Part shown: positions 1-64,000 of the stretch, one piece after another
How the letters are laid out: the number at the start of each line of letters is the position of its first letter
How positions within the stretch are numbered: the first letter of the stretch is position 1
DNA from: a virus
DNA: 64,000 nucleotides
IMG/VR virus record: IMGVR_UViG_3300046171_000193
Coordinates: 1-64,000 of that record
Strand: one strand, 5' to 3'
Program-made: the position numbers and the translations under genes
The notes under the pieces: model-generated
Told to the model about the DNA's origin: nothing
The model's database searches: none
The model's input: only the letters and a program-made list of their open reading frames with translations

Positions 1-4
1 TCAG

Positions 5-385
5 ATGATTTTATTTAATTTTGTGTTTGATGGAGATAATCCTGTTTTAATGTCAGGATGCCAGAAGATTACAAAGGATGTCGTGAGAGTGTTTTCTCGA
101 TACTATCATTTTAAAGATTATAGAACTGATGGTTCTAATATGTTTGAGAAGGTAGACGATTTTATGGAATTGCAATATAGTTTAGATTTTTTATCTGGCT
201 ATGCTGGCGTAATATGGACGAGAGATAAATCACCAGGATTTTTTAAAAAGTTAAAAAATGCAAGGGCAGATATATTTAATGATTGGAAAGTTTATCCAGA
301 TAAAGTAAAAATATTATATCCAGATAATTACCAATACGTATTTTATACTGGAGATATTTCTTCACTAACACATCCTACAATATGA
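5..385 (+). CDS. hypothetical protein (probably 5'-truncated by the window edge)
   Basis: Open frame to a stop at 385; no recognisable motif. Confidence 0.5.
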   Translation: MILFNFVFDGDNPVLMSGCQKITKDVVRVFSRYYHFKDYRTDGSNMFEKVDDFMELQYSLDFLSGYAGVIWTRDKSPGFFKKLKNARADIFNDWKVYPDKVKILYPDNYQYVFYTGDISSLTHPTI

Positions 386-795
386 AGTCTGTCTTCAAAT
401 GATGCATTAACAAACGTGTGTATCTTTCGAGTATCAATTAAATAGTGATTGCCGTCCGCAGGAAGTCTAATCACTTCATCATCGACTACAAAGAAACAAT
501 TCTCATTTGTAATAAGAGGAATATGCATTCTTGGCGTAGGATCTTTGTGATAGCTATAACAATACTTTGGTGGCATATTCATCAACCTGCTTCTGTACAT
601 TTTTAAATCTGACAAAACAGAATTAGTGTATGGTAAATCATATGCAAAGATATTAAAGTCTTCTTCTTTGTAATCTAACTTCGATAATTGACCTTCTCCT
701 CCAGTACCTTGATCTGTTATTTGCAAAGATAATTGTTCTTTATATTTCGGTAAAGACTTTATCTCATCTAAAATTAAATCTATGTTCACGGACAT
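343..795 (-). CDS. 2OG-Fe(II) oxygenase, Asp/Asn beta-hydroxylase-like
   Basis: HxD (YHKD), RMHIPL, distal H (IHTF) and R (DRLH); start moved to MSVNID. Confidence 0.8.
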   Translation of the reverse strand: MSVNIDLILDEIKSLPKYKEQLSLQITDQGTGGEGQLSKLDYKEEDFNIFAYDLPYTNSVLSDLKMYRSRLMNMPPKYCYSYHKDPTPRMHIPLITNENCFFVVDDEVIRLPADGNHYLIDTRKIHTFVNASFEDRLHIVGCVSEEISPV

Positions 796-1214
796 ACTGT
801 TATATCTTTCACTCTGTGAGGTTGTTGTAAAATCCAATCAATTACTTCACAACAGTATTCTATACTCATTTTTTTATCTTTTACTAATTCTACTCTTGGA
901 CTATCAAAATATCCAAATCGTACAATTGTAGTTGCAACTCCTTGATAAAATAATTGTTCGTTAGCTTTGTCGAGAGCAGCTTTTTGCACTTGATATATGT
1001 GTGGTTCGTATTTGCTTTGATCAGGTGAATTAGATCCTATGTTTATAATTCTTTTATCCATAGCTGCAGCTTTATATAGAAGATCTACTTGATTGAATCC
1101 ATCGTGCTTACAGTTAATAAACACATCGCAATGATCTAGTGAACCGATATTGCCGTATTTCCAAGCAAGCGCTTTACCCAGACCTCGCCTGGTTCCTGTT
1201 ATATAGTAATTCAT
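786..1214 (-). CDS. short-chain dehydrogenase/reductase (compact)
   Basis: ITGTRRGLG Rossmann motif, IINIGS, YxxxK (YQVQK). Confidence 0.8.
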   Translation of the reverse strand: MNYYITGTRRGLGKALAWKYGNIGSLDHCDVFINCKHDGFNQVDLLYKAAAMDKRIINIGSNSPDQSKYEPHIYQVQKAALDKANEQLFYQGVATTIVRFGYFDSPRVELVKDKKMSIEYCCEVIDWILQQPHRVKDITVCP

Positions 1215-1776
1215 AACCCCATTTCTTTTCCATGCATTGCCAGCATTTTCCACACTCTTTCTCTGTAGATGCAATACAACTCATTGTATCTGACAAATCT
1301 ATTTTTTCCTGTCGAGCTAGATCGATTATATGATACTTATATAGATGTAGAAAAGGAAGTCTTAGTTTATATTTTTCATGGTCTATATACCATGGCCTTT
1401 TTGGTCTATCTGGCGTATCAAATTCAGGAAAGTATGCTAAAGGTGGAGTATGATTTGTTCCAGCATATATCTCGTCATAGTCGTATTCTTCAATTATTTG
1501 ATAGATAGAATGCTCTATTCTTGTAGCAGAATCTGTTGTCAGCTCGTTAACTATATTTACTTTTTTACCGGTTAGTCGTTCTACTCTTTTATAGTTATCA
1601 AAGCCGTCTTGTCTATTAACATTAAAAACATCTACATCAGATACTAGATTTAATAAATTAAACAATACGAAACTATCTATGCCTCCACTCATAATAATAG
1701 CACAACGACCTTTAGGATTTATTTCTACAACCCTTTGATCCCATTTTGGACCGCATATGTACGTCATTGTTTTCAT
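1174..1776 (-). CDS. QueC-like PP-loop ATPase
   Basis: SGGIDS PP-loop; C-terminal SC-x6-CGKCWQC Zn motif. Confidence 0.75.
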   Translation of the reverse strand: MKTMTYICGPKWDQRVVEINPKGRCAIIMSGGIDSFVLFNLLNLVSDVDVFNVNRQDGFDNYKRVERLTGKKVNIVNELTTDSATRIEHSIYQIIEEYDYDEIYAGTNHTPPLAYFPEFDTPDRPKRPWYIDHEKYKLRLPFLHLYKYHIIDLARQEKIDLSDTMSCIASTEKECGKCWQCMEKKWGYELLYNRNQARSG

Positions 1777-1810
1777 TGTAAACTATTTTTCAAAAAACCG
1801 CATTTTTTTA

Positions 1811-1839
1811 TGTACATTATCTTTTAAACAGTGTATAGT
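1811..1839 (+). promoter_or_regulatory. early-type promoter TGTACA-N17-TATAGT
   Basis: Member of the 15-copy motif; followed by GAGGAG RBS. Confidence 0.8.
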
Positions 1840-1864
1840 GTATATATCAAATGAGGAGAATACT

Positions 1865-2074
1865 ATGTTACTACCAAATGGCGCAATGATCAAAAACGAC
1901 GTAATCGAGTCGTTTAATAAAGCTTGTGGCAATTCAGAGAACTGGAACGCTAATGGTTCAATGAACTGGAACTTTGTTGATGCGGATATGAATCTTGATC
2001 TAGGAGCATTCTACTCATCTGATTATCTTTATGAATGCTTTAAAGTTTTGGGTGAAAATGAGCAGTGGGTATGA
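1865..2074 (+). CDS. hypothetical early protein
   Basis: GAGGAG RBS and upstream promoter. Confidence 0.75.
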   Translation: MLLPNGAMIKNDVIESFNKACGNSENWNANGSMNWNFVDADMNLDLGAFYSSDYLYECFKVLGENEQWV

Positions 2075-2151
2075 TAAGCAAAGATGATATAGAAGCTATG
2101 GCCGAAACTAAAGAACAGAAAAAGTTTTGGGATATAGATAGTAATGGCGAA

Positions 2152-2318
2152 GACGGCCAGCCTAGCAATTTCGCTAAAGAGCCGTCAAAAAAGCCTAACC
2201 GCGGTAATCCTACGTAGGGCGGTTTAGGTCGGTATAAGCACTGGTACCGTAAACCCAGTCGGTTGCTGCACACGTGAAGTGCAGATAGAAGGGGAGGCAC
2301 TGCAGAAAGCCTCCCCTT
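2152..2318 (+). ncRNA. putative structured RNA (five consecutive hairpins) upstream of tRNA-Arg
   Basis: GC-rich island with stems GACGGC/GCCGTC, GCCTAACCGC/GCGGTTTAGGT, ACTGG/CCAGT, CTGCAC/GTGCAG, AAGGGGAGGC/GCCTCCCCTT. Confidence 0.55.
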
Positions 2319-2325
2319 TGAATTA

Positions 2326-2402
2326 GGTTCCTTAGCTCAGCTGGATAGAGCAACTGCCTTCTAAGCAGTAGGTCATAGGTTCGAATCCTATAGGGACCGC
2401 CA
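2326..2402 (+). tRNA. tRNA-Arg (anticodon UCU)
   Basis: Acceptor GGTTCCT/AGGGACC, D-arm AGCTCAGCTGGATAGAGC, anticodon loop CTTCTAA, GGTTCGAATCC, encoded CCA. Confidence 0.97.
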
Positions 2403-2425
2403 GATATTATAATGATAGGTGACGC

Positions 2426-2722
2426 ATGAGTGAAGCAATCAAAAGAAAAATCGTACAATTAGGAATTGAACAGGAAAGACGTAACAGGATACGGCTCTCA
2501 GTAGCAGCATATGCTTATGAGTACAAGGACGATCCTATTATGTCTGATGGAGATTTTGATGAGCTGTCAAAGCAGATTGATATTACAGTCAAGACTGGCA
2601 ATCGTAAGATCGACAATTTCTTTAAGAAGCATTTTGCACCTGAGACAGGGATGTGGATCCGTAAGCATCCAGAAAAAAATAAGTTAGACTACATCTATAC
2701 GAACTATTACTCTCAGTCGTAA
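2426..2722 (+). CDS. stand-alone protein resembling the NAD-dependent DNA ligase N-terminal (Ia) domain
   Basis: YAYEYKDDPIMSDGDFDEL resembles the LigA YYxxDxPxxSDxEYD motif. Confidence 0.6.
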   Translation: MSEAIKRKIVQLGIEQERRNRIRLSVAAYAYEYKDDPIMSDGDFDELSKQIDITVKTGNRKIDNFFKKHFAPETGMWIRKHPEKNKLDYIYTNYYSQS

Positions 2723-2961
2723 CCTAGCCTTGCTACTTTAGACATCTCTTCGTTGAGTATTTCTGCTTCTCTTGCTTTGTAAGCTTGCTCAAATCCAATT
2801 TCGTATTCGTCTAAACACTGCGATTCGTTATTCCATAATCTTTTAAAATAACTTTCATAGTAGCCTTCAACGATATCATCTGGTTCACTTCTAGGAATGA
2901 GATGGCCTTTAACTAACCAGACCATTCGATTGGCTTCTTTACGTTTCCATGGACTGCACAT
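2713..2961 (-). CDS. hypothetical protein
   Basis: GTG start with AAGGGG RBS. Confidence 0.65.
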   Translation of the reverse strand: MCSPWKRKEANRMVWLVKGHLIPRSEPDDIVEGYYESYFKRLWNNESQCLDEYEIGFEQAYKAREAEILNEEMSKVARLGYD

Positions 2962-3047
2962 TTTGTCACACCCCTTATTTGATGTAGGTACTTATAAAAT
3001 GTTAGTGCTAACAAAATAAAAAAAATTAAAAAAAGTGAAATTAACTG

Positions 3048-3076
3048 TGTACATCTGATAAGTAATGTGCTATAAT
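3048..3076 (+). promoter_or_regulatory. early-type promoter TGTACA-N17-TATAAT
   Basis: Motif with extended -10 TG and an upstream A-tract. Confidence 0.85.
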
Positions 3077-3107
3077 AGTCTTATCAAATGAATGAAAGGA
3101 ATCATTA

Positions 3108-3269
3108 ATGTTATATATTAAAGACATCATGGCGCTACTAAACTGCGATATAGAAAAAGCAAATAAAGTATTCGATAATATGGTACTTGATTTTTCACAA
3201 GCAAGTACAATGCAATTTAATAATGAAGTATTAATGGTTAACGAATTAATGGAACAAGGAGTTATATAA
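3108..3269 (+). CDS. small hypothetical protein (53 aa, MLYIKDIMALLNC...)
   Basis: AAGGA RBS; stop overlaps next start (TAATG); not in the ORF track. Confidence 0.65.
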   Translation: MLYIKDIMALLNCDIEKANKVFDNMVLDFSQASTMQFNNEVLMVNELMEQGVI

Positions 3270-4220
3270 TGTCACATGAAGTAGAAACAATGGCTTACGC
3301 AGGTGAGCTTCCATGGCACGGTCTTGGAACAGAAGTTAGCAATGAATTAACACCATTGCAAATGATGCAAAAAGCTGGAGTCGACTGGGAAGTCGAACAG
3401 CAAAAAATCGTTACCGAATCTGGTCTCGAAATCAATGACAAGGTTGCTCTTGTCAGAACCTCAGACAATACTTTGCTTGACGTAACTGGCAAAGATTGGA
3501 AGCCAGTACAGAACGAAGAAGCATTTACTTTCTTCTCAGAGTTTGTTGCTGCTGGTGATATGGAAATGCATACAGCAGGATCTTTGAAAGAAGGTCGTAA
3601 TGTGTGGGCTTTGGCAAAAGTCAAAGAGTCTTTTGATGTGTTCGGTGAAGATCGTGTTGACTCATATCTGCTCTTCTCAAATCCACATCAGTATGGAAAA
3701 GCAGTAGACGTACGGTTTACTCCAATTCGTGTTGTATGTAATAACACATTGACTTTCTCTTTACAGTCTGCTTCAAAGAATTCTGTCAAAGTTGGTCACC
3801 GTACAGCATTCGATGCTGATACTGTAAAAGAAACTCTTGGTCTTGCTTCTGAAAAGTTTGCTAAGTACAAAGAGATGGCTCAGTTCTTAGGCTCTCGTAA
3901 AGTTACCGCAGAGGCTCTTATCCAATATTACAACGATGTGTTTCCAACTACATCTCGTAAAGAAGAGAAAACTCCGGTTGTAGGTTTATGACGACATGTC
4001 AAAAGCTGCGAAGATGTGTTACGATGCTCTTGAGGTTCAGCCAGGTGCACAGTTTGCCGCAGGTACATGGTGGCAAGCATTCAACAGTGTAACTTACTAC
4101 ACTGATCACTTACAAGGACGAAACTCTGAGAATCGTCTTCACAATCAGTGGTTTGGTTACAATCAAGCCAAAAAAGTAACTGCGGCGGAGAAAGCAGTGG
4201 CATACGCCACTGCTGCCTAA
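3269..4220 (+). pseudogene. DUF932-family phage protein split by a +1 frameshift near 3985
   Basis: MAYAGELPWHG, TAGSL, TPIRVVCNNTL and GTWWQAFNSVT lie in two frames; removing one T from GGTTTATGAC restores ...VVGYDDMSK... Confidence 0.75.
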
Positions 4221-4223
4221 ATC

Positions 4224-4697
4224 ATGTCGAACCAAAAACTTTGGAAGAAGGTAAAGAAAATGGATCTAGGAAATCCCGTAATTACCGCTCTCGTTGGACT
4301 GGTAATTTTTTATATTGGCCTCAAAACTTTCTCAGGAGGTATGAAGTCGATGGGTAATATGGACCACCTACAATTCTTTTTAGGTAATCCAATATACATG
4401 TTTATCGGCGGAATAGTCATGACTCTCTTATGGCAATCGTCATCACTATCAACCACTGCGATCATTGCATTAGTTGCTTCAGGAGCGTTACCGCTGCCAG
4501 CTGCAGTTGCTGCAGTTCTCGGAGCTAACATTGGAACGACTGGAACCATATGGCTTGCAGGATTCTTTGTATCTGATGGTTGGCCAAAAGGTGATACCTT
4601 ACGAATAGCTATGGCACACACTGGAATGAATCTGACAATGGCATTAATGTTACTGCCTTTTGTTGGACATATAGCAAAGTTTCTCGGTAAGTTCTAG
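4224..4697 (+). CDS. half-size Na+/phosphate cotransporter family protein
   Basis: Signatures LWQSSS and GANIGTT; several TM helices; alternative start at 4260. Confidence 0.85.
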   Translation: MSNQKLWKKVKKMDLGNPVITALVGLVIFYIGLKTFSGGMKSMGNMDHLQFFLGNPIYMFIGGIVMTLLWQSSSLSTTAIIALVASGALPLPAAVAAVLGANIGTTGTIWLAGFFVSDGWPKGDTLRIAMAHTGMNLTMALMLLPFVGHIAKFLGKF

Positions 4698-4722
4698 TAA
4701 CATAAATGTAACACTCTAAATT

Positions 4723-4747
4723 AATGCGGCTTCGGTCGCATTTTTTT
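4723..4747 (+). terminator. intrinsic terminator with cUUCGg loop
   Basis: AATGCGGC-TTCG-GTCGCATT followed by a T-run. Confidence 0.85.
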
Positions 4748-4748
4748 A

Positions 4749-4777
4749 TGTACTTCTTCTTGAAAGTATGGTACAAA
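4749..4777 (+). promoter_or_regulatory. early-type promoter TGTACT-N17-TACAAA
   Basis: Motif variant; followed by AAGGAGA RBS. Confidence 0.7.
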
Positions 4778-4805
4778 GGTTATATCAGTCAAAAAGGAGA
4801 AATAT

Positions 4806-5021
4806 ATGACTTATACACTTATTAACCACACTAACTACAACCAACCACTATCTTTTAATACTATTCCTCAAATCATTAAACATATCAAATCACTTAAACT
4901 TCCATCTACTACCGATTTTCTAATCTTCCCTCCTCATAACCCTCAAACATCTATCTTTTTCAATCTAACACTTTCACAACTAATCGACTTATACAATAAC
5001 CATCCAAACGAATTATTATAA
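4806..5021 (+). CDS. hypothetical 71-aa protein encoded by an almost G-free mRNA
   Basis: Own promoter and strong RBS; only 4 G in 216 nt. Confidence 0.7.
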   Translation: MTYTLINHTNYNQPLSFNTIPQIIKHIKSLKLPSTTDFLIFPPHNPQTSIFFNLTLSQLIDLYNNHPNELL

Positions 5022-5044
5022 TATAATTCTAACACATTTTTTTA

Positions 5045-5073
5045 TGTACAAACCCTTTAAAATGTGTTAGAAT
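5045..5073 (+). promoter_or_regulatory. early-type promoter TGTACA-N17-TAGAAT
   Basis: Motif match. Confidence 0.8.
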
Positions 5074-5096
5074 TGTATTATGAAAAGGAGAATAGC

Positions 5097-5282
5097 ATGA
5101 TTATAGTTAGAGATATACAAGACGCAATGACAATGAAAAAGAAATTGTCTAGTCTAGCTCGCAGAGCTCATAATTACAACAAGACTCGTACTTCGATTGT
5201 CATCGAATTGTATGAGCTTTGTGAAGAACTGGAAAAGAATATTGAACGCGAAGAGCGTAACATAGAAGCGGAGGTAATATAA
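5097..5282 (+). CDS. hypothetical protein
   Basis: AAGGAG RBS before ATG 5097. Confidence 0.7.
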   Translation: MIIVRDIQDAMTMKKKLSSLARRAHNYNKTRTSIVIELYELCEELEKNIEREERNIEAEVI

Positions 5283-5530
5283 TGTACACGACCCGGACAT
5301 CCGATTCGTATATAGCAACTTTTAGTGATCGTCAAGATCCTCAGATTGCAGACCTTAGATCTTTTGTATCTAAATGTAACCGAATGTTGAAAGAAGATGG
5401 TAAGTACCAACGGTACTATATCAAACTTCAAGCACGTGGTCATAGGCGAGGCGTTCGCCGGTACAATCAGTCACTACCTCTTAAGTATGCTGACAGAGTC
5501 GATGCATACATTTATGAGAGACGTGACTAA
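5282..5530 (+). CDS. hypothetical basic protein
   Basis: GGAGGT RBS; TAATG coupling. Confidence 0.7.
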   Translation: MYTTRTSDSYIATFSDRQDPQIADLRSFVSKCNRMLKEDGKYQRYYIKLQARGHRRGVRRYNQSLPLKYADRVDAYIYERRD

Positions 5531-5565
5531 ACGCCGTTTTTTCTCCCCACCCATCTTGGGCTCCT

Positions 5566-5592
5566 AGGACGGCTTTATGCCGTCCTTTTTTT
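5566..5592 (+). terminator. intrinsic terminator
   Basis: AGGACGGC-TTTAT-GCCGTCCT followed by a T-run. Confidence 0.85.
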
Positions 5593-5593
5593 A

Positions 5594-5601
5594 TATAAAT
5601 A
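5594..5601 (+). promoter_or_regulatory. T4-type late promoter TATAAATA
   Basis: Exact gp55 consensus in an intergenic position. Confidence 0.75.
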
Positions 5602-5625
5602 GAGATAAGTTTCTATGAGGTAAAT

Positions 5626-7005
5626 ATGGCTACGTTTAAAGATATGAGTAGGCGCGAATGGGAAAAAACCGTAAGCGGAAGCTCTGTTTCAAGAAGAGAT
5701 GTATTTGTAGATGCAATAAAAGCTGGAGATCCTGTCAGTGATATAGATGGTAACGATGTTATTATTGCAAACACAAAAGATAATATTGATGCATTAGATT
5801 TCTATTTACAATCAGAACCTGGAAAAAGAGGTAAAGACTTCTTTATTTTAAGTAAAAAAGACGGTGGAGTAATACAGTCTAATAAAATTGGTAAATCGCC
5901 TTTGTTTGGTGGTGCTGGAACTGGAGGAGGCGCAACAGGAAAGACTGCTCAGGCAGAATCATTGCAATGCATTTATATAGCTGCTATGCTAGGAGAAGGA
6001 AGTAGAAATGAGTTTTCTCATTTTACTTATGAAACATTAAAAGGTTATTCAACAAATGTTTCAGTAGACGTATCCTTTGACGATTATATGTCTCTTGATG
6101 GCGATTGGCATATGTCATCTTATCTTATTGCTAAAGCATTAATCAAAGCAAAATATGTAACTAGTCGTCATACTATTCACCGCGGTGATGCCTTAATGGA
6201 ATCTATTTACAAAGAAAAAGATAGAGTCAGAAAATTAGAAGGTAAACCACGTCTAGATAATGATAAATGGAATCCAGGTGATATATGGGCAGTTAAGTCT
6301 GGAACAAATCCGAAGATAATTTTTTCGAAAGCAAAAACTTTAGAAGAACTTAATGTCTTAATTAAAAAACATTTTATCGATAGATCTATTGTTGGTATTT
6401 CTCTCAAAAAGGTTGCAGCAAATAAACGAGTAAAAATCTCTGAATATAATATAGAAGTCAAAGAACAAGATAAACATACGTTTACAGGTATAACTCTTGA
6501 TACTGCAGGAAAAGGAGTATTCTCATCTAAATATGGATTCTTTATTTTTGATAGAACTAAGAAGGCTGAAGTTAGATCACCTAATGTTTTCTCTGCTTTA
6601 AATATGGAATTAAAAGGAGTTAGAGCAAAAGGCGGTAGAACCGGATATGGACAATTAATATATTCTGCAGGTGTCCATTTAAAAAAGGTTTTACCACCAA
6701 ACACAGATCTTGTGACTAAAGCAAAAATATTAGGAGGAGCTAAACCTCCTAATATGATGGTAAATGATTTTTTTAATCTTATTAAAAAGATACATCCGAA
6801 TACGGAGCGAGTAGAATTTGAGTCTCAAATGAAATCAAAAAACGCAGGATTCATTCACGCTCTTTACGCTGCAGCTCATGTTGGTGCAGCACTAATGGCA
6901 GCTACTAAAACACAAAGAGATAATTTTACATCAGAAATAGTAAGTGTTATGGCAGCAAAAACAGCAGAATCTTCTGCTTATGTAAAAGCAGAAGAAAAAG
7001 GATAA
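5626..7005 (+). CDS. putative PD-(D/E)XK nuclease-fold protein
   Basis: AESLQ...KWNPGDIW...GISLKK pattern. Confidence 0.55.
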   Translation: MATFKDMSRREWEKTVSGSSVSRRDVFVDAIKAGDPVSDIDGNDVIIANTKDNIDALDFYLQSEPGKRGKDFFILSKKDGGVIQSNKIGKSPLFGGAGTGGGATGKTAQAESLQCIYIAAMLGEGSRNEFSHFTYETLKGYSTNVSVDVSFDDYMSLDGDWHMSSYLIAKALIKAKYVTSRHTIHRGDALMESIYKEKDRVRKLEGKPRLDNDKWNPGDIWAVKSGTNPKIIFSKAKTLEELNVLIKKHFIDRSIVGISLKKVAANKRVKISEYNIEVKEQDKHTFTGITLDTAGKGVFSSKYGFFIFDRTKKAEVRSPNVFSALNMELKGVRAKGGRTGYGQLIYSAGVHLKKVLPPNTDLVTKAKILGGAKPPNMMVNDFFNLIKKIHPNTERVEFESQMKSKNAGFIHALYAAAHVGAALMAATKTQRDNFTSEIVSVMAAKTAESSAYVKAEEKG

Positions 7006-7022
7006 AGATAAAGGATAATATA

Positions 7023-7610
7023 ATGCAGTGGATAAGTGAACATGATCCTATCGAGGAACACGATTTAAATATAGACGTCGATCTTCTATATATGGACTAT
7101 ATCAGATTTATAAAACAAAACGAACACGTAACAGACGACGCTCGCAACATTGATTTTAATGCAGTATGCGTCAATAGAATACCTGGTGATCCTAACTCGG
7201 TCACTGGTGGAAATGTCAGAGGTAAGTATTGGACTTATCCAACTGACGAAGATAAAGAAGAAGAACGTCTGCCATACGTAGATGAAGCCGCATACACCGA
7301 AATTTGTCCAGAATTTGAGGACACATATACTGAAGAGGTATTTAGTTTATTAAGTTTAAAGTGGAATATTGGTAGACTCAGGTTCTTGATGAAACCCCCC
7401 AGATCGTGCCTGTCTTGGCACAGAGATCCAGAGCGGAGAATCCATATTCCACTTTACACCAACAAAGGTTGTAGAATGATTATTGAAGATCGTGCATATT
7501 ATATGCGTGCAGATGGTACAGTTTACATTACGGACAATACTGTATATCATAACTTCTTTAATGGCGGTGAGGAAAATAGAGTGCATTTAGTTGCAACAAA
7601 ACTAGAATAA
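7023..7610 (+). CDS. 2OG-Fe(II) oxygenase, Asp/Asn beta-hydroxylase-like
   Basis: WHRD, RIHIPL, YHNF, NRVHL. Confidence 0.8.
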   Translation: MQWISEHDPIEEHDLNIDVDLLYMDYIRFIKQNEHVTDDARNIDFNAVCVNRIPGDPNSVTGGNVRGKYWTYPTDEDKEEERLPYVDEAAYTEICPEFEDTYTEEVFSLLSLKWNIGRLRFLMKPPRSCLSWHRDPERRIHIPLYTNKGCRMIIEDRAYYMRADGTVYITDNTVYHNFFNGGEENRVHLVATKLE

Positions 7611-7614
7611 ACTG

Positions 7615-7643
7615 TGTACATTCGATTAGAAATGTGATATAAG
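7615..7643 (+). promoter_or_regulatory. early-type promoter TGTACA-N17-TATAAG (leaderless ATG 6 nt downstream)
   Basis: Motif match; no SD before 7650. Confidence 0.75.
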
Positions 7644-7649
7644 GGTTAT

Positions 7650-8879
7650 ATGGAAAATTTTAAAACAAGCATAACCGAAAACAAAAATACGCATATGACC
7701 CATATCGAAGATAAGGTTATATACGGCGGTGTCAATGGAACACGAGATGCGATTATGGCCTTACGTTCTTTGAGAGATATGTTGGCAGGTCAACACGAAG
7801 GTAATGTGTCAGTTAAGTGGGATGGAGCTCCAGCAGTATTTGCTGGTATCGATCCGACTGACGGAAAATTCTTTGTAGCAAAGAAAGGTATCTTTAACAA
7901 GAATCCTAAAGTGTATAAAACACCTGCAGATGTTGATGCTGATACCTCTGGCGATCTCTCTGACAAACTGAAAGATGCTCTTAAGTTTTTGCCAGATCTT
8001 GGTATCAAAGGAGTTATACAAGGAGACTTCTTATTCGGCCGTGGTGATTTAAGCAAAACAAAAATAAACGGTGAACAATATACCACGTTTCATCCTAATA
8101 CTATTGTATATGCAGTACCAAGTAAATCTCTAGCTGCAGCTGCTGTAAGAAAAGCAAAGATGGGAATTGTTTGGCATACAACATATACCGGTAAAACATT
8201 TGAAACTATGAGAGCTTCTTATGGTGTAGATGTTTCTAAATTAAAAAAATCTAATGCAGTCTGGTCTCAAGATGCTATGCTAAGAGACTTGACTAATATA
8301 ACAATGTCAAAACGTGATACGGAGGAAGTGAATGAATATCTATCAACTGCTGGTAAAATTTTTAACAGGATCTCAGGAACAACACTTAGGGAGCTCGAAA
8401 AACAGGAAGAGTTACAGAGGCTCATTGAAACCTACAACAACTCCTTTGTCAGAGCAGGCACAGTCATTGGAAATACAAGAGGACATGTATCTGGGCTCAT
8501 TCGTTTCATCTCTCAAAGATACAAAAAAGAAATAGATAAACGCAAAACTGAAAAAGGTAAGACCGCTCAGCAGCAAAAATTAGATACAATATTGTCATTT
8601 TTTAGCGTACAAAACAAAAAAAGTTTAGAACAACTATTTGAATTGCAAAAAGTTATTGTTCTGGCAAAATTAAAACTTATAAATATACTAAACAAGCTAG
8701 CGAAGGTGAAGACCTTCGTAAAGACACAAAATGGATACAAGGTAACTGGAGAAGAAGGTTACGTTGCAATTGATAAACTTGGTGGTGATGCTGTTAAGAT
8801 TGTTGATCGAATGGAATTTTCGTACAACAACTTTAGCAAGGATATATTAAAGGGATGGGATAAACCGGGAAGAAGTTAA
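7650..8879 (+). CDS. conserved T4-like phage protein with ligase-type nucleotidyltransferase motifs (DUF6267-like)
   Basis: KWDG (motif I), IQGDF (III), EEGYV (IV), AVKIV (V); N-terminus MENFKTSITE. Confidence 0.65.
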   Translation: MENFKTSITENKNTHMTHIEDKVIYGGVNGTRDAIMALRSLRDMLAGQHEGNVSVKWDGAPAVFAGIDPTDGKFFVAKKGIFNKNPKVYKTPADVDADTSGDLSDKLKDALKFLPDLGIKGVIQGDFLFGRGDLSKTKINGEQYTTFHPNTIVYAVPSKSLAAAAVRKAKMGIVWHTTYTGKTFETMRASYGVDVSKLKKSNAVWSQDAMLRDLTNITMSKRDTEEVNEYLSTAGKIFNRISGTTLRELEKQEELQRLIETYNNSFVRAGTVIGNTRGHVSGLIRFISQRYKKEIDKRKTEKGKTAQQQKLDTILSFFSVQNKKSLEQLFELQKVIVLAKLKLINILNKLAKVKTFVKTQNGYKVTGEEGYVAIDKLGGDAVKIVDRMEFSYNNFSKDILKGWDKPGRS

Positions 8880-9412
8880 TGTATAGTTTTAAAGAACTAA
8901 TGGTAATGCCTGTTGAAGCAGGCGAAGACGAGTACTTAAAGTACCGTGCGATGAAGCGTCGTAAGCACATGTATGAAGCTACGATTCCTGATGGCCAAAC
9001 AGCCATGACAAAGAAACCTGATCTTACCAACAAAGATAAGAAAACTATGGGTAAGATTGCAGATCTCATGAAGCGTGCTAATGAGGACAATGAGGAATCT
9101 ACAGACGAAGCGTTATCAATGAAAACACGGATGAAACGTTCCCGTGACATGAAAAGAAATAAAAACAAATTAGGTATGGCGCGGAAGCGTATGATGAAGC
9201 GTGTAGCAAATCCTGCACGAATCAAGAAGCGTGCACGTAAGCAAGCCAGAGACATGATATATAAGAAGCTGACAAAAGGTATTCCACGGTCTGATCTGAC
9301 GCCAGCAAAGAAAAATGAACTTGAAAAAAGAATTGACAAAATGAAGCCAAGAGTAAATAGACTTACGCGCAAAATAATGCCAAAAGTAAGACAGAGAGCT
9401 CATGGTAAATGA
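8879..9412 (+). CDS. highly basic putative internal virion protein
   Basis: MYSFKEL N-terminus; K/R-rich. Confidence 0.65.
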   Translation: MYSFKELMVMPVEAGEDEYLKYRAMKRRKHMYEATIPDGQTAMTKKPDLTNKDKKTMGKIADLMKRANEDNEESTDEALSMKTRMKRSRDMKRNKNKLGMARKRMMKRVANPARIKKRARKQARDMIYKKLTKGIPRSDLTPAKKNELEKRIDKMKPRVNRLTRKIMPKVRQRAHGK

Positions 9413-10542
9413 TCAATAGATTTAGTGAGTATTTAGTAGAGGAAGAACGTATTGGTTATTTGGTCTTTGGCCGAATGAATCCTCCTACTATTGGACATGG
9501 TAAATTATTAGATAAGCTTGCAGCAACAGCTGGTCGGGCACCTTATCGCATCTATCTGTCGCAGTCAAATGATGAAAAAGATAATCCGCTTACGTATTCT
9601 GAGAAGGTTAAGTTCGCACGTAAAATGTTTCCAAGGCATGCAAGATCTATTATTATTGATAAAAAAGTTATAACTCCCTTTCATGCATTGTCAGCAATGT
9701 ATAACGCAGGATTTAAAAAGGTTGTCTTGGTTGCTGGCTCAGATCGTGTAAAAGAATACGATTTGCGTCTCAACAAATATAATGGCAAAAAGGGTTCTCA
9801 CGGCTTTTATAATTTTGAAAACGGCGTAAAGATAGTTAGTGCAGGTCAAAGGGATCCTGATGGTAAAGGCGCAGAAGGTGCATCTGGTACAAAACAAAGA
9901 GGCTATGCAAAGAGTAATGATTTTACAGGATTTTCTCAAGGGCTAAGTAAAGCCATGTCAAATCCTGATGCGAAGAAGATGTTCAATGCTGTACGCAATG
10001 GTATGGGATTAAAAGAAGAACATGAATTTAAAAGACATATTCAACTTAAGTCCGTATCAGAAACTAGAGAAGCTTTTGTTAAAGGCGAACTCTTCGAACT
10101 CGGAGAGCAAGTCATTATCAAGAAAACATCTGAGGTTGGTAAAATCACACTCATCGGATCGAACTACGTCATTGTAGAAACTTCTGATAAGACTACGAGA
10201 CAGTGGTTAGATGCTGTTGAGAAGATTGTAGAAGAAGCAAAGTACGATTATGGAACTGATGCTTCAGTAAAATATATGAAAAAGACCACGCCTGGTCAAA
10301 ACGAGGACAGTACTCCTCAGGACTCTGATATTAAAGATCGTAAAGGATCACAACCAAAAGATTATCATAGAGGCCTGAAGAAAGCAACAAAAGTAGCAAG
10401 AGACCGCCACTTTAAGAAACACGGTAAAAAAGCAGATAACGATTCTAGTGCATATAAGCCAGCACCAGGTGACAAAAAGAATAAAGGTAAAACTAAACAA
10501 TCGACTTGGACTACTAAGTTTAAGCAGATGTATGGGGATTAA
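9409..10542 (+). CDS. HxGH nucleotidyltransferase (cytidylyltransferase/NMNAT superfamily) with C-terminal SH3-like and basic modules
   Basis: FGRMNPPTIGH, DNPL, VAGSDR, SAGQRDPD, SGTKQR. Confidence 0.85.
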   Translation: MINRFSEYLVEEERIGYLVFGRMNPPTIGHGKLLDKLAATAGRAPYRIYLSQSNDEKDNPLTYSEKVKFARKMFPRHARSIIIDKKVITPFHALSAMYNAGFKKVVLVAGSDRVKEYDLRLNKYNGKKGSHGFYNFENGVKIVSAGQRDPDGKGAEGASGTKQRGYAKSNDFTGFSQGLSKAMSNPDAKKMFNAVRNGMGLKEEHEFKRHIQLKSVSETREAFVKGELFELGEQVIIKKTSEVGKITLIGSNYVIVETSDKTTRQWLDAVEKIVEEAKYDYGTDASVKYMKKTTPGQNEDSTPQDSDIKDRKGSQPKDYHRGLKKATKVARDRHFKKHGKKADNDSSAYKPAPGDKKNKGKTKQSTWTTKFKQMYGD

Positions 10543-10782
10543 ATGATAAACTTCAAAGAATATATCACAGAAGATAAAGCAGGTAGCTCACTTGCCGATA
10601 AATCTAAAAAGTCAGGTATCTCTACAGGTACTTTGCGTAAAGTATTTAATCGTGGCGTTGCTGCATGGAAAACCGGTCACAGACCTGGCACCACGCCAAC
10701 TCAGTGGGGACATGCACGAGTCAATGCTTTTATTGTCAAAAAGAAAAAAGGTGGGCTTAACCATGATAAGGACCTAGCATAA
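10543..10782 (+). CDS. small basic putative virion protein (DUF5824-like)
   Basis: MINFKEYITE; RGVAAWKTGHRPG...WGHARVNAF. Confidence 0.65.
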   Translation: MINFKEYITEDKAGSSLADKSKKSGISTGTLRKVFNRGVAAWKTGHRPGTTPTQWGHARVNAFIVKKKKGGLNHDKDLA

Positions 10783-11129
10783 TGAAATCTTTTATTCAAA
10801 TAAGGCAGGAACTAAATGAATCTCCTTACGGTGATCCATATAGAACTGTTCAACGAACAAAAGATGCTATGTCTAGTCATACTGCTGCTATAAAAAAACA
10901 TGATACAGCTATGCAATCTCATATAAACAAAGCTGATGCTGCAGAGAAAAAGGGTTTAAATACCAAAGCTGATAACCATAGAGAAGCTGCTAATGCACAC
11001 CACCTTGGAAAAGAAGATCACGATCACGCTAAAAGCTTATTAAAAAAACATGGACCAGATCATAATGGATATGAATCAGCTGCAAAAAGTGCACATTCAA
11101 GTTCAGATCGTATTCATAAAGATAACTAG
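10782..11129 (+). CDS. His-rich putative internal virion protein
   Basis: MKSFIQIRQELNE; 12 His, many at i/i+7 spacing. Confidence 0.65.
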   Translation: MKSFIQIRQELNESPYGDPYRTVQRTKDAMSSHTAAIKKHDTAMQSHINKADAAEKKGLNTKADNHREAANAHHLGKEDHDHAKSLLKKHGPDHNGYESAAKSAHSSSDRIHKDN

Positions 11130-11138
11130 GGGTTAAAA

Positions 11139-12839
11139 ATGAAAACATTCAAAGACTTAAGAGAAGCCTCAAGCGTTTCATCAAGCAATGCACAGCACAT
11201 GCTTAGTAATGATGCTGAGAAAAAAGCACATTCAGCTCTCATGCAAAAGAAGCATGACGTTAAAACAACTTATCATGGCAGCGATGAACTAAAATATCAC
11301 GGTTCTCAAAAGAATGTAAAGAAAGCTCTTGGTACTCATTATGGCGGTGATCATGATCATGCAAAAGATGATCATCCACACATTTATAAAGAAAACGTCA
11401 AAACCGCTGATAGAAAACCTGAAATCTATACAAAGCCTGATGGAAAAAAGGGTACACGTATGGTGCCTGTGGATAGAGAAGTTATCAAGCAGGAAAAAAC
11501 TCTTGAATGGCTAAAGGCATCGCTTGCAAGAGAAGCAAAGAAAGTTAAACCACGTCAAGACGATATGGAAGAAGCTTACGAGAACACAATGTACTGTAAA
11601 AAGTGTGGGTGTGAGAGAGGTAATCCAGATCCTGACTGTTCATGCAAAATGGAAAACGCTTCATTGACAGATGCACAATGTTATTCAGAACAATCTAAAT
11701 GTGGATCTTTACGTAAAGAAGACGTTAACGAGCTAACAATTGCTGATGTCCAAAAGGCTACTGCGATGGCAAAGAAACGTCAAGCAAAAGAACGTGAAGC
11801 CGGAAAGAAAAGTGTATCAACCACTGATCTTGGAGCACGTATGCCTAAAAAAGAAACATTTGAGCCTCATATGATGTATGATCCAAAAACAGGCAAGGGC
11901 TATAAAGCTGATAAAGAAGCCGATCATCTTCGCATGAAGAAAATGGGATACACGCATGACAAACCTAAGAATGAAGCCCACGATCCTAAGCACGTCAAGC
12001 AGGCAGTCGGCATTGCGTCTGATCCCAGATACAAGGGCGGAAATATGACAGGCGCAACTAAGGTGATTAATAAACTTTCAAAAGGTTTGTCAGATCATCC
12101 TCAAGTTAAAGCCGTACTAAAACGTCAGAACGAGGGCCTTAAAACTTTTGCCGAGATTTCAAAAGGTATGGCAGGTCGTTATATTAAAAAGGCGCAAGTA
12201 AGTACAGCAGATGCTGCAAAGAGTACTGAGCGTGGATACACTGACTCTCGTTCTCAAGATCGTGATATTTCTAAAGCAGGAAAAGATCAAGCTAAAAAAG
12301 GTATTAAGACGTTTATTAATCGTAATAAAGGTACATCTACTGCAGTTAATAAATTAACTGGTAAAGCTAAAGTACCTGCAAAAGAAGGTATGGCACAAGG
12401 CATTGTAAAACAAAAAATATCTAGAGAAAAGGATATGGATGCCAAGAGACATGACCGAATGATGGACCGTGCAAGAACATCAGATACTAAAAAGAAAAAT
12501 ATGAGTGAAACTTTGGATCATCATAAAAAAGCATTAGATCACCATCGGAAAATGAGAGATGCACATATGCATGCTGATGATCATGATCCAGGCGATACTC
12601 CTCATTATAAATCAGCCGAACATCATGGAGATGCTGCGATTCAACATTCATATATTATCGATCGAATGAAAAAAGATAAAAATCATCCTGAGTTAAAAGA
12701 TCGTGTGGCGAATGCACATAAACAATCTATTAAAGCTAATAAACATACATCTACGTCACATTCAAGATCAAAGCACGATCCTAAGTTTAGAAGCCGGTTC
12801 GACGATCATTTAAAGAATAACGGCGGAACTAGTAAATAA
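11139..12839 (+). CDS. modular, hydrophilic, His/Lys-rich putative internal virion polyprotein
   Basis: MKTFKDLRE; modules separated by x-x-E sites; Cys cluster CKKCGC; His-rich C-terminus. Confidence 0.7.
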   Translation: MKTFKDLREASSVSSSNAQHMLSNDAEKKAHSALMQKKHDVKTTYHGSDELKYHGSQKNVKKALGTHYGGDHDHAKDDHPHIYKENVKTADRKPEIYTKPDGKKGTRMVPVDREVIKQEKTLEWLKASLAREAKKVKPRQDDMEEAYENTMYCKKCGCERGNPDPDCSCKMENASLTDAQCYSEQSKCGSLRKEDVNELTIADVQKATAMAKKRQAKEREAGKKSVSTTDLGARMPKKETFEPHMMYDPKTGKGYKADKEADHLRMKKMGYTHDKPKNEAHDPKHVKQAVGIASDPRYKGGNMTGATKVINKLSKGLSDHPQVKAVLKRQNEGLKTFAEISKGMAGRYIKKAQVSTADAAKSTERGYTDSRSQDRDISKAGKDQAKKGIKTFINRNKGTSTAVNKLTGKAKVPAKEGMAQGIVKQKISREKDMDAKRHDRMMDRARTSDTKKKNMSETLDHHKKALDHHRKMRDAHMHADDHDPGDTPHYKSAEHHGDAAIQHSYIIDRMKKDKNHPELKDRVANAHKQSIKANKHTSTSHSRSKHDPKFRSRFDDHLKNNGGTSK

Positions 12840-12861
12840 TAAATTATATGGGAGACAATAA

Positions 12862-13209
12862 ATGAAAACCTTTTTGCAATTACAAGAAGATATGGATAAA
12901 ATAAAGAAGCCAAGTGCTTCAGAGAGACATGTGATGGTATCACAATCTGGTAGATGGAGCCAATATCACGGTTATGCAGGCAAGGGCTCCACCACTCATG
13001 ATATGCATAATCATGTCAAAGAGACATTGAAACAGTATCCTGACCATAAACCACTGCACGATCATGCCAAAAAGCATGTAGAACATATTACTGCGCTTCA
13101 TCATGCACATATGGCTTTAAAAACTGCTGAGGATAATATGATGAATAGTAAATATAAATTAGATGAACACGAACGAAATGCCTATGGGCGTAAACATAGT
13201 GGTAAATAA
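12862..13209 (+). CDS. His-rich putative internal virion protein
   Basis: MKTFLQLQE; 15 His in 115 aa; GGAG RBS. Confidence 0.65.
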   Translation: MKTFLQLQEDMDKIKKPSASERHVMVSQSGRWSQYHGYAGKGSTTHDMHNHVKETLKQYPDHKPLHDHAKKHVEHITALHHAHMALKTAEDNMMNSKYKLDEHERNAYGRKHSGK

Positions 13210-13255
13210 TTAATATGGATAAAATCAACCATAACAGATTGTTTGGAAGACAGGG

Positions 13256-13498
13256 ATGACAACTACACGAGAACACCTAATGCAAATATGGGGTATTGAA
13301 CAGGTCGCAGATCCACACGCTGCAACTGCCGGAGATGAAGTAACAGAAGGTCCGGCAAGAGATCGTCTCCTAAAGCAAATGGATAAAGCTAGTGGTAGAA
13401 CACAAGCCGATCGTGAAGCTGATGCAAAGAAAGCTGCGGAACGACGTAAGGCTGCAGATAAAGACTTAGCTGATTTTAAAAAGAAAATGGGATCATGA
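13256..13498 (+). CDS. hypothetical protein
   Basis: In operon; ATGA coupling to next gene. Confidence 0.6.
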   Translation: MTTTREHLMQIWGIEQVADPHAATAGDEVTEGPARDRLLKQMDKASGRTQADREADAKKAAERRKAADKDLADFKKKMGS

Positions 13499-13728
13499 TA
13501 AAGTTTAAGCAATTCATATCTGAAAAAAAATCAGAGTCTTGGGAAGCAGGATATAAACGTAGAGTTGTGAAAACTACAAGTGCAGAACATAAGGCTAAAG
13601 GTTACAATTGGAGAATCAAAGGTAAAGAACGTCCTGAGATTTCTATTAAATTATATAAATCTAAACCAAATCAGGCCGAGTTTAATCGCCAGATGAAAAG
13701 AGTAGCGGGGCATGAGTTCGGTGGATAG
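13495..13728 (+). CDS. small putative internal virion protein
   Basis: MIKFKQFISE N-terminus. Confidence 0.65.
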   Translation: MIKFKQFISEKKSESWEAGYKRRVVKTTSAEHKAKGYNWRIKGKERPEISIKLYKSKPNQAEFNRQMKRVAGHEFGG

Positions 13729-14011
13729 GTTTAAGACTTTCGTAGAAAAAGACTCAAAGGGTCATTTTCGTGCAACCGATAAGGGTGCAGGTATGACACA
13801 AAAAGGAGTCGATGCTGAAAATAGAAGGACTGGTGGCAACCTAAAGACTGCGGTTACTACTAAACCTAGTAAACTAAAAAAGGGATCTAAAGCAGCTAAT
13901 AGGCGTAAATCATATTGCGCTCGCAGTGCTGGACAAATGAAAAAGTTTCCGGCTGCAGCCAAAGATCCTGATAGTCGACTTCGTCAGGCGAGGCGGAGGT
14001 GGAATTGTTAG
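13712..14011 (+). CDS. small basic phage protein (DUF6321-like)
   Basis: RRKSYCARSAG...DPDSRLRQARRRWNC; DRFKTFVE near the N-terminus. Confidence 0.65.
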   Translation: MSSVDRFKTFVEKDSKGHFRATDKGAGMTQKGVDAENRRTGGNLKTAVTTKPSKLKKGSKAANRRKSYCARSAGQMKKFPAAAKDPDSRLRQARRRWNC

Positions 14012-14044
14012 GCTATGCGACAAACTCTAGAATTAACTACGGAA

Positions 14045-14323
14045 ATGAAAATGACTACTAATGCTAGATTAGACAGAATTGAAGAGAAGCTTGATAACCT
14101 CACCGAGGCTATGATTGCTTTAGCGCGCGCTGAAGAAAAGATCGCCGGTATTAAACAAGCCCAAGATAGTGGTTGGGAACGTATGAATAGATTTAGTGAG
14201 AAGTTAGATAGCATAGAGCGACAGGTTGGGGAGAATGCCAACACTGTAAAAATAATAAATAAATTATTCTGGGTAGCAGTTATAGCTGTGGCCGGATCAA
14301 TCGCAGCCCAAATGTGGATGTAA
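14045..14323 (+). CDS. coiled-coil protein with a C-terminal TM helix (XhlA/holin-like)
   Basis: RLDRIEEKLD coiled coil; LFWVAVIAVAGSIA. Confidence 0.55.
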   Translation: MKMTTNARLDRIEEKLDNLTEAMIALARAEEKIAGIKQAQDSGWERMNRFSEKLDSIERQVGENANTVKIINKLFWVAVIAVAGSIAAQMWM

Positions 14324-14334
14324 AGGAAACTAAA

Positions 14335-15150
14335 ATGAAAACACAAGACATAAGAAATATGGGCCTCGCTTTGCAATCGGTCCAAGAGAAAATATTAACA
14401 CAGAAAGACAAAGAAAAAGCTTTGGCTAAAGCTGCACGTTCAGCAAAGCCAAAAGACCAAGTATCTTTGAAACCTATGCCAACATCCTTAGCTAAGAAAA
14501 TGGCTAAAGACGAAGGCTATAGTGGTATGGTTTCTCCAGAAAAGAGAGCTGAGATTAAGAAAAAAGTAGATGCTAATATGGATTCAATAAGGGCAAAAGG
14601 TGGACAAGCCGCTGTTGATAGAGCCACTGATATAACCAGAGTAAAAGGATATAGCGGACCTAAAAAAGCCAAATCAGAAGCATTGAAAGGTGATCAACAT
14701 AAACTAGATCACGATAAAGATGGCGACATCGATGCAGCTGACTTTAAGAAATTGCGCAGTAAGAAAAAAGGCGAAAAGTCTGAAGTGAAACCACGTCAAG
14801 AACCTGATACCGAAAAAGGAAAGGGTGATGCACCAATGGAAAAAACTGAATCTACACGCTGGCCAGTATACGCTCGTATCATGGAAAAGCAAGATCGAGG
14901 AGAGCATTATAAAAGTGCTACGGATGCTGAGAAGATGGATTCAAAAGAAAATCCAGGTGGCAAAAAAATGAGAAAAGATATGAAAGCTGATAATCCTGAT
15001 GTAGATGATACAGAATCTAAAAGTCATCAGGATGCAGCAGATGCTGGTCGTAAAGGACCTGGCATGAAAGCTCGCTCTAATGATAACATGAAAGGCGATA
15101 AAGCAATTGTAAACCCAGTAAAAGGAGCAGTGACAAGTGGCAGCAATTAG
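14335..15150 (+). CDS. hydrophilic putative virion protein with an EF-hand-like loop
   Basis: DHDKDGDIDAAD; AAGGA RBS. Confidence 0.65.
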   Translation: MKTQDIRNMGLALQSVQEKILTQKDKEKALAKAARSAKPKDQVSLKPMPTSLAKKMAKDEGYSGMVSPEKRAEIKKKVDANMDSIRAKGGQAAVDRATDITRVKGYSGPKKAKSEALKGDQHKLDHDKDGDIDAADFKKLRSKKKGEKSEVKPRQEPDTEKGKGDAPMEKTESTRWPVYARIMEKQDRGEHYKSATDAEKMDSKENPGGKKMRKDMKADNPDVDDTESKSHQDAADAGRKGPGMKARSNDNMKGDKAIVNPVKGAVTSGSN

Positions 15151-15493
15151 TCCTCCAGGTTGGGCGAAGAACGCAACTCCAACCTTAAATGGTTGGAAAG
15201 ATCCTCGAACCAATGAATTATTAAAATCACAAAACATTTCCCAGGAAGCTATTGATGCGTATATGGGTGTAAGCAAAACAGTATCTAGTAGGCCGGTTAA
15301 ACCTGCAAGAGAGGAAGTTGCTCCACCGCCTAAACCTATGCAGCTCAATGAAGCACCTGCCAATCATAAAAGTCTAGATGACATGAATAAAATGGAACTT
15401 GAAGCTCATGGCAGAACAATGGGTGTTGAGTTAGACCGCAGAAAAAACAAAGACACATTAATTGAAGAATTAAAAGAGATTGTAGACGACTAA
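15137..15493 (+). CDS. hypothetical protein with a C-terminal Rho-N/SAP-like helix-extension-helix
   Basis: LDDMNKMELEAHGRTMGV...KDTLIEEL; AAGGAG RBS with GTG start. Confidence 0.55.
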   Translation: MAAISPPGWAKNATPTLNGWKDPRTNELLKSQNISQEAIDAYMGVSKTVSSRPVKPAREEVAPPPKPMQLNEAPANHKSLDDMNKMELEAHGRTMGVELDRRKNKDTLIEELKEIVDD

Positions 15494-15527
15494 TAAATAA
15501 GTCAAAGTACTTATTATTGGAAGCACA

Positions 15528-15893
15528 ATGAAATTTGATAATGTAACAGAAAGCAATTTGCTTTTGTATGCGGCCCAAAACTATCATAATCCTCTGGTCG
15601 CAAGCTCAGAGGATTTTTACGAAGATCTGAAAAGATTTAAATATATTAAAAGATTAGTAAACCGTTATTTATCTACTAGTGAATTATCTGAAAGACTAAT
15701 ACTAAATCATCTTATTATTATTTTTAATATGTTTGGTATTGAAGCAGGATGTAAGATATTGGAATTAAAACTCGATGAGCGCCATTGGCCAGTCATCAAG
15801 CCGTTTCTAATATTTTTGCGTTATATTACAAATACTGAATACACTCAGTACGAAATGGATAATGTAGTAGTAGAAGCGTTAAGGAAAATATAA
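15528..15893 (+). CDS. conserved T4-like phage hypothetical protein
   Basis: EDFYEDLKRFKYIKRL, ERLILNH; AATAAATA late-like element at 15492. Confidence 0.7.
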   Translation: MKFDNVTESNLLLYAAQNYHNPLVASSEDFYEDLKRFKYIKRLVNRYLSTSELSERLILNHLIIIFNMFGIEAGCKILELKLDERHWPVIKPFLIFLRYITNTEYTQYEMDNVVVEALRKI

Positions 15894-16459
15894 TGGGTGT
15901 TATTAAGAGAGCAGCCGATTTAGTATATACATTTAGGTTCCTCAAGTTGTTAGTAACTCCTTTTGAGAAGACAGACGCGTACCGCTTAGGAATTATTGAC
16001 GAAAAAGGTAAAAAGCTTCGTAGGGCAAAGACTGAAGAAGAAAAGAATATATACACTCCTTTTCATAGATTAGTGTATAATATTAAGAAGCTAATACCTG
16101 GTGGTAAAATAGGTTCATATGCTTCCGCTCTTTATTTAATTAAAGAAGATGGAAACTTATCAGATAAATCTATTGAAAAGATTATGGAAGAATTAGGTTT
16201 AGACTCTGAGGAGTTTATGCTATCAGAAAATAAATGGTTTGTGTGCGAAGACAAAATGTTATCACCTGGAATTTACAAAGTGCAAGGTGAAAAGATGCTA
16301 AGCACGTCATATGAAAATATAGTAAAGGCTAAAGATCAAATACGAGTATTAGAAAATGCATATCCCATTGATGAAATATATGGTATTGATATTTACGAAG
16401 CTATTCATATGAACACAAATCAATTAATACACATAACTTCTATGGAGCTGATTAAATGA
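15893..16459 (+). CDS. conserved T4-like phage hypothetical protein
   Basis: RFLKLLVTPFEKTDAYRLGIIDEKG. Confidence 0.7.
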   Translation: MGVIKRAADLVYTFRFLKLLVTPFEKTDAYRLGIIDEKGKKLRRAKTEEEKNIYTPFHRLVYNIKKLIPGGKIGSYASALYLIKEDGNLSDKSIEKIMEELGLDSEEFMLSENKWFVCEDKMLSPGIYKVQGEKMLSTSYENIVKAKDQIRVLENAYPIDEIYGIDIYEAIHMNTNQLIHITSMELIK

Positions 16460-16716
16460 AAGAAGCAGGATTATGGGCAAATATCTGGGCTAAACGCCGT
16501 GCCGGCAAAAAGATGCGTAAAAAAGGTGAGAAGGGTGCACCTACCGCTGATGCAATTAAAAAGGCCCAGGAAATGGCAGGCGGAACTTCAACCGCATCTG
16601 TTGTAGGTGCAGGAGACAATCCTTCTGGCACTGTTGTTATAGATAAACGTAGACGTAAGGATAGAGATCCTAGAGTACTAAAACGTTTTAGGACACACTC
16701 AGAACAAAATGCTTAG
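16456..16716 (+). CDS. small basic protein
   Basis: GLWANIWAKRRAG module; ATGA coupling. Confidence 0.6.
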   Translation: MKEAGLWANIWAKRRAGKKMRKKGEKGAPTADAIKKAQEMAGGTSTASVVGAGDNPSGTVVIDKRRRKDRDPRVLKRFRTHSEQNA

Positions 16717-17134
16717 AGTTTATTTATTTTTATTTTTGATGGCTACATTAGGTGGCATCGGTTACACTGCATATTCATATTATGAGATCTCTGAAGCTGA
16801 GAAGATACAGCTAAGAAAAAATAATGTTATGCTACAAGGAGCAACCGAGACATTAGAAAAAACAGTGAGCGAATTAAGAGATGAAGCTAGTAGTAATGCT
16901 TTAATGATTGTAGACTTACAAGAGGCATTACAAAAGTCAGAAGCCGGACTTGATAGGCTTAGAAAAAGATTTAGTCAAATTGATATAACAAGAGAAGCTC
17001 TCGAAGATCCAGCAGATCTCGAGCGGAGGATTAATCGTGGCGTGGACCGACTCATACAAAATATTTTATCTGATACCTCTCCTTCTATTACTGACGAGTT
17101 GCGCGAAGACGCCGGAACCGATAGTAGTAACTGA
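16709..17134 (+). CDS. i-spanin (Rz-like)
   Basis: N-terminal TM plus periplasmic coiled coil; overlapped by a lipoprotein gene. Confidence 0.75.
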   Translation: MLRVYLFLFLMATLGGIGYTAYSYYEISEAEKIQLRKNNVMLQGATETLEKTVSELRDEASSNALMIVDLQEALQKSEAGLDRLRKRFSQIDITREALEDPADLERRINRGVDRLIQNILSDTSPSITDELREDAGTDSSN

Positions 17135-17405
17135 GAAAGAATACATTTATCCAACCATTCCTTTACAGGCAGCACCGAAACCGGTTGATATGCCTGACGT
17201 TGAGTGGTTTGTTATCAATGAAGATAACCTAGAAGAATCTATTGCAAGGATTAAAGAAGCCGGTGGTGTTGCCGCCTTCATGGCTATTACGCCAAAAGGA
17301 TATGAAAACCTATCATTAGGCATATCAGATATACGCAGATATATACTTCAGCAAAAAGAAATTATTGCGTACTATGAGACACAAATTAAAGAAATAAAAA
17401 AATAA
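17037..17405 (+). CDS. o-spanin (Rz1-like lipoprotein)
   Basis: Lipobox LLLLLTSC then a Pro-rich segment; GGAGG RBS inside the i-spanin gene. Confidence 0.75.
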   Translation: MAWTDSYKIFYLIPLLLLLTSCAKTPEPIVVTEKEYIYPTIPLQAAPKPVDMPDVEWFVINEDNLEESIARIKEAGGVAAFMAITPKGYENLSLGISDIRRYILQQKEIIAYYETQIKEIKK

Positions 17406-17410
17406 AATAA

Positions 17411-17447
17411 TTACAATATGTTGTATTTTTATCACTAAATATAGTAC
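17411..17447. promoter_or_regulatory. tandem NrdR boxes
   Basis: TTACAATATGTTGTAT (17411) and TCACTAAATATAGTAC (17432) fit CwAtATaTwG; 21 bp apart, just upstream of the RNR promoter. Confidence 0.7.
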
Positions 17448-17456
17448 ATATTGCTA

Positions 17457-17485
17457 TGTACAAGATCGTGGTTTTGATATATAAT
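17457..17485 (+). promoter_or_regulatory. early-type promoter TGTACA-N17-TATAAT
   Basis: Motif match upstream of nrdJ. Confidence 0.8.
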
Positions 17486-17524
17486 ACCACATAAGAGAAA
17501 ATCATTTATATAAAGGAAATTGCA

Positions 17525-19741
17525 ATGGCAACAGCTTCTGTTGACACACGTAGACTTTTATCCGAAACAAAGTTCTACGATAGTTACTCACGCTTTAACG
17601 ACGAAAACGAACGATACGAAACATGGGAGGAAGCTGTAGATCGCGTGATCGAAATGCACGCAAGTCAATACAAAGAAAATGATAACGGATTAAAATCTTA
17701 TTTAGAAGAAGCTAGACAGGCTTATAAAGAACAAAGAGTGTTAGGTGCTCAACGTGCTCTTCAATTTGGTGGAGATCAATTACTTAAGCACCAAATGAGA
17801 ATGTATAACTGTACTTCTTCATATGCAGACCGTGCAGCATTCTTTGGCGAAATCTTTTATATTCTATTATGTGGAGCAGGTGCAGGATTTTCTGTTCAAG
17901 AACACCACGTTGCAAAACTACCTAATGTCATTGCTAGAACTAAGCCAGCAAAAACTCACGTAGTCACAGATGACATTGAAGGATGGGCAACCGCTGTTGA
18001 TATTCTTATGTCGTCTTATTTTATAGATGGTGGCAAATATCCAGATTATGCCGGCCGTCGAGTTTACTTTGACCTATCAAACATTCGACCAAAGGGTTCT
18101 AAAATCTCTGGTGGATTTAAAGCGCCAGGTCCTGATGGCCTACGTCGTGCTCTTGATAAGATTGAACATCTATTACAAGACATTGTGATTGATTTAAAAG
18201 AGTCTATTCCTTTGCGTCCAATTAATGTATATGATATTTGTATGCATACTGCTGATGCTGTACTATCAGGCGGCGTTCGTCGTTCAGCAACTATTTGTCT
18301 ATTCTCACCTAACGACGAAGAAATGATGTCAGCTAAAACCGGCAATTGGTTTGTTGATAATCCACAGCGTGGTCGATCAAATAACTCTGCTGTCATAGTT
18401 CGAGATAAAACTACGCCTGAACAGTTTGGTAATATAATGACAAAGGTAAAAGAGTTCGGTGAACCAGGCTTTGTGTTTGTAGAATCAACAGAACATACGA
18501 CTAATCCATGCGTTGAGATCGGAATGTTCCCACAGATAGACGGGCAGTCTGGATGGCAGGGATGTAACCTTACAGAAATTAACGGTGGTAAATGTGTAAC
18601 TAAAGAAGATTTCTTTCTTGCATGCCGCGCTGGTGCGATCTTAGGTACCCTTCAGGCAGGATACACTGACTTTAAATTCTTACCGGACACAACAAAAGAT
18701 ATTTTTGACCGTGAAGCTTTGCTTGGCGTATCAATTACAGGATGGATGAATAATCCCGATATTCTATTTAATGCAAAAATACTTGAGGAAGGGGCAAATA
18801 TTGTCAGACAAGTCAACAGAGAAGTTGCAGAAGTTATTGGAATCAACGCAGCGGCTAGAACGACTTGTGTCAAGCCAAGCGGCAACGCTTCGGTTCTATT
18901 GCAAACTGCTAGCGGTATTCACGCTGAGCATTCTAGTATGTACATACGTAATGTTCAAATGAATAAAGAATCTGAGGTAACTCAGGCAATACAAAAAACA
19001 AATCCACATATGGTCGAAGAATCAGTTTGGTCTTCGGGTGGGACAGACGTAGTTGTGTCATTTCCAATTCTTCCAAAAGAAGGATCTATGCTCAAAGACG
19101 ATTTGATCGGCGTAGATCATTTAGAAAAAGTCAAGCTGGCTCAAGAGCATTGGGTAAATGCTGGCACAAATGAAGAACTATGTGCAGACAAAGGTATCCG
19201 TCATAACGTATCAAATACTATTATCGTTAAAGACTGGGACGAAGTAGAAAGCTATGTATTTAAGAATCGACATAGCTTTGCAGGTATTTCTTTCCTATCT
19301 TCTATGGGTGACAAAGATTTTAATCAGGCTCCAAACACTGGTGTCATCGATGCTGAAACTATGGTAACTAAATACGGAGCGGCTGCAATCTTCTCTAGTG
19401 GTCTTGTAGTAGAAGCTCTTAATACGTTTGATAATCTATGGACTGCTTGTTCGACTGCTCAAGGTATGGGTGACGATCTTTCTGTTGAGTCATCTCAAAA
19501 TGCTTTAAAGAAAGATTGGATTCGCAGATTTAATAATTTTGCAAATAACTATTTAAGCGGAGATATTAAACAAACGGAATATTGTTTAAAGGATTCTTAT
19601 TTGCTTCATAAGTGGAATAAGATCAATGCTAACTTTAAAGATATGAACTGGGAGCACGACCTAACCGAGAAGAAGTACACTGACGTCGATACGTTAGGTG
19701 CCGCAGCTTGTGCAGGCGGATCTTGCGAGATAGACTTTTAA
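17525..19741 (+). CDS. nrdJ: class II (adenosylcobalamin-dependent, monomeric RTPR-type) ribonucleotide reductase
   Basis: YNC, GGVRRSA, TNPCVEI, CNLTE, VKPSG, C-terminal CAGGSC; no adjacent nrdB. Confidence 0.88.
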   Translation: MATASVDTRRLLSETKFYDSYSRFNDENERYETWEEAVDRVIEMHASQYKENDNGLKSYLEEARQAYKEQRVLGAQRALQFGGDQLLKHQMRMYNCTSSYADRAAFFGEIFYILLCGAGAGFSVQEHHVAKLPNVIARTKPAKTHVVTDDIEGWATAVDILMSSYFIDGGKYPDYAGRRVYFDLSNIRPKGSKISGGFKAPGPDGLRRALDKIEHLLQDIVIDLKESIPLRPINVYDICMHTADAVLSGGVRRSATICLFSPNDEEMMSAKTGNWFVDNPQRGRSNNSAVIVRDKTTPEQFGNIMTKVKEFGEPGFVFVESTEHTTNPCVEIGMFPQIDGQSGWQGCNLTEINGGKCVTKEDFFLACRAGAILGTLQAGYTDFKFLPDTTKDIFDREALLGVSITGWMNNPDILFNAKILEEGANIVRQVNREVAEVIGINAAARTTCVKPSGNASVLLQTASGIHAEHSSMYIRNVQMNKESEVTQAIQKTNPHMVEESVWSSGGTDVVVSFPILPKEGSMLKDDLIGVDHLEKVKLAQEHWVNAGTNEELCADKGIRHNVSNTIIVKDWDEVESYVFKNRHSFAGISFLSSMGDKDFNQAPNTGVIDAETMVTKYGAAAIFSSGLVVEALNTFDNLWTACSTAQGMGDDLSVESSQNALKKDWIRRFNNFANNYLSGDIKQTEYCLKDSYLLHKWNKINANFKDMNWEHDLTEKKYTDVDTLGAAACAGGSCEIDF

Positions 19742-19884
19742 TGAAGGAACGTAGTTTTTTAGTCGAGTGTCATTATTGTGACGTTGAAGTAGAAATATAT
19801 TGTGAAACAGAAATGACGGTTGATTACTGTCCATTTTGTGGTGAAGAAAATAATGCACTCGAATTAGACTCAGACGAATACTAA
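19741..19884 (+). CDS. small Zn-ribbon protein
   Basis: CHYC...CPFCGE; TAATG coupling. Confidence 0.7.
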   Translation: MKERSFLVECHYCDVEVEIYCETEMTVDYCPFCGEENNALELDSDEY

Positions 19885-19897
19885 GATATATAACCCT

Positions 19898-20293
19898 ATG
19901 TGGGTTTATAATGATAAAGAATTTAACGAAACCCCTGATGAATTTCAGGGGTTTGTTTATATGGTAACCGAGAAAGATACTGGTAAAAAATATATCGGTA
20001 AGAAATTCTTCTGGAAACCAAAAATCTTGCCTGTAACTAAATCACGCAAACGTAGAGTCCGCACAAGAGTCGAATCTGATTGGCGTACGTATTATGGTTC
20101 AAATAAAGAAGTACAAGCTTTAGTTGAATCAAAAGGCAAAGATAATTATCAGAGAGAAATCTTAAGACTTTGTAAGACTAAGGGCGAATGCTCTTATTAC
20201 GAAGCAAAACTACAATTTCAATACGATGTGTTATTATCTGATAAATTTTATAATGAATTTATCGGCTGTAAAATACATTCCAAGCATATATAA
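19898..20293 (+). CDS. GIY-YIG family endonuclease
   Basis: GFVY-x10-YIG, conserved R, E and N (FYNE). Confidence 0.8.
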   Translation: MWVYNDKEFNETPDEFQGFVYMVTEKDTGKKYIGKKFFWKPKILPVTKSRKRRVRTRVESDWRTYYGSNKEVQALVESKGKDNYQREILRLCKTKGECSYYEAKLQFQYDVLLSDKFYNEFIGCKIHSKHI

Positions 20294-20307
20294 TATATGA
20301 GGATAAT

Positions 20308-20730
20308 ATGGTAAGACCAGTTTATGAAGTGATTCGTCGTACTAAGAACCGGCGTAACAAAGAAGAAAAAGTTAAAGAGTTACAAGAAAACGAATCTTGG
20401 GCTTTAAAAGATATTTTACGCGGTTCGTACGACAGTACCGTAGCATTTAACTTTCCCGAAGGAGATCCACCCTTCACTCCTAATCAACAACACAATTCGC
20501 CATCTAACCTTCTCAAGGAACACAAAAGATTTGTGTACTTTGTAGTCGGAGGTCCAGGCGATGAATTACCTCCATACAAAAGAGAAAGAATTTTATTTGA
20601 AATCTTGGAAGGTATACATCCAGATGATGCTAAACTAGTTGTGTCAATGATTAATAAAAAGAAATTAGAAGGCATTTCGAGGCCGGTAATCGAGGAAGCA
20701 TTTCCTGGATTATTGCAGGATATATCATGA
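20308..20730 (+). CDS. conserved T4-like phage hypothetical protein
   Basis: FPEGDPPF...LEGIHPDDA; GAGG RBS. Confidence 0.7.
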   Translation: MVRPVYEVIRRTKNRRNKEEKVKELQENESWALKDILRGSYDSTVAFNFPEGDPPFTPNQQHNSPSNLLKEHKRFVYFVVGGPGDELPPYKRERILFEILEGIHPDDAKLVVSMINKKKLEGISRPVIEEAFPGLLQDIS

Positions 20731-20767
20731 TCATGTGATTATTTTTACTTTTAGGAGACAATTATAC

Positions 20768-20920
20768 ATGTCAGAAAATCAGCTAGAACGTCTTAGACAA
20801 GATTCGCTTGAACTACAGGAATATGCCCAAAAACTTGAACGGAAAGGCAAGATCTCACTAATGCAAAAAATTCTGGCTAAGCGAAAATATTTAGACAATC
20901 GTATAAAAGAAGCTTCATAG
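20768..20920 (+). CDS. small hypothetical protein
   Basis: AGGAG RBS. Confidence 0.65.
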   Translation: MSENQLERLRQDSLELQEYAQKLERKGKISLMQKILAKRKYLDNRIKEAS

Positions 20921-20932
20921 TAAAAAAAGGAG

Positions 20933-20990
20933 TGTACTTCCCCCTCAAGTCGTGGTATAATAAAGTATCATTACTTAGAGGGGGATAGTA
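20933..20990 (+). promoter_or_regulatory. early-type promoter embedded in an RBS-sequestering hairpin
   Basis: TGTACT-N17-TATAAT; CCCCCTCAAGT pairs with ACTTAGAGGGGG (the RBS). Confidence 0.75.
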
Positions 20991-20994
20991 TACC

Positions 20995-21558
20995 ATGAAT
21001 ATCTTTATCCTAGACACAAATCCAATCGTAGCAGCTCAATGGCAATGCGACAAACATGTCGTAAAAATGATCGTCGAGTCTGCTCAAATGCTTTCAACAG
21101 CCCATCGTATGCTTGACGGTGATCAGACTCGCCGGCCATCAAAGTCCGGCAAGACCATGGTCAAATACTGGGTACATCCAAACCAAGAACTAGAAGACAC
21201 GTTGTACAAAGCCGTGCACGTCGGTCATCCATGTACAGTATGGACTATGGAAACTAATGCTAATTATGAATGGCACTATCAACACTTCAAAGCATTATGT
21301 ATAGAATACAGATTTCGTTATGGTAAAACTCACAGCACAGAAACGTTATTGACTGATGCATTACGACGCGCGCCTACTCATACAAAGTGGTCAAATCTAC
21401 GTACACCATTTGCTCTTGCAATGACACACGAACCACAATGTATACACAAAGACGATCCTGTTAAATCCTATCAAGAATATTATCACACAAAACAAGATCG
21501 GTTTAAAATGGTATGGACTCGGCGCGAAACTCCGGAGTGGTTTAATGTTGCAGCTTAA
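20995..21558 (+). CDS. pyrimidine-dimer DNA glycosylase (DenV/Pyr_excise family)
   Basis: MNIFILD...DKHVVKMIVESAQMLSTAH, HPCTVW. Confidence 0.8.
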   Translation: MNIFILDTNPIVAAQWQCDKHVVKMIVESAQMLSTAHRMLDGDQTRRPSKSGKTMVKYWVHPNQELEDTLYKAVHVGHPCTVWTMETNANYEWHYQHFKALCIEYRFRYGKTHSTETLLTDALRRAPTHTKWSNLRTPFALAMTHEPQCIHKDDPVKSYQEYYHTKQDRFKMVWTRRETPEWFNVAA

Positions 21559-21586
21559 TATATACTATTGTAACAAGAGGTAAGAC

Positions 21587-21823
21587 ATGCCAACATATAC
21601 AGTCAAAAAAGATAATCCCAAATCTACAAAAACATGGGAAGTCAATTGTTCATGGAAAGAACTACAAGACATTCTACTTGAATATAGATTAGTACAAGTG
21701 CTATCAGCACCTAAGATTGTATCATCCACTGGCGGAGTTTTATCTAAAACGCCTGATAGTTGGAAAGAACATCTTGGTCGCATAAAGAAGGGAGCGGGTC
21801 GAGGAAACACAGTTAGCACATGA
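21587..21823 (+). CDS. small conserved protein (FmdB-like N-terminus lacking the Cys pair)
   Basis: MPTYT...; coupled to phoH. Confidence 0.55.
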   Translation: MPTYTVKKDNPKSTKTWEVNCSWKELQDILLEYRLVQVLSAPKIVSSTGGVLSKTPDSWKEHLGRIKKGAGRGNTVST

Positions 21824-22515
21824 AAAGAAATAAGCAACCAAATAATTCTATGACGGTTCGTATAGATGATTTGTTAGAATATGATCCGTTAACTGAAACC
21901 CAAAAAACAGCATTTGATTCATGGGATGATGATAACAATATGGTATTGGCCGGGTCGGCTGGCACAGGTAAAACATTTGTTGGAATGTATCTTGGTTTAG
22001 AAGCAGTCCTAGATCCCAATAGTTTACAAGACAGATTAATTATTATAAGATCTATGGTTCCAACAAGAGACATGGGATATTTACCGGGTACTAAAGCTGA
22101 AAAAGAAGAAGCATACATTGCGCCATACAAAGCAATTGCATGTGATCTATTTGGAGACAGAGGCTCATGGAGTAAAGCTATCTCTTCAAGTAAAATACTA
22201 TTTGAGTCCACCTCTTTTATTAGAGGTGTAACTGTAGATAACGCTGTGATATTAGTAGACGAAATGCAGAATCTAAATTTTCATGAACTAGACTCTGTTA
22301 TAACGCGCGTTGGTAGAGATTCACGTATTATATTTAGTGGTGATCATCTGCAAACAGATTTTAAATATGATGACGATAAACAAGGAATATATAAATTTCT
22401 TACTATCGTTGAACAACTAAAGAACTTTGATATAATCAATTTTGGATGGCAGGATATTGTGCGATCTGATTTTGTAAGAGACTATATTATGACAAAAGAA
22501 ATGCTTAACCTATAG
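21820..22515 (+). CDS. phoH: PhoH family ATPase
   Basis: GSAGTGKT, GYLPG, RGVT, DEMQN, GDHLQTD. Confidence 0.92.
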   Translation: MKRNKQPNNSMTVRIDDLLEYDPLTETQKTAFDSWDDDNNMVLAGSAGTGKTFVGMYLGLEAVLDPNSLQDRLIIIRSMVPTRDMGYLPGTKAEKEEAYIAPYKAIACDLFGDRGSWSKAISSSKILFESTSFIRGVTVDNAVILVDEMQNLNFHELDSVITRVGRDSRIIFSGDHLQTDFKYDDDKQGIYKFLTIVEQLKNFDIINFGWQDIVRSDFVRDYIMTKEMLNL

Positions 22516-22524
22516 GAGGATTAT

Positions 22525-22992
22525 ATGGCATTTAATCTATCAAACCGATCAAAAGGTAAACTCGAAGGAGTTCATCCTGATATGGTAGCCGTAGTCGAAC
22601 GTGCAATTGAATTAACTAAAGTCGATTTCGGTGTTACGTACGGAGTACGTACTGTAGAAGAACAAGAGAAGCTGGTTGCTGCCGGCAGATCTCAAACAAT
22701 GAAATCAAAACATCTTGTACAAGATTCAGGTTATTCTCATGCCGTTGACGTTGTAGCATATGACGGGTCTGATGTCGTATGGGAAATTAATGTGTATGAC
22801 GATATTGCTGATGCATTTAAAGCAGCTGCCGAAGAATTAGGTGTTGCTGTTAAATGGGGAGCAGCTTGGTCTGAAGGTGATATTCGTACATATGGAGGCA
22901 CAGCTGAAGATGCTATGATGGCTTATGTAGATTTACGTCGATCACAAGGACGTCGACCATTTATTGATGGACCTCATTTCGAATTAATGTAA
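22525..22992 (+). CDS. endolysin, peptidase M15 (L-Ala-D-Glu peptidase)
   Basis: R-T-x-E-E-Q, SKH, HAVD, DGPHFEL. Confidence 0.88.
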   Translation: MAFNLSNRSKGKLEGVHPDMVAVVERAIELTKVDFGVTYGVRTVEEQEKLVAAGRSQTMKSKHLVQDSGYSHAVDVVAYDGSDVVWEINVYDDIADAFKAAAEELGVAVKWGAAWSEGDIRTYGGTAEDAMMAYVDLRRSQGRRPFIDGPHFELM

Positions 22993-23000
22993 ATTAACTG

Positions 23001-23029
23001 TGTACAAACACATCAATTCGTGTTAGAAT
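23001..23029 (+). promoter_or_regulatory. early-type promoter TGTACA-N17-TAGAAT (leaderless)
   Basis: Motif; ATG 6 nt after the -10. Confidence 0.8.
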
Positions 23030-23035
23030 GTTATT

Positions 23036-23713
23036 ATGAATTATATACATGAAAAAATTGACTTAGGCTATGAAACTCTTAAAAGAGAAGATGGCGAGAA
23101 ACGTAGATATGTCACACCTGATGGCGTGGCATATCCTAGCGTTACAACTGTAACCTCTATTCTTAACGAAGATAAGATCGCTGCATGGCGAGCTCGTGTT
23201 GGTGAAGAAGAAGCCAATAAGATCGGTAGCAAAGCCGCTACTCGTGGCACTGCGGTACACAATCTTGTAGAGAAATATCTACTAAACGATCCGGACTATG
23301 GTAAAGACGTAATGCCTCACGTTATGCAAAGTCTAACTAATATGAAACCTATTCTTGAAAAGCGTATGAATATTATTTACGATCAAGAAGTTCCATTGTA
23401 TAGTGATCATCTTAAATTAGCCGGCACATGTGATTGTGCTTGCAAGTTCGATAATGTAAACAGTATTGTCGATTTTAAAACTTCTCGCTTTCCTAAAAAG
23501 AAATCTATGCTTGATCATTACTTCATTCAAGCATGTGCCTACTCAATTATGTGGGAAGAACGTACAGGTATGGCAATGCCTAATCTAGTAATTCTCATGG
23601 ATGTTGATAACGGTAGAGCTCTAACTTATAAAGAGCATCGTGATAATTGGACAGAAAAGCTTCATGATACTATTGAACTGTATCATAAAAGAAACAGGCA
23701 GAGAGTAATATAA
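23036..23713 (+). CDS. PD-(D/E)XK exonuclease
   Basis: YPSVTT, RGTAVH, AGTCD, VDFKTS, QACAY. Confidence 0.85.
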   Translation: MNYIHEKIDLGYETLKREDGEKRRYVTPDGVAYPSVTTVTSILNEDKIAAWRARVGEEEANKIGSKAATRGTAVHNLVEKYLLNDPDYGKDVMPHVMQSLTNMKPILEKRMNIIYDQEVPLYSDHLKLAGTCDCACKFDNVNSIVDFKTSRFPKKKSMLDHYFIQACAYSIMWEERTGMAMPNLVILMDVDNGRALTYKEHRDNWTEKLHDTIELYHKRNRQRVI

Positions 23714-23722
23714 TTTTTCTTA

Positions 23723-23751
23723 TGTACATTTCTAATGAAATGTGGTAGTAT
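23723..23751 (+). promoter_or_regulatory. early-type promoter TGTACA-N17-TAGTAT
   Basis: Motif match. Confidence 0.75.
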
Positions 23752-23771
23752 ACAATATGAAAGGAAATTAT

Positions 23772-24374
23772 ATGAATAATTTAAATAATCTAAATAAAGT
23801 AATACTAACTGACTGTGACGGCGTTCTCATGAATTGGGAATACGCCATGAACGTCTGGATGCAAACTCAGGGATATGAGATTGTAAATGATGGTCAGGAA
23901 TATTACGATATGGGTGATCGTTATAATCTAACCCATTTTGACAAGAAAAAACTTGTCAGACAGTTTAATGAATCTGCTGCTATGGGGTTTTTACCGCCTC
24001 TTCGAGATGCTATGTATTATGTGGATCTTCTACATCGTAAACATGGTTACACTTTCCATATGATTACATCTCTCTCAAAAGACGAGCATGCGCAAAAGCT
24101 TCGTATTCAAAATACTAAAAAGCTTTTTGGCGAAACTGCCTTTACGCAATTTATCTTCGAAGATACTGGTGCTGACAAAGACGATGTGCTTGAACCATAT
24201 CGAGATACCGGTCTTATTTGGATCGAAGATAAATTCGAAAACGCTGAGCTTGGTAACGATCTCGGTCTTGAATCAATTTTAGTCGAACATGCACATAATA
24301 TGCATAATACTACATTCCCAACCTTTGCTAGATGGAAGGACATCTATGAGTATATCACTGGCGAGTCTGCTTAG
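23772..24374 (+). CDS. HAD-family phosphatase (T4 gp30.2-like)
   Basis: DCDGVL, ITS, WIED. Confidence 0.8.
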   Translation: MNNLNNLNKVILTDCDGVLMNWEYAMNVWMQTQGYEIVNDGQEYYDMGDRYNLTHFDKKKLVRQFNESAAMGFLPPLRDAMYYVDLLHRKHGYTFHMITSLSKDEHAQKLRIQNTKKLFGETAFTQFIFEDTGADKDDVLEPYRDTGLIWIEDKFENAELGNDLGLESILVEHAHNMHNTTFPTFARWKDIYEYITGESA

Positions 24375-24606
24375 TTTACGTTCTGAATATGAAGAGATAA
24401 TTAAAAGATATCGCATTCCTGAAGAGCATAAGAATAGTTGTATAGATAACCTTGTATGGTTTAAAGCTAATGGTAAGGGATCTAATCGTCTAAGATCTCG
24501 ATATAAACGTGCTATTGAAATTGCAGATATTATTTTAGAAGAATATGAATATGAAAAAAAGAGTCATATATCAGGTATACGTGGGGAGAAGGTCGCGACT
24601 TTATGA
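24346..24606 (+). CDS. hypothetical protein
   Basis: AAGGA RBS before MSISL. Confidence 0.55.
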   Translation: MSISLASLLSLRSEYEEIIKRYRIPEEHKNSCIDNLVWFKANGKGSNRLRSRYKRAIEIADIILEEYEYEKKSHISGIRGEKVATL

Positions 24607-25345
24607 TCATTGCGTAGAATCTGTTAAAGATTATTGTAAAGCACACAACATAGAACATGTTGTGCAGAAACAACCAATCCTAAAAATTAAACCTGACGTC
24701 TTCTCTACAAATCGTAGTAAAGAGTCATACGAAAAGCATGGCGGATTTCTTCCAATCTTTGAGAAGGAAAACGCCTTTACTTATTTAAAGACTAATGATC
24801 AGGTTGCAATTATTGATGCTGACATCTGGGTACGTCCAGGCGCATCAAACATCTTTGACAAAGTTCCAGAGGAATATGATTTTGGCGGAGTACTTGAAAG
24901 AGAGATGCCAATAACTGAGGCGTACACCCGCAAGATTGCAAACTACACGCGTATGCAATATGGTATGAATCAGCTTAGTACTTTATTCGATTGGAAGCAT
25001 CCAGGTGGTGCTAACTTTTATAATATGGGAATGATGGTTTTAAATAAAAGTTTTGGCCAATATCTTAAAGGTCAAACTCCTATGCAGTTTCTCATGCGAC
25101 CAGAGTTTAAAGTTTTTATAGATGGTATGGGTAACTGGAAATGGTCAACAGATCAAACGCTCCTTAATGTATTTGTAAAAGAAAGCGGAATGAGTGTAAA
25201 GAATCTGTCATTTCATTGGAACGGATTATTCACTGCAATACATCCCACGTACGCCCGTGAAGCCAACTTTGTTCACTTCTTTCTGAAAGATAAGTTGCCT
25301 AACGGTGGTGAAAACGTAGAGGAGCTTATGACATATGTTACTTGA
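24545..25345 (+). CDS. GT-A fold glycosyltransferase
   Basis: IIDAD, YNMGMMV, DQTLLN, HFF. Confidence 0.75.
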   Translation: MNMKKRVIYQVYVGRRSRLYDHCVESVKDYCKAHNIEHVVQKQPILKIKPDVFSTNRSKESYEKHGGFLPIFEKENAFTYLKTNDQVAIIDADIWVRPGASNIFDKVPEEYDFGGVLEREMPITEAYTRKIANYTRMQYGMNQLSTLFDWKHPGGANFYNMGMMVLNKSFGQYLKGQTPMQFLMRPEFKVFIDGMGNWKWSTDQTLLNVFVKESGMSVKNLSFHWNGLFTAIHPTYAREANFVHFFLKDKLPNGGENVEELMTYVT

Positions 25346-26027
25346 TAGCAGAAAAAGAATATTTGTTCACATACCAAAAAACGCGGGTATGACAATTAGA
25401 CACAGTACCTTTTTAAAAGATAGGATACTGGTAAATAATGCTGGAACACACAAGAGTAAGCAATATACTCAAGAACTTTTAGAAACTATGAATGCTATAG
25501 GAGATCACCATGGAATCGAGCACGCTCGTTGGAGAGATCTTGATGTATCGTATAGGCAACAATACCGAGCATTTGCTGTTATTCGTAATCCTTGGGATCG
25601 TGTTGTATCTCGTTATTTCTTTGCTAAAAAAGTAATTGAAGTAGAAAAAAAGGTAGATCCGAGTTATGCAGATGTTTCGTCATTTGAAGCGTTTTTGGAA
25701 GAACGTCACCAGTGGGGGTCTCAAAAATTTATGTGGCATCGTGCTGTCCGTGGATGGTTTCCTGCTCTTGATCATGTTACTGATGACACTGGGATTGTTA
25801 GGTGTGATATAATTAGATTTGAGAATCTAAACGAAGACTTAATTAAATATTTTAATATACCGATGATGTCTAGAGCTCGTAATGTTACAGCTTTAAATAA
25901 AGGCACATACATGGATGTATATAACGATAAGACACGACAAATAGTTGCTGATTGGTATGCAAGAGATATCGATTATTTTGGATATGATTTTGATACTGGT
26001 CCAACAAAGAACTACTGGGGAATGTAA
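25335..26027 (+). CDS. sulfotransferase (family 2)
   Basis: FVHIPKNAG, IRNPWDRVVS, RFENL, DIDYFGY. Confidence 0.85.
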   Translation: MLLDSRKRIFVHIPKNAGMTIRHSTFLKDRILVNNAGTHKSKQYTQELLETMNAIGDHHGIEHARWRDLDVSYRQQYRAFAVIRNPWDRVVSRYFFAKKVIEVEKKVDPSYADVSSFEAFLEERHQWGSQKFMWHRAVRGWFPALDHVTDDTGIVRCDIIRFENLNEDLIKYFNIPMMSRARNVTALNKGTYMDVYNDKTRQIVADWYARDIDYFGYDFDTGPTKNYWGM

Positions 26028-26653
26028 TGGGTGAACTAGGAAATCTATTTAATAAGTACGGATGTGATAAAACAAAAAAGCATATGTACGATCGTATATA
26101 CGAACCAGCTTTAGAAAAGTTTAAAGATAAAGAAATCAATATTCTTGAGATTGGCGTATTTAACGGACATAGTACTGAAGCCTTTCATGAATATCTACCA
26201 AAAGCAAATCTATATGGGTTAGATATTTTTACTCGCACAAAAGCTGAAGACTTGGCGTGTTATAAGAAAGATCGTACGCATTTTCTAAAAGCAAGTAGTA
26301 TTGAGCCATCAGTTAAAACACAACTTATGCAAAAGTTTGGTAATGTAAAGTTCGATGTTATCATTGATGACGGCTTGCATACTCCTCAAGCGAACAAGAT
26401 GACATTTAGATATTTGTCTACATTTCTAAAAGAAGGCGGAACGTTTTTTATCGAGGATGTGTTTCCACTTGAGTCTATGACATTTGAAGAACTTAAACAC
26501 CCATGGTTATTACAGCATCCTGACAGATATAATGCATTAGATAATAATATGTTCCTTGCAGAGATTGAGAAATCAGGAATGAAAATTATCAGGCACGACA
26601 ACCGTAAGTTAACAAGAGAACCAGATAGCTACATAATAGAGTTACAAAAATGA
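26027..26653 (+). CDS. class I SAM-dependent (sugar O-) methyltransferase
   Basis: LEIGVFNG, GLDI, DVIIDDGLH, IED. Confidence 0.85.
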   Translation: MGELGNLFNKYGCDKTKKHMYDRIYEPALEKFKDKEINILEIGVFNGHSTEAFHEYLPKANLYGLDIFTRTKAEDLACYKKDRTHFLKASSIEPSVKTQLMQKFGNVKFDVIIDDGLHTPQANKMTFRYLSTFLKEGGTFFIEDVFPLESMTFEELKHPWLLQHPDRYNALDNNMFLAEIEKSGMKIIRHDNRKLTREPDSYIIELQK

Positions 26654-27339
26654 AGGCGTTCGTCATAAATCTTGACGGCAATACTGTATCAGAAGCAGGA
26701 GCTGCTGAATGCATACGGTCATCTCATGCTGTAGGAAATGATTTTGTTGTACAATCATTCAGAGCCATACGGCCAGAAAATGCCTGGGATAATTTAGCTA
26801 AAGAAGGATTAAAATGGACATATCCATGGAATACTCCAAAGCTAGACTTTGCAACCGGATTAGAATTATCACCATATCAAACGGCCGACAAGCGAAAGCG
26901 AGTCGGCTGTTTCATGAGCCACTATATGTTATGGAAAATTGCAACTAAAGAACCTATATTAGTTTTAGAGCATGACGCAGTCTTTACTCAAAAGCTTGAG
27001 TATGAGACAATGATAACATCTAATCATGGAATTATTGGAATAAACGATCCACGTGGAGCAACGCGTAAGTCTTCAGTTTATCATACAATGATCGGTGAGA
27101 GCCGTTGGCCTATTCAGCCAGTACCTCATATAGATGACATAAAGATTCCACAAGGACTAGCCGGAAACTCGGCATATATAATTAAACCATGGGCAGCCAA
27201 GAAGGTAATAGAAAAAGTAAAAGAAATCGGAGCGTGGCCAAATGATGCCTTGCTTTGTTATCAGCTTTTTAATTTTCTTGGAGTAACAAAGAAACATTAT
27301 ACAAGGGTGCAGGGTCTTCCCTCTACAACTACATTATGA
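26650..27339 (+). CDS. GT25-like glycosyltransferase
   Basis: VINL, GCFMSH, LEHDA, AYIIKP. Confidence 0.75.
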   Translation: MKAFVINLDGNTVSEAGAAECIRSSHAVGNDFVVQSFRAIRPENAWDNLAKEGLKWTYPWNTPKLDFATGLELSPYQTADKRKRVGCFMSHYMLWKIATKEPILVLEHDAVFTQKLEYETMITSNHGIIGINDPRGATRKSSVYHTMIGESRWPIQPVPHIDDIKIPQGLAGNSAYIIKPWAAKKVIEKVKEIGAWPNDALLCYQLFNFLGVTKKHYTRVQGLPSTTTL

Positions 27340-27989
27340 AAAATTATGTAATTACTATAATGGATAATGAGAAGTCCATCTTAGTTGCTAATAGATGTAT
27401 TAAGTCAGGACTATCTACTGGTGGTTTAGAAATAGAACATTGGAAAGCCACTACACCTGCAGATGATCTTGATGATTTTATTAAATCTGAAAAGATTAAT
27501 ATATCTGCGATGAACGAAGTTTATTCCCGAACATCAAATTGTGTAGCTGCATTCATATCTCACTATAAACTATGGAAGTTGTGTGCCGGAAGTAAAGTAG
27601 AATTTACAATCTTTGAACACGACGCAGTATGCGTAAATAATATTCCAACAAATATAAATTACAACGGAGCGATATCTCTCGGTAAACCATCCTATGGGAA
27701 GTATAACACCCCCTTGGGATTTGGAGTTAATAAGCTTACTTCAAAACGATATTTTCCTGGAGCTCATGCATATAGAATTAAACCAAATGCAGCAAAGATG
27801 TTAGTTCAGCAAGCCAGGTTTGAGGCAAAACCTACTGATGTATTTTTAAACCTAGAGAGTTTTGCGTTCTTACAAGAATTTTATCCTTGGCCTGTTGAAG
27901 CAAAAGATAGTTTTACTACCATTCAAAGTGAACGTGGTTGTTTAGCTAAACATAACTTTAACAATAATTATGAGATTATAAATGTCTAA
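27336..27989 (+). CDS. GT25-like glycosyltransferase
   Basis: AAFISHYKLW, FEHDA, HAYRIKP. Confidence 0.75.
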   Translation: MKNYVITIMDNEKSILVANRCIKSGLSTGGLEIEHWKATTPADDLDDFIKSEKINISAMNEVYSRTSNCVAAFISHYKLWKLCAGSKVEFTIFEHDAVCVNNIPTNINYNGAISLGKPSYGKYNTPLGFGVNKLTSKRYFPGAHAYRIKPNAAKMLVQQARFEAKPTDVFLNLESFAFLQEFYPWPVEAKDSFTTIQSERGCLAKHNFNNNYEIINV

Positions 27990-28632
27990 GCCCGATTTAA
28001 CTAAGGCCGTATTAACAGGCTCAGATGAAAATACAGAATGGATGTTACCTTGGTTTATAGAAAACTATAAGAAACATAATGATACACATCTTTCAGTTGT
28101 AGATTTTGGCATGACAGAAAAAATGCTAGAATGGCTAGAAAAGAATATTGATTCAATGGGTGACATGAGGGTTGAAACTCCGCATGCATGGTTCCTCAAA
28201 CCATTTGCTATGATGAATTCTCCATTTAAAAATACTATATGGTTAGATGCCGACTGTGAAGTATTAGGAGATGTCTCTCCAATATTCTCTATGACAGTGC
28301 CAAGCAAAATAAGCATGGTTGTAGATAGGCCGTGGTCAAAAAGATTTAATACTACTATGTACAACAGCGGAGTTGTAGCATTTCAAGGTCGACCAAAAAT
28401 TTTAGAGATGTGGTGCGACAGAATAAAACAAAAGCCATCTCGAGGAGATCAAGAAACATTGCACGAGATGATGGATCCTCTGCAACAAATGATGTATATT
28501 AATGAAATAGAAAACAAGTGGAACGTATTAAGATTACAGCATATTGAAGGACCAAAGGTTCCTGATTCTGTTATTAATCACTGGACTGGACAAAAAGGAA
28601 AAGACCATATTCGGAGTTTAATGAATGAGTAA
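27982..28632 (+). CDS. GT8-like glycosyltransferase
   Basis: WLDAD, YNSGV, GDQE, HWTG. Confidence 0.75.
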   Translation: MSKPDLTKAVLTGSDENTEWMLPWFIENYKKHNDTHLSVVDFGMTEKMLEWLEKNIDSMGDMRVETPHAWFLKPFAMMNSPFKNTIWLDADCEVLGDVSPIFSMTVPSKISMVVDRPWSKRFNTTMYNSGVVAFQGRPKILEMWCDRIKQKPSRGDQETLHEMMDPLQQMMYINEIENKWNVLRLQHIEGPKVPDSVINHWTGQKGKDHIRSLMNE

Positions 28633-29224
28633 AGTAGCACATTTAATTGGTAATGGCGATAGCCATCACTTGTATAGACCAGCAAAAGGTATTATTATGA
28701 CTTGTAATCTTCCTCCGATTACAGGTATTCAAAACGTTTATGCGACAGCTATTGTTGATTTTAAAATGTGTAAAGCTATGCATGAAGGTTCTGTTGATTT
28801 ACGTGCTTATGATTGGGTTATGGGAGCAAGACCCAAAAAATACACTGAAATGAAAACAGATTTCTATATGAAGTTTGCACCGCACATAAAAGAATTCTAC
28901 ACAGTGTTACCTAGATATGCACATAACTATACAGACTTTAATTGCGGACACATGGCCGCACACTATCTTGCTAACAGATTAAACTGTGATGAGATTCATA
29001 TGTATGGTTTTGACTCTATATTTGATTTTAATCTTGTCAGTACTACTGATCTTGTGCTGATGTCAAATAGAGATCATAGTAACACACATAGATTAGCTGA
29101 GAACTGGAGACCTATTACTGAAGGTATTTTTCATGAGTTTCCTAATATTCAGTTTGTAGTACATCATACACACGATAGAGCAAAAATAACTTTGCCAAAA
29201 AATGTTGAAGTTCGTATACATTAA
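28625..29224 (+). CDS. putative GT29/Maf-like sugar transferase
   Basis: LIGNG, CN, EIHMYGFD. Confidence 0.5.
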   Translation: MSKVAHLIGNGDSHHLYRPAKGIIMTCNLPPITGIQNVYATAIVDFKMCKAMHEGSVDLRAYDWVMGARPKKYTEMKTDFYMKFAPHIKEFYTVLPRYAHNYTDFNCGHMAAHYLANRLNCDEIHMYGFDSIFDFNLVSTTDLVLMSNRDHSNTHRLAENWRPITEGIFHEFPNIQFVVHHTHDRAKITLPKNVEVRIH

Positions 29225-29227
29225 CTG

Positions 29228-29256
29228 TGTACATTTGATATGTTTTGTGTTAGAAT
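29228..29256 (+). promoter_or_regulatory. early-type promoter TGTACA-N17-TAGAAT (leaderless)
   Basis: Motif; ATG 6 nt after the -10. Confidence 0.8.
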
Positions 29257-29262
29257 GTTTTC

Positions 29263-29679
29263 ATGATTATTGAATTTACTGGACATGTGAAAAAGTCAAT
29301 TCGCGAGGAATCCGAATTAGCTATATGGTTTGCTAAAGAGCAGCTTATGCCACGTTATCGAAAAATAGACATCAGCGTAAAATTCATCCGAAACCTAAGA
29401 GCCAAAGAAGGAATTCATGGCGACGTATTAGACGAGGATGACAGAGAATATACAATAAGAATAGACTCTAGCCAAGCCCGAAAAGAAATCATTGCTACTA
29501 TATTACATGAGATGGTTCATGTGTATCAGTATGCCACACGTAAGATGACACAACCGTCTGGCGACATAATAGTATATAACAAGACTGAATATCCATGGGA
29601 TATGGCATATGACCATAAACCTTGGGAAATAGAAGCTCACACTTTAGAACGCGATTTATATGCTAAGTTTTATAAATAA
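29263..29679 (+). CDS. zincin/SprT-like metallopeptidase
   Basis: HEMVH...PWEIEA. Confidence 0.8.
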   Translation: MIIEFTGHVKKSIREESELAIWFAKEQLMPRYRKIDISVKFIRNLRAKEGIHGDVLDEDDREYTIRIDSSQARKEIIATILHEMVHVYQYATRKMTQPSGDIIVYNKTEYPWDMAYDHKPWEIEAHTLERDLYAKFYK

Positions 29680-29708
29680 TACTGAGTTTAACAACAACAG
29701 GATTTTAT

Positions 29709-29894
29709 ATGGACGAAGAGGAGAGGCTAATGCCTGACGATCCTTGCGACCATATTACAGATATTACAGGATGGATAAACAGTGACAAAGAAAAACGATC
29801 CGGAACCGGAGAGATACTACGAGTGGATGCTATGGAAAATGCGCCAAGAAGATCTCAAAGAAAAAAATATGTCGGATTCGGATTAAGTGATTGA
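29709..29894 (+). CDS. small hypothetical protein
   Basis: After late promoter TATAAATA at 29671; AGGA RBS. Confidence 0.45.
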   Translation: MDEEERLMPDDPCDHITDITGWINSDKEKRSGTGEILRVDAMENAPRRSQRKKYVGFGLSD

Positions 29895-29935
29895 TCTGTA
29901 ATAAAACTTTTTTTACATAAAACCGCAATTAACTG

Positions 29936-29964
29936 TGTACAAACCCTTTTGAATGTGATATAAA
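29936..29964 (+). promoter_or_regulatory. early-type promoter TGTACA-N17-TATAAA
   Basis: Motif plus AAGGAG RBS. Confidence 0.8.
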
Positions 29965-29989
29965 GGTTATATCAAAAGGAGATTATGAC

Positions 29990-30286
29990 ATGACAAATAC
30001 AGCTAAAGCTTTCTGGAATAACCAACTAAACGAAGTAAAGACTCTTTGTGATCGTACATTCAGCTACTTTGTAGAAGCTGAAGAAGATATGAAAAATCTT
30101 TACCACGAAGATCTAGAAGGTTTTCAAAATGCAATCGAATTGTTCAAGCAATCAGATGCAGAAGCATTAGCTACTCTTGTGTCAGAAATGGACACTGAAC
30201 CACGTGAGCAAATAGTTGTTGCTTTCAATCAAGATTGTGGTTCAGTATTTGTAAAAGAAATTCTTGGCTATGAGGTGTATGCATAA
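29990..30286 (+). CDS. hypothetical early protein
   Basis: RBS and promoter. Confidence 0.75.
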   Translation: MTNTAKAFWNNQLNEVKTLCDRTFSYFVEAEEDMKNLYHEDLEGFQNAIELFKQSDAEALATLVSEMDTEPREQIVVAFNQDCGSVFVKEILGYEVYA

Positions 30287-30429
30287 TGTGGTTTGTTGAA
30301 GTAAGGTTCGATATGAAAGGCAGAGAACGTTGGGAGGGCTTGACCTATGATCAAGCTCACTCAGTTTATGGCAGATATTCAGGACGCAAAGCTGGTGCGT
30401 GGTATGTACGCATGGGTGAAATGTCATGA
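30286..30429 (+). CDS. small hypothetical protein (MWFVEVRFD...)
   Basis: GAGGTG RBS; coupled at both ends. Confidence 0.6.
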   Translation: MWFVEVRFDMKGRERWEGLTYDQAHSVYGRYSGRKAGAWYVRMGEMS

Positions 30430-30773
30430 GTATGCATATGATTAGAGGAGTTCAGGTTCATGGTGTAGGTAAGCGCCGTAAGGCGAAACGAAAATCACAT
30501 AAACTATTGAAGGCGGAAGCCGAACATAATAAGTTTCTAGAGAAGCTTGGTGTGGGTAAGTCAATATCGGATTATCGATATGACTTGCCCGACTTAGATT
30601 GTGGTCCTCGTGTTACATCAGATAAGATCTGTTCAAATGGCGCAAAGAAAGAAGCTGTCAAATATACAGGTAACGAAATTGCTGGCATAGTCGTTACTCA
30701 TAAATCAAACCTAATGCCAGTACGCAAAGATAATAAGCAAGCTGCAGTCGATGCTGCAAATATGAGGCGATAA
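30426..30773 (+). CDS. conserved basic hypothetical protein
   Basis: YTGNEIAGIVVTHKSNLMPV. Confidence 0.7.
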   Translation: MSMHMIRGVQVHGVGKRRKAKRKSHKLLKAEAEHNKFLEKLGVGKSISDYRYDLPDLDCGPRVTSDKICSNGAKKEAVKYTGNEIAGIVVTHKSNLMPVRKDNKQAAVDAANMRR

Positions 30774-30928
30774 TGGGTAAGCATTTAAAAACTAAAATAG
30801 ACTATGAGATGATCTATTCTCTTGCAAAGGAAGTAAAGAGACTTGAACCAGATAATTCTGTACTCGAAAAATATCTCTCTATGGATAACTTTGAAGGCGC
30901 TGAGCTTAGAAAACAGTTAAAAGAATGA
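30773..30928 (+). CDS. small hypothetical protein
   Basis: GAGG RBS; coupled at both ends. Confidence 0.6.
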   Translation: MGKHLKTKIDYEMIYSLAKEVKRLEPDNSVLEKYLSMDNFEGAELRKQLKE

Positions 30929-31170
30929 AATTTATGATAGTGGTCATAATGCAATTTCTTCCACAAGAAGATGCTACTGACTTTTATATATTTACGGAAC
31001 CTAACTTTGAAAGCTACACTGAGTGTACACTCTTTTTAAGAGAGCCAGAAAATGCACAGAAGATTGGAATTAAACTTATAGAAGAGTTTGGTTTTAGAAT
31101 GATTGACAATGTGTTTTGTGCACCGGAATCTAAAGTTAACAGATATATTCTAGAACAGGAAATGACGTAG
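30925..31170 (+). CDS. small two-Cys protein with a hydrophobic N-terminus
   Basis: FESYTEC...VFC. Confidence 0.6.
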   Translation: MKFMIVVIMQFLPQEDATDFYIFTEPNFESYTECTLFLREPENAQKIGIKLIEEFGFRMIDNVFCAPESKVNRYILEQEMT

Positions 31171-31370
31171 TGTGGGTTTTAGTCTATATCTTTATTAATG
31201 GTGGTGCAGTAGTATCTGCAATAAATGCATCTGGTAACGGGCATAAATATGATAATATGTATGAGTGTTTCGAAGCAAGAGAAGAACTAGGTAAAACCTT
31301 AAGCGGAAGAGCTGGTTATTTCGACGTAGGCACTCAAGCAATTTGTGTGCACGTAGGAGACTCAGCATGA
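31170..31370 (+). CDS. small two-Cys protein with a hydrophobic N-terminus
   Basis: YDNMYEC...AIC. Confidence 0.6.
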   Translation: MWVLVYIFINGGAVVSAINASGNGHKYDNMYECFEAREELGKTLSGRAGYFDVGTQAICVHVGDSA

Positions 31371-31558
31371 TATGGATATTAGTTTGGTTACAGATGATAG
31401 TAGGTGAAGATGTACCTAGTACTATGAGATACTATCATCTCGATACATTTACTACTAAAGAGGCATGTTTAAGAGAATTAAAAGAGGCGAGGATATTAGT
31501 TACTTCGCCAAGTGAAACTATGGATTGTATTATGATTGATCGAAGACAAGGAGGATAA
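31367..31558 (+). CDS. small two-Cys protein with a hydrophobic N-terminus
   Basis: FTTKEAC...MDC; AGGAG RBS. Confidence 0.6.
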   Translation: MIWILVWLQMIVGEDVPSTMRYYHLDTFTTKEACLRELKEARILVTSPSETMDCIMIDRRQGG

Positions 31559-31559
31559 T

Positions 31560-32336
31560 ATGATATTTGCAGGTGGTCAGATTGCTGTAACTAAAGATCG
31601 CAATCAAAATGTAAAAAACATTAAAGAATTAATTGATTATGCAGTTGAAATGAAAGCTGATTATTACGTAACTCCTGAATATTCTGTATCTGGTTGGACT
31701 GATGACGCTGATGTTTATAGTCCTCCAACCGAAGAAGTTGCAGAATTAGTAGACTACGCTGCTAGTAAAAATGTAGGATCTATGTTAGCAACTCTATGGA
31801 CAGATGAAGAAGATAAAGTTAGAAATCAAATTAGGGTTTATGATAGAGATGGTACCTTTCAAGATTCTGCAAATAAGTTAAGAACATGGGGTCCATTAGA
31901 AGTAGGTGATCATTCTACTGAAGCTATTGGCAATAACGTTATCGTAATGGGTAATGGCAACAAAATTGGATTAATGCTTTGTAATGATTTGTGGGGTGGC
32001 GGCCTAGAAGGTGGACCTTGCGTATGGAAAGAAATGTTACATCATTTTTCAGCACATTATTTTGTGCACGCTACAAACGCTCGTCGAGGGCATAATAGAT
32101 TTCAAGATGAAGTATTTTCAGAATATCATAACGCATGGATGAGGATGTTAGCTTTAGATTATGATTTGCTTACAGTTGATAACGCAATCAAAATGGAAGG
32201 TGATCCTTATTACGGAGAAACCGCTAGTCAATCTGGAATTTTAAGGGATGGATATTGGGTAGAAAAACCGCCGCGGAATGGAGTGGCGTATTTTGCTAAC
32301 ACTATGGGATCACCATATGAAAAGAAATCTAATTAG
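31560..32336 (+). CDS. carbon-nitrogen hydrolase (nitrilase superfamily)
   Basis: TPE, NK and LCND give the E-K-C triad; GGAGG RBS. Confidence 0.8.
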   Translation: MIFAGGQIAVTKDRNQNVKNIKELIDYAVEMKADYYVTPEYSVSGWTDDADVYSPPTEEVAELVDYAASKNVGSMLATLWTDEEDKVRNQIRVYDRDGTFQDSANKLRTWGPLEVGDHSTEAIGNNVIVMGNGNKIGLMLCNDLWGGGLEGGPCVWKEMLHHFSAHYFVHATNARRGHNRFQDEVFSEYHNAWMRMLALDYDLLTVDNAIKMEGDPYYGETASQSGILRDGYWVEKPPRNGVAYFANTMGSPYEKKSN

Positions 32337-32347
32337 AGGAGTATAAT

Positions 32348-32848
32348 ATGAAACTTTTATCAACAGTAGCGCTAGCTGCAATAATCGGATGTTCGCCAGC
32401 AATGGCGGAAACATTTAGGGCAACTATTACAAAGGTAGAACCAAACTGGGCATACAGAGATGTATCTGTTCCAACTACGCATTGTCAAAATATAGAAGTT
32501 CCTGTATACGGAAATGTACAAGGTGGTGCAACAGGCGGTGATGTGCTTGGTGGAATGATACTTGGCGCATTGCTAGGTAAAGGTATCACGAATAAAGATA
32601 ACGGAGCTGCAGCTGGTGCAGTTCTTGGCGGCGTAATCGCTGCGGATAAGAATAACTCAAGACAACGAATTGTTGGATATAAGACAGAAAGACAGTGTCA
32701 ACAAGTTGTGTCATATGAGACAGAACGTTATCTTAAGAATAATAAAATCTATTTTACATGGAATGGCATTAACGGTTCTGCATACACATATAACAATTAT
32801 AACGTAGGTACACAGATACCAATCACAATTAGTATACAGGCAAAGTAA
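32348..32848 (+). CDS. secreted glycine-zipper protein (YcfJ-like)
   Basis: Signal peptide; GGMILGALLG...AAAGAVLGG. Confidence 0.75.
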   Translation: MKLLSTVALAAIIGCSPAMAETFRATITKVEPNWAYRDVSVPTTHCQNIEVPVYGNVQGGATGGDVLGGMILGALLGKGITNKDNGAAAGAVLGGVIAADKNNSRQRIVGYKTERQCQQVVSYETERYLKNNKIYFTWNGINGSAYTYNNYNVGTQIPITISIQAK

Positions 32849-33087
32849 TGTCAGATATGTTTGATTTTGGCTTTACCGCCGTAAATGAAGAAGAGTTAGA
32901 AGCCGTACAGAAAGTATCTGTAGAGGCTTCTTCTACCGAGGAAAGGCTGCATAACTTATATAATGCAATTATACCTTTGCTTAATAATTTAAAACAAAAT
33001 CCTGAAAAGGATTATATCTTGTGGCCAAACCGATTAGAAAAAGTGGAACAGTTTGAAAGTCATTTGCAATCCATTTATAAAGGATAG
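32848..33087 (+). CDS. conserved hypothetical protein
   Basis: FDFGFTAV...NPEKDYILWPNR. Confidence 0.7.
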   Translation: MSDMFDFGFTAVNEEELEAVQKVSVEASSTEERLHNLYNAIIPLLNNLKQNPEKDYILWPNRLEKVEQFESHLQSIYKG

Positions 33088-33090
33088 AAT

Positions 33091-33312
33091 ATGAATACAT
33101 TATTTACTGCACTTTTACTCGTATGCGATCCAAGCTCTGCAGTACCAGACTGCAAAAGCATGGCAAATCCTGCACTTTATGATAATGTACAGATATGCCT
33201 ACAAAGCGTTGCTGAAGGAATACAGGCGTTTGAGGTAAATGGTTTTAAAGTTGTCCGCTATACATGTTATGAATGGACTACTGATCGAGATTTAAAATCT
33301 CTGGGTCTATAA
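33091..33312 (+). CDS. small Cys-containing protein with a hydrophobic N-terminus
   Basis: YDNVQIC...YTC. Confidence 0.6.
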   Translation: MNTLFTALLLVCDPSSAVPDCKSMANPALYDNVQICLQSVAEGIQAFEVNGFKVVRYTCYEWTTDRDLKSLGL

Positions 33313-33748
33313 CTTTAGCATCAATTAATCTTTGACGGTTCGCAAGGTGCGCTTCTTTGAGCTCCTCTTTTGATTGTCCGTGGTATGGTACTCCATAACC
33401 CTCTTCAATGAGAATCTGAGTACAGCCAACCTCCGCATCTTTAATATCATAGTATACGTGGAAGTCCCCAAGGATTCTTCCAAATTTGCCCTTCGCATCT
33501 TCTCCGCTTTTATCAATTTCTGTTTTAAGGCGCGCTGTCGATCCAATAGGCAAGAGATCTTTGAGTCGTTCTTTTGCTGCGAGTCCAAATGCTTTCTCCG
33601 TTAAATCACGAGTACGAGATTCTGGTGTGTCAATACCCATCATTCGTACACGTTCTCGGTTTAAGGAGATGCCAAATCCTAAATCTATATCCACGTCAAC
33701 AGTATCACCGTCAACGATTCTTAATATCTTTGCTTTATATTCATACAT
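33278..33748 (-). CDS. thermonuclease (SNase) family protein
   Basis: VDGDT, RMMGIDTPE, KFGRIL. Confidence 0.85.
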   Translation of the reverse strand: MYEYKAKILRIVDGDTVDVDIDLGFGISLNRERVRMMGIDTPESRTRDLTEKAFGLAAKERLKDLLPIGSTARLKTEIDKSGEDAKGKFGRILGDFHVYYDIKDAEVGCTQILIEEGYGVPYHGQSKEELKEAHLANRQRLIDAKVIDPEILNLDQ

Positions 33749-33944
33749 TGTTTCTACCCGTTACGTAACCTGCTACAATACCAACAACACCTACTAATGC
33801 GTTATTCAATAAAGCAAGTATGCCTTGATCAAATTCTCCGCCATGTTCTGATGCTATCATAAATTCATCTATTACAATAATTCCTAATAAAGTCATAAGT
33901 CCTACTGCTAATATTAACACGGTAATATCTTTAATATATTTCAT
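33741..33944 (-). CDS. small 2-TM membrane protein (holin candidate)
   Basis: Two hydrophobic helices. Confidence 0.55.
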   Translation of the reverse strand: MKYIKDITVLILAVGLMTLLGIIVIDEFMIASEHGGEFDQGILALLNNALVGVVGIVAGYVTGRNNV

Positions 33945-34300
33945 TAAAATTCCTCTACTACAAATTCACCCCACGCTTGGCCGAATATCCATATAAAAAT
34001 TAGTATGAGTGCAGTTGCAATTAATAATGATGGTATGACAATAACCTGCACCCAGCGTGGCTTGCCTTTTACCCAATGAATTATTTTCTTTACTTTTGTT
34101 TTTAGTCCATCTAATATGTATGTGCCCACTGTCCAGCGAATCATTCTCATTATTATTAAAATAGGTGAAGTGATTACATCAAAGAGTACTAGAAAAAGAT
34201 CTACACAAGCATCGACAATATTGTCAAGGCTAAATACTTTTTTTAGTTTTTCTTTATTAAACGCCAAAGCTCTCTCCGCATCCACAACTTGCTGTTGCAT
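33944..34300 (-). CDS. membrane protein
   Basis: Hydrophobic segments; in operon. Confidence 0.55.
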   Translation of the reverse strand: MQQQVVDAERALAFNKEKLKKVFSLDNIVDACVDLFLVLFDVITSPILIIMRMIRWTVGTYILDGLKTKVKKIIHWVKGKPRWVQVIVIPSLLIATALILIFIWIFGQAWGEFVVEEF

Positions 34301-34544
34301 TAGGATTAACCACTTTTAAGAATGATCCTCCCAATTCTTCAACATAATCAATTGTGCATCCGAAGATAAACATTTCAGCCATAGGATCTAACCATAGGTT
34401 TTCTATTGTGGGCTCAGCATCTGTTACGCCCCACTCATATTGAAAGCCTGCGCATCCCCCGCCTTTAACGGCAAGAGACACATTTGGTTTACCGACAGTT
34501 TTTAAATATTCTTTTGCGCTGTCAGTGACCTGAATATTCGTCAT
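34257..34544 (-). CDS. A-type Fe-S cluster carrier (IscA/SufA/ErpA, HesB family)
   Basis: GGGCAGFQY, IDY, NPNA-x2-CGCGESF. Confidence 0.9.
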   Translation of the reverse strand: MTNIQVTDSAKEYLKTVGKPNVSLAVKGGGCAGFQYEWGVTDAEPTIENLWLDPMAEMFIFGCTIDYVEELGGSFLKVVNPNATASCGCGESFGV

Positions 34545-34843
34545 TTTTTGTATACCGTTGCTTTTAAATATTCTAATTCAAGTCTTAACAGTTCTATTTC
34601 TGTCTTTAACTTTTGAACATCTTTTGTGGTTTGTTGAACACTTGGTGGCGGTGACCATTCATCAATCCATGTATCATTTTCTTCAATCTCTACTAACATC
34701 AGATCTTGAGTGTGCTCAATAAAGGTAAGCCGTTCTGTAATACCAAAATATCCCCAAACACCAATAGCAGTAAAAGCAATGAGTGCTATTAGGTTCTTTA
34801 GCGGTATTGTGAATTCGCTACCTTCGTTCAGTTTATTTGCCAT
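34541..34843 (-). CDS. TM plus coiled-coil protein
   Basis: LIALIAFTAIGVWGYF; heptad C-terminus. Confidence 0.6.
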   Translation of the reverse strand: MANKLNEGSEFTIPLKNLIALIAFTAIGVWGYFGITERLTFIEHTQDLMLVEIEENDTWIDEWSPPPSVQQTTKDVQKLKTEIELLRLELEYLKATVYKK

Positions 34844-35033
34844 TTCGACTCTCTAACACTTTCTTACATTGATCACTAGCATATGTAGTGAACCAACGAG
34901 GAGCAAAGGCATGGAGAAAGACAGCGTATGCTGCCTTCTCTAATTGCCATGAAACCCACATCGCATGTTTAAAATGCTGCCAACGGGTTTCGCCTACTTC
35001 CTCTAAATGTAATTTACATTTTTTACTAAACAT
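34833..35033 (-). CDS. small protein (DUF6356-like)
   Basis: HLEEVGETRWQH...HAFAP.WF..YAS. Confidence 0.6.
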   Translation of the reverse strand: MFSKKCKLHLEEVGETRWQHFKHAMWVSWQLEKAAYAVFLHAFAPRWFTTYASDQCKKVLESRNGK

Positions 35034-35431
35034 TATCTGTTATCTACCACTGTTTTCTTTTGTACTGCTGTTACACTGTTTTTCTTTTGTGCAGTAATAG
35101 CTTCCTTACCATAGAAGGCTGCGACTATCGCTGCGACTGACACAAAGTAAACCGCTGCCATATCACCAAGGATTTCACCAGCCTGTGTAAGTTTTAACCA
35201 TATTGCTAATACGACTGAGAAAGGATATAGCAGCATTCCGAATAATGCAAACCATGCCATGTTTCTCTGTGCGTCTTGCTTCTTGTCTTCATTTTCCATA
35301 TCACTTCGCATATCTGCGAGTTCAATCATTCTTTCTTCCATTGCAATCTCTTCATCAGTTATAATTCCATCACCGTCACGATCTAAATGAGCCCATTGAC
35401 TCTCTGGTTCTAATTTCTTGGCAGCTGCCAT
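35033..35431 (-). CDS. 2-TM membrane protein with an N-terminal EF-hand-like loop
   Basis: DRDGDGIITDEE; two TM helices. Confidence 0.65.
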   Translation of the reverse strand: MAAAKKLEPESQWAHLDRDGDGIITDEEIAMEERMIELADMRSDMENEDKKQDAQRNMAWFALFGMLLYPFSVVLAIWLKLTQAGEILGDMAAVYFVSVAAIVAAFYGKEAITAQKKNSVTAVQKKTVVDNR

Positions 35432-35441
35432 TTAACTCTCC

Positions 35442-35924
35442 TTACCACGCTCCGTTTGATTTGCCTAAAAGGTAAACTATGAATCCTATTACACCAGACA
35501 TTGCAAGTGCTAAAGCGATACCCACAAGCCATTCAATAATTAATTGTTTACGCTCTTCAGCTTTATATATCGCTTCTTTTCGTTCTTTTCTCATTTGCGC
35601 TTCTATGTGCACAATCTCTTTCCAAGCTGATGGTCCATAAAATAAACTGATATGAGATCGTAATTCTTCTCTCATCTCTTTTGCTTTTTGTTTATGTCCC
35701 CAAGTCTCTAAAGCCTTTTGTTCAACTTGACTTGCACCAAATAGTTTTTTAAACATAGGCGGGTTTTCAGCCTGCTTATGAGAAAAGTCTAAGTCTGACA
35801 TAGCACCTGCCCACTGATTTAGGGTAGATCCCATATCATGCAAGTCCTTGCCAACAGCAATAGCCTTTTTCAGACCTTTGTATGCAGCTGTAGCCCCAGC
35901 TATAGCCGTTACTGGATCGATCAT
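35442..35924 (-). CDS. conserved protein with a C-terminal TM helix
   Basis: MIDPVTAIAGATAA...; GAGG RBS. Confidence 0.65.
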   Translation of the reverse strand: MIDPVTAIAGATAAYKGLKKAIAVGKDLHDMGSTLNQWAGAMSDLDFSHKQAENPPMFKKLFGASQVEQKALETWGHKQKAKEMREELRSHISLFYGPSAWKEIVHIEAQMRKERKEAIYKAEERKQLIIEWLVGIALALAMSGVIGFIVYLLGKSNGAW

Positions 35925-35954
35925 CTCGAGCCCTCGTTACTTTGTTCCTGAAGG

Positions 35955-35966
35955 TATTTATAAATA
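35955..35966. promoter_or_regulatory. bidirectional late promoter TATTTATAAATA
   Basis: Perfect palindrome giving TATAAATA on both strands between divergent operons. Confidence 0.75.
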
Positions 35967-35989
35967 AAACGTAATTTAGAGGAATAATT

Positions 35990-36934
35990 ATGTCATCAGG
36001 TCTATCACGATTTAATAAAAAACCTATTATTATTTCAGCTGGCTGTTCTTTTACAGATCCAGATTTTATTTCTAGTTTAGAAGATCTGCCTAGTGAGAGG
36101 CGTGGAGGCTGGCCGATATGGTCAGATAGATTTTGGTGGAAGCTAGAAAAGTTTCATGACAAAAAATATAGAATTATACACACCGGAAAGTCAGGTGGTA
36201 GTATGGACTATGCCTATGAACAGATAATTAAAAACATTTCAGTTTTTGGAAAAAAAATTGACTACGTTTTATGGGGAGGAACTACATGGGAAAGATGGAA
36301 CGATACTCATTCATCTTTTTGTATCAATCCAATGCAATATTTTGCTGATCGAAAACCTATAAAAATAGATGAAAAAGTTGAACGTTACCCTCTTGAGGAA
36401 TGGGAAATGTTTGGAGATATATCTATTGCATTAATGTCAAAATATTATGGCACAAAAGATGGAAAAATCAGAATAATGAACGAAGGTCTCCGTAAAATGT
36501 GGACTATACTTAAATTATGTGAACAATATAATATTACTCTTTTATATTATCAAATACTCGCACCTATAGCAGGTAGTAACTATATTAAAAAATGTATACA
36601 AAGACATTATAATATAAGTGATGATTCTCCTCATATGGATTGGCGTACCCCGATTTCAGTAAGATGCGAACTAGATGCAGATTATGAATGGGAAATGTCA
36701 GAATCTCAAAAGTCTCCTTATTTTAGAGATTTACTACAATACAATAAGCATTTTCTTGGTGTATATTATTTAGAACCAGATAGCAGACCGTGGAATTGGG
36801 ACAATACAACTGATGAAAATGTAATTGATAATACTAAAAATTCGCACGGCGTTAGAGATGGACATCCAAATATGTATGGCCATAAAAATATAGCAAACTG
36901 CTTATGGAGACATTATGAAGCTAATTTTACATAG
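35990..36934 (+). CDS. SGNH/GDSL-like hydrolase-fold protein
   Basis: AGCSFT, GKSGGS, DGHPN. Confidence 0.65.
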   Translation: MSSGLSRFNKKPIIISAGCSFTDPDFISSLEDLPSERRGGWPIWSDRFWWKLEKFHDKKYRIIHTGKSGGSMDYAYEQIIKNISVFGKKIDYVLWGGTTWERWNDTHSSFCINPMQYFADRKPIKIDEKVERYPLEEWEMFGDISIALMSKYYGTKDGKIRIMNEGLRKMWTILKLCEQYNITLLYYQILAPIAGSNYIKKCIQRHYNISDDSPHMDWRTPISVRCELDADYEWEMSESQKSPYFRDLLQYNKHFLGVYYLEPDSRPWNWDNTTDENVIDNTKNSHGVRDGHPNMYGHKNIANCLWRHYEANFT

Positions 36935-37019
36935 AATAAAAATATTTTTAATGCGATTTAAAAAACGTAAAAGACCTGAAGATCAAATATTTGTATACGA
37001 AGAAGATAACGATAATTAA
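36915..37019 (+). CDS. 34-aa peptide MKLILHRIKIFLMRFKKRKRPEDQIFVYEEDNDN
   Basis: GGAG RBS; TAATG coupling to the first rSAM gene. Confidence 0.5.
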   Translation: MKLILHRIKIFLMRFKKRKRPEDQIFVYEEDNDN

Positions 37020-37633
37020 TGTATAACTTTCATCTTGATATTAGTAACACATGTACGTTAAAGTGTGGTGAGTGTATAAGGCAGATCTTACCAGGTAAAA
37101 TGGATAAGCCATCAATGGGTGGTAAAAATTTGCCATTAGAAGATTTTAAAAAAATTGCAGACGCTTGTGATTGGTTATCTTTTAATGGTCAAGTATCTGA
37201 TCCTATTTTTAATCCAAATTTTATCGATATGCTAAGATACTTAAACGATCACACTGATCCGAAATGGCATAGATATAATACTATCTACACATCTGCTACT
37301 ACTAAAAAACGCAGCAGAGATTGGTACAAAGAAGCGTTCGAAGTTAATAAAGATTTTAAGTGGTTCTTTGGCATTGACGGTTTACCTCATCAGAGTCATC
37401 AATATAGGCAGGGTCAAGATGGAGTCTTCTTATTTGAAATGATGTGCATAGCTGCAGAAATGGGTAATAATACTTGCTGGCAATATATAATATTTAACTA
37501 TAATGAAGATTCTATCGAAGATGCAAAAATTCTAGCTGACACTTTTGATTTAAATTTGCAGCTAGTTAAATCAAATCGTTGGGATCATGTTCCACATTTA
37601 AAACCATCTAAGGGTAATTATAGAGATGACTAA
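37019..37633 (+). CDS. radical SAM protein (no fused SPASM)
   Basis: CTLKCGEC; GQVSDP; GIDG. Confidence 0.85.
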   Translation: MYNFHLDISNTCTLKCGECIRQILPGKMDKPSMGGKNLPLEDFKKIADACDWLSFNGQVSDPIFNPNFIDMLRYLNDHTDPKWHRYNTIYTSATTKKRSRDWYKEAFEVNKDFKWFFGIDGLPHQSHQYRQGQDGVFLFEMMCIAAEMGNNTCWQYIIFNYNEDSIEDAKILADTFDLNLQLVKSNRWDHVPHLKPSKGNYRDD

Positions 37634-37967
37634 ATTATCTCCTCTATGTTTACATAATAATACCGGTCGAGCTTTAGTCAACAGTGGTTGGATTTTACCC
37701 TGTTGTTTTATTGATTATGATTTTAGATATTATCTAGATACACTACCAAAAGAATTTCAAAATTTAGTAGATGAAGAATTAAAGCTTTCTAATGTCGAAA
37801 GTGTAGAAAAGCTTTTTGAAAGTAAACAATGGAAACAATTCTTGCAGTATATGCAAGATGCACATGATGGTAAAATTGTGTGTAAAGTAAAAACGTGTAA
37901 TGAGTTTTGCACAAAGAATTTTGATCAAGATCCAACCGCACATAGAGAGCGCGCCAATGTTTTGTAA
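37626..37967 (+). CDS. stand-alone SPASM/twitch Fe-S domain
   Basis: LC-x12-GWILPCC...CxxxC. Confidence 0.7.
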   Translation: MTKLSPLCLHNNTGRALVNSGWILPCCFIDYDFRYYLDTLPKEFQNLVDEELKLSNVESVEKLFESKQWKQFLQYMQDAHDGKIVCKVKTCNEFCTKNFDQDPTAHRERANVL

Positions 37968-39072
37968 AGCCTTTAATAAGTCTCTTGTTGTAGAACCCGG
38001 AAAAACACTAGCAGTGTGTTGTTCTGATGGAAGTAGAATGTTAAAGTCATCTTTAGCAGATATAACAAGTCTTAGTGATTTTTTCTATAATAGTAAAAGA
38101 TATAATGATATAAGAGAAGAAGTTAAAAACTTAACTAGCCCTACTCAGTATGATAATTGTCTGTCCTGTCAACGAGCTGACCAAGGATATGATACTGAAA
38201 TGAAGGTAATGAATGAAATTAAGTTTCCAAGCTGGAAAGGATATAATAATTCAATCGATTTAAAATTCCTTGAAGTTACTACAAGTAATATATGCAAACA
38301 ATCATGCGTTATGTGTGGAGCAAAGTACAGTAGTACTCATGCCAAATTACAAGGTGAGCTTGGACATATTAGTTTTATGGACGAACGTGAAATGGAAATG
38401 ATATATCAAGTTTTACCTGATATTGACTATCTCTGTCTAAAAGGTGGAGAACCATTCGCAGATCAAAACAATCTAAAGATTTTAACTAGGTTATACGAGT
38501 GCAATCCTGACATAAAAGAAATAGTAATTGTGAGCAATGGTCAAAATATATCACTTCCATTTATACGCATCTTAAATAAATTTTCACCTCAGCAATTAAC
38601 ACTAGGGTTTAGCTTAGATGGTGTTGATGAGGTGTATAACTGGCAAAGAGGATCAGAGTACAGTAAAACTGTCGATACATTAAATCAGCTAACTAAAGAC
38701 ACGGATTTAGTATATTCCATATTAAATACTGTAACGGTATATTCTTTACCGTCGTTGCTTGATACATTTGAAATGCATTGTAGTGATTTAAGAGGTGTTA
38801 ACCATGTCACAAGCTCAAACATAGTTTGGACTCCTGCCTATACAAGTTGTGCCTTATATACACAATCACAAATAGATGATATGATTGGGCCAATAATGGA
38901 ATTTAAAGATACGCCTGAAGTTACCTGGAATAGAAATGGCGTAGATAAAATAAAGTCATTTGGCAATAATAATTTAGTTGAGGCTTTTAGTCGCCACACT
39001 GAAAAATGGAATAATATTCGTAAATTAAATATATACGATCATGTACCCGAACTTTCGTGGATTGGAAAATAA
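37957..39072 (+). CDS. radical SAM protein with an N-terminal SPASM/twitch domain
   Basis: MFCKA...VCC...CLSC; CKQSCVMC; GGEP; SLDG. Confidence 0.85.
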   Translation: MFCKAFNKSLVVEPGKTLAVCCSDGSRMLKSSLADITSLSDFFYNSKRYNDIREEVKNLTSPTQYDNCLSCQRADQGYDTEMKVMNEIKFPSWKGYNNSIDLKFLEVTTSNICKQSCVMCGAKYSSTHAKLQGELGHISFMDEREMEMIYQVLPDIDYLCLKGGEPFADQNNLKILTRLYECNPDIKEIVIVSNGQNISLPFIRILNKFSPQQLTLGFSLDGVDEVYNWQRGSEYSKTVDTLNQLTKDTDLVYSILNTVTVYSLPSLLDTFEMHCSDLRGVNHVTSSNIVWTPAYTSCALYTQSQIDDMIGPIMEFKDTPEVTWNRNGVDKIKSFGNNNLVEAFSRHTEKWNNIRKLNIYDHVPELSWIGK

Positions 39073-39073
39073 A

Positions 39074-39661
39074 ATGATAATTGATATGCAAGACAGCATA
39101 ATAATGAATAAAACTAAAATCGTAGTAAAAAACGGTGATTATGTAGATGTTAAATTTTTAATTAACACACCAGATCAACTTAAAAAACTTCAACATCAAC
39201 CGAAATATTGTTGGAGTAGAAAAGACCCTCAGTTTGTAGAAGCTAATTTGATATGGGAAAAAGTTCATCCTGATTTAATAGTTGAGCAAGGTTGGAATGA
39301 AGAAAAAAATGTTTACACTGTTAGAACAAATTACATAGAACCACTTTTAGTAGATAAAAAATCTTGGGAAAAAGATGCAAAATTATATCTTGACCTAATA
39401 GACGTAATGGGATTTGAAAAAACAAAAGACGATCAAGCTTATTGGAATGTTTATCATGGCCTAAAAGACGGAGAGGAAGTATCTTATATCATAGACTGGG
39501 ACGAATTAATTCAACTAGGTTCAGAAGAGAAGGCATATAATTTTTATAAAGAAGAATTATGTAGGTACCAACATAGTAGAGTATATTTTAAAGATGCTCA
39601 AGCATCTATGCCAGAAATAGAAGAGATGTTCGATAAGTTGTGGAAAGCAAAAGTCGGATAA
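39074..39661 (+). CDS. putative protein-kinase-like (APH/choline kinase type) enzyme
   Basis: VK; DxxxxN (DQAYWN); IIDWD. Confidence 0.45.
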   Translation: MIIDMQDSIIMNKTKIVVKNGDYVDVKFLINTPDQLKKLQHQPKYCWSRKDPQFVEANLIWEKVHPDLIVEQGWNEEKNVYTVRTNYIEPLLVDKKSWEKDAKLYLDLIDVMGFEKTKDDQAYWNVYHGLKDGEEVSYIIDWDELIQLGSEEKAYNFYKEELCRYQHSRVYFKDAQASMPEIEEMFDKLWKAKVG

Positions 39662-40665
39662 TGATCTGCAAAGCCCCATCTAATAACATGTATTTTAATG
39701 TATCAGGCCAGGTATCTCCTTGTTGGAAATTACCGGGATACGTTGACAATTGGTCTCATGAAAGAAGTATTAAAGATATATGGTTTGGAGAACATTTTAA
39801 AAAATATCGAGATGCATTATCAAAAAATATATTTCTAGATAGATGTAAGGAATGTGAGAAAGAGATAAAGTCTGGCGTCTGGCCATTAGCTAAGGCATAC
39901 GAAGAGTTTCCTGTTCAAAAATATCCTAGCCTTCTTGAATTAGAGTTAAGCAATCGTTGTAATTTAGAATGTGTTATGTGCTCGCCTAAATTAAGCAGTG
40001 GTCTTGCTAAAAAGATGGGTTTACCTTTACTTGAACCATACGATGATACATTCAGAGAACAACTTAAAGAGTTTTATCCGCATCTAACTGAGCTGAGATT
40101 TAACGGAGGAGAACCATTTGCACAACAAATCGTATTAGACATATGTGAAGATATTGCAAAGATTGCACCCGACCTGCCTATTAGTATTGCAACTAACGGA
40201 ACTGTTATGAATAAGGTTGTACGTCACTTAATGGACGTGTGTAATTTAAAAATAAATATTAGTATAGACAGCCTTATACCAGAACGATATGCAAAGATAC
40301 GTGTAAATGGAAATCTAAATAAAGTCTTAAAAAACTTTGAAGTATTTAAAGAATACTGTACAAAATATAATAGAAACCTATGTATTATGGTAAATCCCAT
40401 GAGAAATAACTGGGAAGAAATGCCACACTTTGTAGACTTCTGTCAAGAAAATAACGTAAACTTATGGTATAATACCGTACTCTATCCAGCAGCATATGCA
40501 ATACATAATTTGCCAAAAGAAGAATTAAGTCACATATACGATTCTCTTAGACTACAAGTACAAAAGAGAAAAAACCTGGGACAAATAGAGTGGTATAAAT
40601 TAGAACATCTTGTAGAAGATCAAATAAAGAATTGGGTGCTAGACAGCTATGAAAAAGACATTTAA
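39661..40665 (+). CDS. radical SAM protein with an N-terminal SPASM/twitch domain
   Basis: MICKAP...PCW...CKEC; CNLECVMC; GGEP; TNGT; SIDS. Confidence 0.88.
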   Translation: MICKAPSNNMYFNVSGQVSPCWKLPGYVDNWSHERSIKDIWFGEHFKKYRDALSKNIFLDRCKECEKEIKSGVWPLAKAYEEFPVQKYPSLLELELSNRCNLECVMCSPKLSSGLAKKMGLPLLEPYDDTFREQLKEFYPHLTELRFNGGEPFAQQIVLDICEDIAKIAPDLPISIATNGTVMNKVVRHLMDVCNLKINISIDSLIPERYAKIRVNGNLNKVLKNFEVFKEYCTKYNRNLCIMVNPMRNNWEEMPHFVDFCQENNVNLWYNTVLYPAAYAIHNLPKEELSHIYDSLRLQVQKRKNLGQIEWYKLEHLVEDQIKNWVLDSYEKDI

Positions 40666-41443
40666 AGGTCTAGTGAATAAACAAAGATTAGTTATCTCTT
40701 TGGATCTCTCTACTTATTGCAATGCAGCGTGCCCTCAATGCCATAGAACAGATCCTAATGGCTTGGATAAAGTTGACTGGTTACCGCTTATCAAATGGTC
40801 GTTAGAAGATTTTAAACGCCAATTTCCTATAGGTTCCATGAACTCCATAAAATCATTTAACATATGTGGTACATGGGGTGATCCGATTATGAGTAAGGAT
40901 ATCGGTAAAATATGTAAATATATTATTGATAATTCACACGCGTACATACAGATCAATACAAATGGAGGCATGAGAACTCCAGCATTTTATGAGGATCTTG
41001 GAAATTATTGCAAAAATAGATTAACTGTATATTTTGATGTAGATGGAATTACTAATGAGATGCATCAAAAATATCGCAGAGGTGTAGATCTACAAACTGT
41101 TCTAGATAATATGGAAGCGCTATCTTCTACGCCGGCTGATACACGAGCATTTATAATTCTATTTAAACATAATGAAAGCTATGTGTATGATATAAAAAAT
41201 ATGTGTACGATGTATGGCGCAAAAAGTATTCATGTAATTAAGTCAGACAGGTTTTTAGTAAACAATAAATTCGAGTTTATTAACGAAAACGGGAATACAG
41301 AAGTCTTAGAAGAAATAACAAAAAATCTAAATCATATTATTGAAAATCCTTGGATTGATAATGCGTCAGATAATTTGTTAGAAGAAATAGGTAAAAAAGA
41401 TAAAACTGTAATGTCAGACTATGTAGGTGCAAATGACAGATAA
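40649..41443 (+). CDS. radical SAM protein (no fused SPASM)
   Basis: CNAACPQC; GTWGDP; TNGG; DVDG. Confidence 0.88.
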   Translation: MKKTFKGLVNKQRLVISLDLSTYCNAACPQCHRTDPNGLDKVDWLPLIKWSLEDFKRQFPIGSMNSIKSFNICGTWGDPIMSKDIGKICKYIIDNSHAYIQINTNGGMRTPAFYEDLGNYCKNRLTVYFDVDGITNEMHQKYRRGVDLQTVLDNMEALSSTPADTRAFIILFKHNESYVYDIKNMCTMYGAKSIHVIKSDRFLVNNKFEFINENGNTEVLEEITKNLNHIIENPWIDNASDNLLEEIGKKDKTVMSDYVGANDR

Positions 41444-41762
41444 ACCACGCATAACGTGTAAATGGCTAGAAGACGATAATATTCTTATCAATCCAGACGG
41501 TCAAGTTCTTCCATGTTGCTACTTAGGAAACACTAACTTTTTAAACGATTTAGACAGCAGTGAAGGTAGATCATGGAACAACCATGAAGTATTAATTAAA
41601 TATAAGGAAAATAAAAAACTATTTAATTTAAATCATAAAACATTAGATGAAATATTAATGTCAGAATGGTTCAATGTTGATCTTCCAAAATCTTGGGAAA
41701 GCTATGATACGCTGGCTTTACCTTGTAAAACGTTTTGTGATGGCTTTGAAAAAAAATTATAA
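41427..41762 (+). CDS. stand-alone SPASM/twitch Fe-S domain
   Basis: CKW...NPDGQVLPCC...CKTFC. Confidence 0.75.
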   Translation: MQMTDKPRITCKWLEDDNILINPDGQVLPCCYLGNTNFLNDLDSSEGRSWNNHEVLIKYKENKKLFNLNHKTLDEILMSEWFNVDLPKSWESYDTLALPCKTFCDGFEKKL

Positions 41763-41810
41763 GTGATTGATTTTCAACAAAACTATTTTTCAAAAAACCG
41801 CAATTAACTG

Positions 41811-41839
41811 TGTACAAATGCTTCTGAATAGTGTAGGAT
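41811..41839 (+). promoter_or_regulatory. early-type promoter TGTACA-N17-TAGGAT
   Basis: Motif plus GAGGAG RBS. Confidence 0.8.
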
Positions 41840-41864
41840 GGTTACATCAAATGAGGAGATAACC

Positions 41865-42194
41865 ATGAAAGTTACAGTTTATCATAAAGATTTCGATACA
41901 AGCAGCTTCACAAAAGTTGCCATTGTTAATGTTCCAAAAGAACATGCTAGCATAAAGAAAGCTGCTCTTGAGTATGCTTATCGTTGGACTCAGAATATTG
42001 CTGATAGCTGGAGCCATCCTCAAGGCGTTACCGATAAGAACGAGAACGTTGAGATTGTTGCCGATCTTCCTGTACATAATGGACGTACTATGGGTCTTCG
42101 TTCTTCTATGATGTTTGACCGCATGGATTTTGGCGGTGATGATGTATATGAAGTTGCAATGTGTGGCTTCGATAGAGTAAAGGAGGCAGCGTAA
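41865..42194 (+). CDS. hypothetical early protein
   Basis: RBS and promoter. Confidence 0.75.
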   Translation: MKVTVYHKDFDTSSFTKVAIVNVPKEHASIKKAALEYAYRWTQNIADSWSHPQGVTDKNENVEIVADLPVHNGRTMGLRSSMMFDRMDFGGDDVYEVAMCGFDRVKEAA

Positions 42195-42589
42195 TGTATA
42201 CTTTTGAAGATAACCTTTTTTCTGATCTGCACAAAGAAGTGTATGGTTTTCGTCCTCGCTATCACCGTTATTATGAATCTTCTAATGATGAAAAGCAAAA
42301 GATCTGGGATGATCTTGTAGACGAGATGGATCAGGCTGTAGCTGATGCTCGTCAAATAGTCAAAGAAGCAATTGGCAGATTTGAAGATCGTATCGCAGAT
42401 GTTATCAAGATTGGTGCTGGTGATCGTAAGACAGCTCTTCGTTGGATCACAGCTAACGAGAAGTTTTTTCACGAACAGAGTGTTGAGCATTTTGTTTGGG
42501 AACAAGGGCTCTTAAACTCTGACTATGGTAAGGCTCTTATAAAAGAGCTTGTAAACTTAGTTGAATACGAAGACATGGAATGGGCATAA
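42194..42589 (+). CDS. hypothetical early protein
   Basis: SDLHKEVYGFRPR; AGGAGG RBS. Confidence 0.75.
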   Translation: MYTFEDNLFSDLHKEVYGFRPRYHRYYESSNDEKQKIWDDLVDEMDQAVADARQIVKEAIGRFEDRIADVIKIGAGDRKTALRWITANEKFFHEQSVEHFVWEQGLLNSDYGKALIKELVNLVEYEDMEWA

Positions 42590-42819
42590 TGGAAGGAATT
42601 GAATTTGATGGAAAAGTTTACGACGATAGGCACGGAGGCCCTTTTGATCGTGGAGCGGCTGATTCGTATTACCGTAGGGGTTCTAATCCTCATTATTATA
42701 TCGGTTCAACTTATCAATCTCCTATCATAAAAGAAGATGAGATGACTAATGAGCAATTGGATGCATATCAAGCAGGCTATAGATATAATCAAGAGCAAGG
42801 CGATTTTAAAGAGTGGTGA
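42580..42819 (+). CDS. hypothetical protein
   Basis: RHGGPFDRGAADSYY. Confidence 0.7.
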   Translation: MGIMEGIEFDGKVYDDRHGGPFDRGAADSYYRRGSNPHYYIGSTYQSPIIKEDEMTNEQLDAYQAGYRYNQEQGDFKEW

Positions 42820-42820
42820 T

Positions 42821-43054
42821 ATGTTTACAAATGAAATTGATTGGGATGAAACCGTAACAACAGTTATGGACGAAACAGGAAGAGAAGAGGATGTAGTCTT
42901 ATTTGTCGGAGACACTGGTGTCTACATTCGTCAGTGGAATGAGAGGAATAATAACCATGATCTTATTTCGATGAATCACAAAATGTTTACCGAGTTGTTA
43001 CAAGCGGTAAAACACGAAGAAGGATTCTTTCGTACTGTTGTAAAAAGGGTGTGA
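42821..43054 (+). CDS. hypothetical protein
   Basis: GGTG RBS; in operon. Confidence 0.65.
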   Translation: MFTNEIDWDETVTTVMDETGREEDVVLFVGDTGVYIRQWNERNNNHDLISMNHKMFTELLQAVKHEEGFFRTVVKRV

Positions 43055-43092
43055 TAAAAATATTACACCTAAAAACTAAATATATTTAACTG

Positions 43093-43121
43093 TGTACATT
43101 CGTGTATTTTCAGTGTAGTAT
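43093..43121 (+). promoter_or_regulatory. early-type promoter TGTACA-N17-TAGTAT
   Basis: Motif match. Confidence 0.8.
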
Positions 43122-43146
43122 AGGATTATAACATGAGGAGAAATGT

Positions 43147-43416
43147 ATGACTAATCAAGAAAAAGCTGACCGTTTAGCAACTATTACTAAAATCGCTGAA
43201 AGACAAAAGCGTGAAAAAGCAACTGCGTTGCGTATGGCTAAGCTCAAAGCTAGTTCTAAAACTTTTACAAAAAGAGCGCCAAAGAAAAAGCGCGACTTCA
43301 TGGAGATTCCAAAAGAGTCTAACATGTACCAGTGGACTGATGCTAGTAAGTACGCTAAAGAATACTATGGAGAAACCATGTATGAAACAACCAGATACGA
43401 CAATGACTGGGATTAA
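43147..43416 (+). CDS. hypothetical protein
   Basis: GAGGAG RBS. Confidence 0.7.
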   Translation: MTNQEKADRLATITKIAERQKREKATALRMAKLKASSKTFTKRAPKKKRDFMEIPKESNMYQWTDASKYAKEYYGETMYETTRYDNDWD

Positions 43417-43741
43417 TGGAATAGAAGTCGAGTTAATGCTGAATCCATTAAAGGCTCAGCTTGACAAACTCGAGCAAACCACGACAAACATCAGTATCAA
43501 GTTAGATTCCTTGATACATGTTACTCTTGCGTGGAATGAAAGTATCGACAATATTAATGAGCATTTAAAAGAAAGCATGGGCGTAATTAAGGATCATGTT
43601 GGTCTCATAGAAGACGATAATATGCAAATTGATATTGAAGAGTTTATTTTAAAAAGTTCTTATGAAAAAGACGAAGAGGATGATAAGGTAATACACCTGA
43701 GTCCTGATTTATTTAATGGAGGCGAAAGCAGTGATAAGTGA
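43403..43741 (+). CDS. acidic coiled-coil hypothetical protein
   Basis: Fills the operon gap; start uncertain. Confidence 0.5.
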   Translation: MTGINGIEVELMLNPLKAQLDKLEQTTTNISIKLDSLIHVTLAWNESIDNINEHLKESMGVIKDHVGLIEDDNMQIDIEEFILKSSYEKDEEDDKVIHLSPDLFNGGESSDK

Positions 43742-43997
43742 AATTGAAATGGAGATTACGGTGGACCGTAGTGAGATGATGCAAGAGTTACGTGATCGTA
43801 ACTGTGAAGTTATCTTTCGTAAAGTTGATGGTACTGAACGTACTATGATTTGTACTCTGAATGAGAGTGCGATTGATAATGGAGATACAGCAAAACGTGA
43901 AGTCAAATCGCGTAACGATAATGTTCTTGCTGTATGGGATGTAGAAAATAAAGGATGGCGATCTTTCCGGATCGACTCTGTCATATCTTTTACATAG
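43716..43997 (+). CDS. Sm-like/SH3 (WYL_2-type) protein
   Basis: FRKVDGTERTMICTL...WDVENKGWRSFR. Confidence 0.75.
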   Translation: MEAKAVISEIEMEITVDRSEMMQELRDRNCEVIFRKVDGTERTMICTLNESAIDNGDTAKREVKSRNDNVLAVWDVENKGWRSFRIDSVISFT

Positions 43998-44010
43998 TAT
44001 AAATAGATAA

Positions 44011-44214
44011 ATGTTTATACCGTTAGAATACCTTTTTGCTATTACTACAACAGTTGTAGCATACTTGACTTATCGTCTTGGCAAAAAAGATGATGCTGAC
44101 TTTAGAGACGATGTAGTTAACTCAACTATAGATTATCTTATTCAAGAAAATATGGTAAAATGGAAACGTCACAGTGACGGCGAGATAGAATTATTTCCTC
44201 TCGACGAAAAATAA
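44011..44214 (+). CDS. small membrane-anchored protein
   Basis: N-terminal TM; late promoter TATAAATA at 43998. Confidence 0.6.
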   Translation: MFIPLEYLFAITTTVVAYLTYRLGKKDDADFRDDVVNSTIDYLIQENMVKWKRHSDGEIELFPLDEK

Positions 44215-44217
44215 CTG

Positions 44218-44246
44218 TGTACATTTCTGTTTTTTCGTGTTAGAAT
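44218..44246 (+). promoter_or_regulatory. early-type promoter TGTACA-N17-TAGAAT
   Basis: Motif match. Confidence 0.8.
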
Positions 44247-44271
44247 AGTATTATATTATGAGGAGTATATT

Positions 44272-44754
44272 ATGGAACAAGTGAAAAAGATTCGTAAGAA
44301 ACGTAAGCCAATGTCAGAAGAGCAGCGAGCAGCTGCAGCTGAACGACTTAAGGTAGCACGAGAAAAACGTATGAAAGCAAATCCGCCTACGTACAAGAAT
44401 ATACATCCTGACGTATTAGCTGTACCAGAAAATCAGCCTATGTCTTTAAAGAGTGTACGACAGTGGATTAAAACACAAAAGGATCTGATGTCAGCCGAGC
44501 GTAAAGCTATGCGAGCTGATACAAATAATAAAACTGGTGCCTATAGTAGATTTCATAATCATCAATCATACATTAGAAACCTAGAACGCTATTTACGTGA
44601 TGGCGTATATGCTGATGATTTCTATGGTGAGTATGGTACATCTAAAATTAAATGGCATTGCTTAGTACCTGCCTATGATAAAGACGGTGAAATCAAACGT
44701 ACGCATGGCGTGTTCTATGATGATATAGGTACTGTATGGAGCGATTATGATTGA
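44272..44754 (+). CDS. conserved hypothetical protein upstream of gp33
   Basis: GAGGAG RBS; RKPMSEEQRAAAAERL. Confidence 0.7.
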   Translation: MEQVKKIRKKRKPMSEEQRAAAAERLKVAREKRMKANPPTYKNIHPDVLAVPENQPMSLKSVRQWIKTQKDLMSAERKAMRADTNNKTGAYSRFHNHQSYIRNLERYLRDGVYADDFYGEYGTSKIKWHCLVPAYDKDGEIKRTHGVFYDDIGTVWSDYD

Positions 44755-44977
44755 ATCAAAGTTTTTAACTAAATCTAAGTTCAGCATTCTTATCGAGAAT
44801 GCTGTCCTTAAAAAGAAAATGTCATACATGGATGCTGTTCTCGACGTCTGTGATAGGAATGACATTGACCCTGAGGATGTAAAGAAGTTTATATCCACAC
44901 CAATTCGAGACAAAATCGAAGCCGAAGCAATGAGGCTTAACTTTCTTCCGAAAGGAAACACACTACTTTTTGAATAG
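44747..44977 (+). CDS. gp33: late-transcription coactivator gp33
   Basis: FSILIE...SYMDAV...KIEAEAMRLNFL; syntenic with gp32. Confidence 0.85.
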   Translation: MIESKFLTKSKFSILIENAVLKKKMSYMDAVLDVCDRNDIDPEDVKKFISTPIRDKIEAEAMRLNFLPKGNTLLFE

Positions 44978-44986
44978 GAGAATAAA

Positions 44987-45136
44987 ATGACTACGACTCG
45001 TGACGAACGTATGGCAAAATCTGCAGCAGCCCGAATCAAACGTAGAGGACTGAAGCAAACCTTACTATCAAAGACCGACAGGTTTTTTACGAGAATGAGA
45101 AAACTCCGAAGAAAGAAACAAAAGAGTGTACACTAA
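44987..45136 (+). CDS. small very basic protein (49 aa)
   Basis: AGGAG RBS; MTTTRDERMAKSAAARIKRR... Confidence 0.6.
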   Translation: MTTTRDERMAKSAAARIKRRGLKQTLLSKTDRFFTRMRKLRRKKQKSVH

Positions 45137-45155
45137 CGCATGTATAGTGTATAAT
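45127..45155 (+). promoter_or_regulatory. early-type promoter TGTACA-N17-TATAAT
   Basis: Motif upstream of gp32. Confidence 0.8.
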
Positions 45156-45192
45156 AATACAGTAATATTTCAGCAAATACAAGGAAAAATAT

Positions 45193-46095
45193 ATGTCTTT
45201 TGCAAATCTAAAACGTAACAAAGATAACATCTCTAAACTCATCAAAGCAGCCGAAGCAACTGGCGGCGGCGGTGAAAAGAAATCTTATGCAGATGATCGA
45301 ATCTGGAAACCAACAGTCGATCAAGCTGGTAACGGTTACGCTATTCTACGATTCCTTCCTGCCCGTGAAGGAGCCGAACTACCTTGGGCAAGATACTGGG
45401 ACCACGGTTTTAAAGGACCAACAGGTCAATGGTATATCGAAAAATCCCTCACATCAATCGGTCAGAACGATCCAGTCGGTGAACTCAATTCTAGACTATG
45501 GAATACTGGTATCGAAGAAGACAAAGAGGCTGCACGTCGGCAGAAGCGTCGGTTGCATTATGTAACTAACGTCTATGTTGTATCTGATCCTGCTAATCCT
45601 GAACGTGAAGGCAAAGTCTTCTTGTATCAGTTTGGTAAGAAAATCCATGATAAGATTATGGATATGATGCAACCAGAATTTGCAGACGAAGATGCAATTA
45701 ATCCATTTGATATGTGGGAAGGTGCGGACTTTAAATTAAAGATCCGTAACGTTGAAGGCTATCGTAACTATGATAAGTCTGAGTTCGCAAAACAAAAACC
45801 TCTTTTAGATGGTGATGATGCGCAACTCGAAACGGTTTATGATCAGATGTATGATCTATCTGAATGGACAGATCCTACTAGCTATAAAACATATGATGAG
45901 TTAAAAACAAAACTAATGACAATTCTAGGCGAATTTGCAAATGCAGGTGAACCGACTATTGCTCAGACTCGCCAGATGAATGATCCTGAACCAGCACCTG
46001 AACCTCAGCGTGCACCAGTGACTGCTGAGAATGTCAAAGTCGAAGACGATGACGATACTCTAAGCTATTTTGCAAAGCTTGCAGAAGCCGACTAA
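45193..46095 (+). CDS. gp32: single-stranded DNA-binding protein gp32
   Basis: DDRIWKP, GNGYAILRFLP, GKKI, NYDKSEF, acidic tail. Confidence 0.95.
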   Translation: MSFANLKRNKDNISKLIKAAEATGGGGEKKSYADDRIWKPTVDQAGNGYAILRFLPAREGAELPWARYWDHGFKGPTGQWYIEKSLTSIGQNDPVGELNSRLWNTGIEEDKEAARRQKRRLHYVTNVYVVSDPANPEREGKVFLYQFGKKIHDKIMDMMQPEFADEDAINPFDMWEGADFKLKIRNVEGYRNYDKSEFAKQKPLLDGDDAQLETVYDQMYDLSEWTDPTSYKTYDELKTKLMTILGEFANAGEPTIAQTRQMNDPEPAPEPQRAPVTAENVKVEDDDDTLSYFAKLAEAD

Positions 46096-48114
46096 TTAAG
46101 GTTGAACAGGTTGATTTAAATTAAAGCCATCGGTGGCACCACCGGTGGCTACATACGTTCTACGGTCTGTAGTAGCGTTGGTATTTGTTGAACGATTATC
46201 TTGATTAATAATTATTGGTTGCAGGCCTTCCATTAAATTAGCTCGAGCTGCTTCGGCTTCAGCTAGCGCGTCTGCGGTTTGGCTATTACGATTTCTAATC
46301 CTATTATGCATTTTTGCATTACGACTATCAACTCTATTTGCGGCAGCTGATCTGGTCTCTGCATTACCTAAGCCTAAACTAAATGCCGGCATAATTTGTA
46401 CTGGAAAGTCTATACCAAGCTTGTCTAAAGCTTTACCTGTTAATCCAGCAGGTTGTTGTAATGTTACTCCTGGAAAATTAAATTGTAATGCCTCGGACAT
46501 CATAATATAGAGATTATCGCCAAGGTTACGAATAAACGTAGCTACTCTATCAAAGGCGTTTTTAAAGCCATTAATAACTGCTTTAATTTCAAATTCTACT
46601 TGTGTGGCTATCACATCTCCCATGCCACTGAATATATGACTTATATTTGAAAACAAGGTTGATACAGCAGTTAGAATACCATCTAACTTATTTGTTACAC
46701 TATCAGCCATATTTTTAACAAATTCTATTGGCCCATCAAAAAGACTTGCCACGGAAAACCCTTTACTTTCTTGTGATGGATCTTCTTTGAATATTCCTGT
46801 AATCCAATTCCATGCCGGCATTACTAAGTTATCAAAAATATATTCTCCAAATTTAAAAAGACCTGGAGCAATACCAGTTAAGTTTGTCCAAAGATTCTTA
46901 AATGCTTCTTTCGGATTTGTAAATAAATCTTTTACAAACAAATATGCAGCTTCTATTACTTTAAATGGTGCAGCAACTAAATTTCCAATAGTTTCTTCAA
47001 AACTAAATTCTGACATTTTAGTAGATGCCCAGCTTGCCCATCCTTCAGTAGTTACTTTTCCATTTTCATCTCTTTTCACGCCAAATATTTTGTCAAAGAT
47101 CCAATTAATTCCTGATTTCAAAAGATCGAATGGTGCACCGATAAAGTCACCAACAAAGCCGCCGATGCCTTCACCTAATTTACCAATTACAGTTTGCGCA
47201 TCGCTTTCCATATAAGCTTTTATACCATCAAATGCAGCAAACACCAGGCCGATTGGGTAGAATACTTTTTTGAATACAGCAAGAATTAATCTACCGCCTG
47301 CACCAACAAATTTTGAGATGCCTTTAAATATGTCGCCTTTAAAGAAACCACCGATTGCACTAGTAAAAGATCGTATCGGCCTAAACAAACTGTTTAGTTG
47401 TATTCCAACTCTACCAATTACTCTTGCTATAGGTGATGCATCTTCAGCAGCGTCTCCTGTTAATTTAAGCATTTTACCGGTTGCTGGATCAATACCAAAT
47501 TTTGTCAAGATGCTTGATCTAAATAAATCAAAGGCTTCACCTATTATTTGAGTAAAACCTTTTGGATATGCCACCTTAGGAATAAATCCTTTTGGCCCAA
47601 CTCTAGAACCATTTGCTAAAAGTTTTCCATTCATTGGATCTATGCCAAAAAATCTAGCAACGCTTACTCTTAGAAGATCCATAGCATCGCCGATTCTTGT
47701 AGCAATAGCTCCAGGAAATAATCCTCTTAATCTTGTCCCTACAGATTTTATGTTTTTAATAGCGTCAAGTTCCCATCCTCTAATTCCTTCAAAGGCAAGA
47801 AGAACTCCTGCAACAGCAGCAGTAAGTCCGGCAACCATTTTAGCAAGGTTCCCGGCCATCATAACCAGCGAATTGACACCACTAGTTAAGTCATCTAATC
47901 CTGGAAATGCCATTATCTTGCTTAGATCAAATTCACCAGAGCCTGCTTTTTTGGCTTCACGTTCAGCTTCCATTCTATCTGGAGCTCCGCGTTCGTCTTT
48001 TAGAAATTGTTTCTTAAAAACACGTCCTAAGTCGTTAATAGCAGAAGTTGTATCATCCTGCTTTTGCTCTTGCGAGAGCATGACTCGCATGACGTCATCT
48101 AATGTTGCTGACAT
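46096..48114 (-). CDS. tape-measure protein (gp29-like)
   Basis: Long amphipathic F/W/G-rich helical protein downstream of the tube and chaperone genes. Confidence 0.65.
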   Translation of the reverse strand: MSATLDDVMRVMLSQEQKQDDTTSAINDLGRVFKKQFLKDERGAPDRMEAEREAKKAGSGEFDLSKIMAFPGLDDLTSGVNSLVMMAGNLAKMVAGLTAAVAGVLLAFEGIRGWELDAIKNIKSVGTRLRGLFPGAIATRIGDAMDLLRVSVARFFGIDPMNGKLLANGSRVGPKGFIPKVAYPKGFTQIIGEAFDLFRSSILTKFGIDPATGKMLKLTGDAAEDASPIARVIGRVGIQLNSLFRPIRSFTSAIGGFFKGDIFKGISKFVGAGGRLILAVFKKVFYPIGLVFAAFDGIKAYMESDAQTVIGKLGEGIGGFVGDFIGAPFDLLKSGINWIFDKIFGVKRDENGKVTTEGWASWASTKMSEFSFEETIGNLVAAPFKVIEAAYLFVKDLFTNPKEAFKNLWTNLTGIAPGLFKFGEYIFDNLVMPAWNWITGIFKEDPSQESKGFSVASLFDGPIEFVKNMADSVTNKLDGILTAVSTLFSNISHIFSGMGDVIATQVEFEIKAVINGFKNAFDRVATFIRNLGDNLYIMMSEALQFNFPGVTLQQPAGLTGKALDKLGIDFPVQIMPAFSLGLGNAETRSAAANRVDSRNAKMHNRIRNRNSQTADALAEAEAARANLMEGLQPIIINQDNRSTNTNATTDRRTYVATGGATDGFNLNQPVQP

Positions 48115-48124
48115 TACGTTCTAC

Positions 48125-48316
48125 CTAATTTCGTTTTTGTTGTTTAGCTTTATCGTTTTCTTCTCTGATATGTTCTATCAATAATGTTAAGTAAATCTCC
48201 CTTTCCCACGGCATCATGTTTTCTATTTCACTTAACGAATAATGATGATGTTGCATCAAACTAAAATTCGTTTTATAGTGTCCAACCAAGGACTCGTGAG
48301 AAAGGCATACTACAAA
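48125..48316 (-). CDS. gp51-like ORF, probably a -1 frameshift extension of gp26
   Basis: SHESLVGHYKTNFSLMQHHHYSLSEIENMMPWEREIY; open from the TTTTTTG site at 48313-48319. Confidence 0.75.
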   Translation of the reverse strand, partial: FVVCLSHESLVGHYKTNFSLMQHHHYSLSEIENMMPWEREIYLTLLIEHIREENDKAKQQKRN

Positions 48317-49011
48317 AAATCCTGCATACCTTGTAATTCAACATTATTATCATGGCCACATTTTCCACACTTAAATTCTAATGTATGTTTCATTTGTGGC
48401 ATTGCTTCCATAAATTCTCTTAGCTTTGTAAATTGATCACCAGATAGTGATTCAATGAAAGCTTGTCTATCAGCTGCAGATTCATCCTTAAACATAATCT
48501 TTTCTTCTGCGGTTTCAACTGATTCAATACATCGTTCTATCATAGCAAATGTCATTTCGGTTTGACTTTTAAAATCACTTAAATCTGTAATATCATTATA
48601 TCTTGGCCATCTCATAACTAAATTGATATTATCAGCAATCTCTAATTTATTATCAATATCCGGAACATCTATTGTAACCTCTTCAATCGGAATCACCATT
48701 TCATTTGGATGTTCACAACTTTCACATTTTAAACCGGCCTTTACTGTTTCACCAACCGACTTAGCTCTAATTCTTGTAAAAAGATATTCTACGTCAAATG
48801 TTGTTAATTTATTTTTTTCAATTGGATCCGACACACAAGCTTCTATAGTATCAACTACCGCAGCCATTGCTTGCTTTTGGTCTTGTGTTTCCATTGCCAT
48901 CATTAAAACCTTTTCTTCCTTTACGAGATAAGGTCTAAATCTCACTGTTTGTTTCGTCGACGGAACTACCGCTTCATATTTGGGTGCCGTGTTTATTTTT
49001 GGTAAAGCCAT
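48310..49011 (-). CDS. gp26: baseplate hub assembly chaperone gp26-like
   Basis: MALPK..., FRPYLVKEEK, RAKSVGE, two CxxC motifs. Confidence 0.85.
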   Translation of the reverse strand: MALPKINTAPKYEAVVPSTKQTVRFRPYLVKEEKVLMMAMETQDQKQAMAAVVDTIEACVSDPIEKNKLTTFDVEYLFTRIRAKSVGETVKAGLKCESCEHPNEMVIPIEEVTIDVPDIDNKLEIADNINLVMRWPRYNDITDLSDFKSQTEMTFAMIERCIESVETAEEKIMFKDESAADRQAFIESLSGDQFTKLREFMEAMPQMKHTLEFKCGKCGHDNNVELQGMQDFL

Positions 49012-49028
49012 TATATAACCTCATAAGC

Positions 49029-49628
49029 TTAAATTTCAAACCAGTCTTTATACGATAACTGGACATTCAGTTCAACTAATCCGTTCGGATCATTGTTTAA
49101 TTGTATTGCATTCATAGTAGTGCAAAATGCATCTACTAGTTTACAACTATATATCTTCTGTTCGTCAGAATACACATCAGCATCAAGGCTAATGTTAAAA
49201 GGACCAAAAGAAAATGATTGATCAAAAAACCCTGGTATATCATATGCTAAGCCGTGCTTTAACTGATGTATAGTTACGTCACGCGTATATGTAGTCGGGT
49301 AATTCAATTCTTTTGTAATATGATTTGCAGCAAGTTCTTGCCAGTGTTCAAAATACGTCTTTACGCCATAATCATTTGTGACTAAGAATGTCATTGAAAC
49401 ATCTTCAGCAGCATAACCATATGCTACTTTGATTTGTTTCATTCCGATTACGCGTTCGTTTGATAGTACTTGTCTACCAGGTAATTGTATATCTCTACAC
49501 AGAAGGTTAAGACCTCGAGTATCTGCCTGAGCCAGTCCAGGCAACGCCGGCAGGTTAACCTGAAACATATTACTTCTGGCTGGACCGCTGCGTACTGCAC
49601 CTTTTAAGTCATCAACTGATAATGGCAT
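49029..49628 (-). CDS. tail tube family protein (gp54/gp19-like)
   Basis: ARSNMFQV, LPGR, W-Q, VQLSY. Confidence 0.75.
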   Translation of the reverse strand: MPLSVDDLKGAVRSGPARSNMFQVNLPALPGLAQADTRGLNLLCRDIQLPGRQVLSNERVIGMKQIKVAYGYAAEDVSMTFLVTNDYGVKTYFEHWQELAANHITKELNYPTTYTRDVTIHQLKHGLAYDIPGFFDQSFSFGPFNISLDADVYSDEQKIYSCKLVDAFCTTMNAIQLNNDPNGLVELNVQLSYKDWFEI

Positions 49629-50212
49629 TAAATCATACTCCTAGAATCTTTGTATACTTTAGATCTACCAGCTTTCTGAAAATCAGCGGTTGGTAAAAAC
49701 GTTGCGATCTCCCACTCAGGTGGAGGTACATATGCAAATCTACTTCGTACGTTAGAATTTAAATAGTGTTTGTAACACGGCTTAAAATGTTTTAACGAAG
49801 ATGTTTGTTTTAGAGTATTATATGTCACTTGAAATTTTGTTGTTTCATCAAACTTTTTATTGCTTGCAATATCCATTAGTGCATCAAGTAATTTTGCACG
49901 AAGTGTTGCAGGAAGATAATGTAGATTTAAACCGTAAAATCCACCTGGCGCAGGACCTACAACAACTGTTAATGGAAAGCTATCATAGTACGGTAGCTTT
50001 TCTTTTGTCTTAGGATCGTAGAAATACATGTACATGTTTCCTGCAATACCACGGCTTTTTAATTCAACCGGTTCTTCTTTCATCAGCGCATTACGATTTA
50101 CTCTGCCCATAGCCTGAGCCTTCTGGCGAAACCAGTTCATTGACTCTTTACTACGTGGCGTGATACCTGCTCGAAATGCTTCGAACTCTAGCTTTTGAAA
50201 TATATTACTCAT
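49628..50212 (-). CDS. gp2: DNA end protector gp2
   Basis: YDPKTK.KLPYYD.FPL, GLNLHYLP. Confidence 0.9.
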   Translation of the reverse strand: MSNIFQKLEFEAFRAGITPRSKESMNWFRQKAQAMGRVNRNALMKEEPVELKSRGIAGNMYMYFYDPKTKEKLPYYDSFPLTVVVGPAPGGFYGLNLHYLPATLRAKLLDALMDIASNKKFDETTKFQVTYNTLKQTSSLKHFKPCYKHYLNSNVRSRFAYVPPPEWEIATFLPTADFQKAGRSKVYKDSRSMI

Positions 50213-50217
50213 AGCAC

Positions 50218-50225
50218 TATTTATA
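50218..50225 (-). promoter_or_regulatory. late promoter TATAAATA
   Basis: Exact match just upstream of gp2. Confidence 0.75.
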
Positions 50226-50227
50226 TA

Positions 50228-50710
50228 CTATTTTTTCTTTTTTCTCACGGGCCCGAGAGGTTTTAGCGGCTTAATATATTTTGGCATGATCTTCATTTCC
50301 TGCAAAGTCTTTTCAGTCCATATCTGAAACTGCCAGCCACGATCCACAGAATACTTTTGTGCAGCTTCCCACTTATTCATATTCTTTACATAAGTAAAAG
50401 CTTCGTTAATATATTTCTTTGTACGCTTCTGTCCCTTTGGAGGTCTAGTCTCTTTATCAGGTTTAATCTCAACCAATAGAGTTTGATTCTCCATTACAAT
50501 TTTAAGGTCTGGAAAGTACCTATGATACCGCTTATCACCATCGTAATAGTATGGAACCACGACCTCTTCACTCGACCAAGACTTTACTTTTGGATTTTCA
50601 TCACACCATTTAAAGCAATGTCTTTCCCACATTGATCTAAATATAACACCGGTATGATCTCCAGCGTACTTCTTTGGGTTTTTAACTTTGTATTTTCCTG
50701 AATAAGCCAT
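50228..50710 (-). CDS. gp4: head completion nuclease gp4
   Basis: NPKKYAGD, RSMWE, WSSEE, YFPD, EIKP, NMNKW. Confidence 0.92.
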   Translation of the reverse strand: MAYSGKYKVKNPKKYAGDHTGVIFRSMWERHCFKWCDENPKVKSWSSEEVVVPYYYDGDKRYHRYFPDLKIVMENQTLLVEIKPDKETRPPKGQKRTKKYINEAFTYVKNMNKWEAAQKYSVDRGWQFQIWTEKTLQEMKIMPKYIKPLKPLGPVRKKKK

Positions 50711-50717
50711 ATAAATA
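50710..50717 (+). promoter_or_regulatory. late promoter TATAAATA for the baseplate operon
   Basis: Exact match; an opposing AATAAATA lies at 50734-50741 on the minus strand. Confidence 0.75.
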
Positions 50718-50750
50718 GTTCTAACTTTCTTTGTATTTATTGGAAAAAAT

Positions 50751-52001
50751 ATGTCACTATCACAGCCAAAATATAAATATCCGATCGAAGATCAAAACGA
50801 TTATAAGGCCAGGGTATATTTTACAACTATTATCGAAGAACCTCCCACAATAGATCCATCAGCATTCGAGAATGAAGGTAATGATATTGGTTTAATTAGC
50901 GCAGCACAATTTTTAGGTAATGCTGTCACTGCAGGTATCCGTGCAGGTAAGAGTACTAAAGGTGAAACAGTTAAACTTTATTTGCCTCCTGCTATTCAGG
51001 TACAAGATGGTGTAAATTTTGAAGGAGCCGAATTAGGTGTGCGTGGTGGTGCTGCTCTTTCAGCTGCACAAGGCGGAGATGAAACGACTTTGGCCGAGAT
51101 TGCATCAAATACTTTAGGCTTAGGTACAGTTGATAAATTGATGACTGCAATCAAAGATCCAGAAGTTGCTAGGGCAGTAATATCAGGTGTTGCGGGCGTG
51201 AGTGGTAGAGGTCAAAACGTTGTTAATTCAGCAACACAAACCACATTAAATCCTAATATACGAGCTGTCTTTAAATCGGTTAATTTAAGAGAACATAGTT
51301 TTGCATTTAAATTTATACCACGATCTCAAGAAGAAGCTCAAGAGGTAAGAGCAATTATTGATTGGTTTAGAATGGAGCTTTATCCAGAACCAACTGCAGA
51401 TATTGGTGGTCTAAAAGTAGCATATAAGTTTCCAAACAAATTCTTAATTCGTATGAGATATGGTGCAAATACTCCTATCGTAACACAATACATACGGTCT
51501 CATTTAATTAATATGACAACTAACTATAACCCTTCTAATATGTCTTTTTATTATGATGGAGAATTTCAAGAGATCGATCTTACATTAAACTTTAGAGAAT
51601 ATAGAACATTAAGTAAGGAAGACATTCGAGCAGGATACGACGATCTTGATGATCCAGATAAAGTTATAGCTCAAAACTATGACTTTACTAATTTTCCAAC
51701 ATATGCTCCTCCTGGTTCGTCGCCATCTCCAGCATCTTCTGCTTCGCAAGGCTATCCACAGTATACAGCGCCTGCAACACGGGACTTTATTAATAGTTAT
51801 TCAAAGGGTGCACCGGCCTGGAATCAAGCTCAATACGAAGAAGCATCGGGCATTCGTAATGCTACTTGGGGAACTACAAATCCACCAGCATTTGCAGGTG
51901 AACCTGGAGGACCACCTTTAGGAGACCCACTTAATAGAGGTTATAGTCCTTATTATGGTGGACCTTACAATAACTACGATAAGAAAACAGGACCGTTCTA
52001 A
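50751..52001 (+). CDS. gp48: baseplate tail-tube cap gp48 with a low-complexity C-terminal extension
   Basis: NPN...FKSVNLREHSFAFKFIPRSQEEA; TLNFRE. Confidence 0.8.
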   Translation: MSLSQPKYKYPIEDQNDYKARVYFTTIIEEPPTIDPSAFENEGNDIGLISAAQFLGNAVTAGIRAGKSTKGETVKLYLPPAIQVQDGVNFEGAELGVRGGAALSAAQGGDETTLAEIASNTLGLGTVDKLMTAIKDPEVARAVISGVAGVSGRGQNVVNSATQTTLNPNIRAVFKSVNLREHSFAFKFIPRSQEEAQEVRAIIDWFRMELYPEPTADIGGLKVAYKFPNKFLIRMRYGANTPIVTQYIRSHLINMTTNYNPSNMSFYYDGEFQEIDLTLNFREYRTLSKEDIRAGYDDLDDPDKVIAQNYDFTNFPTYAPPGSSPSPASSASQGYPQYTAPATRDFINSYSKGAPAWNQAQYEEASGIRNATWGTTNPPAFAGEPGGPPLGDPLNRGYSPYYGGPYNNYDKKTGPF

Positions 52002-52729
52002 TGAGTAATTATTTCAGAAATTTTCCGGTTCAAGCTTATTCATTTGGCTCTAGCTTACCTGCTGTTGCTTTTCAAAATTTAACTGCATACGTTGATGTAA
52101 TCGACCACATAAAAGATAATTCTTCTTTTTATGGTTATTACTACATTCAAGAAGGCGATAGAGCAGATCAAGTATCTCAGTACATGTATGGTGATATGAA
52201 ATACTATTGGACGTTCTACTTGTTAAATGATCATATTCGTGAACAAGGTTGGCCTTTATCTTATCCAGAACTTATAAAGATGATTCAAAAACTGCATCCA
52301 AATACTGTTCTAGAAACAAAAGATGTTTTAACTGGAATATTTAAAGTAGGTCAAACTGTACAAGGATCGTCGTCAGGTGCAACTGGAACAATCGCACACA
52401 GAAATCTTGATCTTGGTCAAATCGTGATTGAAGGTACGCATTCTTTTAATTCAACAGAAACTATTACATCTCAAGTTGGTGATGTTGTACAGTCAGTACA
52501 GTTAATTAGTGCAGTTGACGAACCTAACTCTACAAGATATTATATTGACGGCGACTCAAAACATTGGGATATAAATCCATATGATGATAGACCTGCTCTA
52601 TACACGCCTGTTACTCATTACGAATATTATGCTCAACAAAATGATGGATTAAAAAGAATAAAAATGTTTAAACCCAGTCAGGTAGAAAACATTGCAAGAG
52701 AGTTTCAGGAAATAATCAGAAATGTCTAG
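52001..52729 (+). CDS. gp53: baseplate wedge gp53
   Basis: YFRNFP, EGDRAD..S..MYG...YYW, WP. Confidence 0.85.
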   Translation: MSNYFRNFPVQAYSFGSSLPAVAFQNLTAYVDVIDHIKDNSSFYGYYYIQEGDRADQVSQYMYGDMKYYWTFYLLNDHIREQGWPLSYPELIKMIQKLHPNTVLETKDVLTGIFKVGQTVQGSSSGATGTIAHRNLDLGQIVIEGTHSFNSTETITSQVGDVVQSVQLISAVDEPNSTRYYIDGDSKHWDINPYDDRPALYTPVTHYEYYAQQNDGLKRIKMFKPSQVENIAREFQEIIRNV

Positions 52730-54170
52730 CTATACTCCTAAGGATCCTAGGGAATATAAGTTATATTCTATATTCTTATTAAATCCGAGAACTACTCATC
52801 AGGTTAATATTACCCAGGGATTAATAAGCTTTAATATATTTGAGCATTTAGATAAGCCTTATCTGACTGGTGTTCTTACCTTTGCAGATACAAGTCGAAT
52901 ATTAGAGATGACAGACTTTAAAGGCACTGAACGTATTATTATAAAAATGGGTTTACACCAAAGTGACAAAATATTAGAAAAACAGTTTATTGTTAGAAAT
53001 GTAAAAGAAGCGATTCCGTCAACAGATACTGATAATGTTATTACTATTAATCTTATTGAGTATGATGGATTTGTTGGTACCTTACGAATATTAAATAAAG
53101 CATATGATGGTAAGCCTGGTGTTATTATTAATGATATGCTTAGAGACGTATATGGAAATAAGAAAATTGCTGTTCGAGGTGAAGGCGCAGAAATACTACA
53201 AGAAGAAAACTGGAATGTTGCAAATGATGTTCCAACAGAAGTATTAAGCGCAATAACAGAAGCAAACTCTAACGAACTACAAGCTGCGATTCGATATATA
53301 GCTCCGAATGTAAATATATTTGAAGCAATAGAATTTATTACAGCAAGAGTAACAGGCCTAACTGGTACACCATTTTATTGTTATGCATGTTTAGCCGATG
53401 AGAATTTGAGATTTTATGATTTATTTAATTTGATCCGTCGTCCAAGTGTAAATTATCAAACACCATTTTTATATTCTGGTAATATTACACAGAACGCTAA
53501 TATCAATACTGATGTCACACGATTAGCTTCAGAATTAACAATGTCAGAAAATGACAATACGCTTGAGATGATTTTAGCCGGTAATTTAGGATCTACATAT
53601 GAATTTGTAGATCCGACTCATGGATTAGAATACACTTTTAATTTTGATTTAGATGAGGTTTTTAAAAATATATTAGGACCAACATCACATCCAGTAGCAG
53701 ACACGCGTGCATATTTTGGTGACAGACCATTAAGTAAATATCAAAGCAAAAGAATTAATTTAATGGCTCCATCATTATTATACTATGATCAAAAGAATCC
53801 TTACGAAGAATATAACACTGCAGCACATACCTCTAAAGCAGTACAAAAGGTAGTAAGAGGATTATTAGGTCAAGAGGCAATTACGATAACTGTACCGGGT
53901 GTACACACTATGCCTCAAGGAAATAACGGTAATAAAACAATCGGTCGTGTTATTACATTTGTATCACTAGGTGATATGCAACAGCACGATCAACCTTTAG
54001 ATAGACGAAGATCAGGTGACTATTTGGTATATGCGGCATGCCATTCTTTTACTAATGATGCTTACAACTGTAAAATGGATTTAGTGAAGCTATCGAATTA
54101 TGAAGGCAATACAAAAGTATACGATGAACCGCCAGCTATGAGCGAAAATGCAGGAGCTGGCCCACAATGA
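52722..54170 (+). CDS. baseplate hub protein (gp27-like)
   Basis: Position between gp53 and gp5; SGDYLV..ACH. Confidence 0.6.
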   Translation: MSSYTPKDPREYKLYSIFLLNPRTTHQVNITQGLISFNIFEHLDKPYLTGVLTFADTSRILEMTDFKGTERIIIKMGLHQSDKILEKQFIVRNVKEAIPSTDTDNVITINLIEYDGFVGTLRILNKAYDGKPGVIINDMLRDVYGNKKIAVRGEGAEILQEENWNVANDVPTEVLSAITEANSNELQAAIRYIAPNVNIFEAIEFITARVTGLTGTPFYCYACLADENLRFYDLFNLIRRPSVNYQTPFLYSGNITQNANINTDVTRLASELTMSENDNTLEMILAGNLGSTYEFVDPTHGLEYTFNFDLDEVFKNILGPTSHPVADTRAYFGDRPLSKYQSKRINLMAPSLLYYDQKNPYEEYNTAAHTSKAVQKVVRGLLGQEAITITVPGVHTMPQGNNGNKTIGRVITFVSLGDMQQHDQPLDRRRSGDYLVYAACHSFTNDAYNCKMDLVKLSNYEGNTKVYDEPPAMSENAGAGPQ

Positions 54171-55063
54171 TGGAATTTTACGGAGATAATGTTAGATGGT
54201 GGATTGGCATTGTTGTTAATGTATTAGATCCTTTACAACTTGGTCGTGCACAAGTGAGAATCTTTGGTATACATTCTAGGGACAATCAGCAAATTCCTAC
54301 CGGAGCATTACCATGGGCCACTGTATTGACGCCTAATGTAGGCGGTGTATCTGGCATAGGGTTTACACCACAATTACTTCCTGGTGCACAAGTATTTGGA
54401 ATATTTTTAGATGGTAAATCATCGCAAGCTCCTTGTGTGATTGGAGCCATGCCACGTATTGAAATACCATCAGAACAACAACTTGCTTCTGAGCAGTGGA
54501 AAGCCGGTGCACAAGGGCAAGAGTCAATGGCGGATCCTGGTAATAGAACAGATGGTGGTGTAGATTATCAGCCATTACCGGTATTAGGATCTAATCAAGA
54601 TAGAATTACACAAGCCTATGATTATTTTAGAAATCAAGGCTACACAAAAGAACAGGCAGCTGGAATTGTTGGCAATCTTATGGTAGAATCACGATTCAAC
54701 GGTCAAGAATTAAACATTAACGCGGTTAATTATAATGATCAAGGACAAGGACAGCACTCTCGTGGCCTTGCACAATGGGGTCCAGGTCGCAGAACTATTT
54801 TTGAACAGTGGTCTGGTAAGGGATGGAATACTGCAACATTTGAAGATCAATTGGGGTTTGTTGTACATGAGTTAAATAACGCTGATAATTATAATGGAGC
54901 GTTAAATGTAAAAGCAAATACGAATCTAAAATCTGCTAAAACCATAGATCAAGCTGCTACTATATTTGATCAACAATATGAAAGAAGTTCAGGAGAGCAT
55001 ACCGATAAGCGAATACGAGAAGGGTATCGAGTACTGCAACTGGCTGAAGGAACTGCAATTTAA
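54167..55063 (+). CDS. gp5 N-terminal OB domain fused to a phage tail lysozyme (Phage_lysozyme2-like)
   Basis: DPLQLGRAQVR, LPWA, VFGIFLDG; AAGIVGNLMVES, GLAQW, YER. Confidence 0.85.
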   Translation: MMEFYGDNVRWWIGIVVNVLDPLQLGRAQVRIFGIHSRDNQQIPTGALPWATVLTPNVGGVSGIGFTPQLLPGAQVFGIFLDGKSSQAPCVIGAMPRIEIPSEQQLASEQWKAGAQGQESMADPGNRTDGGVDYQPLPVLGSNQDRITQAYDYFRNQGYTKEQAAGIVGNLMVESRFNGQELNINAVNYNDQGQGQHSRGLAQWGPGRRTIFEQWSGKGWNTATFEDQLGFVVHELNNADNYNGALNVKANTNLKSAKTIDQAATIFDQQYERSSGEHTDKRIREGYRVLQLAEGTAI

Positions 55064-56616
55064 TGGTAACATTTACAAAAACAAATAGCTATCTTTCTAC
55101 ATTAAATCAAAGGTTGTCGTCAGACGAGTTTGTACGTAACAGACCTGCTATTGCAGGTGAGTATGATGCATATAACTCATCACCTCTTGGTCAGTCTGCA
55201 GGCCAAATATTAAATGGATTTTTAGGTCTCAACGCATTGGTTGATTATCCAGGCCAGGGTGGAAATGCACTTTTTGGAATTGGAATGGCAAAACTTACTG
55301 AGACTGTTGCCGGGTTTGCAGCAGATTTAGTAGAAGAAATTGATGGTGCATTTGATGGAGTTGCTTCGGGGAACGCTAATTTTACTGATGTGCTGACTGT
55401 TTTAGGTACTCTTGGAGTTTTAACTGGAGAAAATACGGTCGCAAAAGGGTTTCTTTTAAGTTATTATGGAGCAAGCTCAGCAAATGGTATGCAAGGTTTA
55501 TTAGGTACAGCAACAAATAAACCTTCAGCTCAAATTGTAAATGCGGTACGTGTGGCACAAGATACTAGTTTGCAATCGTTTATGACTCAGGCATTTACTC
55601 GTTCAATATCTCAGGTTCTTGGACCTATTATTACAGAGTTTAATAAAAAGGTAGATTTAACATTAGGTACTGCAATATCTCCTATTATGCAGGCCGTAGT
55701 TGATATTATCGATACTCCTATTGGATTAACAATAGATGCATTAACTGGCGGCAATTTATCAGCAGCAGCAAGAAGTGGGATTATAACTCTTTTAGCAAAT
55801 GGACAATATGCGCAAGCGATTGCAGTAGTAGCTGCAAATTCAAATCAACCAATCGGTGCAATTGAAAGTCAACTCTATGGAGTTGATACTCGGTTTACTA
55901 CACGGGTGACGTATTCTGCATCTGTAACACTTCCTAATTTTCAGATAGGTTCTAACGCTGTTGGATGGGAAGGACAATTTACTCCGTCGAATAGATATGG
56001 AGGATCTGGTGGTGGAGCTGGAAATGTTCCATATAAATTTACAACAGTAGGTGGAGCAGAAGAATTAGAAGCCGACTTTGCTTCAGCGACAAGAGATATA
56101 ACTGAGACAGTCGTGCACTGGACAGGAACTTATACAGATCAAGATATTGGTGTTGAAGAGATACATCAGTGGCATCAGGCACAAGGATGGTCAGGTATTG
56201 GTTATCACTATGTGATTAGACGTGACGGTTCTATTGAACGTGGTCGACCAATAAACTATGTAGGAGCACACGCCAAAACAAATGGCCATAACGAAAATAG
56301 TATTGGAGTGTCATTTGTCGGTGGTTACACTACGCCAAGTACAGGAGTTACAGGCGGAGGCGCCTCGACAGGTCCAGAATCATTTACTGCTGCACAACAC
56401 ACTAGTTTTAAAATGTTTATGAAAACCTTTTATGATGTATTCCCAGGCGGGCAAGCATTCGGGCATATGGATACTGATCCACTCAATAAGATAGATCCAG
56501 GATTTAGTGTGACTGATTATGTACTTACTAATTTTAATAAGAGCAATGTTACAGAACCAACAGCTTCACCTTTAACTGTAGCACAACTACAAGCTTATAC
56601 GGAACCAACAGCATGA
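55063..56616 (+). CDS. virion protein with a C-terminal N-acetylmuramoyl-L-alanine amidase (Amidase_2)
   Basis: VVHWT, IGYHY, GAH, SIGV, GH...KIDPG. Confidence 0.85.
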   Translation: MVTFTKTNSYLSTLNQRLSSDEFVRNRPAIAGEYDAYNSSPLGQSAGQILNGFLGLNALVDYPGQGGNALFGIGMAKLTETVAGFAADLVEEIDGAFDGVASGNANFTDVLTVLGTLGVLTGENTVAKGFLLSYYGASSANGMQGLLGTATNKPSAQIVNAVRVAQDTSLQSFMTQAFTRSISQVLGPIITEFNKKVDLTLGTAISPIMQAVVDIIDTPIGLTIDALTGGNLSAAARSGIITLLANGQYAQAIAVVAANSNQPIGAIESQLYGVDTRFTTRVTYSASVTLPNFQIGSNAVGWEGQFTPSNRYGGSGGGAGNVPYKFTTVGGAEELEADFASATRDITETVVHWTGTYTDQDIGVEEIHQWHQAQGWSGIGYHYVIRRDGSIERGRPINYVGAHAKTNGHNENSIGVSFVGGYTTPSTGVTGGGASTGPESFTAAQHTSFKMFMKTFYDVFPGGQAFGHMDTDPLNKIDPGFSVTDYVLTNFNKSNVTEPTASPLTVAQLQAYTEPTA

Positions 56617-58106
56617 CAACAGATAATGATGAATTACCAGACCGCGCTTTAATATTCGGCAAACAAATCTACACCCAAGGTGTATTTCCAGTAGGATTTC
56701 AGGATCCTAGTGGAACATTTCCAAAAGTTGAATACGCATATAAATCAACTGTGAACAGAGCCGCTAGAAACCAAAAGCGTAATGATATTCTCACAAACGG
56801 TGGTATACCGACGTTGCCACAAAATGCTACGCCAACGCAAAAAAAGCTTCCACTATATCCATACAACCAAGTATTTGAAACTGCTGGTGGTCACATCTTA
56901 GAATTAGATGACACGATGGGTAATGAAAGAATATTAATTCGCCATCAGACCGGTGCAGGTATTGAGATTTCGCCAGACGGTACAGTAAAGATTAGTTCGG
57001 GTGGTGATACACATATCATGACTGGAGCAGATCAACACGTAGTCGTTGAAGGTAATGCACATATGACATATCAAGGTGATCTCAACGTTGATGTAGCAGG
57101 AGATTATAATCTAACGTGTGGTAATTTTAATCAATTAATTAACGGTGATAAGATACAACAGGTTGATGGTGCAAAGAGAGTTACAGTTGAAAAGAACTTT
57201 GGTGAAACTGTCAAAGGTGAATACTCTACTACTATTACTAAATCAAAAGCCGAAATGGTTCTTGGTGGAAGTACACAAGCTGTTAAAGGCGATATGGAGA
57301 TTGCATGCGAAGGCAACCAAGGAATTTTTGCATCAGGAACTCAGCGTATTACTGCAGAAGTAGGACAACAACTTACATCAGATAATACAAATATTGTAGC
57401 TAATGATATATCGGTCTTTGGACATAAAGGAACGATCGGCGGAGAAGAGATGGTTATGTATGCTCATAATCTTCATGCAGGCCATACCCTTTGGGTTGGC
57501 GATGGTGAAGGCGGAGCTGGTACAATTAACGTTGATACAATAAGAGCATTACGGATTGATGTAACGGGTGATATAACAGCGACAAATAGTATGACTGCTC
57601 CAACATTTCATGGAGATTTAAATGGCACTGCAGCAACAGCGTTAAGCTCAAACGAAGCAGGCTTACACAGCGCTTCTTCTGGTGGATTTATTCCACACCC
57701 GGGTGCAAGCTTAGGATATACGACTAATATTCAAGATATTAATACCGAACCGCTTGCAGATGACTTAAAAGCTACGGCTTTGCCTACCGCAAGTGTGGCA
57801 AGTACATATACAAAAGGTAATTTTGGTATTCAGAAAGTCAAGATCGATCCGAATGATGCCATGCTAGAAGGATTAAACCGAGAGACTGCGACCGGTGGAG
57901 TTACTAAAAGAAAATTGACTGCCGAAGAAGTAAGATCAAAAATGAGAGAGAATCGAACTTTAAATAATACTGACTTCACTGCTACGCAGATTGCTGAAGG
58001 TAAATTAAGTGAAAAGTATTCATCGCCAAATCCAAGTAAGATAGGACGATCCGCAAGTAGTAGTCCTACTGTTGGAGAAAATTCTATTCCGTTTGATGGT
58101 AGCTAA
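56613..58106 (+). CDS. gp5 C-terminal part (beta-helix spike)
   Basis: YPYNQVFETAGGH..ELDDT.GNER; VxG repeats. Confidence 0.85.
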   Translation: MTTDNDELPDRALIFGKQIYTQGVFPVGFQDPSGTFPKVEYAYKSTVNRAARNQKRNDILTNGGIPTLPQNATPTQKKLPLYPYNQVFETAGGHILELDDTMGNERILIRHQTGAGIEISPDGTVKISSGGDTHIMTGADQHVVVEGNAHMTYQGDLNVDVAGDYNLTCGNFNQLINGDKIQQVDGAKRVTVEKNFGETVKGEYSTTITKSKAEMVLGGSTQAVKGDMEIACEGNQGIFASGTQRITAEVGQQLTSDNTNIVANDISVFGHKGTIGGEEMVMYAHNLHAGHTLWVGDGEGGAGTINVDTIRALRIDVTGDITATNSMTAPTFHGDLNGTAATALSSNEAGLHSASSGGFIPHPGASLGYTTNIQDINTEPLADDLKATALPTASVASTYTKGNFGIQKVKIDPNDAMLEGLNRETATGGVTKRKLTAEEVRSKMRENRTLNNTDFTATQIAEGKLSEKYSSPNPSKIGRSASSSPTVGENSIPFDGS

Positions 58107-58108
58107 CT

Positions 58109-58738
58109 ATGAGAAACGATTATTTTACTCCTAACCCTGGCCAAAAACAAATTATACCGGATTCTTTATTTAATCCGAACAATGCAAGAGTCATAACTGC
58201 AGGTACTAAACTTGCAAAAGGTATAACGATTGGAAAGTTTTTAGGCGGAACTGGTGAAAAAACAAACTTAAATCATATTCAATCTCAATCAGAAAGATTA
58301 CAAATAGCTCGCAACTTATATCCTCAAGCCGTTGCTATGAACCGTATTAATACTTCTCTAGGTAAATTTGTAAACCATCGGCTTATCGTAATCGAGGGAC
58401 TATATACAAAAGGGGCTAATGAACAGCTTACAGAGAACGGTTTAAACGACTTAGCAACAAAAGGTCGGGCTGTTGTATATCAGCTGATTGATGAAACCGG
58501 TACGCCTGATCATGCAATGATGTTTGACTTAGCAGTGTATTGGAAAGATACAATACTTTATGATAAACTAATATTAGATTATGATAGGTTTTCTCCTGAT
58601 GGGCATTTAGAATGTCATGTGATTCTAACTATGCCACAAATACCACAAAATTTTAAAACAACATATAAAAAAGAATTATCAACGACGTTCAACGGTAATG
58701 TGCAAACAAACGGCGAACTTCTGGAAATTCTTGCGTGA
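58109..58738 (+). CDS. baseplate-associated hypothetical protein
   Basis: Position; YDKLILDY. Confidence 0.6.
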   Translation: MRNDYFTPNPGQKQIIPDSLFNPNNARVITAGTKLAKGITIGKFLGGTGEKTNLNHIQSQSERLQIARNLYPQAVAMNRINTSLGKFVNHRLIVIEGLYTKGANEQLTENGLNDLATKGRAVVYQLIDETGTPDHAMMFDLAVYWKDTILYDKLILDYDRFSPDGHLECHVILTMPQIPQNFKTTYKKELSTTFNGNVQTNGELLEILA

Positions 58739-58743
58739 TAACA

Positions 58744-58751
58744 TATAAATA
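58744..58751 (+). promoter_or_regulatory. late promoter TATAAATA
   Basis: Exact match upstream of gp25. Confidence 0.75.
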
Positions 58752-58772
58752 GATTAAAATATTGGATCGACT

Positions 58773-59216
58773 ATGGCACTTAGAGCTTTTGCACTTGAAG
58801 ACGGTAATTTATCTACTGGAAGTTTAAACGCTTCCCGTGAAAGAAATTATTCTGATATCGATCTTACATTTAGTGCAAATCCTACGGGTGATGTATATAA
58901 GAAGACTGACGCAGCTGCGGTTAAGCAGTCTATTAAAAATCTTCTAATGACAGGATTTCACGAGAAACCATTTAACTCTGGTTTTGGCGGAGGTCTAGGC
59001 ACATTATTATTTGAGCCAATTAATGAAGACACAGAGCCTGAAATAGAGCTAGCAATTAAACTGGCTGTACAAACATATGAACCACGTGCAATTATTAGAA
59101 AAGTAAATGTAACAGTTGATGAGCAGCAAAATGGAATACACGTCACGACTCGCTTCGCCATTCGTAATACTGGTGAAGACGTGGTAGTAGAAACGAACTT
59201 ATCGAGGTTAAGATAA
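58773..59216 (+). CDS. gp25: baseplate wedge gp25
   Basis: YSDIDL, AVKQSIKNL, EKPF, YEPR. Confidence 0.9.
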   Translation: MALRAFALEDGNLSTGSLNASRERNYSDIDLTFSANPTGDVYKKTDAAAVKQSIKNLLMTGFHEKPFNSGFGGGLGTLLFEPINEDTEPEIELAIKLAVQTYEPRAIIRKVNVTVDEQQNGIHVTTRFAIRNTGEDVVVETNLSRLR

Positions 59217-59217
59217 T

Positions 59218-61131
59218 ATGGCTACAACAGTACAAAATACTCAACTTGATTTTGACGCAGTTAAAAATAGTCTCAAAACCTTTTTTCAAGAAAAAGGTGA
59301 ATTTGCAGATTTTGATTTTGAAGCCTCTGGTCTTTCTAATGTTCTTGATGTTCTTGCTTATAATACTCATTACAATGCACTAACTGCTAACTTTGCTTTG
59401 AACGAAGCATTCCTTACAACGGCACAATTAAGAAGTTCAGTAGTATCTCATGCCGCAACATTAGGTTATGTACCAAGATCTCGTATTGCATCACGAGCCA
59501 CTGTGAATTTAAGTGTAAACCTATCAGGTGCTATCAATAGACCTTCGGCCGTCGTTCTCGAAGCAGGTAGTATTTTCACAGCTCCTGTTGGCGAAACAAC
59601 ATATACGTTTAGAACACTATCTGATATTACAGCAACAGATAACGGCGTTGGAGTATATAACTTTTTAAACAGTGATGGTACACGTGATATTTTAATATAC
59701 GAAGGCTCTATGACAAGAAAAAGATTTATTGTCGGCGAGAAAGGTGAACGTCAGCTTTATGTAATTCAAGATAATTCTATTGATACAACGACTGCAGACG
59801 TACGAGTATATGATACGCCAAGCAGTTCAAATTATGTTAACTATGCTCCTGTTACAAATGCTGTTACAGTTAACTCAAATTCTCGTTACTTTCAAATATC
59901 AGAAGCACCAAATGGTTTTTACGAATTAAACTTTGGTGATGGCATATCTTTTGGTAAGGCCCCTGAATCAGGTCAAATGATTCAAGTGCAATATTTGAGT
60001 TGTCTTGGCGCTGCTGCTAATGGTGCTGCCGTGTTTTCCCCAGGAGACACTGTAACAGTTAATGGCATTCAATACCTACTACAAGTAACTACTATTTCTT
60101 CGGCTGGTGTCGGTGGTCCTAGACAATCTTTAGAATCAATACGATTAAATGCGCCAATTGCTTTTGCTGCACAACAAAGACTTGTTACTGCCGATGACTA
60201 TAAAGCTGTGATACAAAGAAACTATCCAACAGTAACTGACTCTATTGCATGGGGTGGAGAGGATAACGTACCTGCAGATTACGGTAAAGTTTATTTGTCT
60301 CTTGTGTTTGAAAATGGTACAACCGAAAATCAAAAACAGGCTGTAAAAGATGCTATTGTTAGTGATGTGGCTTCTAATCTTTCCATTCTATCAATCGATA
60401 CTGCATTTCAAGATCCAGTTACTACATTTTTAGAAATTATTTTGACATTTAACTTTGATCCAAGTTTGACAGGACAAACAATTAAAGCGACAGAGGGAAA
60501 TGTATTTAACTCACTTGTAACTTATATTAATGAAGAATTAAAACAGTTTGGTGGTGTGTTTAGACGATCTGAGCTTTTAACTCGAATTGATGATATTAGT
60601 GAAGCAATTCTAAACTCTAAAGCTACTGTAAAGATGCAACAAAGATTTATACCTGATATGACTCAAAGCGCGACATATAACATGTACTTTCCTGTTGAAA
60701 TTTCTTCGCCATCTACAACTGATAATATTATTACATCATCTACGTTTATTTTTAATAATAAAGTTTGTTCTATCAAGAATGCTTTGTCGTTAACTAAACT
60801 ACAAATTGTAGATAATGTTGGTACAGTTGAAGTTGATAATATAGGATCTTATGATGCATTAAAAGGCACTGTAACATTAACCGGATTTAATCCATTCAGT
60901 ATTACAGCAGGAGTTAACTTTCTGAAAATTTCTTGTACGCCTGCAAACCAAGCAACTATTCGACCCTTACGTAGTTATATTTTAGATATTGACGAAGGTC
61001 CATCGTTTGCTTCAGCACAAGTTGATAGACAAGATACTGATGTTGTTTTAGGCGGATCAGGTAATACAGGAACTGGTATTACTGTTAGTTATGGTACCGG
61101 CAGTGGCGGTGGAGCTGGCGGAGGCTATTAA
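59218..61131 (+). CDS. gp6: baseplate wedge gp6
   Basis: LDFD..K, DFDFEASGL, LAYNTHY, RLVTADDY, WGGEDN. Confidence 0.92.
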   Translation: MATTVQNTQLDFDAVKNSLKTFFQEKGEFADFDFEASGLSNVLDVLAYNTHYNALTANFALNEAFLTTAQLRSSVVSHAATLGYVPRSRIASRATVNLSVNLSGAINRPSAVVLEAGSIFTAPVGETTYTFRTLSDITATDNGVGVYNFLNSDGTRDILIYEGSMTRKRFIVGEKGERQLYVIQDNSIDTTTADVRVYDTPSSSNYVNYAPVTNAVTVNSNSRYFQISEAPNGFYELNFGDGISFGKAPESGQMIQVQYLSCLGAAANGAAVFSPGDTVTVNGIQYLLQVTTISSAGVGGPRQSLESIRLNAPIAFAAQQRLVTADDYKAVIQRNYPTVTDSIAWGGEDNVPADYGKVYLSLVFENGTTENQKQAVKDAIVSDVASNLSILSIDTAFQDPVTTFLEIILTFNFDPSLTGQTIKATEGNVFNSLVTYINEELKQFGGVFRRSELLTRIDDISEAILNSKATVKMQQRFIPDMTQSATYNMYFPVEISSPSTTDNIITSSTFIFNNKVCSIKNALSLTKLQIVDNVGTVEVDNIGSYDALKGTVTLTGFNPFSITAGVNFLKISCTPANQATIRPLRSYILDIDEGPSFASAQVDRQDTDVVLGGSGNTGTGITVSYGTGSGGGAGGGY

Positions 61132-62141
61132 TGTCACATATCGCTGATTATAATCGGATAGTTCCTAACTTCAGAAACTATAGCGTTGCAGAAGTTTTAC
61201 CGCAATACTTTAGAGAAGAATATCCTAATCTCATTGCTTTTATGGAAGCGTATTACGAATACGTAGACTCTGATGAATCAATTAGTGCAATACAAGATTT
61301 GTTTAGTGTATATGATATTGAAAGTACATCATTAGCCAATTTAGAATATATCTTTGGTACAATTGCTGATGGAGCTAACTCAACGTATTTTAGCGAACCG
61401 CGTGAAGTACTTCGCAACTTTGCTAATTTTTATAGAGTTAAAGGTACAAAGTATTCTGCCGAAGGTTTCTTTCGTGCATTCTTTGGTATTGATGTTGAGG
61501 TAGATTATCCGAAACAAAGAATATTTAAACTCAATCAGTCTCAGTCAACAATCGGTACTGAGTCATTGCATTTTATACAAGACGGTGCATTATATCAAAT
61601 ATTCTCAGTACTTGTTAAATCGGCTATTCCGCTCAATACGTGGAGAGATCTATATAAAAAGTTTGTACATCCGGCTGGATTCTTTTTAGGCGGTGAGGTT
61701 GTTCTAGAACTACCGTCTACAAACTCTGAACTCTTGGTTATGCCAGATAATATTGATGAACCGCCACCACCATTATTTGTTGAGGGTACGGCAAATTATG
61801 ATATACCATTTGGATTAGTAGAGCCTATTGGTTATCTACCTGACGATGCAGATTCTGATAGCGTTATTGAACGTATTAGCTTAAAAGCAACAGTTGATCG
61901 GTTTAAAGATATGCCTGCTGATGTATTTGCTGCATCATATGGTAGAATTGACCAGGCAAAAGATATTAACTCGCCGACGATGGATGACTCGGCAAAAGAC
62001 GCTGTATATGCATACGGTGTGAGAATGAGCAACGACATCGAAAGAATGGATAGAAATAGATGGTTCTATGATTCCGACGCTGGTAACCCAAGATATATGG
62101 CTCTTGGATATGTCGACTCAAATTACGTAGAACTTACTTAG
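61131..62141 (+). CDS. baseplate wedge protein (gp7-like)
   Basis: LP..F..EYP, FYRVKGT, YQIFS, VHPAG. Confidence 0.7.
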   Translation: MSHIADYNRIVPNFRNYSVAEVLPQYFREEYPNLIAFMEAYYEYVDSDESISAIQDLFSVYDIESTSLANLEYIFGTIADGANSTYFSEPREVLRNFANFYRVKGTKYSAEGFFRAFFGIDVEVDYPKQRIFKLNQSQSTIGTESLHFIQDGALYQIFSVLVKSAIPLNTWRDLYKKFVHPAGFFLGGEVVLELPSTNSELLVMPDNIDEPPPPLFVEGTANYDIPFGLVEPIGYLPDDADSDSVIERISLKATVDRFKDMPADVFAASYGRIDQAKDINSPTMDDSAKDAVYAYGVRMSNDIERMDRNRWFYDSDAGNPRYMALGYVDSNYVELT

Positions 62142-62150
62142 AGGTAAAAC

Positions 62151-63734
62151 ATGGCAATCACATTAAGAAATTCTAAAGGGACGGCATTGACCCACGTCGA
62201 ACTCGATGCCAACTTTACCACACTGCAAAATGCTGACTTAGATTCGGCAGCGGTTACGTCTATTGCGCAAGCTTTAGATAATGCGCAGGTTATTCCTTCA
62301 CATATCAATACACTTGCTGGCGATTCAGATGTAGATTTTGGGTCTAAAAAAATCTATTATGCCAATATGTGGGATTCTGAAGGAGCTCTTCCAAATGCTA
62401 CGACGTATCATGGTATGTTTGCTCACGTTCATGCAACCGGAGCAGGATACTTTGCTCATGGCGGAGCCTGGGTAAAGCTTGCTAATAACGCAGATCTTGG
62501 AACCGGTATTGACTCGGCCAAGACTATTGCGCTCATTGATAGTGCATACGTACAAGCAAGAGAAGGCATTGACAGTATCGGTGAATTATCTAACGTTAAC
62601 ATGTCTGGTATTGCAAACAACAAAATCCTTAAATGGGATTCAGGAACTCAACACTTTATTGTTGCTTCTGATGTAAGTGGCGGTGGAGGCGGTGGAGGTC
62701 TAGCATATGCAGACTTTAGTGTATCAGTCGCTGCAGCAGGTTCTGCTAACTTGGCATATAATAACGCAACAGGTGTGACTACTTACACTCCACCAGACTT
62801 ATCAAGCTATTTACAAAGCTATACTGTAACTGAAAACGATGTAACGAACCATCAAGCTGCATTGTCAATTACTGAATCTCAAATAAGTAACTTACAGGCT
62901 TATCTAACAAGTGAAACATCTCATGCTGATGTACTTGTAGATGGAGACTTTGCAAGTGCAGGATTTATGAAAACTAATGGATCCGGAACATATTCGATAG
63001 ACAATAGTACATACATTTCTCAGGGTCAATCGATTGATATGAACGGTACTGAGTTAATACTAGATCAAAATGGTAATACAAGTTTTCATGCAAGTACTGA
63101 TGATCAGATCGATATTAAAATAGGTGGTACAGATGTAGGATATTTTAATTCTACCGGACTTGTTGTTGATAATATTACATCTCAGGCAACAGGTACTCCT
63201 ACTCTCACTGCATCAACTGATATTAATATGGTCACAGGTGGCTCTGTTACAGTAAGTCAAAACAGTGGTGCAGGCGGTGGATTCAGGGTTGGTAGTATGA
63301 CAACGTCACAGCGTAATGCATTGTCAGCATCTAATGGTGAAATCATTTATAATACTACTAACAGTCAAATGGAAATTTATGAGCATAGCGCATGGCATCC
63401 GATGACAAAAGGTTCTAATGTATTTAATGTCACAAGTAGCGGTTCTAGCGATTATGTTTTTAATGATCCAGAGAGTCATTGGTTTACTTCATCAACAAAT
63501 GATCCTGTTCTCTATTTGCGTAGAGGCGAAACATATTACTTTGTTGTTAATGCTTCTGGCCATCCATTTCAAATTCGTGTAAGTAATGGTGGGTCTGCAT
63601 ATGCTGATGGTATAACAGGAAATACACAGGCCGTAGGAACGGTCGTATTTAAAGTTCCGATGGGTGCACCATCTACATTGTACTATCAATGTACTGCACA
63701 CTCGGGTATGGGTAACACAATAAACATAGTGTGA
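62151..63734 (+). CDS. virion fibre/structural protein with a C-terminal cupredoxin-like domain
   Basis: LRNSKGTALTHVELDANF; GHPF...YYQCTAHSGM. Confidence 0.7.
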   Translation: MAITLRNSKGTALTHVELDANFTTLQNADLDSAAVTSIAQALDNAQVIPSHINTLAGDSDVDFGSKKIYYANMWDSEGALPNATTYHGMFAHVHATGAGYFAHGGAWVKLANNADLGTGIDSAKTIALIDSAYVQAREGIDSIGELSNVNMSGIANNKILKWDSGTQHFIVASDVSGGGGGGGLAYADFSVSVAAAGSANLAYNNATGVTTYTPPDLSSYLQSYTVTENDVTNHQAALSITESQISNLQAYLTSETSHADVLVDGDFASAGFMKTNGSGTYSIDNSTYISQGQSIDMNGTELILDQNGNTSFHASTDDQIDIKIGGTDVGYFNSTGLVVDNITSQATGTPTLTASTDINMVTGGSVTVSQNSGAGGGFRVGSMTTSQRNALSASNGEIIYNTTNSQMEIYEHSAWHPMTKGSNVFNVTSSGSSDYVFNDPESHWFTSSTNDPVLYLRRGETYYFVVNASGHPFQIRVSNGGSAYADGITGNTQAVGTVVFKVPMGAPSTLYYQCTAHSGMGNTINIV

Positions 63735-63738
63735 TAAA

Positions 63739-64000
63739 ATGAGCGAAAAGTATTACGTACTAACAACATATACAAAGGAACAATTTGATGAAATAAGCGC
63801 AGAGCTTATAACATCTGATTCAACTCCGGAGACAATACCCGATCGATCAGTTGATTGTACTGATACGAAAGAACACAGCGATGTACGTGGTGAATTTTCA
63901 TTAACAGAAGAAGAGTCAGCCGCTTTACAATCCGATGATCGTGTTAAAATAATTAATGAAAGTCCAAACAGATACCCTGAAACATATATGCCACCTCCTG
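63739..64000 (+). CDS. N-terminus of a virion protein (possibly an S8 protease propeptide), truncated by the window edge
   Basis: YYVLT...IPDRSVDC...LTEEESAALQSDDRV. Confidence 0.45.
   Translation, partial: MSEKYYVLTTYTKEQFDEISAELITSDSTPETIPDRSVDCTDTKEHSDVRGEFSLTEEESAALQSDDRVKIINESPNRYPETYMPPP

Follow-up and report, generated by a model that had tools for sequence, protein, structure and literature searches.

Why would a phage carry a protein-coding gene from which one of the four nucleotides is almost missing? The question is raised by a short open reading frame (ORF) in the first 64,000 nucleotides (positions 1-64000, here called the window) of the IMG/VR virus IMGVR_UViG_3300046171_000193, a record of 151,681 bp with an estimated completeness of 83%. 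An earlier note on the window had pointed out that this ORF, which we refer to as the G-poor gene, contains hardly any guanine, and had offered several reasons for it. The phage itself is uncultured. The best relatives of its baseplate wedge protein gp6 are found in Phage C48C1 (42%), in the Melnitz phages of Methylophilales (OM43; 34%), and in cyanophages and pelagiphages (~31%), a relatedness by which it is a marine T4-like myovirus. The contigs that carry homologues of the G-poor gene come from marine metagenomes, including TARA.

Guanine depletion in the gene and its homologues

A recount confirmed the four guanines in 216 nt that had been reported for the ORF, at 4808 (in the ATG), 4914 (in GAT), 4986 (in GAC) and 5010 (in GAA). 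The two G-free runs that the note had singled out, 4809-4913 (105 nt) and 4915-4985 (71 nt), proved to be the longest two, whether the window or all 151,681 bp of the genome are considered; the next in the genome reaches 52 nt. When the genome was scanned in 216-nt segments, the minimum G count was 3 at this locus and no other place had fewer than 17 (mean 43.3, sd 7.3), and the same scan found no comparable hole for A, C or T. G-avoidance extends 24 nt beyond the stop, up to 5045, and the GC skew is -0.9 across ~240 bp. The gene is indeed C-rich, its 61 C placing it in the top 0.14% of segments, and the neighbouring early genes with the same type of promoter are normal in G, in line with the ordinary content that had been claimed for neighbouring genes.

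The depletion reaches into the protein, which lacks Gly, Ala, Val, Arg, Trp, Cys and internal Met, in agreement with the earlier reading. Its amino acids are precisely those for which G-free codons exist, and residues that need a G-containing codon make up 4% of it versus 42% in ordinary proteins of the phage. Nor does synonymous choice admit guanine: of the 38 codons that offer a choice between G and no G, none carries G (7.1 expected), so that the claimed absence of synonymous G holds. G-to-A hypermutation or a bisulfite-like artefact was ruled out as the source, as A+G is depleted, not conserved. Nor is it an artefact of assembly, which had been named as a possible refutation, since the gene recurs in >30 contigs from JGI, ENA/TARA, Logan and IMG/VR.

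Homologues were found in 6 + 2 clusters of the protein collections and at 18 further loci in IMG/VR, and the 21 distinct homologous sequences share 48-94% protein identity with the protein of the window; blastn and tblastn gave no homologue in cultured phages. Only the annotated frame is open in all 21 distinct nucleotide sequences, with 1-15 stops in each of the other five frames, and a composition-preserving shuffle keeps a 70-codon frame open in only 2.9% of cases. A gene on the opposite strand was ruled out, all three antisense frames being full of stops. In a codon alignment of seven distinct sequences, the variable columns at codon positions 1, 2 and 3 number 29, 17 and 53, the sole indel is one whole codon, in frame, and pairwise dN/dS is 0.05-0.32 at a synonymous divergence of up to pS 0.73. 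This pattern of conservation shows ORF 4806-5021 to be a real, translated 71-residue protein gene under purifying selection. A confident AlphaFold2 model built from 9 input sequences only has the order beta-beta-alpha-beta-beta-alpha (pLDDT 84, pTM 0.72). The protein has a pI of 6.9 and is thus not acidic. It has no family in PHROGs or Pfam, and no significant fold match was obtained in the PDB by Foldseek, in BFVD or among protein-atlas features, a wide structural search giving a best Z of 4.4.

If composition itself were selected, homologues should keep both the ORF and the avoidance of G at synonymous sites, and this is what they do: within the dN/dS range just given, guanine is kept out even near saturation. 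Every homologue has 1-7 G in ~210 nt. A sliding-window check, also proposed by the note, identified the homologue as the sole G-poor place of each related locus, with 0-3 G per 150-200 nt versus at least 11 at the next-lowest place. The guanines that are left belong to the ATG, to the first base of Asp and Glu codons and, rarely, to GCA, GTA or an internal ATG. Among ~40 Leu, Ser, Pro, Thr, Gln and Lys codons, the G-containing synonymous ones number 0-2 per sequence (occasionally ACG, TTG or CTG) versus ~7 expected from the phage's own codon usage, and the probability of finding none is 1e-4 to 6e-4 per sequence, in clades with pS of 0.6-0.73. AGY is never used for Ser, and a final G is almost absent from Leu, Pro, Thr, Gln and Lys codons. 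Beyond the stop, the 3´ flanks of the 10 types in the family together hold 5 G in ~263 nt (counted by eye), compared with 16.9% G over the 25 nt that follow the stops of other genes.

The central proposal of the note, that selection acts on nucleotide composition itself, is thus borne out by a conserved ORF that avoids G at synonymous sites. Comparison of the homologues shows that selection excludes guanine from the whole transcript save the Shine-Dalgarno (SD) sequence, the AUG and a few Asp and Glu (rarely Ala, Val or Met) codons. Because the purge is near-total despite the reduced amino-acid alphabet with which it is paid for, it points to a cost attached to each G (each C of the template) and not to a bulk property.

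The cassette and its genomic contexts

The G-poor gene had been described as sitting in its own cassette with an early promoter and a strong ribosome binding site. The terminator, the GGAG and the promoter of the next cassette were all found (Table 1). The gene's own promoter scored below the threshold of the consensus scan and is proposed from a recurring motif, (A/G)TGTAC-17-TG.TA...A/T, which follows terminators at genome positions 1803, 5037, 23714 and 115380 and also lies ahead of the homologues. GGAG or GGA occurs at the same spot in all homologues, and the arrangement of hairpin, T run and ATGTAC lies upstream of most of them.

Table 1. Features in and around the guanine-poor cassette (window coordinates).
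Feature	Position	Strand	Basis and remarks
Terminator-like hairpin with UUCG loop and T run	4723-4748	+	Terminator scan; stem 4723-4742, 8 pairs; ends the upstream Na/Pi-cotransporter-like gene; left cassette junction
Early-promoter-like site	4749-4777	+	Recurring motif; TGTACT 4749-4754, 17-nt spacer ending TGG, TACAAA 4772-4777
Shine-Dalgarno GGAG	4796-4799	+	Sequence; 6 nt before the ATG
G-poor gene	4806-5021	+	71 codons, TAA stop, 216 nt; A80 T71 C61 G4
Imperfect inverted repeat	5018-5081	+	Reverse-strand self-match; right cassette junction; spans the next promoter
G-free 3´ flank	5022-5045	+	From the stop to the promoter of the next cassette
Promoter of the next cassette	5045-5073	+	Promoter scan; TGTACA 5045-5050, 17 nt, TG.TAGAAT ending 5073

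The gene occurs in at least four genomic contexts. It follows a DUF932 gene and small ORFs (loci L009-L014 and L029-L034), or a half-size Na/Pi-cotransporter-like gene within a nucleotide-metabolism cluster (L015-L017 and L028); elsewhere it lies near Lipase_3, HD_4 and WYL_2 genes (L007 and L022-L024) or beside WYL_2 (L018 and L019). In the window, the G-poor gene and the same Na/Pi gene stand just after the DUF932 gene. The pair formed by these two genes recurs in a different context at L015-L017 and L028, with 87% protein identity, and its members appear to have travelled together as a unit. The Na/Pi-cotransporter-like gene of the window (4224-4697, + strand; 157 aa, PF02690) is half-size with one repeat and is directly upstream of the G-poor gene. 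At L021, the copy of the G-poor gene is truncated after residue 42 ('LIF'), exactly at the terminator-promoter junction.

These arrangements, compared between loci, show that the G-poor gene rides a mobile terminator-plus-early-promoter cassette resembling the PeSL cassettes of T4-type phages (PMC2839356, PMC4122927). The likeness consists of a terminator hairpin and an early promoter that flank a small accessory gene in varied contexts, and it extends to the points of exchange, given the cut of the L021 copy at the junction. The likeness is one of architecture, the level at which the comparison was made, and PeSLs would account for the mobility of the gene but not for its composition.

Probable cytosine modification in the phage

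A guanine in the message is a cytosine in the transcribed strand, and one of the options in the note was a C-free template that stays readable despite modified cytosine. An ORF at genome positions 132,777-133,457 matches the dCMP hydroxymethylase of T4 (PDB 1B49) over its full length with an E value of 5.5e-75, far above any thymidylate synthase; the same query recovers T4 gp42 as a control, and the phage homologue is ~55-58% identical to the T4 protein. Beside this gp42-type gene are a dCMP deaminase gene, a gene of 326 residues of unknown function and a PLP-like gene. The surrounding region at genome positions 130,600-138,600 (L046) also holds genes for a KDO-8-P-synthase-like protein, a CMP-sugar cytidylyltransferase, a cupin, a UDP-glucose dehydrogenase and an NAD-epimerase, a gene set suggesting that hydroxymethylcytosine is decorated in an unusual way, with a sugar or otherwise. 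Given the gp42-type enzyme and the modification genes downstream of it, the cytosines of the phage are probably replaced by 5-hydroxymethylcytosine derivatives, and the transcribed strand of the G-poor gene would then be almost free of the modified base. A homologue of the MazG-type (PRA-PH) pyrophosphatase was found by tblastn at 128,432-128,839, and a search of the genome for the dGTP_diPhyd_N family gave no match, with its control silent too.

Does the G-poor gene keep company with cytosine modification elsewhere? All four assessable lineages of the family carry a gp42-like gene, namely this genome, the L015-L017/L028 lineage, the L030 record and the L044 record (which has a 56%-identity homologue); in the L015-L017/L028 lineage the distance is three genes, with the G-poor gene upstream. 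Eight of 10 fragmentary contigs with a G-poor gene have no gp42, but these are only 12-44% complete and too short to tell. C48C1 and Melnitz, the nearest complete relatives, have neither the G-poor gene nor a gp42-like gene. In the same part of the genome, the 338-aa gene found after the PLP-like gene in L015 has a homologue that matches in two overlapping pieces (93% and 68% identity) at 135,799-136,816 and may here be frameshifted or rearranged.

Guanine modification was considered as well. In the genome (~83% complete), no TGT, QueD or FolE of the 7-deazaguanine pathway was found, although the TGT model, PF01702, also misses known DpdA3 enzymes. It gives no match in Campylobacter phage CP220 (FN667788) or Cellulophaga phage phiST (KC821604), both published with DpdA3 and fully replaced guanine, so that the negative TGT search does not exclude enzymes of the DpdA3 type. 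A 199-aa ORF at window positions 1174-1776 (- strand) has a match to QueC that is confined to the C-terminal 58 positions of the latter; because QueD, FolE and TGT were not found, it probably stands outside the 7-deazaguanine pathway.

Possible causes of the depletion and known parallels

What, then, might make a guanine costly? The explanation that we tentatively prefer, while rating it below an even chance, is that the G-poor gene is a first responder that can be read while modified cytosines are under attack or are slowing the polymerase. Each modified C in the template would be a liability. A host enzyme that targets modified cytosine, such as a DNA glycosylase of the Brig1 type, which creates abasic sites, would block RNA polymerase there; alternatively, a bulky adduct on the modified C would slow the host polymerase. 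With a G-free message, the template would present ~8 C between transcription start and stop, versus ~50 in an ordinary gene of the same length. A G-poor immediate-early gene could thus still be read quickly and to its end at a time when transcription of the rest of the genome fails, and its protein may act as a first responder or in counter-defence. Excision of modified cytosines by glycosylases, which convert glucosyl-hmC to abasic sites, has been proposed to impede phage transcription (PMC11078745), and bacterial RNA polymerase is inhibited in vitro by bulky groups in the major groove of template DNA (PMC4838386).

Template protection agrees with a composition that is an extreme and unique outlier in the genome and at every related locus, with the association with gp42-like genes in the four assessable lineages and their joint absence from C48C1 and Melnitz, and with an early-promoter cassette and a mobility that are typical of accessory or counter-defence genes. 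The option of the C-free template thus has the support of its genomic context, namely the gp42 gene and its co-occurrence in four lineages, yet falls short of proof. The case for hydroxymethylcytosine comes from genes only, and the co-occurrence is among related phages, for which shared ancestry could account. Ordinary G content is seen in other early genes that share the promoter type, so a modified template C is no general obstacle. The non-transcribed strand has 61 C, and with them many targets for a glycosylase, while the promoter, SD sequence and terminator all retain template C. The protein, with no recognisable fold or family, is not acidic, unlike the known DNA mimics that inhibit glycosylases. 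Nor is there a three-letter gene in T4 (hmC), CP220 or phiST when these are scanned for G- or C-poor windows, the 111-nt G-free run of CP220 being an AT-rich intergenic spacer; guanine is completely replaced by 7-deazaguanine in CP220 and phiST (bioRxiv 10.1101/2023.04.13.536721). Such a gene is therefore no general requirement. A broader proposal, which we consider less likely than not, is that base-replacing phages keep "three-letter" first-responder genes, with a transcribed strand that lacks the replaced base and stays readable under host attack or stalling, as a general and hitherto undescribed counter-defence design; the G-poor gene, in a phage that probably modifies cytosine, would then be one instance of it.

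The avoidance of G in the 3´ flank is more directly predicted by a cause at the level of the RNA. Each G in the message could be cleaved or modified by a G-dependent activity, whether an endoribonuclease that requires G (RNase T1-like or other) from host or phage, or an ADP-ribosyltransferase that acts on mRNA at GA; it could also be a point of stalling or poisoning under scarce GTP or a GTP analogue. The G-poor gene would then be the counterpart of an ACA-less, MazF-proof mRNA. This account, which we regard as possible though on balance unlikely, draws on the same evidence of composition and selection; the near-total purge fits a cost per site, and guanine is avoided through the 3´ flank to the terminator or next SD and kept only where it is functional. 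It is weakened by the failure to find a candidate nuclease, although the control of the RegB-type search was silent as well as the search itself, by the surviving guanines, which are mostly in GA contexts and leave a GA-directed attack possible, and by the G and GTP that the 5´ UTR and translation still require; it would also leave the gp42 link to ancestry only. Two versions put forward in the note fare worse. A shortage of GTP is a weak proposal for the reasons of 5´ UTR and translation just given, and our search of the published literature found no GTP-depleting defence. Attack of the DarT1 type fits poorly with a transcribed strand that is rich in G (61 G). Purging G also removes G-C and G-U pairs, internal SD-like sites and internal starts, and the message could be structure-free and optimised for translation, with constant access for ribosomes in a burst of expression at the onset of infection, possibly in cold water or with the help of S1. 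The ORF is effectively unstructured, with an MFE of -1.1 kcal/mol versus a mean of -42.5 (sd 10.3) in other 216-nt windows, and the SD is strong. At two-fold pyrimidine-ending codons C is used over T in 55% of cases versus 28 +/- 11% (rank 5 of 193 genes), and this preference of NNC over NNT is the usual mark of translational selection; guanine-free viral mRNAs form initiation complexes through ribosomal protein S1 (bioRxiv 10.1101/2021.10.13.464283). A bulk property of this kind, however, would not require a near-total purge and a 12-14-letter amino-acid alphabet, less G near the start would yield most of the gain, and only one gene per genome is so built, which makes this an improbable cause.

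A C-rich, G-free RNA might instead serve as a rut-like loader that recruits Rho when free of ribosomes, coupling the gene or its downstream region to translation or titrating Rho. The RNA is unstructured, with 28% C, 2% G and 34 YC dinucleotides (genome mean 15.6), but it is translated from a strong SD, and its downstream context varies between an intrinsic terminator at some loci and a directly following gene at others. C at four-fold sites is not enriched either (4% versus a genome mean of 10%), which is why the C-richness is a product of the amino acids that remain after G exclusion and of a translational-optimisation signature, not of selection for C. We therefore consider a Rho loader very unlikely. 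Still less credible, and disfavoured here, is an odd protein composition or a local mutation bias, such as transcription-linked damage, without selection on the nucleotide. Most of the depletion does lie in amino-acid choice, as the contrast between 42% and 4% of G-requiring residues indicates; yet the amino acids are exactly those encodable without G, the AGY codons of Ser are never used, G-ending codons are near absent, neighbouring early genes are normal, and the pattern persists over saturated synonymous divergence with purifying selection. Least probable of all is an untranslated, strand-asymmetric DNA element such as an R-loop origin, the last of the options in the note, or an artefact of assembly. 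The GC skew would suit such an element, but the conserved frame, the codon periodicity, a dN/dS far below 1 and the in-frame indel refute it as the sole explanation, and many independent assemblies carry the gene. Purine-poor RNA disfavours stable R-loops, and the RNA of the ORF is 39% purine.

Several known systems resemble the G-poor gene in part. In ACA-less (MazF-resistant) mRNAs and in the avoidance of restriction sites by phages, an element is likewise missing beyond chance and is kept out at synonymous sites, and an ACA-less gene can be expressed under an attack that needs the missing element. Here a whole nucleotide is avoided and not a motif of 3-6 nt, a reduced amino-acid alphabet is forced, and the putative attack may have the template DNA, not the RNA, as its target. 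Rut sites are C-rich, G-poor, unstructured RNAs of >80 nt with many YC dinucleotides, but the RNA described here is a translated ORF under purifying selection in which C is not enriched at four-fold sites. The guanine-free omega leader of tobacco mosaic virus and the synthetic G-less cassette of transcription assays are unstructured or can be transcribed without GTP. These are non-coding or artificial, whereas in our case the coding sequence is G-free and the leader has a normal GGAG. The cytosine-modification system of T4 (gp42, the gp56 dCTPase and glucosyltransferases, with Brig1 as a defence; PMC11078745) is matched by a close gp42 homologue, the modification in our phage being proposed from genes, but T4 has no G-poor gene. 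The earlier note knew of no description of such a gene, and a search of the literature for natural guanine-free or G-less genes yielded only synthetic cassettes and a remark on guanine-free mRNAs of plant viruses. To our knowledge, no natural protein gene held by selection to a three-nucleotide alphabet has been described.

The gene is thus of interest as a natural protein gene that selection holds to three nucleotides and to ~12-14 amino acids. It illustrates that, even where selection on one nucleotide overrides most of protein sequence space, a protein with a predicted fold can result. If the template strand is what is protected, the gene would add a new layer to the arms race over DNA hypermodification, and its composition would provide a simple signature by which first-responder or counter-defence genes might be recognised in sequence. 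A cause at the level of the RNA would predict that mRNA in marine bacteria is subject to a G-directed attack that has yet to be discovered.

Some minor observations were made around the locus. A tRNA-Arg (anticodon TCT) at 2326-2402 (+ strand) is the sole tRNA of the window. The DUF932/phrog_1221 gene upstream is broken by a stop into ORFs of 240 aa (3269-3991) and 74 aa (3996-4220), both on the + strand; in the relatives L009-L014 it is a single 316-aa gene with 94% identity, and the stop is due to a nonsense mutation or to an error of sequencing. Just downstream of the homologue in L036, L037 and L042, at ~10,240-10,300, the next gene opens with ~40 G-free nt and is mildly G-poor, with 13 G over 150 nt.

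Follow-up and report, generated by a model that had tools for sequence, protein, structure and literature searches.

Why should nine neighbouring genes of a marine phage, whose products have little else in common, begin with almost the same short peptide? The genes run from 7650 to 14011 in the window analysed here, which is the first 64 kb of the 151.7-kb genome of an uncultured, T4-like marine myovirus (Table 1). The shared N-terminus is probably a T4-type capsid targeting sequence (CTS), a signal of the T4 internal proteins that reportedly goes back to Mullaney and Black in 1996, and the proteins that carry it would then be packaged, trimmed and co-ejected head cargo. The mechanism itself is already known, while the carriers are new, two enzymes among them.

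Extent and context of the locus

All nine N-termini quoted in the first-pass annotation were found at their given start positions. That annotation had extended the locus from 7650 to 16716, of which the left boundary holds; since the genes from 14015 to 16716 have no such leader, the tagged block is 7650-14011. The first of these untagged genes, 14015, encodes a protein with a hydrophobic C-terminal tail. The tagged genes look like part of a late transcription unit, judging from a terminator-like hairpin at 5566 and a T4-type late-promoter-like box, TATAAATA, at 5594-5601. On the + strand, no terminator comparable to this hairpin occurs further on until 19929. The window holds ten TATAAATA boxes, all consensus matches, and several sit just 5' of gene starts.

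Table 1. Features of the tagged block and the sequence upstream of it (window coordinates)
Positions	Strand	Feature	Match or remark
5566..5586	+	Intrinsic-terminator-like hairpin, closes upstream unit	8-bp stem with 6 GC pairs, then T run
5594..5601	+	TATAAATA, T4-type late-promoter-like box	25 nt upstream of ATG at 5626; consensus match only
5626..7005	+	459-aa basic protein, phrog_1462, first gene of unit, no prepended tag
7650..8879	+	DUF6267, predicted RNA-ligase-like nucleotidyltransferase, leader MENFKTSITE	Pfam PF19782, E 9e-102
8879..9412	+	177-aa very basic protein (pI 10.6), leader MYSFKELMVMPVE, weaker match
9409..10542	+	Predicted HxGH nucleotidyltransferase ('cytidyltransferase', NMNAT-like), leader MINRFSEYLVE	phrog_3041 E 1e-63, phrog_395 E 1e-59
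10543..10782	+	79-aa protein, C-terminal half of DUF5824, own leader MINFKEYITE	Pfam DUF5824 positions 63-125
10782..11129	+	115-aa basic His-rich protein, leader MKSFIQIRQELNE
11139..12839	+	566-aa basic low-complexity mosaic protein, leader MKTFKDLRE
12862..13209	+	115-aa basic His-rich protein, leader MKTFLQLQE
13495..13728	+	77-aa basic protein, leader MIKFKQFISE, best T4 IPII/IPIII leader match
13712..14011	+	DUF6321 protein, pI 11.1, reads MSSVDRFKTFVE from ATG	Alternative start at in-frame GTG 13721: MDRFKTFVE

The leader and its resemblance to the T4 tag

The T4 leaders read MKTYQEFIAE in ipII and ipIII and MKTFKEF...ITE in ipI, and mutagenesis has assigned targeting to residues 4 and 7 and processing to residues 8 and 10 (PMC9026906); the internal proteins and their CTS have been reviewed (PMC3012670, PMC9026906). 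The nine leaders are close copies of this tag, of the form M-x-x-F-K-x-[FYL]-[ILV]-x-E, and retain the T4-critical residues, with an exact register in only some. Genes 10543 and 13495 keep the T4 register exactly and 7650 has a Ser at residue 7, while 11139, 12862 and the start at 13721 are one residue short, 9409 is shifted, and 8879 and 10782 are looser. Register departures at 8879, 10782, 12862 and the ATG start of 13712, four leaders out of nine, were counted against the tag reading, as was a late promoter known by its consensus only.

Motif statistics were computed genome-wide, over 215 called genes. The pattern M..[FY][KQ], derived from the T4 internal proteins alone, occurs at 6 of the 13 gene starts in 5626-14011 and at 2 of 202 outside (Fisher 3.5e-7), and an aromatic residue followed by hydrophobic-x-Glu at 7/13 and 1/202, the enrichment p-values being generous because the block was picked after the data were seen. 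The motif is not equally common at other gene starts; equal frequency there would have spoken against a tag. The sole outside match to the second pattern is the major capsid protein, which in T4 is a substrate of the prohead protease. A position matrix built from the three T4 leaders only places all ten candidates (5626 included) within the top 44 of 206, with 13495 at rank 1, and leave-one-out matrices put nine genes at ranks 1-7 and 5626 at rank 29; a fixed-width matrix cannot take the variable spacing between Phe and Glu, so these values serve as a rank test only. The identification of the leaders as T4-type CTSs, made in the first-pass annotation, is supported by a match to T4 at experimentally defined positions, by enrichment, and by high ranks on the T4-only matrix.

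The tagged proteins

Outside the leader, the nine proteins are mutually unrelated, save for a weak pairing of 10782 with the C-terminal part of 11139. All nine have a pI above 9, as against 44 of the 206 other genes (Fisher 1.9e-6), and the T4 internal proteins have a pI of 8.9-9.5. Four of them (10782, 11139, 12862 and 13495) are of low complexity, rich in Lys or His and without a family match; for 10782 the searches covered Pfam and PHROG. The leader behaves as a discrete piece of 11-14 residues ahead of a fixed domain start, present in some homologues and absent in others. The 8879 homologue in C48C1 starts MLSFKQFVSE, and 11139 has modules in common with separate genes in Melnitz and C48C1. 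In relatives, the cytidyltransferase carries the DUF5824 module at its end as a leaderless fusion; the module has a leader only as the separate gene found here.

The 7650 product is predicted to be an RNA-ligase-like nucleotidyltransferase. Its PF19782 match spans the whole domain at residues 13-396 and, with 341.6 bits, clears the curated cut-off of 27; all of 72 sequences retain K56-x-D58-G59, E369-G370 and K383. We take KxDG, EG and K383 to be ligase motifs I, IV and V. The leader (residues 1-10) is the sole disordered part of its AF2 model (pLDDT 93.7). VIA aligned this model over 168-200 residues with the RNA ligases 5cot, 2hvq, 6n0t and 1s68, and the Z of 7.2-7.9 lies in a range where chance arrangements occur. 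In Foldseek no PDB entry reached E <= 0.001, and the rows were weak DNA-ligase ones; a PDB sequence search found nothing, and NCBIfam held no meaningful family, its one hsdR match being far under the cut-off. Among 103 DUF6267 representatives, 76 have an N-terminal extension of at least 11 residues, which is CTS-like in 61 of the 76, and 27 have none.

The 9409 product is the second of the two enzymes that the first-pass annotation had recognised among the tagged proteins, and family matches place both (Table 1). Pfam CTP_transf_like scores 18.6 bits on it, below the cut-off of 21, and PF01467 occurs in 13-61% of the members of its Atlas clusters. Homologues of 9409 have been detected by mass spectrometry in virions of S-SCSM1, S-SZBM1 and S-CREM2 (PMC9602691, PMC9146016, PMC10665884), and their starts are CTS-like (MKSFLQFLKE, MRFRQFIIE and MKNFSSFLTE, respectively). 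From these homologues we infer that the tagged proteins are present in virions.

Head machinery and virion data in relatives

The genome encodes the head machinery that such a tag would use. Head genes at genome positions 106997-112097 match Peptidase_S77, T4_CASP, Gp23 and Portal_T4; among them, a gp21-type protease (Peptidase_S77, 127.5 bits) and a gp22 scaffold (T4_CASP, E 1e-65) lie at 109018-110745, and gp23 has an LTE/A site ahead of its conserved domain. The tagged locus is also found in C48C1, Melnitz and HTVC008M and in 23 IMG/VR relatives.

The proteomes of cyanophages do not all point the same way. In favour of a tag, the DUF6267 protein of S-SZBM1 is leaderless and absent from the virion table of that phage. 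Against it, in S-SCSM1, ORF30 has a perfect leader (MKTFKQFMSE) and was not detected in virions, several virion proteins of the locus have no leader, and genome-wide, in what is a weak test, 3 of the 10 annotated starts that fit a loose pattern belong to virion proteins, which is not significant. The cyanophage proteome authors themselves caution that late proteins made in abundance may purify together with virions, and the targeting tag goes unmentioned in the S-SCSM1, S-SZBM1 and S-CREM2 papers (PMC9602691, PMC9146016, PMC10665884).

Proposed mechanism and alternatives

Since the leaders closely copy the T4 head-loading tag, the nine proteins are probably packaged cargo. Late in infection, the leader of about 10 residues would bind them to the gp22-based scaffolding core as the prohead forms, and the gp21-type prohead protease would remove it after the Glu of the hydrophobic-x-Glu site. 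Once trimmed, the basic proteins would remain in the head beside the DNA and, in the next infection, exit with it as T4 IPI-III and Alt do. The cut site, the ejection and any host function are proposed by analogy only.

The leaders could also target the prohead core without delivering effectors, most of the small basic proteins being assembly parts or neutralisers of DNA charge that are cut to peptides and largely lost. T4 gp22, gp67 and gp68 are cut to peptides and mostly lost, and the Lys- or His-rich, low-complexity character of 10782, 11139, 12862 and 13495, their want of family matches and the modular mosaic of 11139 would all suit such parts. Two tagged proteins are, however, predicted to be well-folded enzymes, and the cytidyltransferase homologue remains in mature virions, which makes this explanation unlikely.

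The two other explanations dispense with head targeting, and both are very improbable. The common start might reflect selection on the mRNA, for instance for an A/U-rich start region that gives high late expression or for a site bound by a translational repressor, with no protein signal. The leader codons are indeed A/U-rich (AAA, TTT, ACA), and RegA, a translational repressor, is among the annotated proteins of the relative HTVC008M, but codon choice shifts freely among synonyms whereas Phe4, Ile/Leu8 and Glu10 are retained. Since, moreover, the upstream DNA is unrelated, the tag is not a DNA repeat, and by its codons it is conserved at the protein level. Nor would mRNA-level selection account for a discrete module that comes and goes before a fixed domain start, or for the association with basic pI. 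A signal for some other destination (membrane, secretion or a degradation tag) would fit a short amphipathic N-terminal peptide and the hydrophobic tail of the neighbour 14015, but fits poorly with a leader that has neither a hydrophobic core nor a signal-peptidase site and matches T4 closely and position by position, and with the homologues found in virions.

Comparison with known systems

The CTS reading places the locus beside T4 IPI, IPII and IPIII, which share an N-terminal M-x-x-aromatic-[KQ]-x-hydrophobic-hydrophobic-x-Glu and are likewise basic and otherwise unrelated. The gp21/gp22/gp23 head machinery is common to both phages, as is a cargo gene content that differs among relatives. 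T4 has three tagged genes at two sites, whereas here nine form one contiguous, apparently late block; the predicted cargo includes proteins of 377-566 aa and belongs to a marine host lineage. The first-pass description of a payload far larger than the three T4 internal proteins compares numbers of protein species only, nine predicted against three, and T4 packages the enzyme Alt too. Alt, an ADP-ribosyltransferase that is packaged and processed by gp21, is a precedent for an enzyme as head cargo, as predicted here, although the enzymes here would be RNA-ligase-like and HxGH nucleotidyltransferases.

The NMNAT-like/cytidylyltransferase proteins of S-SCSM1, S-SZBM1 and S-CREM2 are homologous to the one here (32-34% identity), have the same kind of leader, and lie in a syntenic locus upstream of ribonucleotide reductase genes. 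There are more tagged neighbours here than in those cyanomyoviruses, whose papers report detection only, called unverified. The giant phages phiKZ and SPN3US also package many proteins in the head and trim them with a prohead protease at x-x-Glu, as predicted here, but they have longer propeptides, a different capsid lineage and no short T4-type leader.

It is possible, though doubtful and speculative, that the tagged RNA-ligase-like and NMNAT-like enzymes are a pre-loaded counter-defence kit, kept across marine T4-like phages, entering with the DNA and acting before phage gene expression, with the small variable basic proteins as strain-specific inhibitors like T4 IPI*. For example, cleaved tRNA might be resealed or NAD+ restored once host abortive-infection systems fire. 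Should the leader act as it does in T4, the head cargo of abundant ocean phages of SAR11, OM43 and cyanobacterial hosts could be read from sequence alone, and the recurrence of NMNAT-like enzymes in cyanophage virion proteomes, left open by the three proteome papers, would be explained. The understanding of T4-type head loading is unchanged; what the locus offers is two enzymes for assay and a few candidates for factors that act early.

A look-alike start at 5626

Gene 5626 starts MATFKDMSRRE and was rejected as a tenth tagged gene, the start belonging to its own conserved domain and not being prepended. Foldseek of its AF2 model (pLDDT 91.7) against the PDB gave nothing at E <= 0.001, and no fold match was convincing. 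An Atlas lead of 0.83 and an MspI Z of 2.8 were both too weak for a HaeIII/HpaII-type nuclease to be called. A prepended leader of the MLRFKxFLLEK type is present in 33 of 115 homologues of 5626, unlike the copy in the window. S-SCSM1 ORF90, a homologue, is listed among virion proteins, and 5626 is by this homology a candidate virion protein.

Leaders and their enrichment

T4-type head loading with protease trimming is the best reading of the tagged locus, and a probable one. All nine N-termini quoted in the first-pass annotation were found at their genes, named here by start coordinate (7650, 8879, 9409, 10543, 10782, 11139, 12862, 13495 and 13712). The T4 leaders, or capsid targeting sequences (CTS), are MKTYQEFIAE (ipII, ipIII) and MKTFKEF...ITE (ipI) in NC_000866, with targeting assigned to residues 4 and 7 and processing to residues 8 and 10 (review, PMC9026906). 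The window leaders keep the aromatic at 4, the hydrophobic at 7-8 and the Glu at 9-10, as in MINFKEYITE, MIKFKQFISE, MKTFKDLRE, MKTFLQLQE and MENFKTSITE. MINRFSEYLVE is off register by one residue, MYSFKELMVMPVE and MKSFIQIRQELNE match more loosely, and 13712 fits exactly if the GTG at 13721 is the start, giving MDRFKTFVE.

Among the 215 called genes of the whole genome, the T4-derived pattern M..[FY][KQ] occurs at 6 of the 13 starts in 5626-14011 versus 2 of 202 elsewhere (Fisher 3.5e-7, generous like all such p-values here because the block was chosen after the data were seen). The combination of an aromatic and a following hydrophobic-x-Glu occurs at 7/13 starts in the block versus 1/202 outside, the sole outside match being gp23. 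The enrichment is still large despite the post hoc choice. A matrix from the three T4 leaders alone places all ten candidates (the nine plus 5626, a 459-residue basic protein that begins the unit) in the top 44 of 206.

A DNA repeat as the source of the shared start is ruled out, since the genes use different codons for a given residue and show no relationship in their upstream regions. Across 59 related loci, Ile8 is ATA, ATC or ATT, Thr9 is ACT, ACA or ACC, and Glu10 is GAA or GAG, while positions 2, 3, 5 and 6 vary freely. Beyond the leader the tagged proteins have nothing in common except a weak 10782-11139 similarity. All nine have a pI of 9.1-11.1 (genome median 5.5), versus a pI >9 in 44 of 206 other genes (Fisher 1.9e-6), and the T4 internal proteins are likewise basic (pI 8.9-9.5).

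Modularity of the leader

Among the internal evidence, modularity argues most strongly that the signal is portable. DUF6267 was compared in 103 representatives of clusters at 50% identity: 76 carry at least 11 extra residues before the conserved NxHxxHxED start, CTS-like in 61, and 27 begin straight at the domain. The AF2 model of DUF6267 (pLDDT 93.7) drops below pLDDT 50 in residues 1-10 only. In the 5626 family, a MLRFKxFLLEK-type leader is prepended to the conserved MSRxEW start in 33 of 115 members; the window copy has no prepended leader, and it is not counted as tagged because the domain itself starts with MATFKDMSRREW. The DUF5824 C-terminal half, joined onto the cytidyltransferase end in relatives, is a separate 79-residue gene here (10543), where MINFKEYITEDKAG stands in place of the linker seen in fused relatives; the DUF5824 profile is split between the cytidyltransferase end (positions 1-53) and this next small gene (63-125). 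The module ISREKDMDAKRHDRMMDRARTSDTKKKN lies inside the 566-residue protein 11139 here and at the cytidyltransferase C-terminus in relatives; therefore modules move between genes of the locus.

Genome context and expression

The IMG/VR virus record is 151,681 bp, of which the window is bases 1-64000. A T4-type head module was recognized outside the window by profile matches. Its major capsid protein gene is split, with Pfam Gp23 positions 2-177 and 297-376 in different frames separated by ~300 bases of shifted frame, which looks like assembly or indel errors and not an intron. At the tagged locus, consensus matches fit a putative long late transcription unit from 5626 on; no comparable + strand terminator was found between the upstream hairpin and 19929.

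Positions of features in the window, in the whole genome and in S-SCSM1
Feature	Position	Strand	Remark
Terminator-like hairpin, strong	5566-5586	+	
TATAAATA	5594-5601		25 nt upstream of ATG at 5626
Split DUF5824 profile	9409-10782		
His-rich stretches	10782-13209		
Protein with ISREKDMDAKRHDRMMDRARTSDTKKKN module	11139-12839		
DUF7207 and FRFLKLLVTPFE proteins	15528-16459		
Portal	within genome 106997-112097		Portal_T4
Prohead protease	within genome 106997-112097		Peptidase_S77, 127.5 bits
Scaffold	within genome 106997-112097		T4_CASP
Major capsid protein	genome 110764-112097 (L005:6765-8098)		Gp23; outside window
S-SCSM1 ORF30	L008:44215-44535		

Virion data from cyanophages

The record of cyanomyovirus S-SCSM1 marks ORF89 to 93, 95 and 97 of the syntenic locus as virion proteins by mass spectrometry. 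These include ORF89 (MDSKTFNSLSE), the 5626 homologue ORF90 and the cytidyltransferase homologue ORF91 (MKSFLQFLKE). ORF154 (MKNFSSFLTE) and ORF155 (MSRFEELRTQKE) were detected in S-CREM2 virions, and ORF140 (MRFRQFIIE) in those of S-SZBM1, whose DUF6267 protein (ORF141) has no leader and is absent from the virion table. The cyanophage proteome authors caution that late proteins may co-purify with virions, and across the whole S-SCSM1 genome a loose leader pattern separates virion from non-virion genes poorly. None of the three virion papers mentions a targeting sequence, and a full-text literature search for capsid targeting sequence plus cyanophage matched solely the T4 review. S-SCSM1 ORF30, a 106-residue hypothetical protein between virion genes, has a perfect leader (MKTFKQFMSE) and is not listed among the virion proteins.

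Distribution of the locus

The nearest relatives of the DUF6267 gene 7650 are in Phage C48C1 (67% identity), Stenotrophomonas phage DLP6, Methylophilales phage Melnitz and Pelagibacter phage HTVC008M, and it is also similar to genes of hundreds of cyanomyoviruses; every relative record examined is classified as Kyanoviridae. The locus, tagged starts included, recurs in C48C1, Melnitz and HTVC008M. Each of 23 IMG/VR relatives whose sequence continues for 6.5 kb or more downstream of DUF6267 has 2-5 genes that match the pattern, versus 7 in the window (median 3.5 including the window), so this phage has more than any relative in the comparison. Conservation covers the DUF6267, cytidyltransferase and DUF5824 genes; 8879 and 11139 found matches in one or two relatives only, and none of the compared relatives has a counterpart of the small basic proteins 10782, 12862, 13495 and 13712. 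This variable small-gene set recalls the variable internal-protein genes of T-even phages. Downstream, DUF7207 and the next, FRFLKLLVTPFE protein, without leaders and not flagged as virion proteins, are kept in all relatives compared for them, from cyanophages to HTVC008M.

Proposed cargo proteins

DUF6267 appears, with moderate confidence, to be an RNA-ligase-like nucleotidyltransferase. Its invariant residues are K56-x-D58-G59, E369-G370 and K383, and its model aligns with RNA ligases (Naegleria 5cot; T4 Rnl2 2hvq and 1s68; tRNA ligase 6n0t) at Z 7.2-7.9 over 168-200 residues; other structural matches are dominated by a helical insertion. PHROG matches (E 1e-63) class 9409, the cytidyltransferase gene, as an HxGH nucleotidyltransferase, but its Pfam score falls short of the cut-off. 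The confident structure model of 5626 gave no convincing fold match. The remaining candidate cargo proteins are low-complexity and Lys- or His-rich, and His-rich stretches with an HDHAK-like motif recur in 10782, in 12862 and at the ends of 11139.
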